From: Planctomycetota bacterium
GTDB taxonomy: Bacteria > Planctomycetota > SZUA-567 > H5-PLA8
Assembly: GCA_035628505.1 (NCBI GenBank)
Contig: DASPJR010000158.1
Location: 20,183-84,182 of the forward strand
Reading direction: 5' to 3'
Length of the DNA: 64,000 nt
Of the stretch, positions 1 to 64,000 are shown piece by piece. The notes below the pieces were generated by a model. It saw only the letters and a program-made list of their open reading frames with translations. It searched no databases and was not told the DNA's origin. How positions within the stretch are numbered: the stretch's first letter is position 1; every line of letters starts with the position of its first letter. The translations under genes were made by a program, and so were the position numbers.

Positions 1-1
1 G

Positions 2-844
2 CATCAGCACCGCCAGCAGCGCCTGAACGCTCAGGAAAAATGCGGGCAGGACGTCTTCCCGAGCCAGCACGACGACGATGCCGCACACAATCAGCGCCAG
101 CGTCAGATCGATAAAGGCGGCGAGCGCGCGCGACGCCTTACCCGCCAGCGGCCAGGCGCTAATGCGGCCGTAACCGTCACCTTCGTCCTCCGCGCGCTGC
201 GGACGCAAGCGGTCGGCAGCCGTCGCAGCCGCCGTCCTGCTCACACGGTGAACCACGGCCTCACCGGCCTCGTTCTCGTCTTCGCTCAGCAGCGGAATAG
301 TATCGTCCGATGAGGGGAATGGCGGTACGTCAGCTGGAAATCCCGAAAGGGCGCGAATCGGCGCGATGGGCGTGGTGTGTTCTTCGGCGCGATTCTCAAA
401 GAGCTCGGAAATACGGATCGGGCCTTTGGCGGCACTCTCCGGTGGAGCGGTCTCCTTCGAAGGCGCCGCGAGAGGCCCCTGCCCGGGCGAAGCAGAAATC
501 AGGAAAGCCTTTTTAGACATCAGATAGCCCGGCAGCTTCATGCGTCTGCCGCACTTCGGGCAGCGGCCAACGGGCTGATCGATCGAGGCCGGCGAGCGCA
601 CGCGTTTGCCGCAGAAGCAGGTCAGCTTCCAGTATTCCTTGCCGTCTGCGGCGCGGACCATTTCGCAGTGCGGAGGGATTTCAGCTTTCGCGCGGGCCGC
701 GTCAGATGCCGGTTTGACGGCGCTGCTTTCCGCCCTGGGCACGGAGATGAACTTTTTGCAGCCCGGGCAATAGGTCTCGCCGCCCGCTTCCGTATCAGCG
801 ACTTCGTGCTTGCTGCCACACGAGCAGGTGAAGGCGATCGGCAT
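2..844 (-). CDS. Zinc-ribbon + RDD-family membrane protein (3' end runs off the window start)
   Basis: Manual translation, absent from the ORF track: MPIAFTCSCGSKHEV...YCPGCK, a second ribbon LTCFCGK...RCPKCG, a low-complexity linker, then RALAAFIDLTLALIV (RDD-type motif) and hydrophobic segments. Confidence 0.8.
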   Translation of the reverse strand, partial: MPIAFTCSCGSKHEVADTEAGGETYCPGCKKFISVPRAESSAVKPASDAARAKAEIPPHCEMVRAADGKEYWKLTCFCGKRVRSPASIDQPVGRCPKCGRRMKLPGYLMSKKAFLISASPGQGPLAAPSKETAPPESAAKGPIRISELFENRAEEHTTPIAPIRALSGFPADVPPFPSSDDTIPLLSEDENEAGEAVVHRVSRTAAATAADRLRPQRAEDEGDGYGRISAWPLAGKASRALAAFIDLTLALIVCGIVVVLAREDVLPAFFLSVQALLAVLM

Positions 845-943
845 GGTCCGAACCTCTAATAATCGTACCGCGGCACAGAGGCTAGACTGCCGGCGGCCTG
901 TTTTTCCTGCGTGTTCCGTGCAAAAGTATAGTCGAGAGCCGCC

Positions 944-2191
944 CTAGTCCGCTACTTCCTCGGCCAACGCGGCATTCTCCTTGCGCGAACGCGCACTGCG
1001 GATCTCCGGGACCAGCAGCAGCGAGGCAAGCACCATCAGCACCGCCGCGCTGATGCTTACGCTCTGGAAGGAGTACTTCGTCACCGCGTGAAAAGCGACA
1101 AGCGGCGCAAGCACGCCACGGAGGCCTGTCAGGAACGTATGCACGGACATGTACTCAGCCACACGGTCCGGCGGCGCCAGCTTGGTGACCCACAGGCTCC
1201 AGGCGACATCGCCTCCCGCGTTCGAGATGCCAAAAATAATCGCGCCAAAGATCATTCCCTCCATGTCGCGCCCGGCAAAGAACGCAATTGCGCCCATTGC
1301 AAAGCCGACATTCAGGATGAAACGCAGGCCGAAAAAGTTCATGCGATCAAACAGGCGGCCCCAGAGGGGGCTTAGTGCCAGGCGCGCGATGTTGGGGATC
1401 ACACCGGTCAGCAGTGCTATCTGGTCGGCCTGGAACGGCGTTCCGTAGCGCGGATTGGCCATGTATTCGACGCGCAGCTGAACCATCATGAGATTGGCAA
1501 ATCCCATCAGCATCCACGATAGCAGCGTCATGCGGAACAGTGCATCGTCGCGTACATGCCGCAGCCCGCGGAACGGGCTGATCTGTCCATCCCGATGCAG
1601 CGGACGCGACGGACAGCGGCTGAGCAGCACGGCCGAACCGAAAAGCTCCGCGGCAAAAACACCCAGCAGGAGCGGAAAGTACAAAATGTCCGTCTCAAGT
1701 AGTTCGCCTGCGAGGTAACTGAAAAGCGTCGCTGCAGCGATGCGGATCATGAACGCACCTGAAAACAGGCGGCCGCGGCGGTCTGCAGGATAGTTATCCT
1801 GGTACATCTGCGTGAGGAGAGGAATGATCGAGGTCGCCAAGGTCATCCCGAGCATACTGCCCAGGATGAATACCGTTTCATCGTGTAGCAGCGCCACCAT
1901 GGCGAATGCAACGGAAGCGGCTGCCAGCATGGCTGCCGCAACTTTGGACACACGCCAGCCGCGCATGGCCACCCAGTAAACCGTCAGGGGCGTCAGGATC
2001 ATGCCGAAGTTTCCGCCGGCGGCGACCAGCGCTTTAGCACTGGGACCGGCCTGGTAAAACTTCACGGCAATATAGAGTAGAAACGTGCTGCCGGCGGTCT
2101 CTAGAATGCCCGCAGCAACCGCCCGCCAGCGTTCATAACGGTAGGTGACCTGCTCGTCCGATTCGCTGGGTGTCTGTGCGTCTTCCGCCAA
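944..2191 (-). CDS. MFS transporter
   Basis: 415 aa with about 12 hydrophobic segments and MFS-like loop motifs (YPADRRGRL, WGRLFDR, PPDRVAEYMS). Confidence 0.85.
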   Translation of the reverse strand: MAEDAQTPSESDEQVTYRYERWRAVAAGILETAGSTFLLYIAVKFYQAGPSAKALVAAGGNFGMILTPLTVYWVAMRGWRVSKVAAAMLAAASVAFAMVALLHDETVFILGSMLGMTLATSIIPLLTQMYQDNYPADRRGRLFSGAFMIRIAAATLFSYLAGELLETDILYFPLLLGVFAAELFGSAVLLSRCPSRPLHRDGQISPFRGLRHVRDDALFRMTLLSWMLMGFANLMMVQLRVEYMANPRYGTPFQADQIALLTGVIPNIARLALSPLWGRLFDRMNFFGLRFILNVGFAMGAIAFFAGRDMEGMIFGAIIFGISNAGGDVAWSLWVTKLAPPDRVAEYMSVHTFLTGLRGVLAPLVAFHAVTKYSFQSVSISAAVLMVLASLLLVPEIRSARSRKENAALAEEVAD

Positions 2192-2268
2192 AGGCTGTGC
2201 TCATCCTTCCGAAGGAATCAGCTTAGCGGACAGTGCATCTTTCTAAAAGTGCGCCGGCAGCGCGCGGA

Positions 2269-4203
2269 TCAGATCGCCACAGGCTGCTGGAATTCCTGCG
2301 GGGGAAGCGGGTAGCCGCCGAGCAGGGCCTCCATGTCTTCGAGCTTGCGGATGTTGTACGCGAGGTTGGACTCGAGGTATTCCTGCACATGCCGTTCATG
2401 TGTCAGGCGCAGAGCCTGATGCTGAAAATTGCTGATGATCCCCGGGAGCTTGTTCTTGGCGTCCATGATGCGCCAGCGCAGGCGCCCGCTGTGGAACGGA
2501 TCGCCGCACCCGGCCTGCAGATTCGAGAAATTCCCGCTGACGTCTGTTTCAAACTGCTTGACGTACTCGGCCAGCGAGCCCAGCGCGCTCCAGCTTTCCA
2601 GGAACGCGAGTGTCGCACCGTTGCGCGTAGCATGTTTCATTTCGTGGATGAAGAATTCGCGGGCGCGGCGCGGGTGGTCACGCAGCAGCATATCAAACGC
2701 GGCCCACAACCGGTTCTGCATCCCGGAATCTTTAACGCCGAACATGCGCGCGACAAACCGCTGCGGGAATTGCTCGCGCGGCAGGCCCTTAAGTCCCGAC
2801 CATACGCGTTCAGCGGCATAGTGCGCTCCGGGCCAGCTCACTTCCGGCGGCTGAAACATGGGGCCGAGCGTGTAATCGCGCGTCCAGGCGGTTGTAATCA
2901 GCCCTTCCAGATAGCCCATCTCAGCCGCTTCAGTCCAGGCGTCGATGTTGTCAAAGGAGTCGTACCGGGAACTGGGCGAGCGTGTCGCCGCGCCCCAGAC
3001 TTTGCGCCCAAGCTTCCGGTAACGGTCGAGGTTGGTCAGAATCGCAGGCGTCGCGCGACCGCCGTGCCCTTCGTACTGCCAGAACGTCAGGATCGTCTCG
3101 GGCGGCAGCCATTTGACCTGCTCGTCGCTCATGCGCCGGAACATGTCGTCCCAGATCATCGGCGAGCGGCCGCCGGCGGTAAGGTAACGGCAGACCTTGC
3201 CAACGTAATCCAGGTAGAGCGCCGCGCGCCCGCCCAGCTGCTTGGCGCGAGCCTCACTGGCGGGATTCACTCCGAGCAGCCGTGTTTCATCGCCGCCCAC
3301 ATGCATGAACTTGCCGCTGTGAATGGACGCGAGGTCTTCCAACATCGCCGTAACGATTCCCAGCGTCTCCGGAACCACCGGGCAATACTGCAGGAAGTAT
3401 TCAGAGTGCTCGCGCAGCGAAGCATAGGCTGGAATGCGCAGCACGTGGCCGGCGTTTCCGATGCAGGGAACAAGCGGAATGAGGGTGACGCCAAGGTCCT
3501 GCGCATACAAATCGATCTCGGAAAGTTCTGAAGGCATCAGCGCGCCTTCGGAGGCCAATCCTGGCTGCGAGGGAAAGTTGAAATAGGATTCATATTCGAG
3601 GATCAACGTGTTGATCTTCAGATCCGCGAACATGGATATGACAGTCTTGAGGTACTCTGCGTTGGGCGCCCAGCCTTTGAAATCCAGATGCATGGCGCGG
3701 AATGGCAGCAGCGGAAAATCTTCAATTTCCATTCCCAGGACTTCAGGACCGTCATGAATGAGCTGGCGCAACGTCGCACCTGCGTGCTGCAAGCCCTGTT
3801 CATCGGCGCCATAAAGGAGCGCACCGGTGGCGGTGACGGTGAGACGGTAACCCTCCGGCGATGCCGTTGCTCCGCGCAGAGGGCGGTCGCTTCCATCCAC
3901 TTTCGGGAAGGTGGCAGACGGCGTGAAATACGCCTGCGTCGGTGCCAGTTTCGAGGTGGTTTCAGGAGCAGTGCGAAAACCCATGTCGAACAGCTGCTGG
4001 CACAAAGTATGACAACGCCGGCGGATGCCCACGGTAGCTTTGTCTGAGATATATAGAAAGTTAGACGGCGTCGGCCGGAACGGCGCACCTCGCAAACTGA
4101 TGCTGCGCGGAAAAGGCAACAGATTCAATTTAGGGGGCGGGCTGGATTCAAGTTGAACATCCAATGCCATAGTTTTTTCCGGCTCCGGTCGGCGGCCTGT
4201 CAC
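2269..4203 (-). CDS. Glycoside hydrolase family 20 (beta-N-acetylhexosaminidase-like)
   Basis: GH20b-like N-domain (PEGYRLTVT...YGADEQGLQHAGATLRQL), RAMHLDFKG, catalytic HVGGDET, PMIWDDM. The start could be the second ATG at 4168. Confidence 0.85.
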   Translation of the reverse strand: MTGRRPEPEKTMALDVQLESSPPPKLNLLPFPRSISLRGAPFRPTPSNFLYISDKATVGIRRRCHTLCQQLFDMGFRTAPETTSKLAPTQAYFTPSATFPKVDGSDRPLRGATASPEGYRLTVTATGALLYGADEQGLQHAGATLRQLIHDGPEVLGMEIEDFPLLPFRAMHLDFKGWAPNAEYLKTVISMFADLKINTLILEYESYFNFPSQPGLASEGALMPSELSEIDLYAQDLGVTLIPLVPCIGNAGHVLRIPAYASLREHSEYFLQYCPVVPETLGIVTAMLEDLASIHSGKFMHVGGDETRLLGVNPASEARAKQLGGRAALYLDYVGKVCRYLTAGGRSPMIWDDMFRRMSDEQVKWLPPETILTFWQYEGHGGRATPAILTNLDRYRKLGRKVWGAATRSPSSRYDSFDNIDAWTEAAEMGYLEGLITTAWTRDYTLGPMFQPPEVSWPGAHYAAERVWSGLKGLPREQFPQRFVARMFGVKDSGMQNRLWAAFDMLLRDHPRRAREFFIHEMKHATRNGATLAFLESWSALGSLAEYVKQFETDVSGNFSNLQAGCGDPFHSGRLRWRIMDAKNKLPGIISNFQHQALRLTHERHVQEYLESNLAYNIRKLEDMEALLGGYPLPPQEFQQPVAI

Positions 4204-4317
4204 GAGACGGATTCAGTTTGCCTCGCGGAAACATTTTCGCAAGCGCACGCGCGTGCGCCAGGCGTGCCGGTGGTTATGGCATAGTGTTTTCTTCTAACCA
4301 TAACCTGGGAGCGCGCC

Positions 4318-5529
4318 ATGGCACTGCGAATCTATCTCTCGCCCGATGCCTTCAGCGGAACCAAATTCGCGTCTTCCGAGACGCTTCGCCAGAAAAAGGA
4401 TTGCATAATAAACCAATGGCTCGTGACCGTGCGCCACAGAGTTCGTGCAGCATCTTTTTACGACGATAACGTGATTATCGATTCTTTGCCTGAATACCTG
4501 GACGAGCTTGCGGTTTTGCTGTCGCCATCTAAAGAAAAGCATGTTGAGGTCGCCTTGTCGACCGTGCGAACCTCCCGCGAACATGCCCGTCAGCGCACAA
4601 CTCTCGCGCATTACACCCTGGAAGACGTGCTGCTCGAACACGATATTCTCCAGGATTTGATTCTCCGGGAGACCAACCCGGAGGACAGCCTTACGGTTGC
4701 CGAAGTTATTTCGAAAGGTGTTCGCGACGCCGCGGTCGAGTTCATGCATCAGCAACTCGCCAAAAAGGAGGCGTTGCTGAACGAAAATCATCGCGTCATT
4801 GATGCACTCCAGAAGGAGCGTGAACTGCGCGAACAATTCGTCGCGGCGCTGACGCACGACCTGCGCCAGCCCTTATCGTCTGCAAGAGTAAGCGCGCAGC
4901 TTCTGCAGCGCGACCCGGACGGGCCGTCGCGGACAACACTGATAGCGCGAACTCTGGAAAGCCTCAATCGCATCGAACGCATGGTCGGCGATCTACTCGA
5001 CGCCACTCAGATTCGGGCCGGGCACAAACTCTCGCTTGTGATCAGCGAGTGCGACCTGGCGAAGATCTGCCAGAGCGTTACTGGCGAAGTGGCAACCAGC
5101 GCGGGAGACCGTTTCGTGTGCAAATTCCCAGAAGGAACAATCCGTGGCTTCTGGGACGAAGCCAACGTCAGCCGCGCTCTGAGCAATCTTCTTTCTAATG
5201 CGGTGAAGTACGGCGATCCCGCTGAAAAGGTCGAAATCACCTTTTTCAAAAAGAATGACTACGTTCACGTTGCCGTCAGCAATCGTGGATCTCCCTTAAG
5301 TGCTGCCGAACAGCGCATGATTTTCATGCCCTACTATCGAGCCAATTCAGCCCGTCACACTGGAAAAAAGGGCTGGGGGCTTGGCTTGACACTGGTCAAG
5401 GGGATCGCTGAAGCGCATGGCGGTGATGTTTCTGTCAGCAGCGACGGCGGCGTCACGACATTCACGTTGATCCTGCCAATCGACGCGCGACAATTTGTTG
5501 AAAGTACTTCTTCTGTCCGCACGGAATAG
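4318..5529 (+). CDS. Sensor histidine kinase (HisKA + HATPase_c) with RsbRD_N-like N-terminal domain
   Basis: H-box LTHDLRQPL, N-box NLLSNAVKY, G-boxes GWGLGLTLV and AHGG; soluble N-terminus. Confidence 0.9.
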   Translation: MALRIYLSPDAFSGTKFASSETLRQKKDCIINQWLVTVRHRVRAASFYDDNVIIDSLPEYLDELAVLLSPSKEKHVEVALSTVRTSREHARQRTTLAHYTLEDVLLEHDILQDLILRETNPEDSLTVAEVISKGVRDAAVEFMHQQLAKKEALLNENHRVIDALQKERELREQFVAALTHDLRQPLSSARVSAQLLQRDPDGPSRTTLIARTLESLNRIERMVGDLLDATQIRAGHKLSLVISECDLAKICQSVTGEVATSAGDRFVCKFPEGTIRGFWDEANVSRALSNLLSNAVKYGDPAEKVEITFFKKNDYVHVAVSNRGSPLSAAEQRMIFMPYYRANSARHTGKKGWGLGLTLVKGIAEAHGGDVSVSSDGGVTTFTLILPIDARQFVESTSSVRTE

Positions 5530-5717
5530 CGGCAGAATTCAGCCTCGTGTCCGGTTTTCGGACTCCAGGATCACTCCATTTCGAAAAAACGGCCCGGGTC
5601 ATAAGCGCGGCTTGTTTAATTTTGAAAATCCGCTCAGGAGACTGTGAATACAGGCCGCCGGCTTGCTAATTCAGATGCCAACGGGCCCGAAGGCCCGCGG
5701 ACTGGGATTTACATGGC

Positions 5718-6089
5718 ATGATGCAGAATAAACCTGCACGTCGCGAACTCTACGCGGTCCATCAGCGTGGAAGTTGTGTGTGGCAGGTGAAGCGATCAGG
5801 CAGGCCGATCAGCTATCACCGCTGCAAGTTCGATGCGATTAACTTTGCAATGGCGCATTCGAACGCGAGAGCAGTGATCTTAGTAGTGCCAGAAGCCGAG
5901 GAAGGAGAAATGATGAGACGACGACAAGCGCGACGAGCACGACAAGCCGCGCAGGTGCACGCGGAGGTGGATCGCAAGGAACGTGAACACGAAGCTGCGA
6001 TCAGCCTGCCGGCGGCGGAGTCGAATGAACCCGTGGAGAAGAATCTTGTGAAAGCATCCGCGGACGAAGTGGCGCCTCGGCCCGAGTAA
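5718..6089 (+). CDS. Hypothetical protein (weak DUF2188-like N-terminus)
   Basis: 123-aa ORF; YAVHQRG..WQVKRSG...H..K.DAI.FA resembles DUF2188. Confidence 0.45.
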   Translation: MMQNKPARRELYAVHQRGSCVWQVKRSGRPISYHRCKFDAINFAMAHSNARAVILVVPEAEEGEMMRRRQARRARQAAQVHAEVDRKEREHEAAISLPAAESNEPVEKNLVKASADEVAPRPE

Positions 6090-6131
6090 AGTACCCAGCG
6101 TCACTTCCACATCCACTTATTGGAGAAAATT

Positions 6132-6563
6132 ATGAAACTTTCAGCCCTTTTAGCACTGCCGTTCGTTTTCGCTCTTTCGATTGTTCCAGCCTTCGCAGCC
6201 GACAAGGAGGAGAAGGTCGAGATCAAGTCAGAGAACAAGGACGGCAAATCCGAGTTCAAAATGAAGGTTAAGAAGAAAGACAAGGACTACGTCGGCGTGA
6301 GCGGAGACAAAGAGTACATCCTGCGCGGTGAGTCGGTTTCGACGATCAAGAGCGAAGGCGAGTACACCGTTTATGGGGATATCTCCGCCGACGGACGCTA
6401 TATCGAAACGCGCAGCATCGAGCCGGTTGTCGTGCACCGCGACGTGAAGGTCGAAGAGCCGATCGATGTCAAGGTTGAGGAGCGGCCGGTCATCCGCGAG
6501 CGGGAAGTCGAAGTGAAGAAGGAACCGCTCGTGAAGCTCCCTGGCGTGGAAATCAACCCGTAG
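6132..6563 (+). CDS. Secreted hypothetical protein with Lys/Glu/Val-rich repeats
   Basis: GGAG RBS before the ATG at 6132; signal peptide MKLSALLALPFVFALSIVPAFA; followed by a terminator. Confidence 0.75.
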   Translation: MKLSALLALPFVFALSIVPAFAADKEEKVEIKSENKDGKSEFKMKVKKKDKDYVGVSGDKEYILRGESVSTIKSEGEYTVYGDISADGRYIETRSIEPVVVHRDVKVEEPIDVKVEERPVIREREVEVKKEPLVKLPGVEINP

Positions 6564-6589
6564 TCTGAATTAGTCCAAAGCAGTCTGAG

Positions 6590-6628
6590 GCAGCCGCCGG
6601 CCTAACATGCCGGCGGCTGCTTTCTTTA
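6590..6628 (+). terminator. Intrinsic terminator
   Basis: GCAGCCGCCGGC-loop-GCCGGCGGCTGC followed by TTTCTTT. Confidence 0.8.
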
Positions 6629-6731
6629 AAGAAGGCGAACATCTTGACAGAAGCCAGTCTCGTCACGTAGCTTTAACCCTGTCCGTTCACACGGCTCGTC
6701 CCAAAGCTGCGCTCCAGGCGAGAAAAGTCAG

Positions 6732-8105
6732 ATGCCCAATCTGGACGACATCCGTTTAGGCCAGCTCTCTGTCGCCCAGGGGCTCTGCCTTCCAATGGAA
6801 GTCGAAGAGTGCCTCACCCAGCAGCACCGCAGCGAACAGAACGGGGGCACCGAGCGCCTGGGCGAACTGCTGATCGCGCGAGGTTATCTCACGCGGACGC
6901 AGCTCACGCGCCTGCTCAATCTGCAGCGTGAAACAGAACAGAAAGTTTCGCGCATCGGTCCCTACGAGCTGATCCGCAAGCTCGGCGAAGGCGGCATGGG
7001 CGCGGTCTACCAGGCCAAGGACACACGCAGCGACGAAATCGTGGCCTTGAAAGTCCTCCCGCGCAGCCGCGCCAAGGATAAAATCTTCCTGCAGCGGTTC
7101 GAACAGGAAGCGCGCGCCGCCTTTGAGCTTGATCATCCCAACATCGTCCACGGTCTCGACGTCGGGCAGGCAGACGGCTACCACTTCCTGGTCATGGAGT
7201 TCGTTCAGGGCAAGGACGTCTACGCTCTGCTGGAACAGAAAGGACGGCTTTCGGAAAAGGAAGTGCTGACGATCCTGGAGCAGATCGCGCAGGCGCTGGA
7301 CCACATCCACGGCGAGCGTCTGGTTCATCGCGACATCAAGCCGGAAAACATTATCGTCACCGAACGCGGCACGGCCAAGCTTGCTGACATGGGCCTTGCG
7401 GTCGACAGCGAGATCCAGGGCCGCCGCCGGATCACGCAGGCCGGCATAGCGATGGGCACTCCGTTTTATCTCTCGCCGGAGCAAATCGAAGGAAAGTCTG
7501 AGGCCGACATCCGTTCGGACATTTACGCGCTGGGCACCACCATTTACGAAGCGCTGACGGGGCGTCCGCCGTTTGAAGGCGAGACGCCTGCCGTCGTGAT
7601 GATGAAACATCTCAACGAGCAGGTGCCCAGCCCGCATGAAATTGATCACACGATTTCACAGAACTTCTGCCACCTGCTTGAGCGCATGATGGCCAAGAGC
7701 GCGTCCGAGCGTTACCAGACACCGGCGGAACTGCTCAGCGACATTCAACGCGTGAAAGCCGGCCAGGCGCCGCTTGGTGAGCGCCCCGCCAACGGCCGTT
7801 CGAGCGTGGCCCGGCCGCGCGACCATCATCCCGAACCGATTCCGGTCGTGGCCGGCACAGGACACCCGAGGACATCCGAAAATCTCGAGCAGCTTGAGCC
7901 GCTGCTGACCCCGATAACCAGCACGCAGGATTCACGCGTCGCCAGCGCGATCAAGTCGCGGAAAAGCATGCCCCACGCACTGCGCGGCCGTTCGGCGGCC
8001 GCTGCGTCCAGCGATCAGAACATAAAGTTGGCGATCGTTGTCGGCGTGGCCGTCGCCGTCGCCGTTCTGGCATTCATGCTCGTCGGTGTTTTTTCACCAG
8101 GTTAG
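6732..8105 (+). CDS. Hanks-type Ser/Thr protein kinase with N-terminal LGELLIARGYLT helical domain and C-terminal TM anchor
   Basis: LGEGGMGAVY, VALK, HRDIKPEN, DMG, YLSPE and DIYALG motifs. Confidence 0.92.
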   Translation: MPNLDDIRLGQLSVAQGLCLPMEVEECLTQQHRSEQNGGTERLGELLIARGYLTRTQLTRLLNLQRETEQKVSRIGPYELIRKLGEGGMGAVYQAKDTRSDEIVALKVLPRSRAKDKIFLQRFEQEARAAFELDHPNIVHGLDVGQADGYHFLVMEFVQGKDVYALLEQKGRLSEKEVLTILEQIAQALDHIHGERLVHRDIKPENIIVTERGTAKLADMGLAVDSEIQGRRRITQAGIAMGTPFYLSPEQIEGKSEADIRSDIYALGTTIYEALTGRPPFEGETPAVVMMKHLNEQVPSPHEIDHTISQNFCHLLERMMAKSASERYQTPAELLSDIQRVKAGQAPLGERPANGRSSVARPRDHHPEPIPVVAGTGHPRTSENLEQLEPLLTPITSTQDSRVASAIKSRKSMPHALRGRSAAAASSDQNIKLAIVVGVAVAVAVLAFMLVGVFSPG

Positions 8106-8447
8106 AAGCCGCATGACTATCAGGAAAAGCACAGAGGCAACGCTGAGCGCGGCCGTGCTGATGGCGATGACGCAGATTCTGCGCTCCTTTGCCGCGTGCG
8201 CGCGCTGCTGCTCGGCACGCTGCTCGGCCACTTTCTGGCGCAGCTCTTCAGTAATGTAGCGCTTGAAGTCTGCCTTCGATCCTTCCAGGAACGCCAGCGT
8301 TTGCGCTTCGAGCTTCTTGTCGATATAGGTTTGCTTGATCAGCGCCTGCTGCTGAATTTCTGCGGCTTTTTCGCGTTCAATCTGGCGTTCTCGCGCCGTA
8401 TATGAAACACGCCGGCGCACCGGCCTCTCGGCGGATTCCTGAGACAT
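8094..8447 (-). CDS. Small coiled-coil protein with C-terminal TM helix
   Basis: 117-aa ORF, RBS-like GGAGGGG upstream, hydrophobic C-terminus. Confidence 0.6.
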   Translation of the reverse strand: MSQESAERPVRRRVSYTARERQIEREKAAEIQQQALIKQTYIDKKLEAQTLAFLEGSKADFKRYITEELRQKVAEQRAEQQRAHAAKERRICVIAISTAALSVASVLFLIVMRLLTW

Positions 8448-8769
8448 TTTTCCCCTCCGATAAACATCTCACAATTCGATAGAATCTCTCGTTCCGGGCA
8501 TACAGGTCGCGCCCGGATTATTGACGCAGATTACGACGGCACATGCCGCGCCAGTTTAGCGTGCTCATGTGTCATGATTGTTTCCTCGGATACTCCCGCT
8601 TGTCTGACAATCGTTGAGTGTCCCGGAAACGTTACGCTGGGCCGCTTCTTTCCGACGGGAAATGAACGGACAGAGCCGCCGTGACACACGCACGAATCTG
8701 GCAGACCAGGGCGCCGCCGGCAGTTGACGCGTAAGTTGCATCTGTGATTATCAACCTGACAGGAGACTG

Positions 8770-9357
8770 GTGATGCGCGAGATCAAGACAGACAGCTATG
8801 GCCCCGCTGCGAAGGAACTGATCGCATTGGCGCAAAGCGAAGGGCGTCCGTCAACGCTGACGTTCTCGACGCCAGCGGCCGGGGCGCGTGCGGCGCTTGC
8901 AGGCATGAACGATCAGAATGTCTCGGCTAATCGCCGCGTGCGTATGCCGCACGATGCCGAATCGTTGCGCGCGGCGCTGTGGCTGCTGTTCGATTACGAA
9001 AAAGAGAGCCACGAGCTTTCGCAGAACATCCCCACGCCTTCGGGCAGCTACTGGCATGGCATCCTGCACCGTCGTGAGCCCGACGCGAGCAATGCGAAAT
9101 ACTGGATGGCGCGCATCGGTGAACATCCCGTCCTTCCTGAACTGCTGCAGGACGCGAGGGAAATCGCAAGCTTGGCCGGGCCAGCAGGGAAGACACTGCT
9201 TGGGGCGCTTGACAAGATGAGCATCTTTGACGCTGCCTGGTTCGTCGATCGCTGCACGACTCCAGCCGATCCGCAGAGCACAAAAGTGCTGCTGGACATC
9301 CAGCGGCGCGAATGGGCGCTGCTCTTCGACTATAATTTCAAGAAAGCCTTCGCCTGA
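8770..9357 (+). CDS. Conserved-looking hypothetical protein
   Basis: 195 aa, AGGAG RBS, motif SHELSQ...YWHGILHRREPD.SNAKYW. Confidence 0.7.
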   Translation: MMREIKTDSYGPAAKELIALAQSEGRPSTLTFSTPAAGARAALAGMNDQNVSANRRVRMPHDAESLRAALWLLFDYEKESHELSQNIPTPSGSYWHGILHRREPDASNAKYWMARIGEHPVLPELLQDAREIASLAGPAGKTLLGALDKMSIFDAAWFVDRCTTPADPQSTKVLLDIQRREWALLFDYNFKKAFA

Positions 9358-9358
9358 A

Positions 9359-9781
9359 TTAGAAACTCAAGCTGAAGAGATTGTGGTAGCCGATATAGAC
9401 GAGCACGGCATGCGCGAGCACGTCGCGGCCGATCAGGCACTGGATCTGATTGCCTGGGGTAGCGATGACCGCTCCCTGCCATGTTACGTTGTTGGGAAAG
9501 TAAAACCGGATTGCATATTCGAAGCAGGCCATGCTCGGATCAGACGCCGTTGCGATGTTGCAGGTGCCGCAGGGCTTCAAGCCCAGGCGTTGCACGTATG
9601 TCTCGGTGATAACGCTGCGGTCGGCCCCGGTATCGATCTTGAATTCAATAGGCAGGGGCGGCGGCACGATCACGCCTTCACGTTGCAGGGCAGCTTCAGT
9701 GGCCTGCGTCACACCGACCTGAGCCAGAACAATCAACCCCCGACTCTGGCATTTCTCGTTAGCAATGGTGAACGACGGCAC
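9359..9781 (-). CDS. Retropepsin-like aspartyl protease
   Basis: IDTGADRS catalytic motif and C-terminal LIGRDVL. Confidence 0.85.
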   Translation of the reverse strand: MPSFTIANEKCQSRGLIVLAQVGVTQATEAALQREGVIVPPPLPIEFKIDTGADRSVITETYVQRLGLKPCGTCNIATASDPSMACFEYAIRFYFPNNVTWQGAVIATPGNQIQCLIGRDVLAHAVLVYIGYHNLFSLSF

Positions 9782-9811
9782 AGCATCCCCTCCCGCTCGC
9801 GTCCGGATTTT

Positions 9812-10030
9812 TTACGCGAACTTTTTACGCCTGGCCGTAGTTATCTTCTTTACGAGAAAGGGCTCATTACCGAAGCGTCGGTAGCCCTCTTCGATGGCAT
9901 CGTACTGTTTTTGGAATACGCCAATTACATCCCGGTCTTTGACCAGGACGTATAACCCGCCGCGCGTTGCGGCGAGCTGTGGCTCGAGCTGGGCGAATGT
10001 CTGCAGCTCGGTTTCTAGAGGGTGGTGCAT
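9812..10030 (-). CDS. Small DUF5678-like protein, partner of the aspartyl protease
   Basis: 72 aa from the ATG at 10030 with a GGAG RBS; LETELQTF...YVLVKDRDVIGVF...DAIEEGYRRFG.EPFLVK. Confidence 0.65.
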   Translation of the reverse strand: MHHPLETELQTFAQLEPQLAATRGGLYVLVKDRDVIGVFQKQYDAIEEGYRRFGNEPFLVKKITTARRKKFA

Positions 10031-10090
10031 CCACATATCTCCCAAACACCCGTTCTTCGTGGGTGCCCGGGAGACATGTCTAAGCAAGAT

Positions 10091-12001
10091 CTATGCGCGT
10101 TTCTCAACGTAAATGAGGTCTTTAATAAAATCCATGATCTGGGCGACACATTCCGACACAGAATACTTATCTGTCTCCAGCACCAGTTCAGGCTTGAGCG
10201 GCTCTTCATACGGCGCCGAAATTCCAGTGAAGTCCTTAATTTCCCCGGTCCGCGCTTTCTTGTAGAGCCCTTTGGGGTCGCGCTTCTCGCACACTTCAAG
10301 CGGACACTTCACGTACACTTCAATGAAGTCGCTCGGTGCGATGGCTTTGCGTACACTGTCGCGGTCGGAACGGTACGGGGAGATGAACGTCGTGATGACG
10401 ATCAGGCCGCCATCCGTCATCAGGTGTGCGACCTCGCCAACGCGGCGAATGTTTTCAGCCCGATCTTTCGGCGAGAAACCCAGATCCTTGCAGAGCCCCT
10501 GCCGAACATTGTCTCCGTCGAGCACATACACATTCAGGTGATGGTGGAAGAGCTCGGCTTCAAGCTCCGTGGCGATCGTGGATTTGCCAGAGGCCGACAA
10601 TCCCGTCAGCCAGATCACCGCGCCCTTATGTCCGTTGCGCAGCGCGCGGTCGTCGGCCGTGATCTTGGTCTTGTGCCAGGTAAGATTGCTTGCCCCGCCC
10701 TTGGCACCGTAGCCATCGGCATACGTGCCATGCAGAATGATTCCGCCGCCGGTGACTTCCTTGCGATCGACAATGACAAAGCGGCCCGTTTCGGCAATGC
10801 GGTTATGGTTGTCGAACGCCACGGGGTACTTGGTGCGGATGGTGATCTCAGCCACGTCGTTCTTGGCGACGTACGTCCGGCCAGCGACCTCAGCCAGCGT
10901 TGATGCGTCGATGACTTTCTCAATGGATGCCAGCTCGCATTCCACTTCCTGCGTGGTGAGCTTCAGCTTGTATTTCTTACCGATTTCAAAATTCTGCCGT
11001 CCCAGCCAGAAAAGATTGGCTTTGAACGTGTCGGCGGTAATCGGGGCAGACTGTTCGTGGCTGCCGACATGCCCGCGCTCGACGAAGATTTGCTCCGTGA
11101 GTGTGATTCCGATCGACTCCCCGGCAAACGCGTCTTCACGCGTCGGCGCGCTCCAGCGTTCGATGGTTTTGACCACGCCGACTTTCCCACGCGGCGCAAA
11201 GACGAGGCGGTCTCCGACTTTCACGGTTCCGGATTCCACACGCCCGGCCAGGATGCGACGGTGATCGAAGCGGTAAATGTCCTGGATGGGGAAGCGCAGC
11301 GGAAGGTGCGTCGGAGGGTTGCCGACTTCGAAGAGGTTGTCGATCGCGCCGACCACCGGATGGCCTTTGAACCACGGCGTCTTCTCGCTGTTCTTAGCGA
11401 TGTTGTCACCATGCTTGGCAGCAATGGGAATAAACAGCTTCGGCTCTACGCCCAGTTTGAGGAGGAATTCACGGTATTCGCGTTCGATCCGGTCAAAGAC
11501 GGCCTGGTCGTAGCCGACGAGATCCATCTTGTTGACCAGCACGATCACCTGCCGGATGCCGAGCAGATGAAGCATGTAGCCGTGGCGGCGGGACTGTTCC
11601 TGCACGCCTTCGTGCGCGTCGATCAGCAGCAGCGCGGCGTCCGCGCTGGCCGCGCCGGTGATCATGTTCTTGAGGAATTCTTTGTGTCCGGGCGCGTCGA
11701 TGATGACGTACTGGCGGCGCGACGTTGAGAACCAGATCTGCGCCGTATCGATGGTGATGTTCTGATCGCGCTCGCTCTGCAGCGAGTCCATCAGGTTAGC
11801 CCACTCGAACGGCACGCCGCGCCGCTCGGCGATGCGCACGAGCTGCTCATACTTGCCGGTCGGCAGCGAGCCCGTGTCGTAGAACAGGCGGCCAACGAAT
11901 GTGGATTTGCCGTGATCGACGTGCCCGACGATGACGATTTTCATCTGCTCGAGATTTGTTGCTACAGTGCTCGTTGCTGACACTTCGGTGTTCTCCCCCA
12001 A
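10091..12001 (-). CDS. cysNC: Bifunctional sulfate adenylyltransferase subunit 1 / APS kinase
   Basis: GTPase motifs [14 protein letters not shown] and NKMD; C-terminal APS kinase [15 protein letters not shown] and DPKGLYK. Confidence 0.96.
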
Positions 12002-12013
12002 GTCTTATCAATT

Positions 12014-12040
12014 CTTTGCGCCGTTGCGGCTTTGCGTGAG
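12014..12040. repeat. Short 8-mer tandem repeat (TTGCGNNN)x3 between cysD and cysNC
   Basis: TTGCGCCG TTGCGGCT TTGCGTGA. Confidence 0.6.
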
Positions 12041-12055
12041 ACAATCCGGTGCCGT

Positions 12056-12865
12056 TTACATGTACCCGTCGCGCCTTAGCTTCTCGAAGGCGTCTTCCGA
12101 TTCCTGATCCTGAGCGCGGCCAGCACGTTCGGGAACTTTCGTATTCTTAAGCTCTTCGATGATCTCCTTCACCGTTGTCGCATTTGAGGCGATGTCGCCG
12201 GTGCAAGGCGCACAGCCGAGACTGCGGTAGCGGCGCCCGTTCTTGGCGAAATAGAGCGGGATGATAGGAATGTTTTCCTTGTCGATGTATTCCCAGATGT
12301 TCAGCTCGGTCCAGTGCAGCAGCGGGTGAATGCGGATGTGCGTGCCGGCATCGAAGTCTGTTTTGAACTGGTCCCACAGTTCCGGCGGCTGGTCTTCGAC
12401 ATTCCACTCCATGTTCTTGTCGCGCGGGGAGAAGTAGCGCTCCTTGGCGCGGGTGGGCTCTTCGTCGCGGCGGACGCCGACGATCACGCCAGTGTAGTTC
12501 TTTTCTTCCAGCAGCTGCTTGAGCGCGTCTTTCTTGAGCGTTCCGCAGCATTCCACGCGTGTGGCCTTGCCGTTGGGATAGGTCACGCCGCTTTCAAGCA
12601 CCTTGGTATTCTTGCCGACGACCAGATTAAGATTCCAGTCCCGCGCCATGCGATCGCGATAGGCGATCATCGAATCGATTTTGTAGGTGGTGTCGATGTG
12701 AACCAGCGGAAACGGCACATGCCCGAAGAACGCCTTACGGGCGAGCCAGAGAAGGACCGTCGAGTCCTTTCCGATCGACCACAGCATCGCCAGATTCTCA
12801 AACTTATTGAACGCTTCACGGAAGATGAAGATGCTCTGGTTTTCAAGTTCCTCAAGATGATCCAT
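12056..12865 (-). CDS. cysD: Sulfate adenylyltransferase subunit 2
   Basis: [29 protein letters not shown] and YRSLGC motifs. Confidence 0.96.
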
Positions 12866-13060
12866 CTTAACTCCTGACCTCCTCTGACCTCTCGCGGCCA
12901 GATTTCGCCGCAGACTTTGTATTTCCTATAGGAAAACTATGGAATTACAAGTCTTTCTTTGCAGTTTGCTTCGAAGTTTCCGCCATAGAACCTGTTGCGG
13001 TTTAGACGACAACAGATTATGGTCGGTAGTGCCGCTTCGTGAGCCGCTCCCGAGGAAGCC

Positions 13061-13957
13061 ATGCCCCACCGGAACACTCACTCCCCGCACCGCTTTCCCT
13101 CACTTTTACTCGGCCTCTGCCTTGGATTCACCTCAAATTTTGCACTTGTTCATGCCGCCCAGCCCACGCCCGGAGTGAAGCCTTCGGATGCGCTCCGCGC
13201 CCGTGAACTGGTGCGGGCCCTGGGTTCCGACGACTACTCCGAGCGCCTCAGCGCCCGCAACGAGCTTACTGAGTTGGGCCGCGCAGCCATCGAACCGCTG
13301 GAACTGGCAATCAAGTCTGAAGACCCGGAAGTCCGACTTCGCGCTCTCGAGATTCTCATTGCTTTGCGTGGCCGCGGTTTCCTGGGGATCAGCCTCTCTG
13401 AGACAACAGAGGACGATGAGGTTGCTCAGGGCGACGACGAAGGCAACCCGGAACTGCCATCGACCGTCCAGCCGCCCAAGGTCGTTGCCAACCAGGTAGT
13501 CAACTTCCGCCAGTATCTTGCCTACGGCGTCACTAAGCCACTTCCGGCCGAAGCGGCTGGACTTGTCGCGGGCGACAAAATCCTGGCGGTGAACGAACAG
13601 CCGGTTCATGGCGTGAAAGACCTGATGCGCGAGGTCATCGCGATCGGACCGGCACGCACCGCCCTGCTGCTGATCGAGCGCGGCGACCAGAAGCTGCGCC
13701 TGCCGGTGCTGCTGACGCGCAATCCAATCATGATGAAACTCAACGAGTTCGGCGGCATGCAGATCACCAAGGATCCACCCCCGCCGGTGGACCTTGAAAA
13801 GGAGCTCGAACTGCCTGGCGGCGAGAAGCAGACGCTTGCACCTCTCGCAGGCGAACAGACGCCTGTTGCTGCAAGGGGTGCTCGCGAGCCTGCCATTCTC
13901 GACAACGAAGAGGCCGCCGACGTTCTCAACATCCTTCAGCGGCTGACAGCTCAGTAA
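13061..13957 (+). CDS. Secreted HEAT-repeat + PDZ domain protein
   Basis: Signal-like N-terminus; LGSDDYSERLSA...DPEVRLRA (HEAT-like); GFLGIS and PAEAAGLVAGDKILAVN (PDZ). Confidence 0.75.
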   Translation: MPHRNTHSPHRFPSLLLGLCLGFTSNFALVHAAQPTPGVKPSDALRARELVRALGSDDYSERLSARNELTELGRAAIEPLELAIKSEDPEVRLRALEILIALRGRGFLGISLSETTEDDEVAQGDDEGNPELPSTVQPPKVVANQVVNFRQYLAYGVTKPLPAEAAGLVAGDKILAVNEQPVHGVKDLMREVIAIGPARTALLLIERGDQKLRLPVLLTRNPIMMKLNEFGGMQITKDPPPPVDLEKELELPGGEKQTLAPLAGEQTPVAARGAREPAILDNEEAADVLNILQRLTAQ

Positions 13958-14387
13958 AGCCGCCGTCTTCCAGAACCCAGAATCTCAGTTCCCCTGCCCT
14001 GCCCTGATCCGTGCGCAGGATTGCGTACACGTATTGCGCCTGCGTGAACTCATAAAGTCCACGCGCGTCCTCCAGGTCAATGTGCGACGGCACCGCTGGC
14101 GCGTGCGGGTGACTGTGGAAGAAGCCGACGATCTGCGTTCCGTCTCTTTTATCCGCAAGCTCGCGCTCAAGACTCGCGTAAGATCGCGGATCCAGCATGT
14201 AACGGTCCTCTGCGCGAACCGTGTTTACGTTTGCAATCGGAACGGCGCGACTGATTTGAATCAAATTCCCGGCAATGCTGCCAACGAGCGCACCGCAGCC
14301 TTCAGCCGGGTAAACAGAAACAAGATGCCCGGCGATCGCATCGCGAACGCCGGGCATCAAGTGAACATGGACTGCATTCATCTGCAA
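13926..14387 (-). CDS. Mov34/MPN/JAB (M67) metallopeptidase
   Basis: JAMM motif E(GCGALVG)...FHSHP...PS..D. Confidence 0.88.
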   Translation of the reverse strand: MQMNAVHVHLMPGVRDAIAGHLVSVYPAEGCGALVGSIAGNLIQISRAVPIANVNTVRAEDRYMLDPRSYASLERELADKRDGTQIVGFFHSHPHAPAVPSHIDLEDARGLYEFTQAQYVYAILRTDQGRAGELRFWVLEDGGFTELSAAEGC

Positions 14388-14417
14388 ACCAGAAACTATA
14401 AACCGGAAACCAGAAAC
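14386..14417. repeat. Heptamer tandem repeat (AAACCAG)x4.5 between eno and the JAB gene
   Basis: AAACCAG AAACTAT AAACCGG AAACCAG AAAC. Confidence 0.65.
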
Positions 14418-14422
14418 ATCTC

Positions 14423-15721
<1,299 letters not shown>

Positions 15722-15857
15722 TTAAGACTCTCCTTCGTAGGTTGATCTCTTTCGTTGAAAACAGAGGTTTCCCAGGGGCCGATTCAGGTTTTCCGCACCG
15801 CGCCACCGTTCTGAACAAGAGAGAAGGATATTAAGGCGCGCGTGGGCTGATGCAACC

Positions 15858-15886
15858 AAAAGTAAGGGGCGGGATTGCCCCGCCCC
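15858..15886 (-). terminator. Intrinsic terminator downstream of surface-protein paralog 1
   Basis: On the minus strand, a GGGGCGGG/CCCGCCCC-type stem followed by TTACTTTT. Confidence 0.65.
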
Positions 15887-15913
15887 ATCGTCCTTAAAAC
15901 TGCTTTATTCAGC

Positions 15914-17719
15914 TTAGCGCAGGTTCACCTGGTCAATCCAGTTCGTGTTCTTACCATTTGAACGCTGGCCGGCGATGATGCGCTTGGCAGCTTCGCCGCT
16001 GAAATCAGTGTTCGTTCCAGTGCGGTCCAGATCGAGCCCGAACGTGAAGTTCGCGGCGCCGGTGCCTGCGTCCGCCGCGGCGCGAATTCCTGTCACGAAG
16101 AACGACAGCGGCTGGGTGACGACCGATCCGCGGAAGCTGCGCGCGCTCAGCTGGAAGCGGCTGACCGTTTCACCAAACAGATTGTTCGGGGCCAGCCGGA
16201 TGTCGCCACGCGCAGTGCTCGTCAGCTGCGGTGCGATAAACTTCTGATTAAAGCGGGTGCCAATGCGAATGCCCACGCTGGTAAGCGCGTCCAGTCCGGG
16301 GTTGGCATCGATTCCGAAGCGCGGAATTGCCAGGAATTTGACCGACCAGGCTACCCCGTTGTTGCCGGCGATGGTCCGTTTATCCGTGCCTTTGACACTG
16401 ATAATCTGGAAGTTTCCGCCGAGCGACTGGCCCAGCCGTCCGAGCTGATAATCAGCCTGGTACTTGTCACCGTTGCGCCGCGTAACGAATTCGAGAACGT
16501 CCGTCGAGACGATAGCGGTGCAGATGGTGATGCCGACCGAATAGCGCTTGGTGCTGCGGTTTGCAATGTTGATTGCGTCGAGCTTTTTGCTCAGGCTGGC
16601 TCGCGTGATAGCTCCGGAAAGCTGACCGGAGCGTGGATTGACGGATGCCACCATGCGGCTGCCATCTTCGAAAACCAGCGGGCCGCCGCGCGCATTCACC
16701 ACCTGCCCCGTCGCATTGAAGCGGCCTTCGAACGAAGCGCCGCCGACCTGGAAGACGAATGGCGAACCGTTGAGGCTGGAGATCGCCGCACCGCTCAGGT
16801 TGATGTATCCGCTGAACGTAATCGTATCGCGGTTGAGCAGACCGACGTCTCCCTTGATCTTGCAGCTCATCGTCGTGAAATCGCTGGCGGTCACAGGATT
16901 GTCGATAATCGTAAAGGTGATCAGCTGGTCCTGCACCGCGCCGCTGCGGCTGGCGGCAATTCGCTTGATGGAGTCAGTCGCGCGGGCAACGAAACTGATT
17001 CGTCCGGGCTGCAGCGGGCGGCCCATGATCGTGCCGTCGGCGGCCAGCGACAACCCGATCGCCTCAAGGCCGCTGGAGGATCCTTTCGGAACGCCGTCGA
17101 CCGTCAGGGTATTGGGCATCACGCTGAAGGTCACGGTCTTGTTGCCACCGAGAACTTCAAGCTTCGAAATGTAATTGAGTCCGACAAAACCATTGTTGAT
17201 GCGGTCGACGGCAAAGCGGAATTCGTTCGGGCCGCAGATCACCATGTTGAGCTGGAAATTTCCGGTCGCGGCGAACGGCGTCGTGCCGGCGCTGTCGGTC
17301 ACCTGCGCCTGGAAAAGCAGCGGAACATTGGGACGGGCAATACCCGTCACCGAACCCATCATGCAGCCCGAAAGTCCAAGCATCAGCGAAGAGTTCACGG
17401 CGAGCTGATTGACCATGGACTTGTTCAATTCGATGAAAGCATACGGCCGCAATCCGCCGCCGGCCGTCAGGTAGCGCGTAATCTGCGAGCCATAGCACGC
17501 ATCACCCAGGTCGTAGGTGTTCGCGTTGATATTGGCTGCATCGGATAGAATCGCGTTGGTGAACGTCAACGTGGTGGAACCAACAATACGGCCTTCTGCG
17601 GCGGGCGCACTGGCGCTCAAACCACGATTACCCACGGTGGCATAGCAGAAGCTGGCCACGGCACAAACGAATCCCAATGCCAGGGTGCGAACCAAAAACC
17701 TCTTGCTCAGCGTCAACAC
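15914..17719 (-). CDS. Secreted surface protein with putative Ig (He_PIG-like) domains, paralog 1
   Basis: Signal peptide; DLGD..G....R...A.GG..PY.F; GLSLAADGTIMGRP..PGRISF; shares blocks with the two upstream paralogs. Confidence 0.75.
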   Translation of the reverse strand: MLTLSKRFLVRTLALGFVCAVASFCYATVGNRGLSASAPAAEGRIVGSTTLTFTNAILSDAANINANTYDLGDACYGSQITRYLTAGGGLRPYAFIELNKSMVNQLAVNSSLMLGLSGCMMGSVTGIARPNVPLLFQAQVTDSAGTTPFAATGNFQLNMVICGPNEFRFAVDRINNGFVGLNYISKLEVLGGNKTVTFSVMPNTLTVDGVPKGSSSGLEAIGLSLAADGTIMGRPLQPGRISFVARATDSIKRIAASRSGAVQDQLITFTIIDNPVTASDFTTMSCKIKGDVGLLNRDTITFSGYINLSGAAISSLNGSPFVFQVGGASFEGRFNATGQVVNARGGPLVFEDGSRMVASVNPRSGQLSGAITRASLSKKLDAINIANRSTKRYSVGITICTAIVSTDVLEFVTRRNGDKYQADYQLGRLGQSLGGNFQIISVKGTDKRTIAGNNGVAWSVKFLAIPRFGIDANPGLDALTSVGIRIGTRFNQKFIAPQLTSTARGDIRLAPNNLFGETVSRFQLSARSFRGSVVTQPLSFFVTGIRAAADAGTGAANFTFGLDLDRTGTNTDFSGEAAKRIIAGQRSNGKNTNWIDQVNLR

Positions 17720-17958
17720 AACGGCTCCTTTCGATCCGGCTGGTGCTTAAACGTACCCTGATATTGTGACCCGTGAGTGCCTCAACGTTTACACGAATCT
17801 ACGCACATCCGCAAGGCGGAAAAACCCCGCGTATGCCTTGAATATGCACCAACTTGGACAGACTTTTTCGCTGATTATTAGCGGGCGAAAAGAGAGTTTC
17901 GACTTCTTGAAAAAAGTTGCTCAACGTGCGTTTAACTGATGCGCAACTTTGCCGGCGT

Positions 17959-20286
17959 TCACCGGCCAGGGTTTTCACCCCACGAATCGCGGCGTGAGAA
18001 GATCTGCAATCCGTTCTCTCCAACGAATGTATTCACGGCACCCTGCCTGAGCGTAATATTAACTGGGAAGTTGGCGCGTGTGCCCGGCGGAACGCCCGCC
18101 GCAGTCCTGCCATCATCAATCGGGCTGGCATGCGGAATTCCGCTCTTTGCCGACGTCAGCAGGCCAGTCGTCATGTGGCCAAGGCCGCTTCTGGCGTTCA
18201 TAGAAAGCTTCAGAATCCTGTCTTTTGCCAGCGTGTTGGCGCTGTAGTTTACGCGGCCGTTGCGCTCCTGGACCGCAAACGTGTCCTCGACAGAGAGTCC
18301 CACCGATACGACTGCCGAGTTGGCCCCACCAAAACCGCTCGCGCCTTTGCGCGGCTTGGCAATGAACCCGACCAGAAAGGCGGTAGCGTCTTCGGTCTTC
18401 GATTCCTTGCTGCGCACCGTCCGCAGCATCATTGCACCGGAAAGCGATTCATTCCTCTGATTGTTGTACGTGAGCGTTTTGACGCCATTGCGGACCTTGA
18501 CGTCAAATTCCAGCGCCTCCATGCCCAGCGTCTGACCGCCCAGGCGCAGGAACACCGGCAGGGTGATTTTTCCATCGCGGGTGATTTCGTCGAAGCTTGT
18601 TCTGAAATCAGCGCGCCGCACATCGATGCTCAGCAGTCCGCGCGTGCTGAACTTGCCGTTAAAGATTTCTGAAAGGTTATTGTCGTCCTCGAGGTTGTTG
18701 TCGACCGCTACGGGCGGACGCGTAACCTTGATCTTGGTTCCAAAACCCTGCAGCACAGGCTTGGGCGCCGTGGCGAGAGGCGTGAGATACTTGCCGACGC
18801 GCAGCTCGATATCACTGCCGAAGAGCCCGTTGAAATTGGTGCTGTTCAGGTGCGGGTATCCGGCGAAGCGCACCGTGCCGCGCTGATTCTTGATCCGGAT
18901 CTGAACGCTCTGGACGAACAGTTCACTGTTGATGACTTCGTTGGCCTGAACCCTGATCGTGAACACCTGCGAATCACCGCTCCCGTTGCGGCCCCTTGCC
19001 CTGACGCCCCTGCTGTTTGTCGCAGTGCCGACGAACCTGATTTCTCCGGCCCGCAGCGGCTTGCCGTATATTTTTCCGTCTCCGCCGCTGAGCGACAGGC
19101 CGAGTTCTTCAAGCGTTGTCGGAGTGCCGTCGATCGTCACGTTGCTGGCCGTGAACGTGAGCGGGAAGCTTGACTCATTGACCACGCTCATGGTCGAGGA
19201 ATACTGCTGAAGCTGAAGGCCGTCCGCCAGGTTGTCCACTGCGAAGCGGAACTCGTTGGTATCGACAATGGTCAGGCGGAACCAGGACGTGACGAAATTA
19301 CCGATGCCATTGGTTCCTGAGGTTGGCGTTGCAGCGGAGTCCACCACGGCAGCCTGGAAGCGGATGGGGTTGATGTTGAAGCCGTTCGATGTTGCGCCGG
19401 AGAGCAGGCCGTTAAGACCAAATGTGACGCCTTGCTGCACAACAGTATTGGTCTGCACATCTGGAATGACATCCGAAGCAGAGACCAGGATGCCAAACGG
19501 ATTGCCGGTGACCGGCACTGTCGTCGTCTGAATGTAATCGGTGACCGTGTTGCCAAGCTCAAACTGCGCGCCCCACGCGGCGAAATCCAATTTGCGCGGA
19601 GCATCTCCGCCGGATGAACCCGTGCCGAAGCCGAACTTCACGATTTTTGCGCTGCTGTGAATCTGCGTAGCGATGGCCACGCGCGTCCAGACATCAGCGG
19701 AAATATCGGGCGCAACATTTTTAACATTGAACCCGTTCACGTCGTCCCAGATCACAAGCTCAAGCCGGTCAACGTTGACGGCTTTGAGGAAAATCGAGAA
19801 CACGACGATCTTGCCCTGGAAGAGGTCAGGCGTAAGCGGGACGGTGATCGCCTGCATAAATTCGTTTGTTCCGGCCTTCGCCGTGCGCTCGGTGAGCCGC
19901 TCGGCTGTCTGCGTGCCGTCGGGTGCCGGCATTGCGTTCGGCGTGACCACCAGTGTGCCGCTCTGCTCCCACACCGGATTATCGAGCTGTTCAGAAAAGA
20001 GCGCGTGATTGGTCCGGCTGGAGCTTACGAAGCGGTATGCGGGAATGCCGCCGATTGCCCGAACGTTGCGGGCAAAATTGCTGCCGCGGACGATGTCGCC
20101 AAGATCGAGGTCTGTCGAAAGCGCATGTGGCGGGTTGGCAAAGCGCAGCGGAATGCTTCCAAATCCACGCGAGGCTGCACCGGGATTACTATCGGAGACG
20201 GGAGTAGCCAGGGAATATGAAAAGGCCAGCAGTGCCAGCAGAAGACCCAGCAGACCGGACCGCACAAAACCTGCAAGCTTCGACAT
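17959..20286 (-). CDS. Secreted surface protein with putative Ig domains, paralog 2, carrying an inserted 166-aa beta-sandwich domain
   Basis: Start MSKLAG at 20286 behind a GGAGAGGG RBS; same conserved blocks as paralogs 1 and 3; extra segment RTNHALFSE...WGAQFELG..VTDYIQTTT. Confidence 0.75.
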   Translation of the reverse strand: MSKLAGFVRSGLLGLLLALLAFSYSLATPVSDSNPGAASRGFGSIPLRFANPPHALSTDLDLGDIVRGSNFARNVRAIGGIPAYRFVSSSRTNHALFSEQLDNPVWEQSGTLVVTPNAMPAPDGTQTAERLTERTAKAGTNEFMQAITVPLTPDLFQGKIVVFSIFLKAVNVDRLELVIWDDVNGFNVKNVAPDISADVWTRVAIATQIHSSAKIVKFGFGTGSSGGDAPRKLDFAAWGAQFELGNTVTDYIQTTTVPVTGNPFGILVSASDVIPDVQTNTVVQQGVTFGLNGLLSGATSNGFNINPIRFQAAVVDSAATPTSGTNGIGNFVTSWFRLTIVDTNEFRFAVDNLADGLQLQQYSSTMSVVNESSFPLTFTASNVTIDGTPTTLEELGLSLSGGDGKIYGKPLRAGEIRFVGTATNSRGVRARGRNGSGDSQVFTIRVQANEVINSELFVQSVQIRIKNQRGTVRFAGYPHLNSTNFNGLFGSDIELRVGKYLTPLATAPKPVLQGFGTKIKVTRPPVAVDNNLEDDNNLSEIFNGKFSTRGLLSIDVRRADFRTSFDEITRDGKITLPVFLRLGGQTLGMEALEFDVKVRNGVKTLTYNNQRNESLSGAMMLRTVRSKESKTEDATAFLVGFIAKPRKGASGFGGANSAVVSVGLSVEDTFAVQERNGRVNYSANTLAKDRILKLSMNARSGLGHMTTGLLTSAKSGIPHASPIDDGRTAAGVPPGTRANFPVNITLRQGAVNTFVGENGLQIFSRRDSWGENPGR

Positions 20287-20506
20287 AGTTGCCCGTCCCT
20301 CTCCCTTACCAAAAACACGCTGCCATCCGGTCATCGACAACGCACCGGACCGAACGCCCGGAAAACGGCGACACGCAGCGCCGAGCGCTTAGACTTAGTG
20401 ACATTCAGGATACTATCGTTTACACGATGAGCACGCCTCGCACAACACCAAAACAACGGCATAATTTGCCTTTTCCGCAGTCCCTGACGCAGCAAGTAGA
20501 GACCGG

Positions 20507-20542
20507 AAAAAAAACTGCCCCGGCGCGAGGCCGGGGCAGTTT
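20507..20542 (-). terminator. Intrinsic terminator downstream of paralog 3
   Basis: On the minus strand, ACTGCCCCGGC-loop-GCCGGGGCAGT followed by a T run. Confidence 0.85.
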
Positions 20543-20561
20543 ACTAAAGTACGTTCGAGTC

Positions 20562-22253
20562 TTACTTCGTGGTGGTCAGCTGCTTGCTGCCCTTGTTGGC
20601 CAGCTTCGCGCCGCCTTCGCCAGCGAAGTTGACAGCACCCGTGCCGTTCTGACCGGCGAAGAGCGTGAGCTGCAGCAAGAAGTTCGAGCTGAGGCCGGTC
20701 TTAGCCTGGGCGATGCCCGTCTTGGCCGAGCTCAGGGCGTCGGTAGTTACGCTGCCCTTGCCGTTCTTGGCACTCATCTTAACCGACAGCACCTTGTCCG
20801 GTGCCTTGGCGACCTTGCTCGAAGCAAAGCCGTTCTTGGTCGTGCCGGCGAGTGTGTCGGTGATGGCCTTGGTACCATTTCCGATGGCAACCGAGGCGCT
20901 GTTGCCGCCAATCAGCGAACCGGTCACGCGGCCGGACGGAAGAGCGATGATACCAACCTTGAAGGAGGTGCCGTCGCCGGTCTTCGCATCCTTACCCGCA
21001 ACCGAGGTGACTTGGAAGACGCCGGTCGGGGTGGTCGGCTGCTGACCGAGCTTGTAAGCCAGCTTGGAGTTCAGAGTAACCGTGTCCGTTCCCTTGAAGA
21101 AGACCGCTTTGGTCGTCGGATTGACCAGGCTGAACTCGATCGAGACATCGCCAGCGCCGAAGCCGGTCAGGGTCAGCTTGGAAGCAGTGAACTTCAGCTG
21201 GCCCTTGGTGCTGATCGAAGCCTTCGTGGCCTTGTCAGCAGTCGTACCCTTGCCCTTCGCATCGAGCGTCACGGCGTCGGAGATGAATAGGCCGCTGGCA
21301 ACGGTCGCGCTGCCGGGAATACCAACATTGGCGATTGAAGTAACCTTCAGGAAGGCCTGCAAGCCATTGAGTTCCGCGAAGGAGAACGTAGGAATCGTCG
21401 CGTTGTAGGCGATGCTGTCCTTGCCAGCCTTGCCCTGCTTGATGGTGATACCGCCGGTGGCCACTTCAGAGGAGACAACCACGTTCGAGTTGATGGCGAG
21501 CGTGAAGGTCTGGCCAGGGGTCGTGCTGCCACGGCCCAGAGCGGCCGCACCCGAGGTGTTCACAGCGTTGATCTTCAGGCTGATCGTGCCAGCCTTCGTC
21601 GGCTTGCCAGTGATGGTGCCGTCGGTGTTGAGGATGAGTCCCACATCGCGCAGAGCAGCAGCGCCAGCCGCATCGGTCGTCACGGACGCCGGGGTGCCAT
21701 TGATGAACTCAAACTGGGCGAAGTACGGGCGGAGCTGGAAGCCTTCCGGCAAGACGCTGGTCGCGAAGCGGAACGCAGTGCCGCTGACCAGGGTCAGACG
21801 GAAGACGCCCGTGTCATTGCTTCCGACGAAGTCGGTCACCTGGAAGCCGACGCCAATGTTGTTCGTGACATTGGCAGCGACCGTGAAGGTGAATGAGCCA
21901 AACAGCGCGAAGCTGGTCAGGCTGACATTGCTGAGGCCCAGAGCCGCTCCCGCGGTAACAGGATTAAGAGCAGTTCCGACGCCCGCGCCTGAGAACGTGT
22001 AGGGAGGCATGCCACCGGCGGCCGTCAGACGGCGAGTGAGGGTGCTGCCCGCAGTGATGTCACCCAAGTCGTAGATGTCGGTGCCAGGGATCAGCGGGTT
22101 GGTAAACCGCAGTGGCAAACTACCCACAGCTCGCGACGAGGCGCCCACTTCATCCGAAGATGAGTTGGTTGTCGCCAACGTATACGAGAAGCCGACCATG
22201 GCGAACAGAACGCCAAGAAGCGCTGCACGGGTGTATCCGGCTAGCTTAGACAT
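20562..22253 (-). CDS. Secreted A/G/T/S/K-rich surface (S-layer-like) protein with putative Ig domains, paralog 3
   Basis: ATG at 22253 with a GGAGGGG RBS; MSKLAG signal peptide; strongly biased codon use; own terminator. Confidence 0.8.
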   Translation of the reverse strand: MSKLAGYTRAALLGVLFAMVGFSYTLATTNSSSDEVGASSRAVGSLPLRFTNPLIPGTDIYDLGDITAGSTLTRRLTAAGGMPPYTFSGAGVGTALNPVTAGAALGLSNVSLTSFALFGSFTFTVAANVTNNIGVGFQVTDFVGSNDTGVFRLTLVSGTAFRFATSVLPEGFQLRPYFAQFEFINGTPASVTTDAAGAAALRDVGLILNTDGTITGKPTKAGTISLKINAVNTSGAAALGRGSTTPGQTFTLAINSNVVVSSEVATGGITIKQGKAGKDSIAYNATIPTFSFAELNGLQAFLKVTSIANVGIPGSATVASGLFISDAVTLDAKGKGTTADKATKASISTKGQLKFTASKLTLTGFGAGDVSIEFSLVNPTTKAVFFKGTDTVTLNSKLAYKLGQQPTTPTGVFQVTSVAGKDAKTGDGTSFKVGIIALPSGRVTGSLIGGNSASVAIGNGTKAITDTLAGTTKNGFASSKVAKAPDKVLSVKMSAKNGKGSVTTDALSSAKTGIAQAKTGLSSNFLLQLTLFAGQNGTGAVNFAGEGGAKLANKGSKQLTTTK

Positions 22254-22572
22254 TGTACTTTGTCCCCCTCCTTTGATTACTGCCCTAAACTTTTGACTTC
22301 CCCGACACTTGGGAAGCATTATCGCATGTTCAAGCGCGGACACAGATCCACGCTATAAATAGTCCTGCCAGATTCTGGAAACCAGAGCAAACTATATGCA
22401 CGATAAATTAGCCGTCAAGGCAAATTTTAACTTTTCTTAACGTCGCGAATTTATCGTCTTATTTGCTTCTGCTCCTGCATCTGGAAAAACCGGAAGACCT
22501 ATTCTTTGTGCATAAGTTGCAGCAGGCGTTTACTTCCGTTCCAGTTTTTTCCTCGGTAGGATTTGTGCAATC

Positions 22573-23694
22573 TTAGAAGTCACCCAACGTTACCGTGTAG
22601 AGCAATTCGCGGAAATCTTCGGCTTGCGGTTTTCCGATCTCTCGTACTTCTGCGCGAATAATGTAGTTCCCCGGCTCCGTTGGCAGCCAGTTCCGTTCTG
22701 CAGCACCCCACATCGAGCCGTCAGAATCTGCGATCCATTCGAAATCCGCAGCTACAACTTTTTTAACGCCGAAGCGACACTCGCTCTTCCCGAAGATGCT
22801 GTCAGGAAAACAATCGAGCGCTACTGTCGTTCCGAGCGGCGCATATTTGTCCGGGAATGCGTCAAAAGTGAGCAATACCGCATCAGCGACGACAATTGTC
22901 TCAGCGAGGGTCGCACTCGCTTCTACCTCTGTCTGACCTTTGCGTCTTACCTCCACTTTCAGTGAGTACTGTCCGGGCGCCGGGAATTGATAGCCGAGGC
23001 TGCGCTCGATTGTCCACTCCTTGCCGTCATCGGGATGTTTGACGGGCACGTCGTTCACCAGGTAACGCAATTCAAAGAAATCGAGTTCAGCCGTGATCGG
23101 ATCGGCGAGCGTAACCTCGACCGTGTACTCTTCACCTGTCAGGCAGCGGTCGTCTTCCTCGACGATAGCCTTGTCGAAGCTGGTGATGAACACTGCCACC
23201 GTTTTGATGGTCACTTCTCGCATCTGCGAGAGAATATTGGGATCCGTGCCGCGCACCTGCACCGCGAACTTGTGATCGCCGCCGCGTTCGACAACGTACT
23301 CACGGTCCTTCTGCGTACTCCATTCTTCGTTATTCTTGTCTTTGATGACGCTGCCGTTCACCGTCCAGCGGTACTGCACGGCATTGACGGCTTCTGCATC
23401 GAGCTTGATGATATCGCCAATAACGAAGGGAATGAGCGAGCCGTCACCTTCCTTGAAACCGCCGTCGACAAGGTCGCCCACGAAGCCAATCACCGCGGGG
23501 CCGTTTTTAGCTTCGATTGGCTGAGCAAATCTCTGAGCGTCTTCCGTCGTCGAAGTACCTGTGCCGCTGCCGAACTGCGTTGCTTGCAGCGTGTCGCTTG
23601 TACCTTTCTTGCGCGAGGCGCCCACGTAAATCGCGGCGCCGATCATTGCGAATCCAAGCACCCACGCCCACAAATTGTGTTTCACGTCACCCAC
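22573..23694 (-). CDS. Membrane-anchored protein with three Ig-like / Y_Y_Y-like repeats
   Basis: N-terminal TM; repeats W.....Y....GGDHKFAVQVR, W.....Y.F...GQYSLKVEVR, W.P...GNYIIRAEVR. Confidence 0.65.
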   Translation of the reverse strand: MGDVKHNLWAWVLGFAMIGAAIYVGASRKKGTSDTLQATQFGSGTGTSTTEDAQRFAQPIEAKNGPAVIGFVGDLVDGGFKEGDGSLIPFVIGDIIKLDAEAVNAVQYRWTVNGSVIKDKNNEEWSTQKDREYVVERGGDHKFAVQVRGTDPNILSQMREVTIKTVAVFITSFDKAIVEEDDRCLTGEEYTVEVTLADPITAELDFFELRYLVNDVPVKHPDDGKEWTIERSLGYQFPAPGQYSLKVEVRRKGQTEVEASATLAETIVVADAVLLTFDAFPDKYAPLGTTVALDCFPDSIFGKSECRFGVKKVVAADFEWIADSDGSMWGAAERNWLPTEPGNYIIRAEVREIGKPQAEDFRELLYTVTLGDF

Positions 23695-23831
23695 CTTCTA
23701 ATGGACCAGAAAATTGCCGCGGCCGCCTGAACCGATCTCTAGTGTTTCGAACGGGCGAACATGTTTACCCGCACCACGTCACAAAACCAGTGACGCTTTG
23801 GCAGAAGCAAACCTTTAACAAAACCTTGAAG

Positions 23832-24824
23832 TCACAGTTGCAGGGCCGCCAGCGCTTCCATCGCCGCTATGTGCTCTGCCCGGGCCGCGCGCAGGCAGGC
23901 CGATGCTTCCGTCCGCCGCGCCGAATCTTGAATCGCGTCCGGCGCATCAAACGGAAATAAGGGTGGAATCTTACTGAAACATTCGACTTCGTGGTCGAAA
24001 TGCGCTGCTGCTTTGGCGAAGGCCGCTGCGTGCGCAGCCCACTGCTCGGCTGCTGCCAGACGCCTCAGCCAGGTTGCCGCGGCCGAGCGCGCTTCGGCAT
24101 AGTATCCTGCATAATAACTGGTGCCCCAGTACGGCTGAACCTGCGCGGTTTCGACGGCCGTCGACCAGGCATTGTATGCGGCCGGGCCGGCGGCCAGATC
24201 GGCGGGCACCTCGATGGGCTTGCCGGCGCTGTCGCTCTCCTGCCCGAGGTGATGGCGCACGCCCTCCTTTATTGACTCACTCGCCGCCGCATGTTCATCG
24301 TAGTCGGCCACCGATCCCGTGGGCACGATGAAGAAGATCAGCGGCGGGTTCTGCGAGCCCACATCCTGGACGTTGATCGGCGCATCGTTCTGACCGTCCA
24401 TGAACGTGCTGACGTGGTACTCTTCAGTGTCGTTATCGAGTCCCCGGATAATCCCAAAAGCGGGGCCATGCAGACCGTAGGCAATGGCCGGCCGGCCATC
24501 TTCAAGCGCTTTCTCGCAGGCATCCATCCAGACGAATTGAAGCTCACGCAGGTCCTTGGCGGTATAGAAAAAATCACGCAGGCCCGCCATGGCATCAAAG
24601 CCCATGCGCCTGAAGATCTGCGTGCAGGTCTCATCCCACTGCCTCGGCAGAAGGCCGACAGGGTCCAGCGAGCGATGAATCTGGGTTCTAAACGCCAGGC
24701 CCGACAATCCCCAGAGCTCGTCCATGTCGCGCTGCGCGTCGATGGCTTTGAGCACGCCATGAAGCGCGCCCAGAAAGCTGTTCATACAGGGGTGAAAGCG
24801 GGCATCGACTTCGATCAGCGGCAC
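23832..24824 (-). CDS. Hypothetical protein
   Basis: 330-aa ORF with GGAG RBS and GTG start; no confidently recognised motif. Confidence 0.65.
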   Translation of the reverse strand: MPLIEVDARFHPCMNSFLGALHGVLKAIDAQRDMDELWGLSGLAFRTQIHRSLDPVGLLPRQWDETCTQIFRRMGFDAMAGLRDFFYTAKDLRELQFVWMDACEKALEDGRPAIAYGLHGPAFGIIRGLDNDTEEYHVSTFMDGQNDAPINVQDVGSQNPPLIFFIVPTGSVADYDEHAAASESIKEGVRHHLGQESDSAGKPIEVPADLAAGPAAYNAWSTAVETAQVQPYWGTSYYAGYYAEARSAAATWLRRLAAAEQWAAHAAAFAKAAAHFDHEVECFSKIPPLFPFDAPDAIQDSARRTEASACLRAARAEHIAAMEALAALQL

Positions 24825-24905
24825 AGCAATCTCCTCTAGTACAGACGGACACGTTAAGAGGCGAGGAGGTAAAAGGCAATGCGGCAGAGAATCAGCACGC
24901 GCATA

Positions 24906-25403
24906 TCACTGCCTTGCCTTCGATGCGTCTTCTCTCCGCATCAGCGCTACAACGGTGATAGTCAGGCCCGCGCCCAGGAACATGATGAATGGGTTCAGCG
25001 CGAATATGACCATCATCACGACCAGAAATACGGGAAGTGCTAGGCCAAGCGTCGCCCCCATCCACGCTCCCATCACGACCGCACGAGCGGTCGAAAGTGC
25101 CGAGCTTTCATCCTCGATCTTCATCAATACTCGGCAGCAGAACGCCCCCAGAAGTTGCGCCGGAAAAAGGGGCAGCAACCAGAAGCCGTTCACTGCGTTG
25201 TCCGGTGAGGACATTGCGTGCACGCCAAGCGCGATCGACGGCGCCAGCCCCAGCATCAGCGCATAGATGTCCGTGATCGAATAGTTGAATGCCCGCGTCG
25301 GATCGTTCTGGCGAAAATTCCGCCAGGACCTGCGTGCGATCAGAAGCAGAATCCATATGTACAGTCCGCACACAATAGCGGCGGGTACGATAAAATCAGC
25401 CAT
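24906..25403 (-). CDS. Hypothetical membrane protein (paralog of the upstream gene)
   Basis: About 5 TM segments; shared motif FNY.ITDI.A.ML.L.P. Confidence 0.7.
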   Translation of the reverse strand: MADFIVPAAIVCGLYIWILLLIARRSWRNFRQNDPTRAFNYSITDIYALMLGLAPSIALGVHAMSSPDNAVNGFWLLPLFPAQLLGAFCCRVLMKIEDESSALSTARAVVMGAWMGATLGLALPVFLVVMMVIFALNPFIMFLGAGLTITVVALMRREDASKARQ

Positions 25404-25432
25404 ACGGACTCAACTTTACCCGCAAGACGTGA

Positions 25433-25957
25433 TTAATTCAGACGTTTTGCGGACGCTCGATTCATGACGTAGTTAACCAGAATAATTCCAGTCAAGACCA
25501 GCGTTAGCGGCCAGAATGCGATCAGGATCGCCGCTGCAACAATGCACGCAAAGGGAGCGACGGCCCCCAGCAGCGCGCCGGTCAGGATTGAGATCGCCGA
25601 ATCCCACGCGCTAATTGCACCGTTATAAGGAGGCAGTTCGATGTGGATGCGGCCGACGAATAGACCAGCAATTTGCCCAGCTCCGATCAGCGCTCCCAGA
25701 AACAAGTTCTCCTCCCAGAACATCATCGGATTGGCGGCAAGCACCTCCTTTATAAGGAGCAGCGTGGGAGTCAGCGCCAGCATTGCCGCCCAGATATCGG
25801 TGATGTGGTAATTAAAGGTGCGCCCGGGGCAATTCTGCTTGTAAGCACGCCAGTAATGCCTTGCGGCGAACACAAGCACAGCAAGATAGAAGGCGGAGAA
25901 CAGAATAATGACCCACATAACTGTTATTACGGAGTGGGTTTGAAGTGGGTCTCGCAT
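25433..25957 (-). CDS. Hypothetical membrane protein (paralog of the downstream gene)
   Basis: Start moved to the ATG at 25957; about 5 TM segments; shared motif FNY.ITDI.A.ML.L.P. Confidence 0.65.
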   Translation of the reverse strand: MRDPLQTHSVITVMWVIILFSAFYLAVLVFAARHYWRAYKQNCPGRTFNYHITDIWAAMLALTPTLLLIKEVLAANPMMFWEENLFLGALIGAGQIAGLFVGRIHIELPPYNGAISAWDSAISILTGALLGAVAPFACIVAAAILIAFWPLTLVLTGIILVNYVMNRASAKRLN

Positions 25958-26076
25958 TTTTTTAAAATAAATGCAACGCACATGCGCATCCCGGCGTCCA
26001 ATAGCTGTTATCCTTGATGTGCCGATGTCTCTGAACAGGTATGCGCTGTCATCTGCGAGTAATTTGGAAACTGAGA

Positions 26077-27246
26077 ATGAAACGTACACTTTTGTCAGTC
26101 GTGCTGGTTCTGATCGCTGTAGCCTCGGTCGCTGTTGCCGGAGAACGCGGCGGCGGAGGAGGTGGTGGCGGCGGTGGCGGTGGCCGCTTCGGGGTTCTCG
26201 ACAACGTTCAAATGGAATGGCACTCGTCGGTTGGGGCGGCCAAATCCTGGGCGCAGCGCGAGAACGGTCCAGTGATGCTTGTCGTTCACAGCGGCACGCC
26301 CGAAGAAGGCAAGGTCATCGATAAGATGGCGTCCTGGCCGCAGTCGATCGAGCTGAGCCGCTCTAAAATGGCTGCTGTGAAACTGAAGAATACTGACCGC
26401 GAAGCAGCCGAAGCGATGAGCATGCTCAAGCTCAAGCCGCCGGCGATTGCTTTCCTCGACAAGAACGGCAATCCGCTCGTCGGCATGCCCATTCCCGAAC
26501 AGGTGACGGCAATCGCGCAGGTCGTCAACGGCTGGAAAACAGTCGCTGGAAATATCGACGCCTTCTTCAAGGACCACCAGCAGCGCGGCGAGCGCTACCT
26601 TTCATCGGGCAAGCTGAAGAACGCCTACCTTGAATTCTCTTTTGGCGCGCCATTCAAAGGACCGGAAGCTGAAAAAATGCGTGCCGGGCAGCAGAAAATC
26701 GAAGCACAGTGGCTCAAGCTGCTGGAGATCGGCAGCAAGCTCCCGGGTATCGCCAAGGAAGCCGTCTTCAAGGGCCTGCGTCGCGACACGTTGGGCACCA
26801 CCTACGCCGCCACGATGGAGAAGTACATTAACGATCCGTCTTCCGCTGTCGCCGGTAGTGCTCCGGCTGTTGCCGCGGCGCCAAACACCAAATCGCTTGC
26901 GGAAGTAGCGCGTTCGTCCGGCGGCGGAATGGTCTCCGCATCGCGCGATGATGTCGAAGACACCGGCATGGACACCGGAATTCTCGCGCGCAGCGACAAC
27001 CCGAAACTCAAGCAGGCCGAAGCTCTCTTGAAAGAGGGTCTGGTCGACTACAAGAAAGCCACGGCCGAAAGCGCGGACCGCGGACCCGAGCGCAACAAGC
27101 TTCTGCAGAACGCGCGCACCAAGTTCGAGCAGACGCTAACGCTGTGCGAAGAAGCGCAGAAAACGAAGGCAGATCCGGGCATCGAGAAGCTGATGGAGAA
27201 GACATCGATGCTGATGTACGGGGCGCTGAAATACCAGAGTCTCTAA
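26077..27246 (+). CDS. Secreted protein with poly-Gly linker, possible thioredoxin-like domain and helical C-terminus
   Basis: Signal peptide MKRTLLSVVLVLIAVASVAVA, a run of 11 Gly, P.IAFLD.NG; no CxxC. Confidence 0.65.
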   Translation: MKRTLLSVVLVLIAVASVAVAGERGGGGGGGGGGGGRFGVLDNVQMEWHSSVGAAKSWAQRENGPVMLVVHSGTPEEGKVIDKMASWPQSIELSRSKMAAVKLKNTDREAAEAMSMLKLKPPAIAFLDKNGNPLVGMPIPEQVTAIAQVVNGWKTVAGNIDAFFKDHQQRGERYLSSGKLKNAYLEFSFGAPFKGPEAEKMRAGQQKIEAQWLKLLEIGSKLPGIAKEAVFKGLRRDTLGTTYAATMEKYINDPSSAVAGSAPAVAAAPNTKSLAEVARSSGGGMVSASRDDVEDTGMDTGILARSDNPKLKQAEALLKEGLVDYKKATAESADRGPERNKLLQNARTKFEQTLTLCEEAQKTKADPGIEKLMEKTSMLMYGALKYQSL

Positions 27247-27349
27247 TCTCCGAAAAAAATCTGCGGTTCGCCGGTAAAATGCGAACTATTGTCTAGGCAA
27301 CGTTCTGTTGGCTATGCTATTTTCGCCCTCGCTAATTCGAGGTGCGAAA

Positions 27350-29104
27350 ATGCACGACATCGGACTCATTCTTACAATAACGCTGGGGCTCGCTGCCGCT
27401 CTGGTGCTGGGCTACACGGCGCAGCGAATCGGCTTATCGCCAATCGTCGGCTACCTGCTGGCGGGCATTGCCGTGGGACCCCACACGCCAGGGTTCGTGG
27501 CCGACTCGAAAATGGCCGCGCAACTGGCGGAAATCGGCGTCATCCTGCTGATGTTCGGTGTCGGCCTGCATTTTCATCTCAAGGATCTGCTCGCAGTCAA
27601 AGCGATCGCTATTCCTGGCGCGGTAGGACAGAGCGTCGTTGCAACGGGTCTGGGTTGCGTCGTCGCCGTGCTCTTTGATTGGTCGCTTTCGGCGGGAGTA
27701 GTACTGGGAATCGCCATCTCGGTCGCCAGCACGGTGGTTCTCATCCGCGTGCTGATGGACAACGATGCGCTTTCGACGCATCAGGGACACATCGCCGTTG
27801 GCTGGCTGATCGTCGAAGACATTTTCACCGTCATCGTGCTCGTGCTGCTTCCGGCCGTCGCCGCGTCATTGTCAGGGCGGAGCGAAACAGGACTATTCAC
27901 GTCTCTGCTGAGCGCTCTGCTCAAGCTGATCATTCTGACGGCGCTGGTTCTGCTCGCCGGAGCGCGTGTGATTCCCTGGCTGATGGCGCACGTTGCCCGT
28001 ACACGCTCGCGGGAGCTTTTCACGCTGGCGGTGCTGGTCGTGGCGCTGGGCATTGCAACGGGATCGGCCGTTTTCTTCGGCGCGTCGATGGCGCTCGGCG
28101 CTTTTCTAGCAGGAATGGTCGTGGGCCAGTCCGAGGTGAGCCACCAGGCCGCTGCGGACGCGCTGCCCATGCGCGATGCATTCGCCGTGCTCTTTTTTGT
28201 TTCAGTAGGAATGCTCTTTGACCCCAGCTTCCTGATTGCGCAGCCGCTGCTGGTGCTTGCGGTGCTGGCTGTAATCATGATTGGTAAGCCACTGGCCGCG
28301 ATGGTTATTGTGTGGGCGTTCGGATATCCGTTGCGCGTGAGCCTGACGATCGCGCTGGCTCTGGCGCAGATCGGCGAGTTCTCCTTCATCCTCGCTGACG
28401 CGGCGCGCGAGATTCTTCCTCAGCAGGGCCGCAGTGTTCTTGTCGCGGCCGCTCTGCTGTCGATTACGGCAAATCCCATTCTGTTCCGGAGCATGGGCAG
28501 CATCGAACGGGCAGTGCACAAATCACCGCGTCTCTGGCGTTTCCTGAATCGCCGCGACGAAGGCTTGCCCTCAGCGGGGATGGCCGCCACCGAACCGGAG
28601 ACCCGCGTTCCCGGTGGCCGGCTCAGCGCAGTGGTGGTCGGTTACGGGCCGGTCGGAAAAACGCTGACACGCATTCTTAACGACTTCGGCGTTCACCCAA
28701 CCATCGTCGATCTGAACATCGACACCGTCCACAAGCTGACTGAGGAAGGAAACGCCGCCATCTATGGTGATGCAGGGCGGCGCGACATCCTCCAGGCAGC
28801 GGGTATCGAAGAAGCCACCTACCTCATCGTGACACTGCCGGACCTGACGGCGCGCTTCCCAGTGATCGCGACGGCTCGCATGCTTAATCCAAGACTGAAG
28901 ATTATCGTGCGCGCTCGCTATCTGGGCGAGCGAGCGATGCTCGAAGAGTCCGGCGCCACGGCCGTGGCCTACGAGGAAGCGGAGGTGGCGGTCAAACTCG
29001 CCGAATACCTGCTGCGCGAAACGGGCGCTTCCAAAGCGCAGCTCGAAAGCGAAGCGGCGCGCGTGCGTGAAGAATTATCGCTGCGGCCCGAGCGAACGGC
29101 GTAA
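27350..29104 (+). CDS. CPA2 cation:proton antiporter with TrkA_N (KTN) domain, YbaL/KefC-like
   Basis: AEIGVILLMFGVGLHF, FFVSVGMLFDP, QIGEFSFI, VVVGYGPVG and YGDA motifs. Confidence 0.92.
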   Translation: MHDIGLILTITLGLAAALVLGYTAQRIGLSPIVGYLLAGIAVGPHTPGFVADSKMAAQLAEIGVILLMFGVGLHFHLKDLLAVKAIAIPGAVGQSVVATGLGCVVAVLFDWSLSAGVVLGIAISVASTVVLIRVLMDNDALSTHQGHIAVGWLIVEDIFTVIVLVLLPAVAASLSGRSETGLFTSLLSALLKLIILTALVLLAGARVIPWLMAHVARTRSRELFTLAVLVVALGIATGSAVFFGASMALGAFLAGMVVGQSEVSHQAAADALPMRDAFAVLFFVSVGMLFDPSFLIAQPLLVLAVLAVIMIGKPLAAMVIVWAFGYPLRVSLTIALALAQIGEFSFILADAAREILPQQGRSVLVAAALLSITANPILFRSMGSIERAVHKSPRLWRFLNRRDEGLPSAGMAATEPETRVPGGRLSAVVVGYGPVGKTLTRILNDFGVHPTIVDLNIDTVHKLTEEGNAAIYGDAGRRDILQAAGIEEATYLIVTLPDLTARFPVIATARMLNPRLKIIVRARYLGERAMLEESGATAVAYEEAEVAVKLAEYLLRETGASKAQLESEAARVREELSLRPERTA

Positions 29105-29207
29105 CTGTGCGTCATCGACTTCAACAGGGAGGCGCGTAGAGCGCGGAGACCCTTGAGCAAACAGCGCAAGCGATCGCACCGATTGCTGTTCATGGATCAT
29201 GCATCGA

Positions 29208-29990
29208 TTACTTTCCGGCCGCGGCAATCTCCTTGCGTTTGCCGCTGATGATATCAATGATGATGGCGCGTACATCGTCGTAACCGGGTTCGTCCTTAAA
29301 GAACGCATACGTCTTGTGCGTCTTTCCGCCATCGAAGTAACCGTCGAGATGAAATCGGCGCTCGCCGGCCTTGAGCGCGCCTTGCTCGCGTGCGATGGCG
29401 TTGATCATGTCGTACGAGCCCAGCGTGATGCGCGACTTTTCAGTCGCACCGTCGGCATCCAGAATCTGGAAGAGATAGCGCACCGCAAACTCACCGCCTA
29501 ATTCGAAGAACTCGTACGCCCGCACGCTTGTGCCGTTCACTTCAAACTGCTCCAGGCAATACGACGGTTTCTTTTTGAACTCGGCATCTTCGGTGCTCTG
29601 GTGAAGCTGTATCAGAGATGCGCGTTCACGGTCGCGCGCGGCTTTTTGCCCAGCCGCCTGCCAGGTCTGCACCAGCTTTGCCCGGACCTGGTGATCGTCA
29701 GGCCGCAGCACCTTCAACGTTACCCACATCTTGCTGGCCGTCGCGAAGTCGCCCTTGAGATAAGCGGCCAGTCCGGCGTTGTAGAGCACCCGCGTGTCCT
29801 GCGGCTGCAATGCCAGCGCCTCCTTATATTTGGCCAGCGCATCGGCGTAGCGCGACTGCGCCATCAGCGCGTCACCGGCATCCATTAGTTTGGTCGTTTC
29901 GCCGCTCTCCCCTGCCCAGCAGAGACTGCTGCTCATCGAGATGAAGGAAACCAGCAACAGGGCAATCGAGGGTACTCGCGCGCTTTTCAT
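29208..29990 (-). CDS. Secreted tetratricopeptide repeat protein
   Basis: Signal peptide after the ATG at 29990; TPR-like AGDALMAQSRYADALAKYKEAL.L.P.D...LYNAGLA. Confidence 0.75.
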   Translation of the reverse strand: MKSARVPSIALLLVSFISMSSSLCWAGESGETTKLMDAGDALMAQSRYADALAKYKEALALQPQDTRVLYNAGLAAYLKGDFATASKMWVTLKVLRPDDHQVRAKLVQTWQAAGQKAARDRERASLIQLHQSTEDAEFKKKPSYCLEQFEVNGTSVRAYEFFELGGEFAVRYLFQILDADGATEKSRITLGSYDMINAIAREQGALKAGERRFHLDGYFDGGKTHKTYAFFKDEPGYDDVRAIIIDIISGKRKEIAAAGK

Positions 29991-30103
29991 GTGGGCTCTC
30001 CGGAGCAAAAGGATTGCCGCCGGCGGTAAAAGGTCAATGAGTAAAAAAGGGATTGTTTTAAAACTGCATTGATTGCCTCGCCGGACTGCTTCAGAATTCC
30101 TGC

Positions 30104-32251
30104 ATGTCTTCACCGCAGCTCCCGGCCGACCCGCTCAGCGCACAGAACGCGCAGACGGTCAGCATGGACGGTTCAGCGCCGCACTCCAGCGGCGCCGAGG
30201 CGCCCGTGCTTCCAGCAATCCTGCGTGTCGGCGAATACGACCTGATCCGTGAAATCGCACGAGGCGGGATGGGTGTCGTTTACGAAGCGCGGCACACGCA
30301 GCTGCAGCGCACCGTCGCGATGAAGATGATTCTCTCCGGCCAGTTCGCGGGCTCAAACCAGCTCATCCGCTTTCGCACCGAAGCCGAGGCCGCTGCAAAC
30401 CTGGATCATCCGCATATCGTTCCGATTTATGAAATCGGAAGCTACGAAGGCAAGCCGTTCTTCACGATGAAGCTGCTGAGCGGCGGAAGTGTCGCTCAGA
30501 AAATTGGGGAGTACTCGAAAGATCCGCGCCGGACAGCAGCGCTGATGCTCAAAGTTTCGCGGGCCGTCCACTTCGCTCACCAGCGCGGCATTCTGCACCG
30601 CGATCTCAAGCCTGAAAATATTCTGCTCGACGACAGCGGCGAACCGGCCGTAGCAGATTTCGGCCTGGCCAAACGCGTCGACGAATCGCCCGCTGAGCCG
30701 GGTACCGGGCCTTCTCAGGGCGTGACTCAGAGCGGCTCCGTCATCGGCACTCCCGCCTACATGGCGCCGGAACAGGCTGCGGGGAACAATAAGCGCATCA
30801 CGGTCGCTGCGGACGTCTACAGCCTCGGCGCGATTCTTTATGAACTGCTGACCGGCCGTCCGCCATTCTCAGGAAAGTCTCTGCTGGATCTGCTTATGAA
30901 AGTCCAGACCGAGCCGCCGGAGCCGCCGCGAAAAGTAAATCCAAAAGCAGACACGGGTCTGGAACTGATCTGCCTGAAGTGCCTCGAAAAGGATCCGGCT
31001 CAACGTTACGTCTCGGCCGAGGCGCTCGCGCAGGACCTGGAGCGCTGGCTGAACGGCGAGCCGCTCTCAGTCAATCCGGCGAACGTGTTGTTCCGCCTGG
31101 TTCACTGGACGCGCACCCACATTCGCGCTGCCGTATGGGCCGCCAGCATCGGTGCCGTGATCGCCTTTGCATTGAACACGCTGATCGGCTCGATCGTTCT
31201 CCGGTCCGACGCGCTGCGCTCCATTACCCAGGCCTATGAAAAGTTCCCCTCAGTGAAGCAGCCGCCGCGCCTGGACTGGCTGGTGCCGGGTGAGCCCTCG
31301 CCCGGGATCATCCTTCTTTTGTTGCTCTTAAGCCTTTCACTGATGATCAGTTGGGGCTTGCTGCTGACATGGACGACGCGGCCGAAAAACCGCTGGGACG
31401 ATCTGATAACCGGCCTGGGCAGCGGGATCACCGCGGCCGTGCTGCTTTTCATCTTCAGCAGCGGCTGGGCAATGCCAATCGGCTTTAAGTTCCTGCCTGT
31501 CCATGAGGACCTGCTGCTGCTGGCCGGCAAAAACGTCGAAGACATCACCCTGATCGGAGACGAGCCACCCCCCAAGAAAGACGATGGCAAGCCCAAGCTC
31601 TCGGCAGAAGAGAAATTGCTGAAGCGCTATCCCGATCTGGCCGGTGTGCCTGCGGCTGAACGCAGCGGGATACTGATGCCAAAGGTCGTCGCTGATCTGC
31701 AGTTCCAGATGCCGATGATGTTCGGCGTTTGGCTTTATATTCTGACGACTGCGTGCCTGGGAACAGCGGTGTCGCAATCCATGGCCGCCGGCTCACTGCT
31801 GCGGCGCGGTGATTCGATCCTGAATGTCGTTCTGCCTTACCTCGAACTGAGTTTCGCCTGGTTCATCCTGATTTTGACAGTAAACGGCTGGCTGCAGCGC
31901 CTGATTATGCCGGCGTATGTGCGGGAACCGATGGGCTGGAATCACGGACCGTTGAGCGACGATCTGCTTGAAACGATGCTTACCGCCTTGCCTGTCGCCG
32001 TCGCGATCGCCGGAACAGCCTGGAGCTGGACCGCGCGCAGGCGCTTGCTGGGATACGCCACGTGTGCGACGCTGATCGCAGGGATCACTTCAGGATTCGC
32101 GGCAGGAGTGGCTGTCGCGCTTCCCCTACCCGTCTTTGCTTTACCCGAGATGGAGGTGTATCGCCGTCAGACGTTCCTCCGAAAGGGTGTAATTCTGATA
32201 CTCTGGTTGCCAGTCTGGCTGATCATACTGGGGCTGCTGGGACATAAATGA
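30104..32251 (+). CDS. Ser/Thr protein kinase with multi-TM C-terminal region
   Basis: IARGGMGVVY, VAMK, HRDLKPEN, DFG, YMAPE and DVYSLG; several C-terminal TM helices. Confidence 0.92.
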   Translation: MSSPQLPADPLSAQNAQTVSMDGSAPHSSGAEAPVLPAILRVGEYDLIREIARGGMGVVYEARHTQLQRTVAMKMILSGQFAGSNQLIRFRTEAEAAANLDHPHIVPIYEIGSYEGKPFFTMKLLSGGSVAQKIGEYSKDPRRTAALMLKVSRAVHFAHQRGILHRDLKPENILLDDSGEPAVADFGLAKRVDESPAEPGTGPSQGVTQSGSVIGTPAYMAPEQAAGNNKRITVAADVYSLGAILYELLTGRPPFSGKSLLDLLMKVQTEPPEPPRKVNPKADTGLELICLKCLEKDPAQRYVSAEALAQDLERWLNGEPLSVNPANVLFRLVHWTRTHIRAAVWAASIGAVIAFALNTLIGSIVLRSDALRSITQAYEKFPSVKQPPRLDWLVPGEPSPGIILLLLLLSLSLMISWGLLLTWTTRPKNRWDDLITGLGSGITAAVLLFIFSSGWAMPIGFKFLPVHEDLLLLAGKNVEDITLIGDEPPPKKDDGKPKLSAEEKLLKRYPDLAGVPAAERSGILMPKVVADLQFQMPMMFGVWLYILTTACLGTAVSQSMAAGSLLRRGDSILNVVLPYLELSFAWFILILTVNGWLQRLIMPAYVREPMGWNHGPLSDDLLETMLTALPVAVAIAGTAWSWTARRRLLGYATCATLIAGITSGFAAGVAVALPLPVFALPEMEVYRRQTFLRKGVILILWLPVWLIILGLLGHK

Positions 32252-32526
32252 CAAAGCAAAATGCCACGCTGATGGTTGCACATTTGACACCCAAATATTG
32301 ACAGAAAGAAAAATTAGAGGTAAGTTGCAGGTGGTGGAAGATCATTCTCTTTGGCATATTAGATTCTCCGACGCTTAGCCTTGCCAGCTTACGATCCACA
32401 CCATTTCACTGACAATCCAAGTGCCGGCGATTCGCCTCTGCTTGCGCTGTCGCCATACTGGCATCAGATTTGTACAACGGCGAGCGGTTCGCAGCTTTTC
32501 ATGCAACCACACACGAGGGAGCGTCC

Positions 32527-34578
32527 ATGCCCAGCAGCCTCTTCAGCACGATTGCCAGCGGGTCCGACATCGAACAGTTCCGCACTCTGAACTGGGAAGG
32601 CAGTTTTGACGAGTACCTCGACATCGTCGTTAAAGACCCGCGCGTGACTCGAAACGCGTATCAGCGTCTTTATGACATGATCCTGTCCTACGGACAGGAA
32701 GAAGTGACCGAGCACCGCGAAAAGCTGATTCATTACAAATTCTTCAGCGATCCAATCTCGAATGGACGTGACGGCGTCTTCGGCATGGATCGCTCGCTGA
32801 TGCGGCTGGTCAGCGTGATCAAGTCCGCGGCGATGGGCTACGGCACCGAGCGCCGCGTGCTGCTGCTGCATGGACCGGTCGGAAGCGCCAAGAGCACCAT
32901 CGCACGGCTGCTGAAAAAAGGACTGGAAGTCTATTCAAAGACCGAACGCGGCGCGCTCTACACTTTCTCCTGGGACATTCCCGACATGCAGGGCCAGGAT
33001 TCCGTGCAGCCCTGCCCAATGCATGAAGAACCGCTGAAGCTCATTCCTTTCGATCAGCGCGAGCGTGCGGCTGCGGAGATCAACAACCGCGCCAAGAGCG
33101 ATTACAAGGTCCACATTGAAGGCGACCTGTGCCCGTTCTGCCGCTACGTGTTCCGCTCCATGATGGACAAGTACAGCGGCGACTGGGCCAAGGTGATGAA
33201 GCACATCCGCGTGCGGCGCATGGTCCTGTCTGAAAAAGACCGCGTGGGCATCGGCACGTTCCAGCCAAAGGACGAGAAGAATCAGGATTCGACGGAACTG
33301 ACAGGCGACATCAACTACCGCAAGATCGCCGAATACGGCAGCGACAGCGATCCGCGCGCGTTCAACTTCGACGGCGAATTCAACGTCGCCAACCGCGGCA
33401 TCATCGAATTCATCGAAGTGCTCAAGCTGGACGTCGCGTTCCTGTATGACCTGCTCGGCGCCAGCCAGGAACACAAGATCAAGCCCAAGAAGTTCGCGCA
33501 GACGGACATTGACGAAGTCATCCTCGGCCATACCAACGAGCCCGAATACAAAAAGCTGCAGTCCAACGAGATGATGGAAGCGTTCCGCGACCGCACGGTG
33601 AAGATCGACATTCCGTATAACGTGAAGATCCAGGACGAAGTGCGCATCTACGAACGCGACTTCAACAAAGAACGCGTCAAGAAGCACATCGCCCCGCACA
33701 CCATAGAGATTGCCGCAATGTGGGCCGTTCTCACGCGCCTGGAAGAGCCGAAGAAAGCGCAGCTGTCGCTGATGCAGAAGCTGAAACTTTACGCCGGCAA
33801 GACCTTGCCGGGCTATACTGAAGACAACGTGGGCGAACTGAAGCAGGAAGCCCCGCGCGAAGGAATGACCGGCATCTCCCCGCGCTACATCCAGGACAAG
33901 CTTTCAAACGCGCTGGTCTCGAACACCAGCAGCACGTCGGTCAACCCGTTCATGGTTCTGAACGAGCTCGAAGCCGGGCTGCAGCATCATTCATTGATCA
34001 CCAACGAAGAACAGCGCAAGCGCTACCGTGAGCTTCTGGCTGTCGTGCGCGAAGAATACGAAGAGATCGTTAAAAATGAAGTTCAGCGGGCAATCAGCGC
34101 TGACGAGGAAGCCATCGCGAAACTTTGCCAGAATTACATCGATAACATTAAGGCCTACACGCAGAAGGAAAAAGTGCGCAACAAGTACACGGGCCAGGCC
34201 GAACCGCCCGATGAACGGCTGATGCGCAGCATCGAAGAAAAGATCGAGATACCTGAGAGCCGCAAAGACGACTTCCGGCGCGAGATAATGAATTACATTG
34301 GCGCACTCGCCATCGACGGCCGCCATTTCGACTTCCGTATGAATGAGCGCCTGCACCGTGCATTGGAGCTGAAACTGTTCGAGGATCAGAAGGATTCGAT
34401 CAAGCTCAGCACGTTGGTCTCCTCGGTTGTGGACCGCGAGACGCAGGAGAAGATCGACATCGTAAAAAGCCGCCTGATTCGCAATTTTGGATATGATGAA
34501 GAGTCAGCCACAGACGTCCTGAACTTTGTAGCCAGCATCTTCGCTCGAGGCGACACGAAGACGAAGAACAAGAACTAA
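32527..34578 (+). CDS. prkA: PrkA/YeaG family AAA+ serine kinase
   Basis: [12 protein letters not shown] Walker [18 protein letters not shown] and GISPRY; ATG at 32527 behind a GAGG RBS. Confidence 0.93.
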
Positions 34579-34658
34579 GTAAAAGCTATGTTTTTGGCAC
34601 TGGCGGTGCTCGGGGTCAGCGGTAGCGTAGTTTGTGTCGCGTTTTCGCGGGGGTGGGC

Positions 34659-35288
34659 ATGCAGCAGAGTCCCGGGTCACCATCACAGCCCCAGCCGTTT
34701 GATCCCTTCGAGACTGAGGCCAGGCTCACAACCAGCACATCGTGGTTCTGGGCCATGGCGGCGCAGGCGCTCTGTACCGGCTTCCTGGTTATCCTTAATC
34801 ATTTCGCTCAAGGGCATCCCTGGGAACGCCAGGTCCGCTGCATTGTCATTATTGGAATTGTCGCTACGTGGAGCCTGGCTCTGCGCACGATCCGCCAGCG
34901 CCTGGTGGAACTGATGGCTTACTGGCAGAAGGCATCGAAGGGACTTCTGCGCAAGGCGTCGGAAAGCGGGCGGCACCTGATCGCCGCACCGATGCCGGAT
35001 GAGCAGAAGCAGTACATCCAGGGTTCAATCTGGAGACTGCGCATCATCGCGGCGGGGTTGACGATTCCCTTTTTCGTGATGCCGATGGCATGGTCATTCA
35101 TCGCCATGAACCTGTCGCTGCATGTTGGTCCGCTGGCCAAGGAATTCTGGGCCGGCGTCGCGCTGTTCACCATGGTCTCGGCGTTCATCGTTGCCGGCTA
35201 CTTCCACTGGGCGATTCTACCAATGCCGGTTCCCATGCGTGTGGGCGGCAAACGCCAGCTGACGGCACGCGTGCGCCGCCGGGTCTGA
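34659..35288 (+). CDS. Hypothetical membrane protein between prkA and yeaH
   Basis: About 4 TM segments, co-oriented with its neighbours. Confidence 0.65.
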   Translation: MQQSPGSPSQPQPFDPFETEARLTTSTSWFWAMAAQALCTGFLVILNHFAQGHPWERQVRCIVIIGIVATWSLALRTIRQRLVELMAYWQKASKGLLRKASESGRHLIAAPMPDEQKQYIQGSIWRLRIIAAGLTIPFFVMPMAWSFIAMNLSLHVGPLAKEFWAGVALFTMVSAFIVAGYFHWAILPMPVPMRVGGKRQLTARVRRRV

Positions 35289-35423
35289 TCCCATCCGCTC
35301 CGTTCCTTCTCAATTCATGACCTGCGTTTGCGCATTTTCCGCTCCGTGGCAGTGCGCTCCAAAGATGTCTTTGCGCGCGGCACGTTGTATAATGAAGCAG
35401 GAATAAGAATGAGGTAAGGCAGC

Positions 35424-36551
35424 ATGGTTCCTCCTGATCCGAATTACGAATCCATCTCTAAAATCGAACGCGACCATTCGCGCTTCCGGCAGATCGTCCG
35501 CGGCAAGATCAAGAAAGAGCTGCGCAAGTACATGACGCAGGGCGAGATGATCGGCAAGAAGGGCAAGGACATCGTTTCGATTCCGCTTCCGCAGATCGAT
35601 CTGCCGCATTTCCGTTTTGGCCGCAACCAGGGCGGCGTAGGTTCCGGCGAAGGCCAGGTCGGCGATCCGCTCAGCGGCCAGCCACAGGACGGCGACGGCA
35701 CGGGCGAAGCCGGCGATCAGCCGGGCGAGCACATCCTGGAAGTGGACCTGACGCTTGAAGAGCTCGCCAAAATCCTGGGCGAAGAGCTCGAACTGCCCAA
35801 CATCGCTCCGAAGGGCAAGCGCACCATTATGGCCGAGAAGGAGCGCTACAGCTCTATTCGCCGCGAAGGCCCCGAATCGCTGCGCCATTTCAAGCGGACG
35901 TTCGTGCGCGCGCTGCGCCGCCAGATCGCGACTGGCAATTACAATCCCGGTAATCCGATCATCGTTCCGATCAAAGCCGACAAGGTTTACAAAAGCTGGC
36001 AGATCACTCACGTTCCGGAATCCAACGCGGTCATCTTCTACATGATGGACGTGTCGGGCTCGATGGGCGACGAGCAGAAGGATCTAGTTCGCACGACCGC
36101 ATTCTGGATTGACACATGGCTGCGCAGCCAGTACCGCACCATCGAAAGCCGCTACATCACGCACGACGCCGCCGCACGCGAAGTCGATCAGGAGACGTTC
36201 TACAAAACGCGCGAATCCGGCGGAACTGCGATCAGCTCGGCGTACCGTCTCTGCGCTGACATGGTGGAAAAACATTACTCGCCGATGGACTGGAATATCT
36301 ACGCATTCCACTTCTCCGACGGCGATAATCTGCTCAGCGACAACGAGCAGTGCTTTCAGATTCTTAAACAGGAATTACTGCCGAAGGTGAATCTTTTCTG
36401 CTACGGCCAGGTGCGCAGTCTCTACGGTTCCGGCGAATTCAAACGCAAGCTCGACGACGCGATCGAAGAAGACAACCTGATCACGGTCGACATCAAGAAC
36501 AAGGAAGAGATTTACGACGCGATCAAAGTGTTTTTAGGTAAGGGGAAGTAA
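35424..36551 (+). CDS. yeaH: YeaH/YhbH (DUF444) family vWA-like protein
   Basis: [31 protein letters not shown] and FHFSDGDN. Confidence 0.92.
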
Positions 36552-36556
36552 ACAGC

Positions 36557-36626
36557 GGCTCTTGGCTCTTAGCTCCTGGCTCTTGGCTCTTGGCTCTTGG
36601 CTCTTGGCTCTTGGCTCTTGGCTCTT
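36557..36626. repeat. Heptamer tandem array (GGCTCTT)x10
   Basis: Ten consecutive units with one variant (AGCTCCT), directly after the yeaH stop. Confidence 0.95.
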
Positions 36627-36733
36627 GAAGCGCGACAAACTGAGAGCCGCATGCTAATGAGCCAAAAAATGTCCGACGCAAACGCGAACAAAGAATACGC
36701 AGAGGCGCAAACCGGACAAATCAGGGAAGGCCA

Positions 36734-36893
36734 ATGAAACAAACGGCTAAGCTAACGGTGGACGAATTCATCGAAGAGTATTCCAAGCTCCCTGATGGGT
36801 GGCGCTACGAATTGAAAAATGGGTTTGAAGATTGATGTAGCGGCACTCTTCAGATTGGATCGCAAGCAATTGAGAAAGGCAGCAGGCTTGTAG
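36734..36893 (+). pseudogene. Uma2-family endonuclease remnant with a large internal deletion
   Basis: Frame 1 reads MKQTAKLTVDEFIEEYSKLPDGWRYELKNG (Uma2-like N-terminus); at GGGT (36821-36824) it joins a shifted frame reading GLKIDVAALF...AAGL* (Uma2-like C-terminus). Confidence 0.7.
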
Positions 36894-36895
36894 CC

Positions 36896-37543
36896 ATGTC
36901 CGACGCCAATGCGAACAAGGAAAAGTGGGCCGCGAAGAACCAGGGCCGCACGCTTCACCCCGAAGCCGTTGCGGCCGCCGCAGAATCGCGCCCAAAAATT
37001 CCGCCGGGGCAGCACATCCCGCAGGGCTGGCCGCGACTCGATCTCGGCTTCGTGCCCGACATCCCCCTCGACAAGTGGAGCCTGAGCGTCAAAGGCCTGG
37101 TTGAGCGTCCGCACGTTTTCACCTGGCAGGAATTCCAGGAGCTGCCGCAGAGTGAGCAGGTCGCGGACATGCATTGCGTCACGACCTGGAGCGTTCTCGA
37201 TAGCACGTTTAAAGGCGTGAGTTTCGCCGATCTGGCGATGCACGTCGGCGTGCTGGCTTCCGCAAAATTCGTTTACTTCAGTTGCTTTGACGGCTACACG
37301 ACCAATCTCGATCTCGAAGGCTGCATGGACGAGGATGTCATGCTCATGCACTCCTGGAACGGCGCGCCGCTCGACGCCGAACACGGCGGCCCCGTGCGCA
37401 TGCTGATCCCCAAGCGTTATCTCTGGAAGAGCGCGAAGTGGATCAAAGAGATCGTGTTTATGGAAAAGGACAAGCTCGGTTATTGGGAAGTGCGCGGCTA
37501 TCACAACCACGCCGACCCGTGGACGGAAGAGAGGTTTTCATGA
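36896..37543 (+). CDS. Sulfite-oxidase-like molybdopterin-dependent oxidoreductase (YuiH/MsrP-like catalytic domain)
   Basis: DMHCVTTWS Mo-ligand Cys, HGGPVRMLIPKRYLWKSAKW and GYWEVRGYH. Confidence 0.88.
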   Translation: MSDANANKEKWAAKNQGRTLHPEAVAAAAESRPKIPPGQHIPQGWPRLDLGFVPDIPLDKWSLSVKGLVERPHVFTWQEFQELPQSEQVADMHCVTTWSVLDSTFKGVSFADLAMHVGVLASAKFVYFSCFDGYTTNLDLEGCMDEDVMLMHSWNGAPLDAEHGGPVRMLIPKRYLWKSAKWIKEIVFMEKDKLGYWEVRGYHNHADPWTEERFS

Positions 37544-38229
37544 GTTCCTCGCGCGTGCAGGAGACCGCGGCCGAGTACGGAAAGGCGGCGACAATCGCTC
37601 CCGCGGAGCAGCGTGTCATTCTTCACAACATTACCTGGGACACTTACGTGCGGCTATTGGAGGAGACTGGAGACAATCGACGAAGCCGCATGGCCTACGA
37701 TGGGGAGACGTTAGAAATTATGTCGCCGCAACGGCAGCACGAAGCAAGCAATTACCTCATCGGAATAATGATTTTTATTCTTGCTGAAGAGCTTGAATTG
37801 GAAATGGCAGGATGTGGACAACTGACCTGTAAACGCCAGATTGCCCAAAAAGGGTTGGAGCCAGACTCTTGTTTTTATATCGCCCATGAAGCTGAAGTCC
37901 GAGGACTGGATAGGATCGATCTGGATTTAAATCATCCGCCACCTGACCTGATGATTGAGGTAGACATAACGCACTCTTCCATAGACAAGCTTGCAATTTG
38001 CGCAACGCTGGGCGTGCCCGAAGTCTGGCGATATGACGGCCATACATTGCGTTTTTTTGTTTTAAAAGGCGCCATCTACAAAGAAGCCGAGGAAAGTCTT
38101 GCATTCCCCAAGCTTCCGCTGCGTTCTAAGATTCCAGAAATTATCGCGCATGAACCTGCTGTCGGCGAGATGAAAGCTCTTCGCGAATTCCGCACCTGGG
38201 TAAAGCAGCAGTTGGAGGCCCGGAAATGA
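37540..38229 (+). CDS. Uma2-family (DUF820) endonuclease
   Basis: VILHNITWDTY, YDGETLEIMSP...HE, LEPDSCFYI, PPDLMIEVD and LGVPEVWRYDG; ATGA overlaps at both ends. Confidence 0.9.
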   Translation: MSSSRVQETAAEYGKAATIAPAEQRVILHNITWDTYVRLLEETGDNRRSRMAYDGETLEIMSPQRQHEASNYLIGIMIFILAEELELEMAGCGQLTCKRQIAQKGLEPDSCFYIAHEAEVRGLDRIDLDLNHPPPDLMIEVDITHSSIDKLAICATLGVPEVWRYDGHTLRFFVLKGAIYKEAEESLAFPKLPLRSKIPEIIAHEPAVGEMKALREFRTWVKQQLEARK

Positions 38230-39755
38230 ATCTGACTCCCGAACTTGATGACCTGAAAGAAGAGATTAAGGCCCACGCCATTGACTGCGGGCTGGACTTC
38301 TTCGATGTCGTCTACGAAGTGCTGACGCACGATCAGATGAACCAGATCGCGGCGATGGGCGGCTTCCCCACGCGCTACCCGCACTGGCGCTTTGGCATGG
38401 AATACGAGCGGCTCAGCAAATCGTACACGTACGGGCTCTCGAAGATTTACGAGATGGTCATCAACAACGATCCCTGCTACGCATACCTGATGCAGTCCAA
38501 TCCCATCGGCGATCAGAAGCTCGTGATGGCGCACGTCTACGCACACTCGGATTTCTTCAAGAACAACTGCTATTTCGCGCATACGAGCCGCAAAGCCATC
38601 GACGAGATGGCCAACCATGGCGCGCGCATCCGCGGCTATGCCGAGCGCTACGGGCATGACACCGTGGAGGCGTTTCTCGACTGCTGCCTGAGCATCGAAA
38701 ACATGATCGACATTCACTCCACCTACATCCGGCGGCAGGAAGAGGTCAAGGCGGCATCGCAGCTGACCGAGGAAGACGACGACACGCTGAAAGTCGAGCG
38801 CATCCGTTCTAAGGATTACATGGACCGCTTTGTGAATCCGAAGGAGTTCCTGGAAGCCAAGCGCCGCGAGCTGGAAGACGAGCGCAAAAAGAAGAAGCGC
38901 ATTCCCGAAGAGCCCACGCGCGATCTGCTCAAGTTCCTGATCGAGTACGCGCCTCTCGAAAAATGGCAGCGCGACATTCTCACCATCGTCCGCGAAGAGG
39001 CGTACTATTTCGCGCCGCAGGGCATGACCAAGATCATGAACGAAGGCTGGGCCACGTACTGGCACTCGCGCATGATGACCGAAAAACTCGCCACTGACCG
39101 CGAGATCATCGACTACGCCGACCACCATTCCGGCACCGTCGCGATGGGGCCTGGACAAATCAATCCGTACAAGATCGGCGTTGAACTCTACCGGAATATC
39201 GAAGAGCGCTGGAATAAGGGCCAGCACGGCCCCGAGTGGGACCGCTGCGATGATTTCGACAAGCGCCGCAACTGGGACACGAAAGCCAACGCCGGCCGCG
39301 AGAAAATTTTTGAGGTGCGCCGCGTCCACAACGACGTCACCTTCATCGATGCGTTCTTCACGAAGGAATTCTGCGAAGAACACAAGCTCTTTGCGTTCAA
39401 GTTCAACCGCAAGAGCGGCGTTTACGAAATCTCGAGCCGCGAGTTCCAGGACATTAAACGCCAGTTGCTGAGCAACCTCACCAATGCAGGACAGCCGTTC
39501 ATTTACGTCGTCGACGCGAATCATTCCAATCGCGGCGAGCTCTACCTGCGGCACCGCTTTGAAGGCGTTGAGCTCAAAATGGATCATGCGCGCGACACGC
39601 TGCAGAACATTGCCGCAGTCTGGTCGCGTCCGGTTCACATTGAAACAGTCATCGGCGGCAAAGGCAGGCTGCTCACCTACGATGGCAGCGAGCATCGCGA
39701 TTCAGAGATTTCGGTCGATCTGGAAGACAGCTACGAAATGGCTGAAAGCCTGTAG
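38226..39755 (+). CDS. spoVR: SpoVR/YcgB family protein
   Basis: [47 protein letters not shown] and NPYKIG. Confidence 0.94.
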
Positions 39756-39770
39756 GCGCGGAACACTCGC

Positions 39771-40019
39771 ATGAAATACCTGGTTCCAGCTTTTATATTC
39801 CCAGGCGCGGTGCTCGGGCTGTCAGGCCTGATGGCCTTAGTTTACGTAAGTTACATTCATGAAGATCTGGAAAGTTTAGAGGGCACGGTGCTCGTTGGGC
39901 TTACGGGATTAATGATTTCGTGTAGCCTCCTTTTGACCCTTTGCGGACTTTCCGCTGCATTCATCCACTACTTGCAAGCGAAGCGCTTTCCCGAGCGGTA
40001 CTCCGAGCTGTGGCTGTAA
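39771..40019 (+). CDS. Small two-TM membrane protein
   Basis: 82 aa with two hydrophobic segments, 15 bp after spoVR. Confidence 0.5.
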   Translation: MKYLVPAFIFPGAVLGLSGLMALVYVSYIHEDLESLEGTVLVGLTGLMISCSLLLTLCGLSAAFIHYLQAKRFPERYSELWL

Positions 40020-40269
40020 CGCCCACCTGAAGACGCCGCTTTGAAGTCAACCAGTTGCCATCCCCCGCCATTCGGTTAAAAGCTTTCCGGCGGCACGCGT
40101 CGTGCTTGCATTTTACAGCACGCATGCATCGCGCATGAGGTTGTACAACAGGGGACAGCAGCACGCTGAACAATGCCGCCGGAACGAAGTCATCTCAGCG
40201 CATTTCACCGCATGACTGAGACATTTCTGATCTGAATGCATTGAGCAGGCTGAACACAACGGAAGCTTC

Positions 40270-41643
40270 ATGAAACGATCGAGTGGCATTCTCTTACACG
40301 TTACCAGTCTTCCCAGCCAGCATAGCATCGGTGATCTCGGCACTCACGCCTACACCTGGGTGGATTTCCTCGCCGAAGCGCGGCAGAGCTACTGGCAGAT
40401 TCTGCCGCTGGGTCCCACGGGATTCGGCAACTCGCCGTACTCATCGTTTTCAGCGTATGCCGGAAATCCGCTGCTGATCAACCTCGAGGAGCTCGTCAAG
40501 GATCAGCTCCTCAAGGCCGCGGACATCGAGCCCTACGAGAATTACGCGTATCAATCACGTGTGCGCTTTGAAAAAGCCAAGCGCTACAAGAATCTGCATC
40601 TGCTCAAAGCCTTCACGAACTTCCAGGCTACCTCGGACTGGAAGCAGGGCTTCGAAGAGTTCCGCGATTCGAGCCCGTGGCTCGACAATTACGCAAAGTT
40701 CGCTGCGAACAAAGAGAAGTGTGAGCCGCTGTTCATTCAGTTCGAACAATTCATTTTCTACAAGCAGCTCACAAAGCTGAAAGCCTACGCCAATTCAAAA
40801 GGCATTAAGATTATCGGCGATCTGCCGATGTACGTCGCCGAGGACAGTGCCGACCGCTTTGAGGCGCCTGAGCTGTTTGATCTGGAGAGCGGTTATTTCG
40901 CCGGCTCGCCGCCGAGTCCTGCATTCCCAGTCGGGCAGAAGTGGGGCAATCCGCTTTTCCGCTGGGACAAGCACCGCGAAACAGGGTACCGCTGGTGGAT
41001 TAACCGCATCAAGGCCACGCTCAAGCAGGTGGATGTCATTCGCCTGGATTATTTCTGCGGCTATTCGGAATTCTGGGCCAGCAACGGTCACACCGGCCAC
41101 TGGCGGCGCGGACCGGGACATGACCTCTTCCAGAAAACGCGTGACGCGCTCGGTTCTCTGCCCTTTATTGCCGAAGACCTCGGCGAGCTCACGCACGACA
41201 TCAAGGAACTCCGCAACCGCTGGGGCATTCTCGGAACCAAGGTGCTGCATTACGCTTTCGATGGCAACGGTGAGAATCCGTACATTCCACACAATTTCGA
41301 GACGACCAACTGCGTGGTCTATACGGGCACGCATGATAACGATACGACACGCGGATGGTTTGACTCGTCACCCGATCACATTAAGGATAATGCGCGTCAG
41401 TACATGAAATGCGACGGCCACGACATTTCGTGGGATCTGATGAAGCTCGCCGCTGGCAGCAAGGCCGACCTGGCGATCATTCAATACCAGGATGTCCTGT
41501 GCCTGGGATCTGAAGCGCGTTTCAACACGCCGGGCACGGTGAGCGGGCATAATTGGTCGTGGTGCCTGCAGCCGCATCAAATCAATGACAAGGTCGCCGA
41601 GTCACTGGCGTGGCTTACCCGCACCAATAACCGTCTGCCCTGA
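40270..41643 (+). CDS. malQ: 4-alpha-glucanotransferase (amylomaltase, GH77)
   Basis: RSSGILLHVTSLP, WQILPLGP, IGDLPMYV, RLDYFCG, IAEDLG, YTGTHDNDT and N.PG....NWSW. Confidence 0.94.
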   Translation: MKRSSGILLHVTSLPSQHSIGDLGTHAYTWVDFLAEARQSYWQILPLGPTGFGNSPYSSFSAYAGNPLLINLEELVKDQLLKAADIEPYENYAYQSRVRFEKAKRYKNLHLLKAFTNFQATSDWKQGFEEFRDSSPWLDNYAKFAANKEKCEPLFIQFEQFIFYKQLTKLKAYANSKGIKIIGDLPMYVAEDSADRFEAPELFDLESGYFAGSPPSPAFPVGQKWGNPLFRWDKHRETGYRWWINRIKATLKQVDVIRLDYFCGYSEFWASNGHTGHWRRGPGHDLFQKTRDALGSLPFIAEDLGELTHDIKELRNRWGILGTKVLHYAFDGNGENPYIPHNFETTNCVVYTGTHDNDTTRGWFDSSPDHIKDNARQYMKCDGHDISWDLMKLAAGSKADLAIIQYQDVLCLGSEARFNTPGTVSGHNWSWCLQPHQINDKVAESLAWLTRTNNRLP

Positions 41644-41688
41644 GCACACCCGCAGGAAGGATACGCGTGCGATCTCTCGCGCGCTGTT

Positions 41689-44001
41689 CTACTTTGAAGG
41701 TTCGAGCACCGCGTTCAGGTACTTGAAGTATTCCCGCAGGGCGGCGGCGCGGTCTCTGCCTTCTGGAATAGCGGCCGCGGCGTTGAGGGATTCCTCGACT
41801 TCATTCTTCAAACCCCGGCTGTTTGCGAACACCGCCAGTCCGAGGTTGTCATCGGCACTGGTCTTTTCTGCCAGCAGTTGCAGCAGCATGAACGCCTGCA
41901 ACGGCGGGACTTTGTCCCACGGCTGAACACGCGTTGATGAGGCAGGCCCTTTCTTCGTAACAATCTTCAGACCCGCTTCATCGAAGTCGGTGATGTCGTC
42001 CCCGTTGGGATCATTCTTGCGGGGAAAAACCTGCAGCGGCGAATCCTTGCGCGGATGCCGCTGGATCTGTTCAAGCAGGCGTGCGCGGCAGCGCTTCACG
42101 AGGTCCTGCTCGAGTCGCGCCGCATTCCAGAACGCGTCAGCAAGCTTCTTATCCTCACCTTGCGCCTCTTTGAGCATCTTCTCAATTTCAATATTCTGGG
42201 CTGGGTACTGGAACGCTTTTGCGCTCGCCTGAGCGGCTTTCAGCGAGCCTGCAATCTTGCTGGGCTCGACCTTGATTGCCGGTGGCGGTGGTGTCATGGC
42301 TTTCTCGGGAGCGGGCGCAGGAGGCTGCGCCTGAGCGGACGGCTGAGCGACGGCGGTCTCAGCTGATTTCGCGGGCAGTACGTTTTCCGGCGGGGTTACG
42401 CTCGTTGCCGGCGACGTTTTTTCGACAGTGGCAATTCCGGTATTTCCGACTGCCGGAATCGTTTTCGGAGGAGTCTCAACCGGCGCACTTCCCTCGGGAC
42501 GCACGCCAGTCTGCCGCAGGATTGTTTCCTCGATCTCGGCGGCGAGCACCAGCGCCTTAACGCCTGTGGGCGAATCGCGTCCGGCTTTCTCCGCGATGCC
42601 GCGCGCCAGACGCAAGACCGCCGGCGTGTGCTTGATCTCCTTCTTCGACAACATGTCCTGGATGTATTCAAGCTGTCGCGTGGCGCTGAGATACTCGTCG
42701 CTTCGAGCATCGGAAGAGGGTGCCGGTTCAGCTCTTTTCGGCTCCGGTGCGGGCACTGCGACTAGCGGCGGCTGCGTAACCAAAACTGGCTGAGCCGGCT
42801 GCACTGGAGCGGGAGCAGGTGCGGGTGCGGCGGCACGATCGGACTGGTTCTTCTTCAGCGGCGCGTAGACGAAAATTAGCGCCGTAAAACCAAACACAAC
42901 GATGAATGCCAGTGCGGTCATTCCCACCAGGAACAGCGTGTACAGCCGCGTGAGCATTGAAGCGTTCTGAAGTTCCGTGCGCGTCGGCATCGGCCGTGCC
43001 GGCATTGCGCCACCGCCATTTGCAGGCGCAGCAGCGGGTGCCGCGGCGCTGGCGGACACAGCGGTACGGACGCCGCCCTGATGTCCACTCACCGATTTTT
43101 CAGCAAGCGACGAGAGTTCTTTCCTGGCTTCTTCTTTTTCAGCCGCGCTGAGTTCAATCGAGAGCGCAGAGATCAGGTCATCGTATGTCGGGCGCGAGGC
43201 GGGATCGGGCAACATCATGCGCTCAACCAGACGCAACACGTTTTCAGGCAAGCGGCGCTGCATTTCCGCTGGCCACTGCACGGAGCCGAGCAGGCGCTTG
43301 CGCTCGCCGACGAGGGACTCCTCATCGTTACTCTTAAAGGGGGCATTGCCGGTGAGCAGGTGAAACAGAATCGCACCGAGCGAGTACACATCAGTTGCTG
43401 TGGCGTTCAGTTCCACTGTCGCATGCGACGGCAGCGCCTCAGGCGCGGTATAAATGAGCGGCTCATAAAGGTACGGATCCTTGACAGACCATGCGGCGTG
43501 CTCGGGGCGCTCGCCGAGGCCAACGCCAACAATGCGCGCGTCGTCCTCGCCAAGGATGATGTCTGCCGGATGCAGGCGGCCGTGGTACTTTTTATGCGTC
43601 GCGGCGTAGCGCAGCGCGTTGGCGCACTGCAGAGCCACTCGCAGCGCCTTGGGCAGTGACATCGGCCGTTCGCGCTGCAGAAATTTCGAAGCCGGCTCGC
43701 CGAGCGCGTACTCGGTCATGAGCATCAGCGTGCCGCCTTCATGCACGCAGCCAAGACTCCTGACCATGCCGCGGTGTTCAAGCAGAAAACTGGCTTCCGC
43801 ATTTTTCGGAAGCTCCTGCACGAATTTGCGGTCGCACAAGGAAGGGCGGAAGACCTTCAGTGCTACCACGTCCTGCTCGACCAGGCGCCGCGCTTTGTAC
43901 GTAATGCCCTTGGGACTGCGGCCCAGTTCCAGCAGAATGCGGAAGCCTTTAAGCTCCGGAAAAGGGCTGTCCGCGGGCGTTGTTACTTCTTTGACGCTCA
44001 T
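41689..44001 (-). CDS. Membrane Ser/Thr kinase-like protein with degenerate catalytic motifs (pseudokinase)
   Basis: VALK, YTAPE and DVYSLG are present, but HRDxKPxN reads HGRLHPAD and DFG reads GVG; TM helix and Pro/Ala-rich external region. Confidence 0.8.
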   Translation of the reverse strand: MSVKEVTTPADSPFPELKGFRILLELGRSPKGITYKARRLVEQDVVALKVFRPSLCDRKFVQELPKNAEASFLLEHRGMVRSLGCVHEGGTLMLMTEYALGEPASKFLQRERPMSLPKALRVALQCANALRYAATHKKYHGRLHPADIILGEDDARIVGVGLGERPEHAAWSVKDPYLYEPLIYTAPEALPSHATVELNATATDVYSLGAILFHLLTGNAPFKSNDEESLVGERKRLLGSVQWPAEMQRRLPENVLRLVERMMLPDPASRPTYDDLISALSIELSAAEKEEARKELSSLAEKSVSGHQGGVRTAVSASAAAPAAAPANGGGAMPARPMPTRTELQNASMLTRLYTLFLVGMTALAFIVVFGFTALIFVYAPLKKNQSDRAAAPAPAPAPVQPAQPVLVTQPPLVAVPAPEPKRAEPAPSSDARSDEYLSATRQLEYIQDMLSKKEIKHTPAVLRLARGIAEKAGRDSPTGVKALVLAAEIEETILRQTGVRPEGSAPVETPPKTIPAVGNTGIATVEKTSPATSVTPPENVLPAKSAETAVAQPSAQAQPPAPAPEKAMTPPPPAIKVEPSKIAGSLKAAQASAKAFQYPAQNIEIEKMLKEAQGEDKKLADAFWNAARLEQDLVKRCRARLLEQIQRHPRKDSPLQVFPRKNDPNGDDITDFDEAGLKIVTKKGPASSTRVQPWDKVPPLQAFMLLQLLAEKTSADDNLGLAVFANSRGLKNEVEESLNAAAAIPEGRDRAAALREYFKYLNAVLEPSK

Positions 44002-44239
44002 GATTCTTAGACTCGCTTCCGGGACCCCTACCTTACGGGTTAAGCCAAGCGGACTCAAGGACTTGCGGGCAACCTCCTGAGGCAGACGGAACACCGGACT
44101 AAGGATTAGACGCGGCACCTGTTTTTTTGCGGCACAGTTCCCGTCGCTCAACGTGCTTTTTTTTGAAAGCATGCTTTTTACCCTCAGTCCGTTAATACAG
44201 TGAACGGCGCTATCGCATGGACCGGAACTGGGTTTCTCA

Positions 44240-45250
44240 ATGATTCGCTCCCTCGCGCTCCCTTTGTTGTTTACTCTCTTGCTTCCGCTGTCCGGCTATT
44301 GCAGCCAGCTCCGCGGGCCCCGGGACACGCGGGAAGATCCCGACGTGGAGGAAGCTCGGCAAAAGATGTTTGCGCTCCTTCTGCCGCAGGATGAAAAAGG
44401 CTTCGTGCGGCTGGAAGGCAAACCAAAGCCCGGTGAGTGGCTCTGGTTTTATAAAGAGACGCCGCAGTCGCTGCAGCGTTACCAGATGCAGACGCGAGCG
44501 CGTCCGGCGCCTGAACGGCGCACATTTGTGCTGCAGCCGCTTGGGGAGATTGAAGTCTCGCGCCTGGCAGTGCTCGAGAAAATGCGCGAGTACGCCGAAA
44601 TTTTTTTCCAGGTTCCGGCGCGCATCCAAAAGCCAATTCCGCTGGACGTGCCCGGCGAAGTGCTGTTCAAAAACGTTCCTATCGGCAACCGCCACGGAAA
44701 ATACGACAAGCAGTTCAACGGCGACAAGATCATAGACGCGCTTCTGGCCAAACACATTCCTGAAGACGCGCTCGTTTATATCGGCGTGACGAGCGAAGAT
44801 TTATTCGCGATAGGCACCACATTCGTCTTCGGTGTTGCGAGCCTGGAGAAGCGCGTCGGGGTTTACAGCCTCAGCCGCTTTTACCCGGAATTCTGGGGCA
44901 TCCAGTCCCAACCAGGGGATGAGATCACTGCGCTGCGCCGCGCGTGCAAGCTGCTGAACCATGAATCGGGCCACATGTTCGGCATCACGCACTGCGTTTT
45001 CTACCGCTGCTCCATGAACGGTTCCAACAGTCTGAGCGAGACAGATGCCGCGCCCATGCATTACTGCCCGGTTTGCCACCGCAAGCTGATGTGGAATCTT
45101 GAATTCGACGCTGCGAAGCGCTACGGGCAGCTCGAAAAATTTTACCGCGAAAACCGCCTGACGCCCGAAGCCGATTTCATCAAGTCGCGCGTCGAGAACT
45201 GGAAAAAAGTGATGGAAGCCGAGCGCATTCAGAAGACAGCGGAAGAGTAA
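44240..45250 (+). CDS. Archaemetzincin (peptidase M54) family zinc metalloprotease
   Basis: HESGHMFGITHC...CSMNGSNS...D..P...CPVC, and DLF.....FVFG.A. Confidence 0.88.
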   Translation: MIRSLALPLLFTLLLPLSGYCSQLRGPRDTREDPDVEEARQKMFALLLPQDEKGFVRLEGKPKPGEWLWFYKETPQSLQRYQMQTRARPAPERRTFVLQPLGEIEVSRLAVLEKMREYAEIFFQVPARIQKPIPLDVPGEVLFKNVPIGNRHGKYDKQFNGDKIIDALLAKHIPEDALVYIGVTSEDLFAIGTTFVFGVASLEKRVGVYSLSRFYPEFWGIQSQPGDEITALRRACKLLNHESGHMFGITHCVFYRCSMNGSNSLSETDAAPMHYCPVCHRKLMWNLEFDAAKRYGQLEKFYRENRLTPEADFIKSRVENWKKVMEAERIQKTAEE

Positions 45251-45291
45251 CGCGCAGTTCGCTTGCAATGCAGCGGCTGGAACACGACTTC

Positions 45292-45447
45292 AACACGGAG
45301 GCATAGAGAACACGGAGCACAGGGAGTTATTTAGATGTACTCTTGAGTTTCCAGGCCGCTGCGTCTCTGCCATGCTCAACAAGCCGTGCACGAGAGTCGA
45401 CTTTGCGTTCAAGTTTTCTCTGTGTTCTTTGTGAGCTCTGTGGTGAA
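45292..45447. repeat. Inverted ~9-mer repeat pair flanking a ~90-bp spacer
   Basis: Left arm AACACGGAG GCATAGAG AACACGGAG CACAGGGAG; right arm CTCTGTGTT CTTTGTGAG CTCTGTGGT. Confidence 0.7.
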
Positions 45448-45449
45448 TT

Positions 45450-46352
45450 TCAGCCGTTTCCGCCTTCGTCCATGCGGCGGGCGCCTTCCATCAGCAACTG
45501 CGTGGTTGGGGCGTTCATTTGCGCTTCAAGTTCAATCTCGCTCTGCAGGAAGGTGAATGAACCGGCGTTCCAACGGAGCGCAAGATAAACGGCCTCTTCC
45601 CCCTGCCGGCATTCTTCTGGCACCTGCGGGCCCGACACCGTCGCAACTATCACGCGGCCTTTGCGCAGGAAGAAGCGGCCCGATGCGTCTTGCGTGCGAA
45701 GCGAAAGCTCGCCGCTCTTTTTTTCCATATCAAACATCATCAGCAGCGACGAGAGGCTCAGCTGCGAGAGCAGGCCGTGTACCGATGCGGCCGGCGGCGG
45801 CGGAGGAGGAGCAACATCGCTGGCCTTGGGCAGGCGCGCGCTGGAACGCGGCACCAGGACAGCATGCTCGCCCGACGCGAAATGGTCAAACTTGCCGTCT
45901 CCCAGATACTTCGCGGCCATCGCAGCGGCCTTGCGCGCGACCAGCGGCAAATTCGCGGCGCTATAGCTCCAGACCGAGTTGGGGCGTTCCGACATACGGC
46001 CGATCAGGTCAATCATGCTTTCACCGCCGGGTGCGGGTTCAATCCGCGGCAGGATCACCGATTCGGACGTCGCATCGCGAACGAAAAACAGCGCGGGTGT
46101 TGTGCCGATCACCGCATCGAGCTTCGCCACGAGGCTCTCCGCGAGAAATGTGTTCACAACGAAAATAGAAGGCGTGATCCCACCCGATTTAAGCGCGCCG
46201 AGAACGTCTTGCACTTCCTGCAGAGAACGCCCGGATGGCAGCGGAAATACGTTTTTCTTCAGCAGTTCCAGCATGATTGCGCGGCAGACGCAGAAACGCA
46301 GGCCATGCTGCGCATCCATAGCTTCGATGAAAAAAGGAATGCCGCCCATCAT
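45450..46352 (-). CDS. DUF4388 domain-containing protein
   Basis: C-terminal GLLSQLSLSSLLMMFDMEKKSGEL...G.FFLRKGRVI.A...GEEAVY.ALRW..GSF.F...LLMEGARRMDE; start uncertain. Confidence 0.8.
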   Translation of the reverse strand: MMGGIPFFIEAMDAQHGLRFCVCRAIMLELLKKNVFPLPSGRSLQEVQDVLGALKSGGITPSIFVVNTFLAESLVAKLDAVIGTTPALFFVRDATSESVILPRIEPAPGGESMIDLIGRMSERPNSVWSYSAANLPLVARKAAAMAAKYLGDGKFDHFASGEHAVLVPRSSARLPKASDVAPPPPPPAASVHGLLSQLSLSSLLMMFDMEKKSGELSLRTQDASGRFFLRKGRVIVATVSGPQVPEECRQGEEAVYLALRWNAGSFTFLQSEIELEAQMNAPTTQLLMEGARRMDEGGNG

Positions 46353-46903
46353 TCAATGCCCAGAATCGTGATTTTGCCGTCTTTGGCCAGAACTTTGACA
46401 GTGTACTTGCCATAGGCAAATTTCTGCCAGGCGCCGCCAGCGGGAACAAACGTGATCTGCACATTCAGTATGCGCGGCACCTCATCGAGCTTGTGCCCGC
46501 GCAATTTTCCGAAGAGCTCATTGAACAGTTCATCTTTGTTCCGCGCTTTGATGACCGGCTGCGTTGGCAATGTGGGCTGCGGCGGCGCGGCGACAATCAT
46601 CCGCGTCGATGGACGCGGTCCCGTGGTATTCGTGGCGACGGGAGCCAGCTCGACCTTGATGTCAGTGACGTACTGCTGCATGAGCTCGGTATAGAGCTGG
46701 AAGGTTTCGACTTCCGGGCGCGCGTTGTAAATGGTGAGCGGGATTTTCAGTAAATTGGGGCCGGCTTTGAGCGTCATGCCAAGCTCGGTGGTGCCGTCAT
46801 TGGTCGTAACGTACAGATCAGCTGTTAAGTTTAACTGCCCATGGCGCTTGCACCATTCGAGTGCATCCGGACGTTCGCCGTTTGTGAAAGACAATGCAGG
46901 CAC
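46349..46903 (-). CDS. Hypothetical protein
   Basis: 184-aa ORF, GAGG RBS, stop overlaps the next start. Confidence 0.6.
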   Translation of the reverse strand: MPALSFTNGERPDALEWCKRHGQLNLTADLYVTTNDGTTELGMTLKAGPNLLKIPLTIYNARPEVETFQLYTELMQQYVTDIKVELAPVATNTTGPRPSTRMIVAAPPQPTLPTQPVIKARNKDELFNELFGKLRGHKLDEVPRILNVQITFVPAGGAWQKFAYGKYTVKVLAKDGKITILGIE

Positions 46904-47077
46904 AGTTTTACTCGAGGAAGCCGCTTAATGTCCGAACGCACCATGTGCCCGTGATACGCGCACCCAGATGAAATTTCAATCGAAGTTTAACTGCAGCCAG
47001 CAAATAAAAAAAGGTGCCATTGCACCTTTTTAGGTCGGAATCCTATTGTGCAGTCCGCAAGTGGACGCAACAGCCCG

Positions 47078-47785
47078 TCACTTCTGCGCCACCCATTCCA
47101 ACGCGTTCTTAAGAATTGTCTTGTACGCCGCAGATTCGTGCGCGCGGCCGTCGTGCCCGAGCGTGATACCCACGATTCGGGTCTTGGGATGCTTCACGAC
47201 GAACACGACAGGGAACGTCTTGCCACTCAGCGGGCTTTTTCCGGTGGCAAGTACTTCGATTGGCGTGCCGCCTTTTTCATCTCTAGTGAAATAGTAGAGT
47301 TCGTCGATGATCTTAAACGTCGCCGGCACGTCTTTCATGATTGGATGCTTGGCATCGTCTACGGACACCTCGAACTCGCCGAGTTTGTCGTGGCCCTTTG
47401 AACCGCCCCCCGCCAGAACCTTGTTGTACTCGGGCCAGTCGCCCCAGTTGTACCACAGCGCTGGATGAACGAGTAACAGCCCCTTACCCGAGTCGGCGAA
47501 GTCGAAGATGCCTTTGCGCAGTTCCACATGAGCCAGCGGCTGATTGGCGCTGAGATAGAGAACATCAATATCTTTCAGCGCCCCAAGCACTGTATCCACT
47601 TTATCCGTGTAGGTGACAGTGGCTTTGCCGCCCTCTGAGAGTGTGGCGACGTCAGCCTGGTTGAACCACTTGTTGAAGTCGTGCGAACTGCCGCCGCCGA
47701 CGATCAGAACTTTGGGCGGTTCACCGGCGAAGAGTGTTGTTGCACCCAGCAGGCTCAGCAGAAACAGTTTTGCGACGAGGGACAT
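47078..47785 (-). CDS. Secreted ThuA-like domain protein
   Basis: Signal peptide; VLIVGGG.SHDF, GKGLLLVH, DELY and TLGHD. Confidence 0.85.
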   Translation of the reverse strand: MSLVAKLFLLSLLGATTLFAGEPPKVLIVGGGSSHDFNKWFNQADVATLSEGGKATVTYTDKVDTVLGALKDIDVLYLSANQPLAHVELRKGIFDFADSGKGLLLVHPALWYNWGDWPEYNKVLAGGGSKGHDKLGEFEVSVDDAKHPIMKDVPATFKIIDELYYFTRDEKGGTPIEVLATGKSPLSGKTFPVVFVVKHPKTRIVGITLGHDGRAHESAAYKTILKNALEWVAQK

Positions 47786-47907
47786 GTCGTTCTCCTTTTG
47801 TACCGCCGGCTTACAGCCTGCGAGTCAATTGAGTTCCGTTCGTTCAAATCTCACACGTTTCGCACACGCAGGATGCCTGCGGTACAACGCTTCAGCGCCA
47901 CAAGTAT

Positions 47908-48792
47908 TCACGCCTTGCGGATGGCCTCGTACACCTTCGTGATCGCCTGGGTGCCGAGCCTTCCATGGCCCTGCGCCTGCAGCGCGATGTAGAGCTGCTC
48001 GGCCTGCGCAACCATCGGCAATGACAGCTTCATGCGTTTGGCCTCATCCAGCGCTATCCCGAGGTCTTTTACGAAATGATCGACATAGAATCCGGCCGCA
48101 AAATCATTCTTCAGAATGCGCGGTCCTAAGTTTGACAGTGCCCAGGACCCGGCAGCGCCCTGCGACACAGCTTCGAGCGCCACCTCGGGCTTGATGCCGC
48201 AGTTCTTCGCGTACGTGAGCGATTCAGCCAATGCGAGCATGTGGCCGGCGATAAGAATCTGATTGACCATTTTGCAATGCTGCCCGCTTCCCGCCGGGCC
48301 CATGTGCGTAACGCTCTTGCCCATTTTCTGAAACAGCGGCAGGACGCGTCCATAGCTCTCGCTATCGCCGCCGACCATGATCGTCAGCTTCGCCCCTTCT
48401 GCGCCGGCCTGGCCTCCCGAAACCGGCGCATCGAGGAATGCGCCGCCCTTAGCCGCCGCCGCTTGAGCAATCTCTACGGCCAGTGATGGCGGACTGGTGG
48501 TCATGTCGACGCAGACCTGACCCCTGCTGAGCATCGGGACAATGCCGTCTTTGCCGAGGAACGTTTCGCGTACGTCTTCAGGAAAGCCGACAATTGCGAA
48601 AATGACATCGCTCTTCTGGGTCACCTGTGCGGGAGTATCAGCCCAGGCGGCGCCCTTCTTCAGGAGCGCGTCGGCTTTTGCCTTTGTGCGGTTGAAGACC
48701 GTCAGCGAGTGTCCGGCAGCCATCAGGTGTCCGGCCATGGGCGCGCCCATCACGCCGGTTCCGATAAAGCCAATACGAAGCGAGTCAGCCAT
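47908..48792 (-). CDS. NAD(P)-dependent beta-hydroxyacid dehydrogenase (3-hydroxyisobutyrate / tartronate semialdehyde reductase family)
   Basis: IGFIGTGVMG, LDAPVSGG and GSGQHCKMVNQ. Confidence 0.92.
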   Translation of the reverse strand: MADSLRIGFIGTGVMGAPMAGHLMAAGHSLTVFNRTKAKADALLKKGAAWADTPAQVTQKSDVIFAIVGFPEDVRETFLGKDGIVPMLSRGQVCVDMTTSPPSLAVEIAQAAAAKGGAFLDAPVSGGQAGAEGAKLTIMVGGDSESYGRVLPLFQKMGKSVTHMGPAGSGQHCKMVNQILIAGHMLALAESLTYAKNCGIKPEVALEAVSQGAAGSWALSNLGPRILKNDFAAGFYVDHFVKDLGIALDEAKRMKLSLPMVAQAEQLYIALQAQGHGRLGTQAITKVYEAIRKA

Positions 48793-49268
48793 TGCGAGGG
48801 TTCCTCAAAAAAGTTCGAGGAATAGGTATCGGGGCTCGGCGGAAGATCGTCAACGGCAAATCGGTACGCTGCAGGGACGCGTATGGCCGAACAGATCCAG
48901 TCTTACAACGACTCGCCGATTTTCCGCTCACCGATTTCCGCGACGTTCATCGAGACCATTCTGGAGTACTGAAAAAAGCTTGAGAAGTTCAGCGTCAAGC
49001 CGGACTGAGCAGTTATTGAAATAACACTGCTCTCTTGAATTCCATTTCTTCCCATCGGCGCAATTCGCTGCGGAACCAAAGCGGACAGTCGGACTGAGTT
49101 TTCGGCTCTTGATCGTCAATCAGGCAAACAGCCATGCCGATGCGTTTCAAGCTGGACCGTTTTACCCGCACTTTGTCCTTCGAAGCTTTCTGCAACACGC
49201 TGGTCAAGTGCTTGCTGAAGCGTTTAACGCAGTTTGTGTAGTACATATCAAACAAAGTGGAGGAAGGT

Positions 49269-49520
49269 ATGAAGAGCCGCTTCAATATTGTCAAGCTCGA
49301 AGAGCGCATCGCTCCCGCACTGCTGTTCCCTGAGTTCTGCCCGCCTGGCCTGGAGAAGAAGGCCGGTTCAACGACGTACACCGGACCGGTTGAAGTTCAG
49401 GTCGATCCGATCTGCGGTTGTGTGAAGTACACCTCGACTGCCGCGGACAACTCGACGTCCGCCGGTGGCTTCGAGAACATCATCGTCATTACCCAGGGCG
49501 GCGGCGGCAAAGTCGCCTAA
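49269..49520 (+). CDS. 83-aa putative precursor peptide with LEPRxLL-like leader (KLEERIAP)
   Basis: Strong GGAGG RBS; MKSRFNIVKLEERIAP followed by a Cys/Thr/Ser/Gly-rich core; upstream of an RRE-like peptidase gene. Confidence 0.8.
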   Translation: MKSRFNIVKLEERIAPALLFPEFCPPGLEKKAGSTTYTGPVEVQVDPICGCVKYTSTAADNSTSAGGFENIIVITQGGGGKVA

Positions 49521-49538
49521 AGCTACACCTGCTGTTCT

Positions 49539-49580
49539 GCAGCGAGGGATGTCTCCCCCATCCCTCGCTGCTTTATCTCA
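49539..49580 (+). terminator. 13-bp stem-loop after the peptide gene (terminator, attenuator or mRNA stabiliser)
   Basis: GCAGCGAGGGATG-TCTCCCC-CATCCCTCGCTGC followed by TTTATCTCAATTTC. Confidence 0.75.
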
Positions 49581-49625
49581 ATTTCAATTTTCCAATTACT
49601 CCGCGAGCGTGTTCCGGGATCCGCT

Positions 49626-52061
49626 GTGACCTCGATGCTTTCATCATCCGAGACTGCGTCGCCACCGGTATCCCGGCGGCACGACCTGATCATTCGTCCA
49701 GTGGGCGAGAGCGGCGAGTGCGTCGTCAAGGATCCCGCGAGCGCCAGTTATTACCAGCTCGGCGCAGAAGAAGCGTTTCTGCTGAGCGCGCTCGATGGAA
49801 CCCGAAACGGCACGCTCATCTGCGATTCCTATCAGCAGCGCTTTAACAAGGCGCTGACCGAGTCGGAGCTCCAGGAATTTATTGATTACGCCCGCGCCGT
49901 TGGCTTCGTTGGACCGCTGAAACAGGCACCGGATGGATCGTCGCAGGCTCAGGCTGAGCCGGCTCAGCCGCAAAACAGTCTTAACAGCCGTCAGAGCATT
50001 CTTTACTGGCGGATGCGTTTATTCAGTCCTGACGCATTGCTGAACCGGCTCGAGCCTGGGCTGCGATTTCTCTTTACGCCCGCGCTGGTGATGTTCCTCA
50101 CTGCAGCGGGTCTTTTCTCAGCAGGCATCGTCTGGTTCAACCGTGCTGAGCTCATTTCACAGTTTGCCGATGCTCTTCGTCCTCGGACGCTCTTCCTGGC
50201 CTGGCTGTGCATCGCCAGTGTGACGCTGATACATGAATTTGCTCATGGTCTTGCGTGCAAGCGATTCGGCGGCAGGGTTTCAGAAATCGGCTTCCTGCTG
50301 ATGTTCCTGATGCCCTGTTTTTACTGCAATGTGTCCGACGCGTGGCTGTTTCGCGAGCGCTACAAGCGCGTCTGGGTCACACTGGCCGGGCCCTGCTGCG
50401 ACGTGCTGCTCTGGTCGGCGGCAGTGCTGATCTGGCGCGTGTCGATGCTCGACAGCCTTCTTAATTACCTGGCCTGGATCACATTGTCCGTGCTGGGCGT
50501 GCGCATTCTGCTGAATTTCAATCCGTTGATGCGGCTGGACGGCTACTACCTGCTGAGCGATTGCGCCGGTGTGACAAATCTGCAGCAGACGTCGTGGGAG
50601 TATGTGCGCGCACATCTGCGCTGGGCGCTGTTTGGATGCCCCTTCCCCGGCCGCCTGCCGCGCTCTACGTTTCTGCTGATCTACGGAACGTTGAGCTGGT
50701 GGTACGCCTTCATAATGCTCGGCACGATTGCTTATTTCTTAACCTGCGCGGCTGCGGCGAAGCTGGGCGTCTTTGGAATTCTCCTGGGCGCCGGATTTGG
50801 TGTGGTTCTGCTGCGCGGAATTTTTCGTGGTTTCTGGACGGAGGAGGCACGCATGAGCCTGGGTATGCGGCGGTTGCTGTTCTGGAGCGCGGTGCTGTGC
50901 AGCATTGTTGCCGCGCTGGTCTTCATCAAGATGGACGACACGGTTACGGCGAACATGCTGATCCGCGCCACGCGTCGCGCTGAAGTGCGTGCGAGCGCCG
51001 CCGGCTTCCTGCGCGAAGTACACGTCAGCGACGGAGACCGTGTCAATGCAAAGGCGCGGATCGCGCGCATCGAAATTCCTGATCTGCAGAGCCGCTTGAA
51101 TCAGAAACGGCTTGAAATCGAGGAGCTCGAAGCCCGCCAGCGCCTGCTTTCAGCGGGCGTACGCCAGGAAGAGATTAAAGAAGCGCGCGAACGCATCAAG
51201 CGCTCAGAAGCGTGGCTTGAGGTCGCAAAGGCCGCACTGAAGCAGCGCAAGCTGGCGCTGGATGCCGAGCTCACCGAGCTCGACTGGCGCATCCGGCAGT
51301 TCAAGATTGAAGTTCAAGGCGCCGAGGAAACGTTCACGCAGACGACGGCGCTGCTGGCCAAGGGCGCCATTTCGCAGCAGGAACACAACGACCGCCAGCG
51401 CAAACTGCAGGTTTTGCAGACGCAGCTCGAACAAATTCAGGCGCAGCGCGCGGCACGGCAGGCAGCGGGCACTCAGGAAAAGGAAGATGAAATCGCACGC
51501 CGCGAGCTTGAAGTGAGCGAAGCGCGCGGGCGGCTGGCCCTGCTGCAGGCGGGAACCCGCGTGGAAGAGCTTGAAGCCATCCACGCGCAGATTGCGCGAC
51601 TGAGGGAGGAACACTGTTTCCTCGAAATTCAGCAACAACGGCTGAATGTTGAGTCGCCTGTTGGCGGACTTGTCGCCACGCCGCATCTGGCGCAGAAAAT
51701 CGGCCAGTACGTCCGCGAAGGCGAAGTCATCTGTGAAGTTGAGGACCCGCGCGATCTGAACGCCGAGCTGGTACTCAGCGAGCAGGATGCTTCACTGGTC
51801 GGGCGGGAGCGCATGGTCAGCCTTTATCCGCGCGTGATGCCGATGGTGGCGCTCAGCGCCAGCGTCGAACGCCTGGCAACGCGCGTCGTTCCCGGCCAGG
51901 CGCAGGGCTCGCTCACGGTGTACTGCCAGCTTAAAGAGTTCGCTCCCGAACTGCGTCCCGGGATGACTGGCCACGCGCGGATCCATTGCGGCCGCAAGCC
52001 CCTGGGTCAGATTCTGTACGAGCGCCTGGTCCGTTCAATCCGCACCGAGTTCTGGTGGTGA
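49626..52061 (+). CDS. PqqD/RRE-like + M50 metalloprotease + HlyD-type adaptor fusion protein
   Basis: N-terminus VVKDP.S.SYYQLG.EE.FLL..LDG...F; HEFAH zinc motif, AGP and NFNPLMRLDGYY; then a TM helix, lipoyl-like VRAS.AGFL.EV.V.DGD.V, a long coiled coil, VESPVGG and a beta-barrel LRPGMTG.A.I. Confidence 0.88.
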   Translation: MTSMLSSSETASPPVSRRHDLIIRPVGESGECVVKDPASASYYQLGAEEAFLLSALDGTRNGTLICDSYQQRFNKALTESELQEFIDYARAVGFVGPLKQAPDGSSQAQAEPAQPQNSLNSRQSILYWRMRLFSPDALLNRLEPGLRFLFTPALVMFLTAAGLFSAGIVWFNRAELISQFADALRPRTLFLAWLCIASVTLIHEFAHGLACKRFGGRVSEIGFLLMFLMPCFYCNVSDAWLFRERYKRVWVTLAGPCCDVLLWSAAVLIWRVSMLDSLLNYLAWITLSVLGVRILLNFNPLMRLDGYYLLSDCAGVTNLQQTSWEYVRAHLRWALFGCPFPGRLPRSTFLLIYGTLSWWYAFIMLGTIAYFLTCAAAAKLGVFGILLGAGFGVVLLRGIFRGFWTEEARMSLGMRRLLFWSAVLCSIVAALVFIKMDDTVTANMLIRATRRAEVRASAAGFLREVHVSDGDRVNAKARIARIEIPDLQSRLNQKRLEIEELEARQRLLSAGVRQEEIKEARERIKRSEAWLEVAKAALKQRKLALDAELTELDWRIRQFKIEVQGAEETFTQTTALLAKGAISQQEHNDRQRKLQVLQTQLEQIQAQRAARQAAGTQEKEDEIARRELEVSEARGRLALLQAGTRVEELEAIHAQIARLREEHCFLEIQQQRLNVESPVGGLVATPHLAQKIGQYVREGEVICEVEDPRDLNAELVLSEQDASLVGRERMVSLYPRVMPMVALSASVERLATRVVPGQAQGSLTVYCQLKEFAPELRPGMTGHARIHCGRKPLGQILYERLVRSIRTEFWW

Positions 52062-52064
52062 AAA

Positions 52065-53102
52065 TCACTGCGGCGCAAGCCATTTTACGAACCAGGCTAT
52101 CGCGGCTTTTATCTGATCGGGATTGACTGTGTGTCCGGTCTTCTCCTGGATCGTCAGCACAAAGCGATCGTCGGCGTTGGCTGCTTTGTAAGCGGCTTTC
52201 GCGGCTTCTGCGGCTTCCAGAATGCCGGGGACGGGGGTGTTTTTGTCGGTGTCGCCGTTAATGACCATCAGCGGCCGGGGCGCGATGCACGCCAGCATCG
52301 ACGGGCCATCAAAGGTGCTGTAAATCCTCGGCAGGAGTTTGTCGTAAAACTTCCTCGCGAACTCGACATTGATTTCCGAGCCCTCGTCTTTCGCGATGGC
52401 ATTGATCGCCTTCTGAACGGTGCCGATGCGCGCTTTCCAGCCGCCGTTCTCCAGGCCCCATTTAAAGCTCTGAACGCCAATGCACGGCACCGCTACGGCG
52501 ATACGCGCATCGACGCCGGAAAGCAGGAAGGTCTCAATGCCTCCTTTGGAAAATCCCATGATGCCGATACGTTTTGCGTCCACATCGGGGCGTGTTTCGA
52601 GGTAATCGATGAGCCGCATCAAATCCCACACGGTGTCGTAGTACAACGGATGCCCTTTGCCGCTCATGTACGCCCGGTGAATGGCTTCACAGTATTCAAC
52701 ATCGCCACTCCCGGCCTTGCAGCGTTCACCGTGGTACCGCCCGTCGATGGCGACACCGATGAATCCGGCGGCGCAGAACTGCTTGAGCAATCCTTTTTGC
52801 TGATTCTTCGTTCCGCTTGTACCGTGGCAGACGATGACGACCGGCCGCTTCTCTGCACCGCCGCTTTTCTTCAGCAGAATTCCAGGCACGCGCGAATCCG
52901 CATCTGATGCGTACGTGAACCGAGTCACAGCGTAATCACCTTCCGCCGGCTGTTCGCTAAGTTCCGGAGCCAGCGGCACACGCGGACGATCCACGATTTT
53001 CAGGAATGCCGCGCGAGTGGCCTCGGTATCGGCGGCCTGAGCGAGCCAGGCTGTGCCTGCGAGCAAGGCTGCAAGAAAATAGTTAAAGCGCGGACGAATC
53101 AT
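52065..53102 (-). CDS. Secreted alpha/beta hydrolase (acetyl xylan esterase / dienelactone hydrolase-like)
   Basis: Signal peptide, CHG, nucleophile elbow GFSKGG, APRPLM.ING..D and GH. Confidence 0.85.
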   Translation of the reverse strand: MIRPRFNYFLAALLAGTAWLAQAADTEATRAAFLKIVDRPRVPLAPELSEQPAEGDYAVTRFTYASDADSRVPGILLKKSGGAEKRPVVIVCHGTSGTKNQQKGLLKQFCAAGFIGVAIDGRYHGERCKAGSGDVEYCEAIHRAYMSGKGHPLYYDTVWDLMRLIDYLETRPDVDAKRIGIMGFSKGGIETFLLSGVDARIAVAVPCIGVQSFKWGLENGGWKARIGTVQKAINAIAKDEGSEINVEFARKFYDKLLPRIYSTFDGPSMLACIAPRPLMVINGDTDKNTPVPGILEAAEAAKAAYKAANADDRFVLTIQEKTGHTVNPDQIKAAIAWFVKWLAPQ

Positions 53103-53409
53103 GGCGGCTCCTGGGTTAGCAATTCATTCATTACACCGCGCACAGGCTTACTTGATTTAAGAACGGCTTTAAGTTCAGAAATGAAGTTCTCTCTAGTGCT
53201 CCCGAATCCTTGCAGACTGCTGCGAAGGCAGGTGTTCTTTTTCATTGCCAGATTGGGAAGACGATTCTTTGGCAGGCGTTAAGCGGATTACTCTCTTCGC
53301 CAGCGCCTCTGGCTTGCTTCTTGCCTGATGGCTGCTGCACGACTGTCCCGTCGACTCGTGCGCCTGTGCTAGTTGCGAATGGTCAGACACTGGAACTGGA
53401 GAGTTTCTT

Positions 53410-54528
53410 GTGACAACGGAGGAAAAACTCCACGGCCCTGGTTCTACTTTTTGCCTGCCGGGAACAGGTGAATTCGGTCCGGCCCTGAAAGAAAGCGATG
53501 AAGGCAGTTCGCTACCCTTCGTCTCTGTCATCCTGCCAACGTGGTGCGAAGAAAAGTACATCGACAACTGCCTGCGATCCGTTTTGCACCAGAATTACCC
53601 GATTTTCCGCATGGAAATTCTCGTGGTGGATGGCATGAGCACCGATCGTACCCGCGATATTGTGCGCACGGTCGCTGCCGAGTTCCCGCAGGTGCGCCTG
53701 CTCGATAACCCCGAGCGTCTGCAGTCCTATGGACTCAATCGCGCCATCCAGGCGTCGCGCGGCACCATCATCATCCGCATGGACGCACATAGCGAATACG
53801 GCCCCGATTACATCCGCACCTGCGTTGATACCCTGCGCCGCACCGGCGCCGATAACGTCGGCGGACCGCAGCGCCCGAAGGCCCGGACGTTTTTTCAGCG
53901 CATGATCGCGCACGCGTTGGGCAGCCGGCTTGGAACAGGCGGCGCGCCCTGCCGCCACGAGGGCCAGGACGGCTACGTGGATACGGTGTTTCCCGGCGCG
54001 TTCCGGCGCCAGGCGCTGCAGCGCGTGGGCCTCTTCGATCCGGGCGCGATCACCAACGAAGATGCCGAGATCAACCAGCGCATCATCGCCAGCGGCGGCA
54101 AAGTCTATTTGAGTTCGCAGATCGAATGCTACTACTACCCGCGTGAGAGCGTGCGCTCGCTGGCGATTCAGTATTTCCGCTACGGCCGCGGCCGCGCGCG
54201 AACGGTGCTCAAGCATGGACAGGTTCTGCGGCTCAGTTCGTTCCTGCCCTTCCTCTTCTTCTCGTCGATTCTTGGAATGGCGGCGCTCAGCACGCTGCTG
54301 CCCCAGGCTATCATGGGTGCGCTTGCGCTGGGGGGATTCTATCTTTCGTGCCTGATCGCCGAGAGCGTGCGGCTGGCGCTCAAGACTGAATGGCGGTGTG
54401 CGTTCGTGCTTCCGGTTGTGTTCGCCACGATGCACTTCTCGCACGCAGTGGGGGTCGGCTGGGGCGTGCTTTATTACAGCCATAATCCCGACTGGACGCA
54501 CACGTCTCCGCCGCTGCTGCAGCAGTAA
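53410..54528 (+). CDS. GT2 family glycosyltransferase (ExoA-like) with C-terminal TMs
   Basis: VSVILP, VVDGMSTD.T, RMDAH, NEDAE.N.R and QYFRYG.GR. Confidence 0.9.
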   Translation: MTTEEKLHGPGSTFCLPGTGEFGPALKESDEGSSLPFVSVILPTWCEEKYIDNCLRSVLHQNYPIFRMEILVVDGMSTDRTRDIVRTVAAEFPQVRLLDNPERLQSYGLNRAIQASRGTIIIRMDAHSEYGPDYIRTCVDTLRRTGADNVGGPQRPKARTFFQRMIAHALGSRLGTGGAPCRHEGQDGYVDTVFPGAFRRQALQRVGLFDPGAITNEDAEINQRIIASGGKVYLSSQIECYYYPRESVRSLAIQYFRYGRGRARTVLKHGQVLRLSSFLPFLFFSSILGMAALSTLLPQAIMGALALGGFYLSCLIAESVRLALKTEWRCAFVLPVVFATMHFSHAVGVGWGVLYYSHNPDWTHTSPPLLQQ

Positions 54529-54529
54529 T

Positions 54530-54663
54530 GAGTCATGAGTCTTGAGTCTTGAGTCTTGAGTCTTGAGTCGGGAGTCGGGAGTCGAGAGTCGGGAGTCCTA
54601 TAGCGAGGGCTCAAGTCATAATGCTGGCAGACTCCAGACTCCAGACTCAAGACTCCAGACTAC
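54530..54663. repeat. Inverted heptamer arrays: (GAGTCNN)x10, ~29-bp spacer, (AGACTCC)x5
   Basis: 54530-54599 has ten GAGTC(TT/GG) units; 54629-54663 has five reverse-complement units. Confidence 0.92.
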
Positions 54664-54735
54664 TCTGGCACGTGATTCGATAAACAAGCAGCGGCCTGTG
54701 TGGTAGCAACCTCAACGATTGGACGCCTTCACCTT

Positions 54736-56025
54736 ATGACCAGCCCACTAACCAGCCAGCATCCCTCGCAGCGCAAGATCCGCAGTTCGGTTGCGCGGCG
54801 GGAGCGGCTGAAGATCCTGATGACGCGCGTGCGCCTGCTGTATCCGCTCAATACCGGCGGGAAGATCCGCACCGCGAAAATGATCGAGCAGCTCAGCAAG
54901 GACAACGATCTGACGCTGGTCACCTACCGTTACCCCGAAGACACCGACGAGGATGTCGCACAGACGGCCAAGCTGTGCAAGCATCTTGTAACCGTCCCCT
55001 GCAAAGAGACGCCGAAATACACACCCCGCTTTTATTATGAACTGGGCCGCAACCTCTTTGAGCGGCTGCCTTATGTGGTCAGCAAGTATGCCAGCCGCGA
55101 GCTCGCTGAGACCGTTGCCGGCGTCTACAAGGCCCAGAACCCTGATCTGGTCATGGTCGATTTCCTGCAGGCCTGTGAATCGATCCGGCGCCTGAAAAAC
55201 GTTCCCTTCGTGCTGTTCCAGCACAATGTCGAGGCCGCTATTTTTGAGCAGCTGGCCGCCCGCGCTAATTCCTTCTTCGAGCGGCTTTACCTGAATCTGC
55301 AGGCGCGCCGCATGCGCCGCTACGAAAAGAGAATGTGCCGCAGGGCCCACACGGTTATCGCCGTCTCGGACGTGGACAGCCGCGCCTTTGAAACGCATTA
55401 CGGCGCACGCAACTGCGAAGTCGTCCCGACCGGCGTGGACACCAATTTCTTCCTGCCCTCCTCTTCACTGCGGCGTCTGAACAACCTCGTCTTCACCGGC
55501 TCAATGGACTGGCTGGCCAACCAGGACGCCATGCAGTATTTCGTGCGCGATATCTTCCCGCTGATCCGGCAGGAAATCCCGAACGTGATGCTCAGCATCG
55601 TCGGCCGCAATCCGCCGCCCGATATCCAGAAACTGGGCGAGCAGCCCGGCATCGCGGTCACCGGCACCGTGGACGACATCCGCCCGTACGTTCATGGCGC
55701 CAAGGTGTACATCGTCCCGCTGCGCATCGGCAGCGGCACGCGGCTGAAGCTGCTCGAAGCGATGTCCATGGGCAAAGCGATCGTCAGCACGACCATCGGC
55801 GCCGAGGGGCTGCCGGTGGAGCACGGTAAGAACATCGTCCTGGCCGATGATGCCAACGCGTTTGCGCAGGAAGTCGTGGGTCTGCTGCGCGATACGGAGC
55901 GGCGGGAGATGCTCGAAGAGAACGCGCGCACACTGGTTGAGCGCAGTTATTCCTGGGAGCACGTCGGCCGCGTCTTCAATGACATCTGCCACCGCGCGGC
56001 CAGGAGCATGCAGAGCCGCCGGTGA
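54736..56025 (+). CDS. GT4 family glycosyltransferase
   Basis: KIL....LYP...GGKIR, FTGSMDW.AN.DA, VPLRIGSGTRLKLLEAM..G.AIVST..GAEG. Confidence 0.9.
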   Translation: MTSPLTSQHPSQRKIRSSVARRERLKILMTRVRLLYPLNTGGKIRTAKMIEQLSKDNDLTLVTYRYPEDTDEDVAQTAKLCKHLVTVPCKETPKYTPRFYYELGRNLFERLPYVVSKYASRELAETVAGVYKAQNPDLVMVDFLQACESIRRLKNVPFVLFQHNVEAAIFEQLAARANSFFERLYLNLQARRMRRYEKRMCRRAHTVIAVSDVDSRAFETHYGARNCEVVPTGVDTNFFLPSSSLRRLNNLVFTGSMDWLANQDAMQYFVRDIFPLIRQEIPNVMLSIVGRNPPPDIQKLGEQPGIAVTGTVDDIRPYVHGAKVYIVPLRIGSGTRLKLLEAMSMGKAIVSTTIGAEGLPVEHGKNIVLADDANAFAQEVVGLLRDTERREMLEENARTLVERSYSWEHVGRVFNDICHRAARSMQSRR

Positions 56026-56109
56026 TATTGCCGGAGGTATGCTGACCAAAGCGGAGGCGGGCCAGGCCGCCCCCGCCGAATCATCTTCATTCTTCAACGA
56101 GGGGAACGC

Positions 56110-57423
56110 ATGAATATTGCCGTCTGTGGTCTGGGGTATGTCGGTTCTGTCACCGCCGTCTGCATGGCGCGCGCAGGACACAATGTCATCGGCGTCGATG
56201 TCAACGAAGAGAAGGCGCGCATGATGCGCGAAGGCGTGCCGCCGGTGATCGAGGAAGGGCTTGCGCCGCTGCTGCAGGAGATGGTTCTCGAAGGACGCCT
56301 GGCCGCCACGACGGATTTGAAACTCGCGCTGCAGCAGGCTGATGTAACGCTCGTCTGCGTCGGCACGCCCAGCCGCACGAACGGCAGCCTCGACACAGCC
56401 GCGCTTGAACGTGTCTGCGAGGACCTCGGCCGCGCGCTGCGCCACAGCCCCAAGCCGCACACGATCATCATGCGCAGCACGGTGCTGCCCGGCACGTGCC
56501 GCAATCTGCTGATTCCCATCATCGAAGAGACCGCCGGCAAGGCGTGCGATGACAGCCTGGGCGTCGTCTACAATCCTGAATTCATGCGCGAAGGCACGTC
56601 GGTCAAGGATTTCTACACGCCGCCGTTCACGATCATCGGCCGCGACAGCGAACATCACGGCTCGGTTGCCGCCGCGCTCTATGCCAGCATCGAAGCACCT
56701 CTGGAACGGACCAGCATCGAAGCCTCGGAGATGCTCAAGTACGCCTGCAATGCGTTCCACGCGATGAAGATCAGCTTCGCCAACGAAATCGGCGTGTTCG
56801 CTTCGGAACACGGCATCGATGGACGCGAGGTAATGCGCATGCTGTGCCTCGACAAGAAGCTGAACATCTCGCCCAGTTACCTTAAACCGGGCTTTGCCTT
56901 CGGTGGTTCGTGTCTGCCCAAGGATCTGCGCGCGCTACTTTACCGCGCCAAGCAGGCAGACCTGCGCCTCCCGGTCCTCGACGCGATCCTGCAGAGCAAC
57001 ACACAGCACCTGAGACGCGGTATTGAACTGATCAAGCAGACCGGCAAGACGAAGATCGGCATGCTCGGCCTGACCTTCAAGAGCGGCACCGACGACCTGC
57101 GCGAAAGCCCGTATGTCGATCTCGCTGAAACGCTGCTCGGCAAAGGCTACAAGCTCCGCATCCACGACGACAATGTGGAGACCGCACGGCTGGTTGGCGC
57201 AAACGCGGCTTACATCAACAATCATCTGCCTCACCTGACCAGCCTGCTGGGCTCGATTGAGGATGTGATGAATCACGCCGAAGTGATCGTTGTCTGCAAC
57301 GGCGATCCGCAGTACGCCACGGCCATCCGCCACCGCCGCTCGGGCCAGCAGGTCATCGATCTGATCGGCGTGCCGCAGGTGGACAACACACGCTCCCGCC
57401 GCGTGGTGGGCATCGCGTGGTAG
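56110..57423 (+). CDS. Nucleotide-sugar dehydrogenase (UDP-glucose / GDP-mannose 6-dehydrogenase family)
   Basis: GLGYVG, CVGTP, STVLPGT, NPEFMREG, KYACN, GGSCLPKD and DDLRESP. Confidence 0.93.
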   Translation: MNIAVCGLGYVGSVTAVCMARAGHNVIGVDVNEEKARMMREGVPPVIEEGLAPLLQEMVLEGRLAATTDLKLALQQADVTLVCVGTPSRTNGSLDTAALERVCEDLGRALRHSPKPHTIIMRSTVLPGTCRNLLIPIIEETAGKACDDSLGVVYNPEFMREGTSVKDFYTPPFTIIGRDSEHHGSVAAALYASIEAPLERTSIEASEMLKYACNAFHAMKISFANEIGVFASEHGIDGREVMRMLCLDKKLNISPSYLKPGFAFGGSCLPKDLRALLYRAKQADLRLPVLDAILQSNTQHLRRGIELIKQTGKTKIGMLGLTFKSGTDDLRESPYVDLAETLLGKGYKLRIHDDNVETARLVGANAAYINNHLPHLTSLLGSIEDVMNHAEVIVVCNGDPQYATAIRHRRSGQQVIDLIGVPQVDNTRSRRVVGIAW

Positions 57424-57433
57424 CAAGGTAGTC

Positions 57434-57489
57434 GGGCCTCCTGCCTGCGAGTGGCCCGTTAGAAACGGCTACTCGCAGGCGGAAGGCCC
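57434..57489. repeat. Long imperfect palindrome (REP-like or bidirectional terminator) after the dehydrogenase
   Basis: GGGCCT..GCCTGCGAGTGGCC...GGCTACTCGCAGGC..AGGCCC, preceded by GTAG. Confidence 0.55.
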
Positions 57490-57640
57490 AGGCGGTAGCC
57501 GTCAATTGCACGTGTGAATTTTTACGAACAAACTTGGAATCTTTGGCGCCAGAATGACTTTCGCAAACGGAAAAGTTTTTTTGTAAATCTGAGTCGCAAA
57601 TCACATTTCTCAAGCATCTCAGTATAAGTGAGAGAGGCCT

Positions 57641-57686
57641 GCGCTCGCCCGTAGGTAACGTGGCGGGCGCGGGACGCCCGCGCTCC
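57641..57686. repeat. REP-like GC palindromes downstream of selD
   Basis: GCGCTCGCC..GGCGGGCGC overlapping GCGGGCGCGGGACGCCCGCGCTCC. Confidence 0.45.
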
Positions 57687-57691
57687 ATATA

Positions 57692-58765
57692 CTACCGAAC
57701 TTTCAGCAACGCCGCTCCACGCATTTCGACATGTCCGACTTCGGCGGCGACGCTGGTCTTGTTCTTCTTGAGTTCCGCCACGAGCGCGTCGGCTTTCTCA
57801 GGCGAAACAGAGATCAGCAGGCCGCCGGACGTTTCCGCGTCGTAGATGACGCGGTGGATACGTTCGTCGAAGTTGGGCGCCAGTTCGACAAGGCCATCCA
57901 TTAACTCCTGATTGGCCTTATACGCGCCGGAGCTCATCTTCTGCGCGGCGAAATCGAGCGCGCCTTCAAAGACCGGCAGCTTCGTTGAGTCAAACACGAG
58001 CGTGACGTTGCTGGCGAGCGCGACGTTGCGGGCGTGCCCGAGCAGTCCGAAACCGGTGATGTCGGTCGCGGCAGTAACGCCCTTCTCTTCAGGCTTTCTC
58101 ACGATGCCGACCGCGCGCATCGCCGCAGCGGCGCCCTTATTCAGCGCGGCCATCTGCAGCACGGCTCCGTGCATCTGCGCCTCGGACGCAGCGCGCTTGC
58201 GGTAGGCGGTGGTCATCGTGCCCATGCCCAGCGGCTTTGTCAGGAATAAGCGATCGCCCGGACGCGCGCCATCATTTGAGGTGACGCGGTCGGGGTGAAT
58301 CGTTCCCGTGACAGCGAGGCCGAATTTGATCTCCGGGTCGCGCACCGAATGTCCGCCGACAATCGTGCAGCCGGCTTCAGCGCATTTCTCGCCGCCGCCG
58401 CGCAGGATCTCGCCGAGCACGTCGAGCTCGAGTTCCTTGTGTGGAAAACACACGAGACTGAGCGCCGTGAGCGGCTCGCCGCCCATCGCATACACGTCGC
58501 TCAGCGAATTGGCCGCAGCGACCTGGCCGAAGAGGTAGGGATCGTCGACGACGGGCGGAAAGAAATCGATGGTCTGCACCAGCGCCAGATCGGGTGTGAG
58601 ACGAAACACCCCGGCGTCGTCGAAGGTCGCATGCCCGACCAGCAGACGCTCATCTTTGATTTCCGGAAGCTTGCGCAGAACCTGCGCGAGGTCTTTCGAC
58701 GGAATCTTGGCCGCTCACCCTGCACAGCTGGCGTAATCGGTGAGACGCTTCTTGTCGACGCTCAT
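57692..58765 (-). CDS. selD: Selenide, water dikinase (selenophosphate synthetase), predicted selenoprotein with UGA at codon 17
   Basis: ATG at 58765 with GGAG RBS reads MSVDKKRLTDYASCAG(TGA 58715-58717)AAKIP...DDAGV and continues in frame into the ORF-track product (QTIDFFPPVVDDPY.FG..AAAN, TDITGFGLLGH, DAETSGGLL). Confidence 0.95.
58673..58687 (-). promoter_or_regulatory. Candidate bacterial SECIS hairpin in selD
   Basis: GCGCAG-GUU-CUGCGC stem-loop with G at the first loop position, 33 nt after the UGA. Confidence 0.6.
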
Positions 58766-58788
58766 CAAGTTGCTCCATTCATCCTGTT

Positions 58789-59102
58789 TCACGTGCGCTT
58801 TTTCCCGCGCCCCTTACGTCCTTCGCGGCGCAGTTTCCGCGCACAATGCACTACCGCTTTGATTGTAACGACATTGCCGTCAAGCGTGAAGATGATTCGA
58901 TAGTTTGAAACAATCAATTGCCGGTACTCTGACGATTTGAACTCCGGAAGCTGATGTCCAATCGAAGGAAAGTCATGAAGCTGCTTGACTTCGAGACGCG
59001 ATCAAAGAATCGCAAGGCATTGATGTGGGAATGATCGGAAATGTACCGTACAGCGTTGTTCAACTGCTCTTGCGCCGTCGCGGTCCAGACGATTCTAGCC
59101 AA
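58789..59102 (-). pseudogene. ParE/RelE-family toxin, frameshifted
   Basis: Frame A: MARIVWTATAQEQL...ALRFFDRV. After about 58995 another frame gives LEVKQLHDFPSIGHQLPEFKSSEYRQLIVSNYRIIFTLDGNVVTIKAVVHCARKL...*. Confidence 0.8.
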
Positions 59103-59272
59103 GTACGAATATCCTTCATCACTTCATCGTGTGGAATTACATTGCCTGCACGCACGTCCGCTTCACCTTTTTCAATTTGCTGCATGACATACAAGCGATA
59201 CATGGCGTCGTCGTAGGAGCAATCATCAGGCAATTCGTCAACGATCGTACGAAGCCGCTGTTTGACTGTCAT
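59060..59272 (-). CDS. Putative antitoxin (type II TA, ParE partner)
   Basis: KQ.L...VD.LPDDCSYDD.MY.LYV...IEKG..D..AG.V..H.EV; overlaps the toxin start. Confidence 0.8.
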   Translation of the reverse strand: MTVKQRLRTIVDELPDDCSYDDAMYRLYVMQQIEKGEADVRAGNVIPHDEVMKDIRTWLESSGPRRRKSS

Positions 59273-59325
59273 GCTTCTGCCCTCGAACCTTAACGCATTA
59301 TACGCCGGAGCGGGCGCTATAAAGT

Positions 59326-61401
59326 TTACTTTTCCAGGAACGGTTCGAACCAGATGCCGTGCGCCGCGCGCGGAGTGCCCATGGGGCGGATCAGCAGCTT
59401 TAACTCATCAACGCCTTCGACCGAGACCTTGCAGACGTCGATATCGGCCTGGCTCTTCACGCGCTTGGATTCCCAGAGCGGCTTGCCGTCGCCCTCAACT
59501 AAAAAGACGAGGCCGTCCTGCATCCGGGGAAGATTCGCATTCTGCGTGACCAGCGCATTGAAGGTTTTATATTGCTTGCCAAGCTTAAGCGTCAAAAAGG
59601 CGTTGCCGGCCCGCGGCGGGTGCATGCCGATGCCGTGCGGCGATGACCGGGTCCCCACGCGGAATATTCTGAATGCGTCGGGCGGGACGTCACGATCGGT
59701 CTTGCCCACTTTGCCGCTGGCTTGCGGAAACCACACCGCGGACATGTCCACGAAAGGCAGGTTGATTGCAAAAAGCTGCTCGTTGGTGTTCTCCGAATAG
59801 GGCGGAAGGACGACATCTTCAGCGCGCTGTATGGGTCCTTCGTCTTCCCAACCGGGTCCATCCCGCGGAGGGCCATTACGCTGCGGACCCTCACGCGGCG
59901 GACCATTACGCATGGGACCGTTGCGCATGGGTCCGTCTCTCGGCGGACCTTCACGGAATGGACCCTCGCGCTGACCCTCCGGCCGAGGCGGACGGCGCTC
60001 GAAGTTCCCGTCGGGTCCGTCCGGGGGTGGAAATGGCCGCTCGTTATTGCCGCCAGGAGGTTGCCGCGGCCCTTCGTTGGCGTTAGCGGCGAGGGTTTTC
60101 CCGCTGTTCTCTGGCGAAACATTCGGCTGCGTGCCCGGGTTATTCTGCTCAGCGTTTCGCGGATCGAACATCGGCAGCACAAGCACAGCGCCAACAACCA
60201 GCAGAACCAGCGCGACCGCAGCAAGCACCCACTTTTTGCTCGACGTCTGCGCCGGTTCCGGCGTGCCCGACGCTGCAGCAACGGCTTTGCGCAAAGCGGC
60301 CGAAGGCGGAGGGCCTTTGGCATTCAGATCGACGGCGTCGAGCAGCGCAATAAGCTCCTCAGCGGATTGCGGCCGGCCCTCGGGCTTTTTTGAGAGCAGT
60401 CTGGTGATCAGCAGCGACAGTCCCGGAGGAATGCTTGTATTCAACGTATGAACTGGTGGCGGTTCATCCACAGCCAGCGCGGTCAGAAGCGCCATAATCG
60501 ATTCGCCACGAAATGGATTGCTGCCCGTGCACATGCAATGAAGCACGCTGCCGAGGCTGAACAAATCGCTTCGTCCGTCCATCGCGTCGCCGCGGGCCTG
60601 TTCGGGCGACATGAACGCAGGCGTGCCGACGATAGTTCCCATCTCAGTCAGGTTTGTGCTGTGACCGCTGCGCTTGGCGTTGCGAGCCAACCCGAAGTCG
60701 AGGATCTTCACCTTTGCCTCGGGCCCCTCGAGCCAGATATTGCTCGGCTTGATATCGCGGTGGATCAGACCATGCTTGTGAATGGCGCCCAGTCCGCGCG
60801 CCATCTCTTTGGCGATGCGCACGACTTCCGGCGGCTCAATCGGCGGTCCGCGCACGATGCGGTCAGCCAGCGATTCCCCCTGCAGAAGCTCCATCGCGAT
60901 GAAGAAGACATTACGTTCCTGCCCGGCCTGGTAAACGGTGACCAGGTTATCGTGCTTGATCGCAGCCATGCTGCGGGCCTCGCGCATGAGGCGATGCCAG
61001 CCTTCGTCGGCGTCCTGCCACTGGGAAGTGAGCACTTTCAAGGCAACGGGGCGGCGCAGAACGAGGTCTTCGGCGTAAAACACCATCCCCATGCCGCCGC
61101 TTCCGAGCGTCTTAAGCACGCGGTAATTGTTCAGCCGGCCAACTTCATCAGGCTCGACAGCCGGCAGCAGATAGGGGAACGTTTCGGATTGCTTTGCCTT
61201 GGGCACCAGCGTCGCTGCATCGGCGCTGCTACCGGATGGCGGCTTCGACGCCGGTCCGCCCGCGCTCCCGGGCGTGTTCGACTCAGGACCGGCGTGAGTG
61301 CCGTGATTGACATCGTCCAAACCGAGCGCGCGGCGTCCGATGGGTGGCAGAGTAGGCGGCGCCTCCGGCGGCAGCTTTTTCTTGTCTGAGTCATTGCTCA
61401 T
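59326..61401 (-). CDS. Membrane Ser/Thr protein kinase with GPxRx repeats and C-terminal NPCBM/NEW2-like domain
   Basis: LGSGGMGMVF, VALK, HRDIKPSN, DFG and FMSPE; TM helix; GIGMHP...F..V.GDGK.LW.S...VSVEGVDELKL. Confidence 0.92.
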   Translation of the reverse strand: MSNDSDKKKLPPEAPPTLPPIGRRALGLDDVNHGTHAGPESNTPGSAGGPASKPPSGSSADAATLVPKAKQSETFPYLLPAVEPDEVGRLNNYRVLKTLGSGGMGMVFYAEDLVLRRPVALKVLTSQWQDADEGWHRLMREARSMAAIKHDNLVTVYQAGQERNVFFIAMELLQGESLADRIVRGPPIEPPEVVRIAKEMARGLGAIHKHGLIHRDIKPSNIWLEGPEAKVKILDFGLARNAKRSGHSTNLTEMGTIVGTPAFMSPEQARGDAMDGRSDLFSLGSVLHCMCTGSNPFRGESIMALLTALAVDEPPPVHTLNTSIPPGLSLLITRLLSKKPEGRPQSAEELIALLDAVDLNAKGPPPSAALRKAVAAASGTPEPAQTSSKKWVLAAVALVLLVVGAVLVLPMFDPRNAEQNNPGTQPNVSPENSGKTLAANANEGPRQPPGGNNERPFPPPDGPDGNFERRPPRPEGQREGPFREGPPRDGPMRNGPMRNGPPREGPQRNGPPRDGPGWEDEGPIQRAEDVVLPPYSENTNEQLFAINLPFVDMSAVWFPQASGKVGKTDRDVPPDAFRIFRVGTRSSPHGIGMHPPRAGNAFLTLKLGKQYKTFNALVTQNANLPRMQDGLVFLVEGDGKPLWESKRVKSQADIDVCKVSVEGVDELKLLIRPMGTPRAAHGIWFEPFLEK
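59852..59980 (-). repeat. 15-nt coding tandem repeat (pentapeptide GPxRx) in the kinase ectodomain
   Basis: REGPFREGPPRDGPMRNGPMRNGPPREGPQRNGPPRDGP. Confidence 0.8.
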
Positions 61402-61445
61402 GATGAGGCACTCACGCTTAAAGAACGCTCAAACCCGGGATGCTT

Positions 61446-62360
61446 CTACCACATAACCCGGTTGCGGCCAGAATTCTTCGCCTCGTAGAGCTTCTTGTCT
61501 GCGCGTCCGAGCATTTCTTCGCGTGAAATGGATTCTCCGCCGTCAGTATGACCGATGCCGATGCTGACCGTTACCGGAATCGTTATTCCGTCGGCTCTCA
61601 CGCCTTCGCTTCCGACCAGTTCGCGAACACGCTCTGAAAACTGCCGGGCCTGCTCGAGCGTCGATTCGGGAAGCACAATCACGAATTCTTCGCCGCCGTA
61701 GCGCGCGAAAACTTCGTCGCGGCGGATGGCGGCTTTGATGCGGCGGGCGATTTCGCGCAGCTCCATATCTCCGCCGAGATGACCATACTTATCGTTGATG
61801 GACTTGAAATGATCGAGGTCGAGGATTGCCAGTGACAACGGCCGCTTGTGGCGCTGCGAGCGCGAGAGTTCGCGGTCGAGTGCTTCCATCAGGAATCGCT
61901 TGTTCGACACGCCGGTGAGGCCGTCGGTGATCATGATGGAATAAACTGTTTCGTGGTACTGCTTCTCCACTCCATCGCCGCGCAGGAATTTGAAAATCGT
62001 CTTTCCAAGCCGGATGAGGTCGCCGGTCTTTAGCACCGCCCGATTGACCTTGTCATCGTTGATGAAAGTACCATTAGTGCTGTTGAGGTCGGTGATGATG
62101 TAGCCGCGCGGAGTGAACTCAATGGAAGCATGGCGGCGCGATACGTCCTGGTCTTCGACCATCAGTTCGCATTCTTTTTCGCGGCCGATCACGAATTTCT
62201 TTTCTGGGAGAGTGAGAATTCCTTCGCCCAGTTCCACAGGATAGATCCGTATGAGATAGCCACCTCGCTCTTCCATGTGGGTAAGCGTGGTATGCAGGCG
62301 GCTGGTGCGCTGGGGGTCGAACGCCTCGTGAACAGCTCCGGTGCCGGGTTCTTTAGCCAT
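61446..62360 (-). CDS. FHA + GGDEF diguanylate cyclase
   Basis: FHA motifs IGR, VSRRHA and DLNSTNGTFIN; GGDEF motifs DGLTG..N, DLDHFKSIND.YGH.GGD and RYGGEEF. Confidence 0.93.
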   Translation of the reverse strand: MAKEPGTGAVHEAFDPQRTSRLHTTLTHMEERGGYLIRIYPVELGEGILTLPEKKFVIGREKECELMVEDQDVSRRHASIEFTPRGYIITDLNSTNGTFINDDKVNRAVLKTGDLIRLGKTIFKFLRGDGVEKQYHETVYSIMITDGLTGVSNKRFLMEALDRELSRSQRHKRPLSLAILDLDHFKSINDKYGHLGGDMELREIARRIKAAIRRDEVFARYGGEEFVIVLPESTLEQARQFSERVRELVGSEGVRADGITIPVTVSIGIGHTDGGESISREEMLGRADKKLYEAKNSGRNRVMW

Positions 62361-62509
62361 CGTATCCCCGCTGTAACTCTGCAGACTGTGGTGTATGCAA
62401 AGTATCCGTACGCGGCCACGGCAGAGCAAGCCAAAACCCCGCGACGGCAACGATTTCGGTCCGTGCAGACAAAGGTTATCGAGAAGTTATCTTTCAGGAG
62501 CAACGATTC

Positions 62510-63403
62510 GTGCGGAATTATCCCGTTTGGATGTGCCTGGTATTTCTTCAGCTCAGCAGCGCTTTCTGTGCCGAACCCCAGTTGAGCCTCGACGTCTGGC
62601 CCGGTAAGGTTCCCGGCGAGACTGGTCAGTTCACGGAAGAGAAGTGGACGATCCCAAAGCCCGGCGAGAAGACACCGCTGAGCGTCACCAATGTTTTCAA
62701 GCCGACTATCGCCTGGTACCCCGCGAGTAAGGAAAAGGACACCGGCACGGCCGTGATCGTCTGCCCGGGCGGCGGGTACAAGGTGCTGATGATGGACTAC
62801 GAAGGCGCTGACGTTGCCGGCTGGCTCAACCCGCTTGGCGTGCACGTTTTCGTGCTGAAGTACCGCGTTCCGCAGCGCGAAGGTCTGACACGCTTCGGCC
62901 CGGCACTGCAGGACGCGCAGCGCGCGCTGAGCCTGGTGCGCAGCAAGGCAGCGGAGTGGAAGATCAATCCCGCTCGTATTGGAATCATGGGCTTCTCAGC
63001 CGGCGGGCATCTGTCGGCGGCATCTTCGACAAACTTCGACAAGCGCAGCTACGAGACAATCGACGAAACCGACAAGATCAGCTGCCGTCCTGATTTCGCG
63101 ATCCTGGTTTATCCGGGCGGCATGCTCGAGAAGGACAAGCCTGAGCTGACGCCGGAGATCCGCGTCAGCGAACAGACGCCGCCGGCATTCCTCGTAATGT
63201 CGCACGATGACCGGGTGAACTCGGAGAATTGCATCTACTATTACCTGGCGCTGAAGAAAGCGAAGGTCCCCGCGGAGATGCATATCTACATGACCGGCGG
63301 ACACGGCTACGGCATGCGCGCAGGCGACAAACCATTTAACAAATGGATTGATCGGTGCGCGGACTGGATGAACGTGCAGGGACTTCTAACACCGGCGAAG
63401 TAA
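62510..63403 (+). CDS. Secreted alpha/beta hydrolase (acetyl esterase/lipase-like)
   Basis: CPGGGY, GIMGFSAGGHL, PDFAILVYP, TPPAFL....D and GGHGYG. Confidence 0.88.
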   Translation: MRNYPVWMCLVFLQLSSAFCAEPQLSLDVWPGKVPGETGQFTEEKWTIPKPGEKTPLSVTNVFKPTIAWYPASKEKDTGTAVIVCPGGGYKVLMMDYEGADVAGWLNPLGVHVFVLKYRVPQREGLTRFGPALQDAQRALSLVRSKAAEWKINPARIGIMGFSAGGHLSAASSTNFDKRSYETIDETDKISCRPDFAILVYPGGMLEKDKPELTPEIRVSEQTPPAFLVMSHDDRVNSENCIYYYLALKKAKVPAEMHIYMTGGHGYGMRAGDKPFNKWIDRCADWMNVQGLLTPAK

Positions 63404-63435
63404 TCCGGTTCAGACTTGCGAATTCAAAATTCGCG

Positions 63436-63999
63436 TTACATACGTATGGCCTTCACCGCCTTTTCGATCTCCTCGCCGTCGCCGGGCTGGAGCGTTCTGG
63501 GGTCGATCAGGACGCGCTCATCTTGGATGCGCGTAAAAATCGGCGGCTTATGAGCGCGCAGCGCCGCGCCAAGCTCTTCGGCGCTCAGCTTCGGATGACG
63601 CAAGCTCACTACGCGCGTGGGAATGTTGCGCTCGGGCAGGCTTCCCGATCCAAGCCGCGAAGAATCCTCCACGCAGAGTGCTTCCAGGCCAGGCAAGGCG
63701 CGGCCGAGTTTTGTTGCGAGCGTCGCGGCTTCATCGCTGATGCTCGCCAGAGTCCGCTTGAGCATGCGCAGCGTGGGCACCGTCTGATTGCGCGTGCCCG
63801 GATTCAGGTAGAGCCGCAAGGTACTTTCAAGCGCGCACAGCGTCAGCTTGTCAACGCGGAAGGCGCGGTAAAGCGGATGGCGGCGGAGTTTTTCGACCAG
63901 TTCGCGCTTGCCCGCCGCGATCCCGCCTTGCGCTCCGCCCAGAATTTTATCGGCCGAGAAGAGCACCAGGTCCGCGCCGTCATCGAGAGCGGCTTTGAC
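63436..63999 (-). CDS. selA: L-seryl-tRNA(Sec) selenium transferase (5' part outside the window)
   Basis: DLVLFSADKILGG.Q.GI..G...L....HPL.RA.RVDK.TL.ALE.TL, GSGSLP and D.RTL. Confidence 0.9.
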   Translation of the reverse strand, partial: VKAALDDGADLVLFSADKILGGAQGGIAAGKRELVEKLRRHPLYRAFRVDKLTLCALESTLRLYLNPGTRNQTVPTLRMLKRTLASISDEAATLATKLGRALPGLEALCVEDSSRLGSGSLPERNIPTRVVSLRHPKLSAEELGAALRAHKPPIFTRIQDERVLIDPRTLQPGDGEEIEKAVKAIRM

Positions 64000-64000
64000 T

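Follow-up and report, generated by a model that had tools for sequence, protein, structure and literature searches.

A LEERIAP-type leader peptide and an RRE–M50 protease–adaptor fusion protein as candidate two-gene system for peptide maturation and secretion in Planctomycetota and related phyla

Organization of the locus

The window, the 64,000-nucleotide stretch of planctomycete DNA that was analysed in this study, contains a cassette of two genes on the same strand, which encode a small precursor peptide and a large protein combining an RRE domain, an intramembrane metalloprotease and a periplasmic adaptor in a single polypeptide (Table 1). The elements described in an earlier note on this DNA, including the ribosome binding site, the 67-residue core, the stem-loop, the reading frame of 811 residues, the zinc site and the HlyD-type adaptor, were all recovered in their places.

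Table 1. Features of the precursor–fusion cassette in the window.
Feature	Position	Strand	Remarks
Shine-Dalgarno sequence GGAGGA	49259..49264	+	4 nt 5' of the peptide ATG; GGAGGA at equivalent position in locus L001
Precursor peptide gene	49269..49520	+	ATG at 49269, stop included, 83 aa
Leader region MKSRFNIVKLEERIAP (residues 1-16)	49269..49316	+	Predicted cleavage after Pro16
Predicted core (ALLFPEFCPPGLEKK...GGGGKVA), 67 aa	49317..49517	+	3 Cys, pI 4.7
Terminator-like hairpin and T-rich tail	49539..49581	+	Between precursor and processing genes; z = -5.3 vs shuffles
RRE–M50–periplasmic adaptor fusion gene	49626..52061	+	811 aa from GTG; 808 aa from ATG at 49635, the start in the public protein collection
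RRE (PqqD-like) domain, residues ~15-95	49668..49910	+	AlphaFold2 and Foldseek; PF05402 in 31/32 homologues
M50 intramembrane metalloprotease domain, residues ~135-435	50028..50930	+	NF041824; about seven predicted transmembrane helices (seven or eight hydrophobic helices by hydropathy and in the model)
HEFAH zinc-binding/catalytic motif, residues 203-207	50232..50246	+	H203, E204, H207 invariant in 32 homologues
NFNPLMRLDG second M50 motif, residues 297-306	50514..50543	+	Third zinc ligand Asp305
HlyD/EmrA-type periplasmic adaptor, residues 436-811	50931..52058	+	Lipoyl-like domain, long alpha-hairpin, beta-barrel

The predicted core, with an average mass of 6764.6 Da if unmodified, is rich in serine and threonine besides its cysteines. 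That the small open reading frame is a genuine gene is shown by its conserved homologue in locus L001, which harbors the closest homologue of the fusion protein (48% identity) and contains a gene of 74 residues at the equivalent position. Residues 1-15 of the L001 peptide equal the window leader except for a single deleted serine, and the codons of both leaders are distinguished by four synonymous changes and no others, which rules out a spurious origin of the 83-residue reading frame. Overall, the two peptides share 39 identical residues, and the sequences CPPGL[ED]KK and GCGC are common to their cores. A word-based search with the 83-residue peptide returned only the query itself, and a scan of the locus for sigma-70-type promoters, which is uninformative for this phylum, found no site.

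The stem-loop of the intergenic hairpin (49539-49571) consists of 13 base pairs, nine of them G-C, and a loop of 7 nt, and it is followed by TTTATCTC. Hairpins with z < -2 are found after 44% of 77 related precursor genes, and the element in the window probably ensures that more precursor is made than processing protein.

Architecture of the fusion protein

The N-terminus of the fusion protein, which the earlier note had described as PqqD-like, shows the fold of an RRE in an AlphaFold2 model, with pLDDT values of about 84-93 over the fold. Three β-strands (residues 22-26, 31-36 and 41-45) are followed by three α-helices (47-55, 62-73 and 79-92), in the β3-α3 order of the winged helix that defines these domains. 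In a Foldseek search with the domain modelled alone, the six best matches were RREs in complex with leader peptides (5v1u, 5v1v and 6jx3), with an E-value of 9e-4 for the complex of TbiB1 and its leader (5v1u). Five of these six superimpose with TM-scores of 0.72-0.77 and rmsds of 2.5-3.0 Å, whereas the rmsd of the top-ranked chain 5v1u_B is 6.1 Å. The top PDB matches comprise TbiB1 and lasso B1 proteins with bound leader, followed by TigE, SuiB, CteB, SkfB and PqqD. The Pfam model PqqD (PF05402) does not match the window protein at E ≤ 1 but detects 31 of 32 aligned homologues, the best at 3.5e-12. The domain of the fusion protein may bind the leader of the precursor, as suggested indirectly by the genomic coupling of leader and fusion gene and by the precedent of the daptides.

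The subsequent region, which is predicted to be membrane-embedded, displays the hallmarks of M50 proteases, with HExxH and NxxPxxxxDG motifs located in separate transmembrane helices of a multi-pass core. Within the second motif, N297, P300, L301, D305 and G306 are invariant among the 32 homologues. Residues 27-401 match the model NF041824 (daptide_HExxH) with 198.6 bits (E 1.7e-58, compared to a cut-off of 300) in an alignment that covers positions 13-370 of 379 and hence nearly the full model. Judged from its sequence, the RRE–M50 half is a homologue of the daptide protease, not an equivalog. The general Pfam model of M50 proteases (PF02163) scores 25.5 bits, under its gathering cut-off of 27.2, and matches 29 of the 32 homologues at E ≤ 0.01; proteases of the window type form a divergent subfamily.

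The C-terminal region carries the domains of a periplasmic adaptor of the HlyD family. Residues 598-780 are matched by the Pfam models HlyD_D23 (37.0 bits, cut-off 30) and HlyD_3 (36.5 bits, cut-off 22.2), and RND_mfp models also match in this half of the protein. The closest structural neighbour of the adaptor is EmrA (4tko, 5.4e-20), followed by MacA, AcrA and MexA with E-values up to 1e-9, and Foldseek, when queried with the full-length model, returned nothing but adaptor proteins. A phmmer search of PDB sequences with residues 1-420 gave nothing meaningful. A genome scan with the fusion protein as single query had no match, whereas a rescan with an alignment of 32 sequences identified 596 relatives. 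Many homologues bear the JGI label 'putative peptide zinc metalloprotease protein', a name taken from the M50 protease EpeP/YydH.

A leader family coupled to the fusion gene

The peptides encoded in related loci share a leader of 13 residues with the pattern [KR][FL]x[ILV]xxLE[ED]RI[AV]P. In a logo of 80 peptides, [KR] is found in 91%, [FL] in 97% and [ILV] in 94% of the sequences, followed by L-E-[ED]-R-I-[AV]-P, and conservation ends at the proline, where hypervariable cores begin. Cleavage is predicted to occur after Pro16 of the window peptide because conservation ceases at this position and because the equivalent proline of the daptide precursor MpaA constitutes residue -1.

The earlier note had named an RRE-like N-domain and the co-occurrence of such fusions with short L(E/D)ERIAP genes as checks of its proposal, and both came out in its favour. 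Of the related loci, 63 include 1 kb or more of DNA upstream of the fusion gene, and about 57 of these (~90%) contain one to three small genes with the leader. A precursor is not recognisable in about six loci whose upstream DNA is ample. A six-frame translation of 81 loci, 1.68 million residues in total, contains the pattern 73 times. In 69 cases it precedes the fusion gene on the coding strand, and no occurrence appears spurious.

It was the surroundings of the fusion gene that first revealed this peptide family; a leader profile, built from slices of 43-46 residues, then retrieved at least 2,943 peptide clusters, all of them unnamed or annotated as 'hypothetical protein'. More than 10,000 cluster representatives were found for the RRE–M50 protein, and cassettes of these two genes are very common among Planctomycetota and related phyla. 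Leader-bearing products contain between 45 and 245 residues, with some LEERIAP-bearing proteins reaching 235-245 residues, and in one case the leader is fused to a radical SAM protein. Many of the related cores are 100-230 residues long, of low complexity and rich in glycine, serine and lysine, and as such unlike classical antimicrobial peptides. No NCBIfam model matches the window peptide or eight related peptides (E ≤ 10), and the collection holds no model for the precursor or for the fusion as such. Neither a LEERIAP leader nor an RRE–M50–HlyD fusion is described in the literature searched, though published accounts of the system may exist outside it.

The earlier note had further connected this leader to the LEPRxLL motif. 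Its resemblance to the LEPR-XLL domain proteins of planctomycetes and cyanobacteria is superficial and consists of an LE-x-R sequence near the N-terminus after a basic/hydrophobic stretch, whereas the window motif ends in IAP instead of xLL and finds no match in NCBIfam. No protein with a LEPRxLL N-terminus is encoded in the window, and a large neighbouring protein with an N-terminus of the LE.R.(V)LL type is found in only two of 81 loci, which looks no more frequent than expected by chance from a rough estimate for planctomycete genomes and amounts to no enrichment beside the fusion gene. NCBIfam has no model that matches these candidates either. With two adjacent candidates in 81 loci and none in the window, we see no support for the proposed link and have rejected these cases as evidence.

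Genomic neighbourhood

Genes surrounding the cassette in the window code for ThuA, 3-hydroxyisobutyrate dehydrogenase, an esterase, glycosyltransferases and UDP-glucose dehydrogenase, with nothing RiPP-like within about 6 kb on either side. The segment contains neither an ABC ATPase-permease nor a C39 peptidase, and the statement of the earlier note that ABC ATPase and tailoring enzyme are lacking is correct for this locus. Neither a TolC-like gene nor a further HlyD-type or fusion gene is present in the 64-kb window.

Among related loci, a TolC-like OEP gene (PF02321) is a frequent neighbour (36 of 78 loci), located directly downstream of the fusion gene in 26 of 61 cases. The adjacent TolC genes are convergent with the fusion gene and are therefore not co-transcribed with it. 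Like the window, most of the closest relatives (L001-L012) contain no TolC-like gene. Walker A and ABC signature motifs coincide in a single reading frame of the 81 loci, an unrelated candidate, and no ABC or other transporter family is conserved among the neighbours.

Most of the 81 loci, including L001, consist of the precursor and the fusion gene only, in some cases joined by the TolC-like gene and a gene for a protein of 160 residues. In a few loci, the leader and the fusion gene adjoin genes encoding LanB/LanC, a class-III aminotransferase (among the relatives in L008 only), a sulfotransferase or a radical SAM protein, which indicates that the RRE–M50–adaptor module serves several peptide chemistries. 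Such neighbours, and the three cysteines and numerous serines and threonines of the window core, would be compatible with an incomplete RiPP pathway, in which modifying enzymes encoded elsewhere act on the core and the fusion protein takes only the last step. We find this quite unlikely in light of the minimal composition of most loci and of the surroundings of the cassette in the window. Given that the neighbourhood lacks genes for tailoring enzymes, we expect the product most likely to be a secreted peptide that is either unmodified or only disulfide-bonded.

A role in signalling was considered as well, where the fusion protein would act as site-2 protease in regulated intramembrane proteolysis and the peptides would be regulators or decoys that are not exported. 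M50 proteases classically cleave anti-sigma factors, and a sigma-70-type gene and kinases are located near the fusion gene in one related locus. Conversely, the peptides have no transmembrane segment, no sigma/anti-sigma pair is conserved, and processing and export are indicated by the fixed leader preceding hypervariable cores, by the RRE, by the adaptor and by the TolC neighbour. Together, these observations render a signalling function highly improbable.

Proposed mechanism

We consider it reasonably probable that the cassette constitutes a two-gene, leader-dependent system for the maturation and secretion of peptides. In such a process, the 83-residue precursor would be synthesized in the cytoplasm, where the RRE at the predicted cytoplasmic N-terminus of the fusion protein would bind the leader (RFNIVKLEERIAP), probably as an added β-strand. 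The adjoining M50 intramembrane zinc protease would then cut right after, or near, Pro16, the 67-residue core would pass the inner membrane at the M50 domain, and the fused HlyD/EmrA-type adaptor would conduct it across the periplasm towards a TolC-like outer-membrane channel, which in this genome would be encoded outside the window. The analysis shows the identities of the domains, the intact catalytic motifs, the conserved leader, its close genomic linkage to the fusion gene, the frequent TolC neighbour and the homology to the daptide RRE-protease; leader binding, the exact site of cleavage, the topology in the membrane, the translocation with its energy source and the biological role of the core are inferred. 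Points that speak against the scheme are the convergent orientation of the adjacent TolC genes and their absence from the window and most of its closest relatives, the scores of the window protein below the curated cut-offs of Pfam M50 and NF041824 and its lack of a Pfam PqqD match, the long, low-complexity cores of many relatives and the loci with ample upstream DNA in which no precursor is recognisable.

An M50 protein would in this scheme take the place of the usual C39-ABC transporter and export may proceed without an ATPase, a reading suggested by the circumstantial evidence of the fused adaptor, the TolC-like neighbour and the missing conserved ABC gene. It is opposed by the fact that periplasmic adaptors normally pair with an energised inner-membrane transporter, none of which is linked to the cassette. 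The fusion protein might accordingly serve as leader peptidase and adaptor only, with an ABC, MFS or RND transporter encoded elsewhere translocating the peptide and supplying the energy. The best structural matches of the adaptor conform with this view, as EmrA is the partner of the MFS pump EmrB and MacA of an ABC pump; to our knowledge, every characterised periplasmic adaptor works with an energised pump of the inner membrane, and daptide clusters encode ABC transporters beside their RRE-protease. Still, we regard a separate transporter as unlikely, since no transporter family is conserved in the 81 loci whereas the TolC-like gene is, since the M50 membrane domain seems to be the inner-membrane partner of the adaptor that is covalently fused to it, and since an exporting role besides cleavage has been suggested for EpeP, likewise an M50 protease.

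Returning to secretion by the cassette itself, a more far-reaching version, which we put forward tentatively and with considerable doubt, holds that the fusion protein would be the complete inner-membrane part of a hitherto unrecognised, ATPase-independent trans-envelope route. Its oligomers would dock on a TolC-like channel, recognise and cut the LEERIAP-type signal and pass out cargo ranging from 20-residue peptides to disordered proteins of 230 residues, with signal and pathway being of general use for secretion in Planctomycetota and neighbouring phyla instead of a RiPP accessory.

The leader defines a very large unannotated peptide family, and the proposed mechanism would offer a function for thousands of genes that are annotated at present as 'HlyD family efflux transporter adaptor' or as 'multidrug efflux pump subunit AcrA'. 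As 13 residues accompanied by a single processing gene, it provides a simple genome-mining handle for secreted peptides in Planctomycetota, Verrucomicrobiota and Acidobacteriota, whose natural products are barely explored, and one leader type serves clusters containing lanthipeptide enzymes, aminotransferases, sulfotransferases or radical SAM proteins. If export indeed needs no ABC ATPase, the system would embody a new coupling of leader removal to passage across the diderm envelope.

Comparison with known systems

The closest known relatives of the cassette are found in daptide clusters, which were identified through a site-2 protease with an RRE at its N-terminus (MpaP/DapP), and whose precursors carry the sequence ELExMEAP directly before the core, with proline as residue -1 and an essential Leu-7 (Ren et al., 2023; PMC10028931). 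Both systems share the order of RRE and M50 domains and the presence of several short precursor genes beside the protease, and the daptide leader E-L-D-P-M-E-A-P aligns in the same register with K-L-E-E-R-I-A-P of the window, with L, E, A and P in common. The 199-bit score of the daptide protease model and the shared leader register identify the module for recognition and cleavage as a relative of the known one. The initial interpretation of the locus, in which the RRE reads the leader, the M50 domain removes it and the adaptor hands on the core, is supported in part, by the RRE fold, the genomic co-occurrence and the daptide precedent, but it is less unprecedented than claimed. At the same time, the window locus shows none of the features that define daptides with respect to protease score, precursor and co-located Dap genes: the protein stays under the cut-off of NF041824 (198.6 vs 300 bits), the precursor ends in alanine (...GGGGKVA) instead of a C-terminal threonine, DapB (DUF-RRE), the oxidoreductase DapC, the aminotransferase DapD, the methyltransferase DapM and the ABC transporter are all missing, and the protease carries a fused periplasmic adaptor of about 375 residues. 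While daptides originate from Actinomycetota or Bacillota, the hosts described here are diderm (Planctomycetota, Verrucomicrobiota and Acidobacteriota), and the principle of an RRE linked to a site-2 protease would extend from monoderm to diderm bacteria. What is new in the present system is the fused adaptor, the presence of a TolC-like gene beside it in 36 of 78 loci and an organization mostly without tailoring enzymes and without a conserved ABC transporter.

EpeP/YydH of the Bacillus subtilis epipeptide system is an intramembrane M50 protease that removes a leader and is thought to also export the peptide. Its partners in this monoderm host are a radical SAM epimerase and an ABC transporter. 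Its model matches the window protein weakly (NF058609, 32 bits vs a cut-off of 225) and only in the protease core (residues 182-315), and EpeP has no adaptor domain.

Systems composed of a C39-ABC transporter, HlyD and TolC, as in the secretion of colicin V by CvaAB-TolC or in NHLP/Nif11 systems, equally combine a conserved leader with hypervariable cores and couple leader removal to export by way of an adaptor and an outer-membrane channel, and the HlyD model of the NHLP system (TIGR03794) matches the window protein weakly. They differ by their C39 domain, ABC ATPase and double-glycine site, none of which is found here, where a zinc-dependent M50 protease, recognition by an RRE and an adaptor covalently fused to the protease are found instead.

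Finally, EmrA, MacA, AcrA and HlyD share the adaptor fold of the C-terminal ~375 residues of the window protein, and TolC-like genes adjoin the fusion gene in its relatives. These known adaptors are separate proteins that are held by a single helix or a lipid anchor and that work with a pump as partner, whereas in the fusion protein the anchor is a complete RRE–M50 protease.

Organization of the cassette in the window

The earlier note had described a small peptide gene, a stem-loop and a single large protease-adaptor protein in this stretch of DNA, and all three elements were located as claimed (see table). The peptide gene is preceded by a GGAGGA ribosome-binding site, read from the window sequence 4 nt 5' of its ATG, and the hairpin behind it is the top terminator-like site of the region, with a folding energy of -28.1 kcal/mol and a z-score of -5.3 relative to shuffled sequences. 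The cassette is flanked by genes encoding a ThuA-like protein, a 3-hydroxyisobutyrate-type dehydrogenase, an AXE1/DLH-type esterase, GT2 and GT4 glycosyltransferases and a UDP-glucose dehydrogenase, and both flanks appear unrelated to it. A second copy of the fusion gene, other HlyD-like genes, TolC-like genes and N-terminal LE.R motifs besides that of the cassette were all looked for and not found in the 64-kb window. The locus is of a minimal type, consisting of precursor and fusion gene without a tailoring enzyme. On its 3' side, the run of GT2, GT4 and UDP-glucose/GDP-mannose dehydrogenase genes (53410-57423, +) is probably a polysaccharide-synthesis locus. At 45450-46903 (-), an ORF of 184 aa without family match shares 4 nt with the DUF4388-domain gene (300 aa) downstream of it, and the two probably form an operon.

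Features of the window cassette, the fusion protein and related loci (L, fetched loci of fusion-gene relatives; P, homologous proteins)
Feature	Location	Strand	Description
Precursor peptide gene	window 49269-49520	+	83 aa, MKSRFNIVKLEERIAP followed by 67 residues
Hairpin	window 49539-49571		13-bp G+C-rich stem, 18 bases 3' of peptide stop, then TTTATCTC
Fusion gene	window 49626 (GTG)-52061	+	811 aa; start in public collection ATG 49635, 808 aa
Beta3-alpha3 domain	fusion residues 22-92		AlphaFold2 model
Disordered linker	fusion residues 99-130		AlphaFold2 model
Membrane-helix bundle	fusion residues 152-433		AlphaFold2 model
Lipoyl, long-hairpin and barrel adaptor	fusion residues 435-811		AlphaFold2 model
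LanB	L006 1548-5841		after three LEERVVP/LEDRIVP-leader precursors
LanB	L069 11052-14404		adjoining fusion gene
LanB and LanC-like	P0022 context		four short ORFs upstream
Class-III aminotransferase-domain protein	L008 3840-5974	+	673 aa; between LEARIAP-leader precursor and fusion gene
Sulfotransferase-domain protein	L030 1310-2536	+	directly 5' of fusion gene, after three leader-bearing ORFs
Radical SAM protein	L069 8674-10350	+	558 aa; just 3' of fusion gene; in-frame N-terminal LEERIAP-type leader (…KPKRFRIVKLEERIAPAAAG…)
LE.R.(V)LL-type large protein	L069 3953-5953	+	…VLELLEDRTVLNS…; beta-helix-like repeats; directly 5' of fusion gene
LE.R.(V)LL-type large protein	L057 8617-11439	-	…DTLETRVLLAAVNL…

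Architecture of the fusion protein

Among NCBIfam models, the fusion protein is best matched by NF041824, the daptide intramembrane metalloprotease (E = 1.7e-58), with a score of 198.6 bits that falls short of the cut-off of 300 bits. The alignment pairs residues 27-401 with positions 13-370 of the 379 positions of the model, while the C-terminal half is matched by NCBIfam HlyD and RND-adaptor models. In Pfam, HlyD_D23 and HlyD_3 exceed their cut-offs and M50 remains slightly below. The protease active site is intact, its motifs HEFAH (203-207) and NFNPLMRLDG (297-306) both being invariant in 32 homologues. Database names given to the protein are 'HlyD family efflux transporter periplasmic adaptor subunit', 'multidrug efflux pump subunit AcrA' and 'putative peptide zinc metalloprotease protein'.

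The full-length AlphaFold2 model (mean pLDDT 80.6) contains an adaptor part for which Foldseek retrieves EmrA, MacA, AcrA and MexA (E 5e-20 to 1e-9). When searched with the separately modelled N-domain (pLDDT 79), the top PDB matches are leader-bound RRE proteins, namely TbiB1 (5v1u, 5v1v) and lasso B1 (6jx3), with TM scores of 0.72-0.77, followed by the RRE domains of TigE, SuiB, CteB and SkfB and then by PqqD itself. The Pfam PqqD domain was detected in 31 of 32 aligned proteins, the window protein being the sole miss. The proposed RRE-like character of the N-domain is borne out by its fold and its structural matches. Counting helices in the model predicts seven membrane passes, in which case the RRE would be cytoplasmic and the adaptor periplasmic.

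A large family of leader peptides coupled to the fusion gene

A word-based search with the window peptide returned no relatives. The homologue most similar to the fusion protein is P0002 (48% identity). At the equivalent position in its locus, a 74-aa gene encodes MKRFNIVKLEERIAPTIV...CPPGLDKK...GCGC, with a leader that is the same as in the window save for one deleted Ser and with 39 identical residues overall. The leader codons of the two genes show four differences, all synonymous. The window peptide gene is real and a member of a very large family.

Scanning one genome per species with an alignment of 32 proteins identified 596 relatives, and 80 loci were fetched. Most of these belong to Planctomycetota (Gemmataceae, Pirellulales, Planctomycetaceae and Isosphaeraceae, with the cultured carriers Adhaeretor mobilis HG15A2, Novipirellula rosea and Novipirellula sp. 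SH528 among them), and others are found in Verrucomicrobiota, Acidobacteriota, Gemmatimonas and one Limnocylindrales bin. In 1.68 million six-frame residues of related loci, the leader pattern [KR][FL]x[ILVAM]xxLEx[RK][IVL][AVG]P occurs 73 times, 69 of these on the coding strand 5' of the fusion gene. The other four matches, three on the coding strand downstream of or inside the fusion-gene region and one divergent, are all plausible precursors. If near-variants such as LEEKIAP are counted, one to three leader-bearing genes per locus are present in about 57 of the 63 loci with at least 1 kb of upstream DNA, and the co-occurrence of fusion genes with short LEERIAP-type ORFs, as envisaged in the earlier note, amounts to a near-obligate genomic coupling. 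Locus L018 contains a divergent pair of homologous precursors (4933-5181, -; 5630-5860, +) 5' of one fusion gene. Hairpins with z < -2 are found 3' of the stop codon in 44% of 77 precursors.

In a logo of 80 peptides, positions outside the search pattern are also preserved ([KR] 91%, [FL] 97%, [ILV] 94%), and conservation breaks off sharply past the Pro. A profile of the leader region matches at least 2,943 protein clusters at E <= 10, the best of which are all 46-80 aa long, devoid of Pfam domains and unnamed or annotated as 'hypothetical protein'. With the RRE-M50 half as query, 10,858 cluster representatives were obtained at E <= 1e-3 and 1,250 at E <= 1e-30, with fusion length (>=680 aa) in 101 of the best 150 matches. 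No description of the LEERIAP-type leader or the RRE-M50-HlyD fusion was found in a full-text literature search, nor did NCBIfam release 20 yield a model for either.

Neighbours of the fusion gene and types of cores

Clustering of ORFs over related loci revealed just two widespread companions of the fusion gene. The first, a TolC-like outer-membrane efflux protein (PF02321, E = 3.7e-26), is present in 36 of 78 loci. Where downstream DNA suffices (61 loci), its gene directly follows the fusion gene in 26 cases, in convergent orientation. The second is a protein of about 160 aa, whose gene separates precursor and fusion gene in 27 loci; most of these have long low-complexity Gly/Ser/Lys-rich cores. 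The protein has no match that we could find in Pfam or NCBIfam, and may be an additional component of this sub-type. A HRLIDGHHRASRC-like motif is carried by this companion, for example in L047 (5422-5913, +). A third neighbour cluster was discarded as spurious, being composed of antisense ORFs over Gly/Ser/Lys low-complexity cores. We found no ABC transporter family conserved across the related loci.

Tailoring enzymes beside or between precursor and fusion gene are confined to a minority of loci. The loci with LanB-type dehydratase genes appear to be class I lanthipeptide-like clusters in which the leader and protease module is employed, and L030 is a possible sulfated-peptide cluster. The aminotransferase of L008 is reminiscent of daptide DapD; the precursor of this locus ends in ...DGCC, not in Thr, and a DUF255/thioredoxin protein is encoded downstream. 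In L069, the fusion gene is apparently frameshifted into two ORFs, and the leader-radical SAM ORF could reflect a genuine fusion of leader and enzyme, an overlooked stop codon or faulty assembly. The presence of several kinds of tailoring enzymes beside the module indicates that leader and fusion gene are common to different peptide chemistries.

The cores are hypervariable, yet recurring types exist, which are either Asn/Gly/Pro-rich (such as GNPGNNNPPLNNTNNPGNEGTGG), His-containing (such as NPAGHAPPGHN), Cys-rich or composed of long low-complexity tracts of Gly, Ser and Lys that can reach 230 aa. Low-complexity 'cores' of 70-230 aa (…SKSKSKSK…) are found in L044, L047, L048, L080, L039, L040 and L028. 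Near-identical cores, including GNPGNNNPPLNNTNNPGNEGTGG and NGGGNTPxGxANGVP..NPAGHAPPGHN, follow the leader across phyla (Gemmataceae and Vicinamibacterales; L002, L073, P0270, P0273, P0320 and others), which suggests that these peptides have conserved functions rather than being fast-evolving antibiotics.

Relation to LEPRxLL proteins

The earlier note had also raised a link to the LEPRxLL motif, to which the LEERIAP leader bears a loose likeness only. No family model connecting the two was found in NCBIfam, and large neighbours with an LE.R.(V)LL-type N-terminus were encountered in just two loci, L069, which is without a small upstream precursor, and L057. Since proteins of this type are common in planctomycete genomes, we estimate these two cases to be no more than chance, leaving the extension to LEPRxLL unsupported. 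The signal is not limited to short peptides, since products with LEERIAP N-termini reach 245 aa and, in one case, the motif shares a reading frame with a radical SAM enzyme.

Proposed mechanism and comparison with known systems

In the daptide precursor MpaA, the leader motif is numbered E-8 L-7 D-6 P-5 M-4 E-3 (A-2) P-1 and thus ends at the cleavage site, with Leu-7 and Met-4 being essential to RRE-dependent processing (PMC10028931). The window leader reads K-8 L-7 E-6 E-5 R-4 I-3 A-2 P-1, placing Leu, an acidic residue, Ala and Pro in register. This shared register and the score of 199 bits against the daptide protease model indicate a homologous recognition-and-cleavage module and point to Pro16 as the likeliest site. 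Cleavage after this residue is our best guess from the sequences compared, and the abrupt end of conservation agrees with it.

In the mechanism that we propose, the RRE would bind the leader and the M50 domain would cut after Pro16, the core would cross the inner membrane next to or via the M50 domain, and the adaptor would join to a TolC-like channel, while the hairpin would keep the ratio of precursor to processing protein high. Translocation is the weakest of these steps because its energy source is not evident, and in the main rival explanation it is performed by an unlinked ABC, MFS or RND pump. As a reading of recognition and cleavage, the earlier proposal appears largely right, and its ABC-independent export is plausible but unproven.

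Compared to the daptide system, the window cassette lacks a precursor with C-terminal Thr, DapBCDM and an ABC transporter, and its protease scores below the equivalog cut-off, which together rule out a daptide system proper. M50 proteases are also part of the epipeptide pathway, where EpeP is thought to cleave and export, and of pearlin pathways (PMC10885120). The cassette is a variant of the RRE-site-2-protease leader peptidase, which is distinguished by its fused periplasmic adaptor, a TolC partner, a new leader family, its diderm hosts and a very large unannotated membership.
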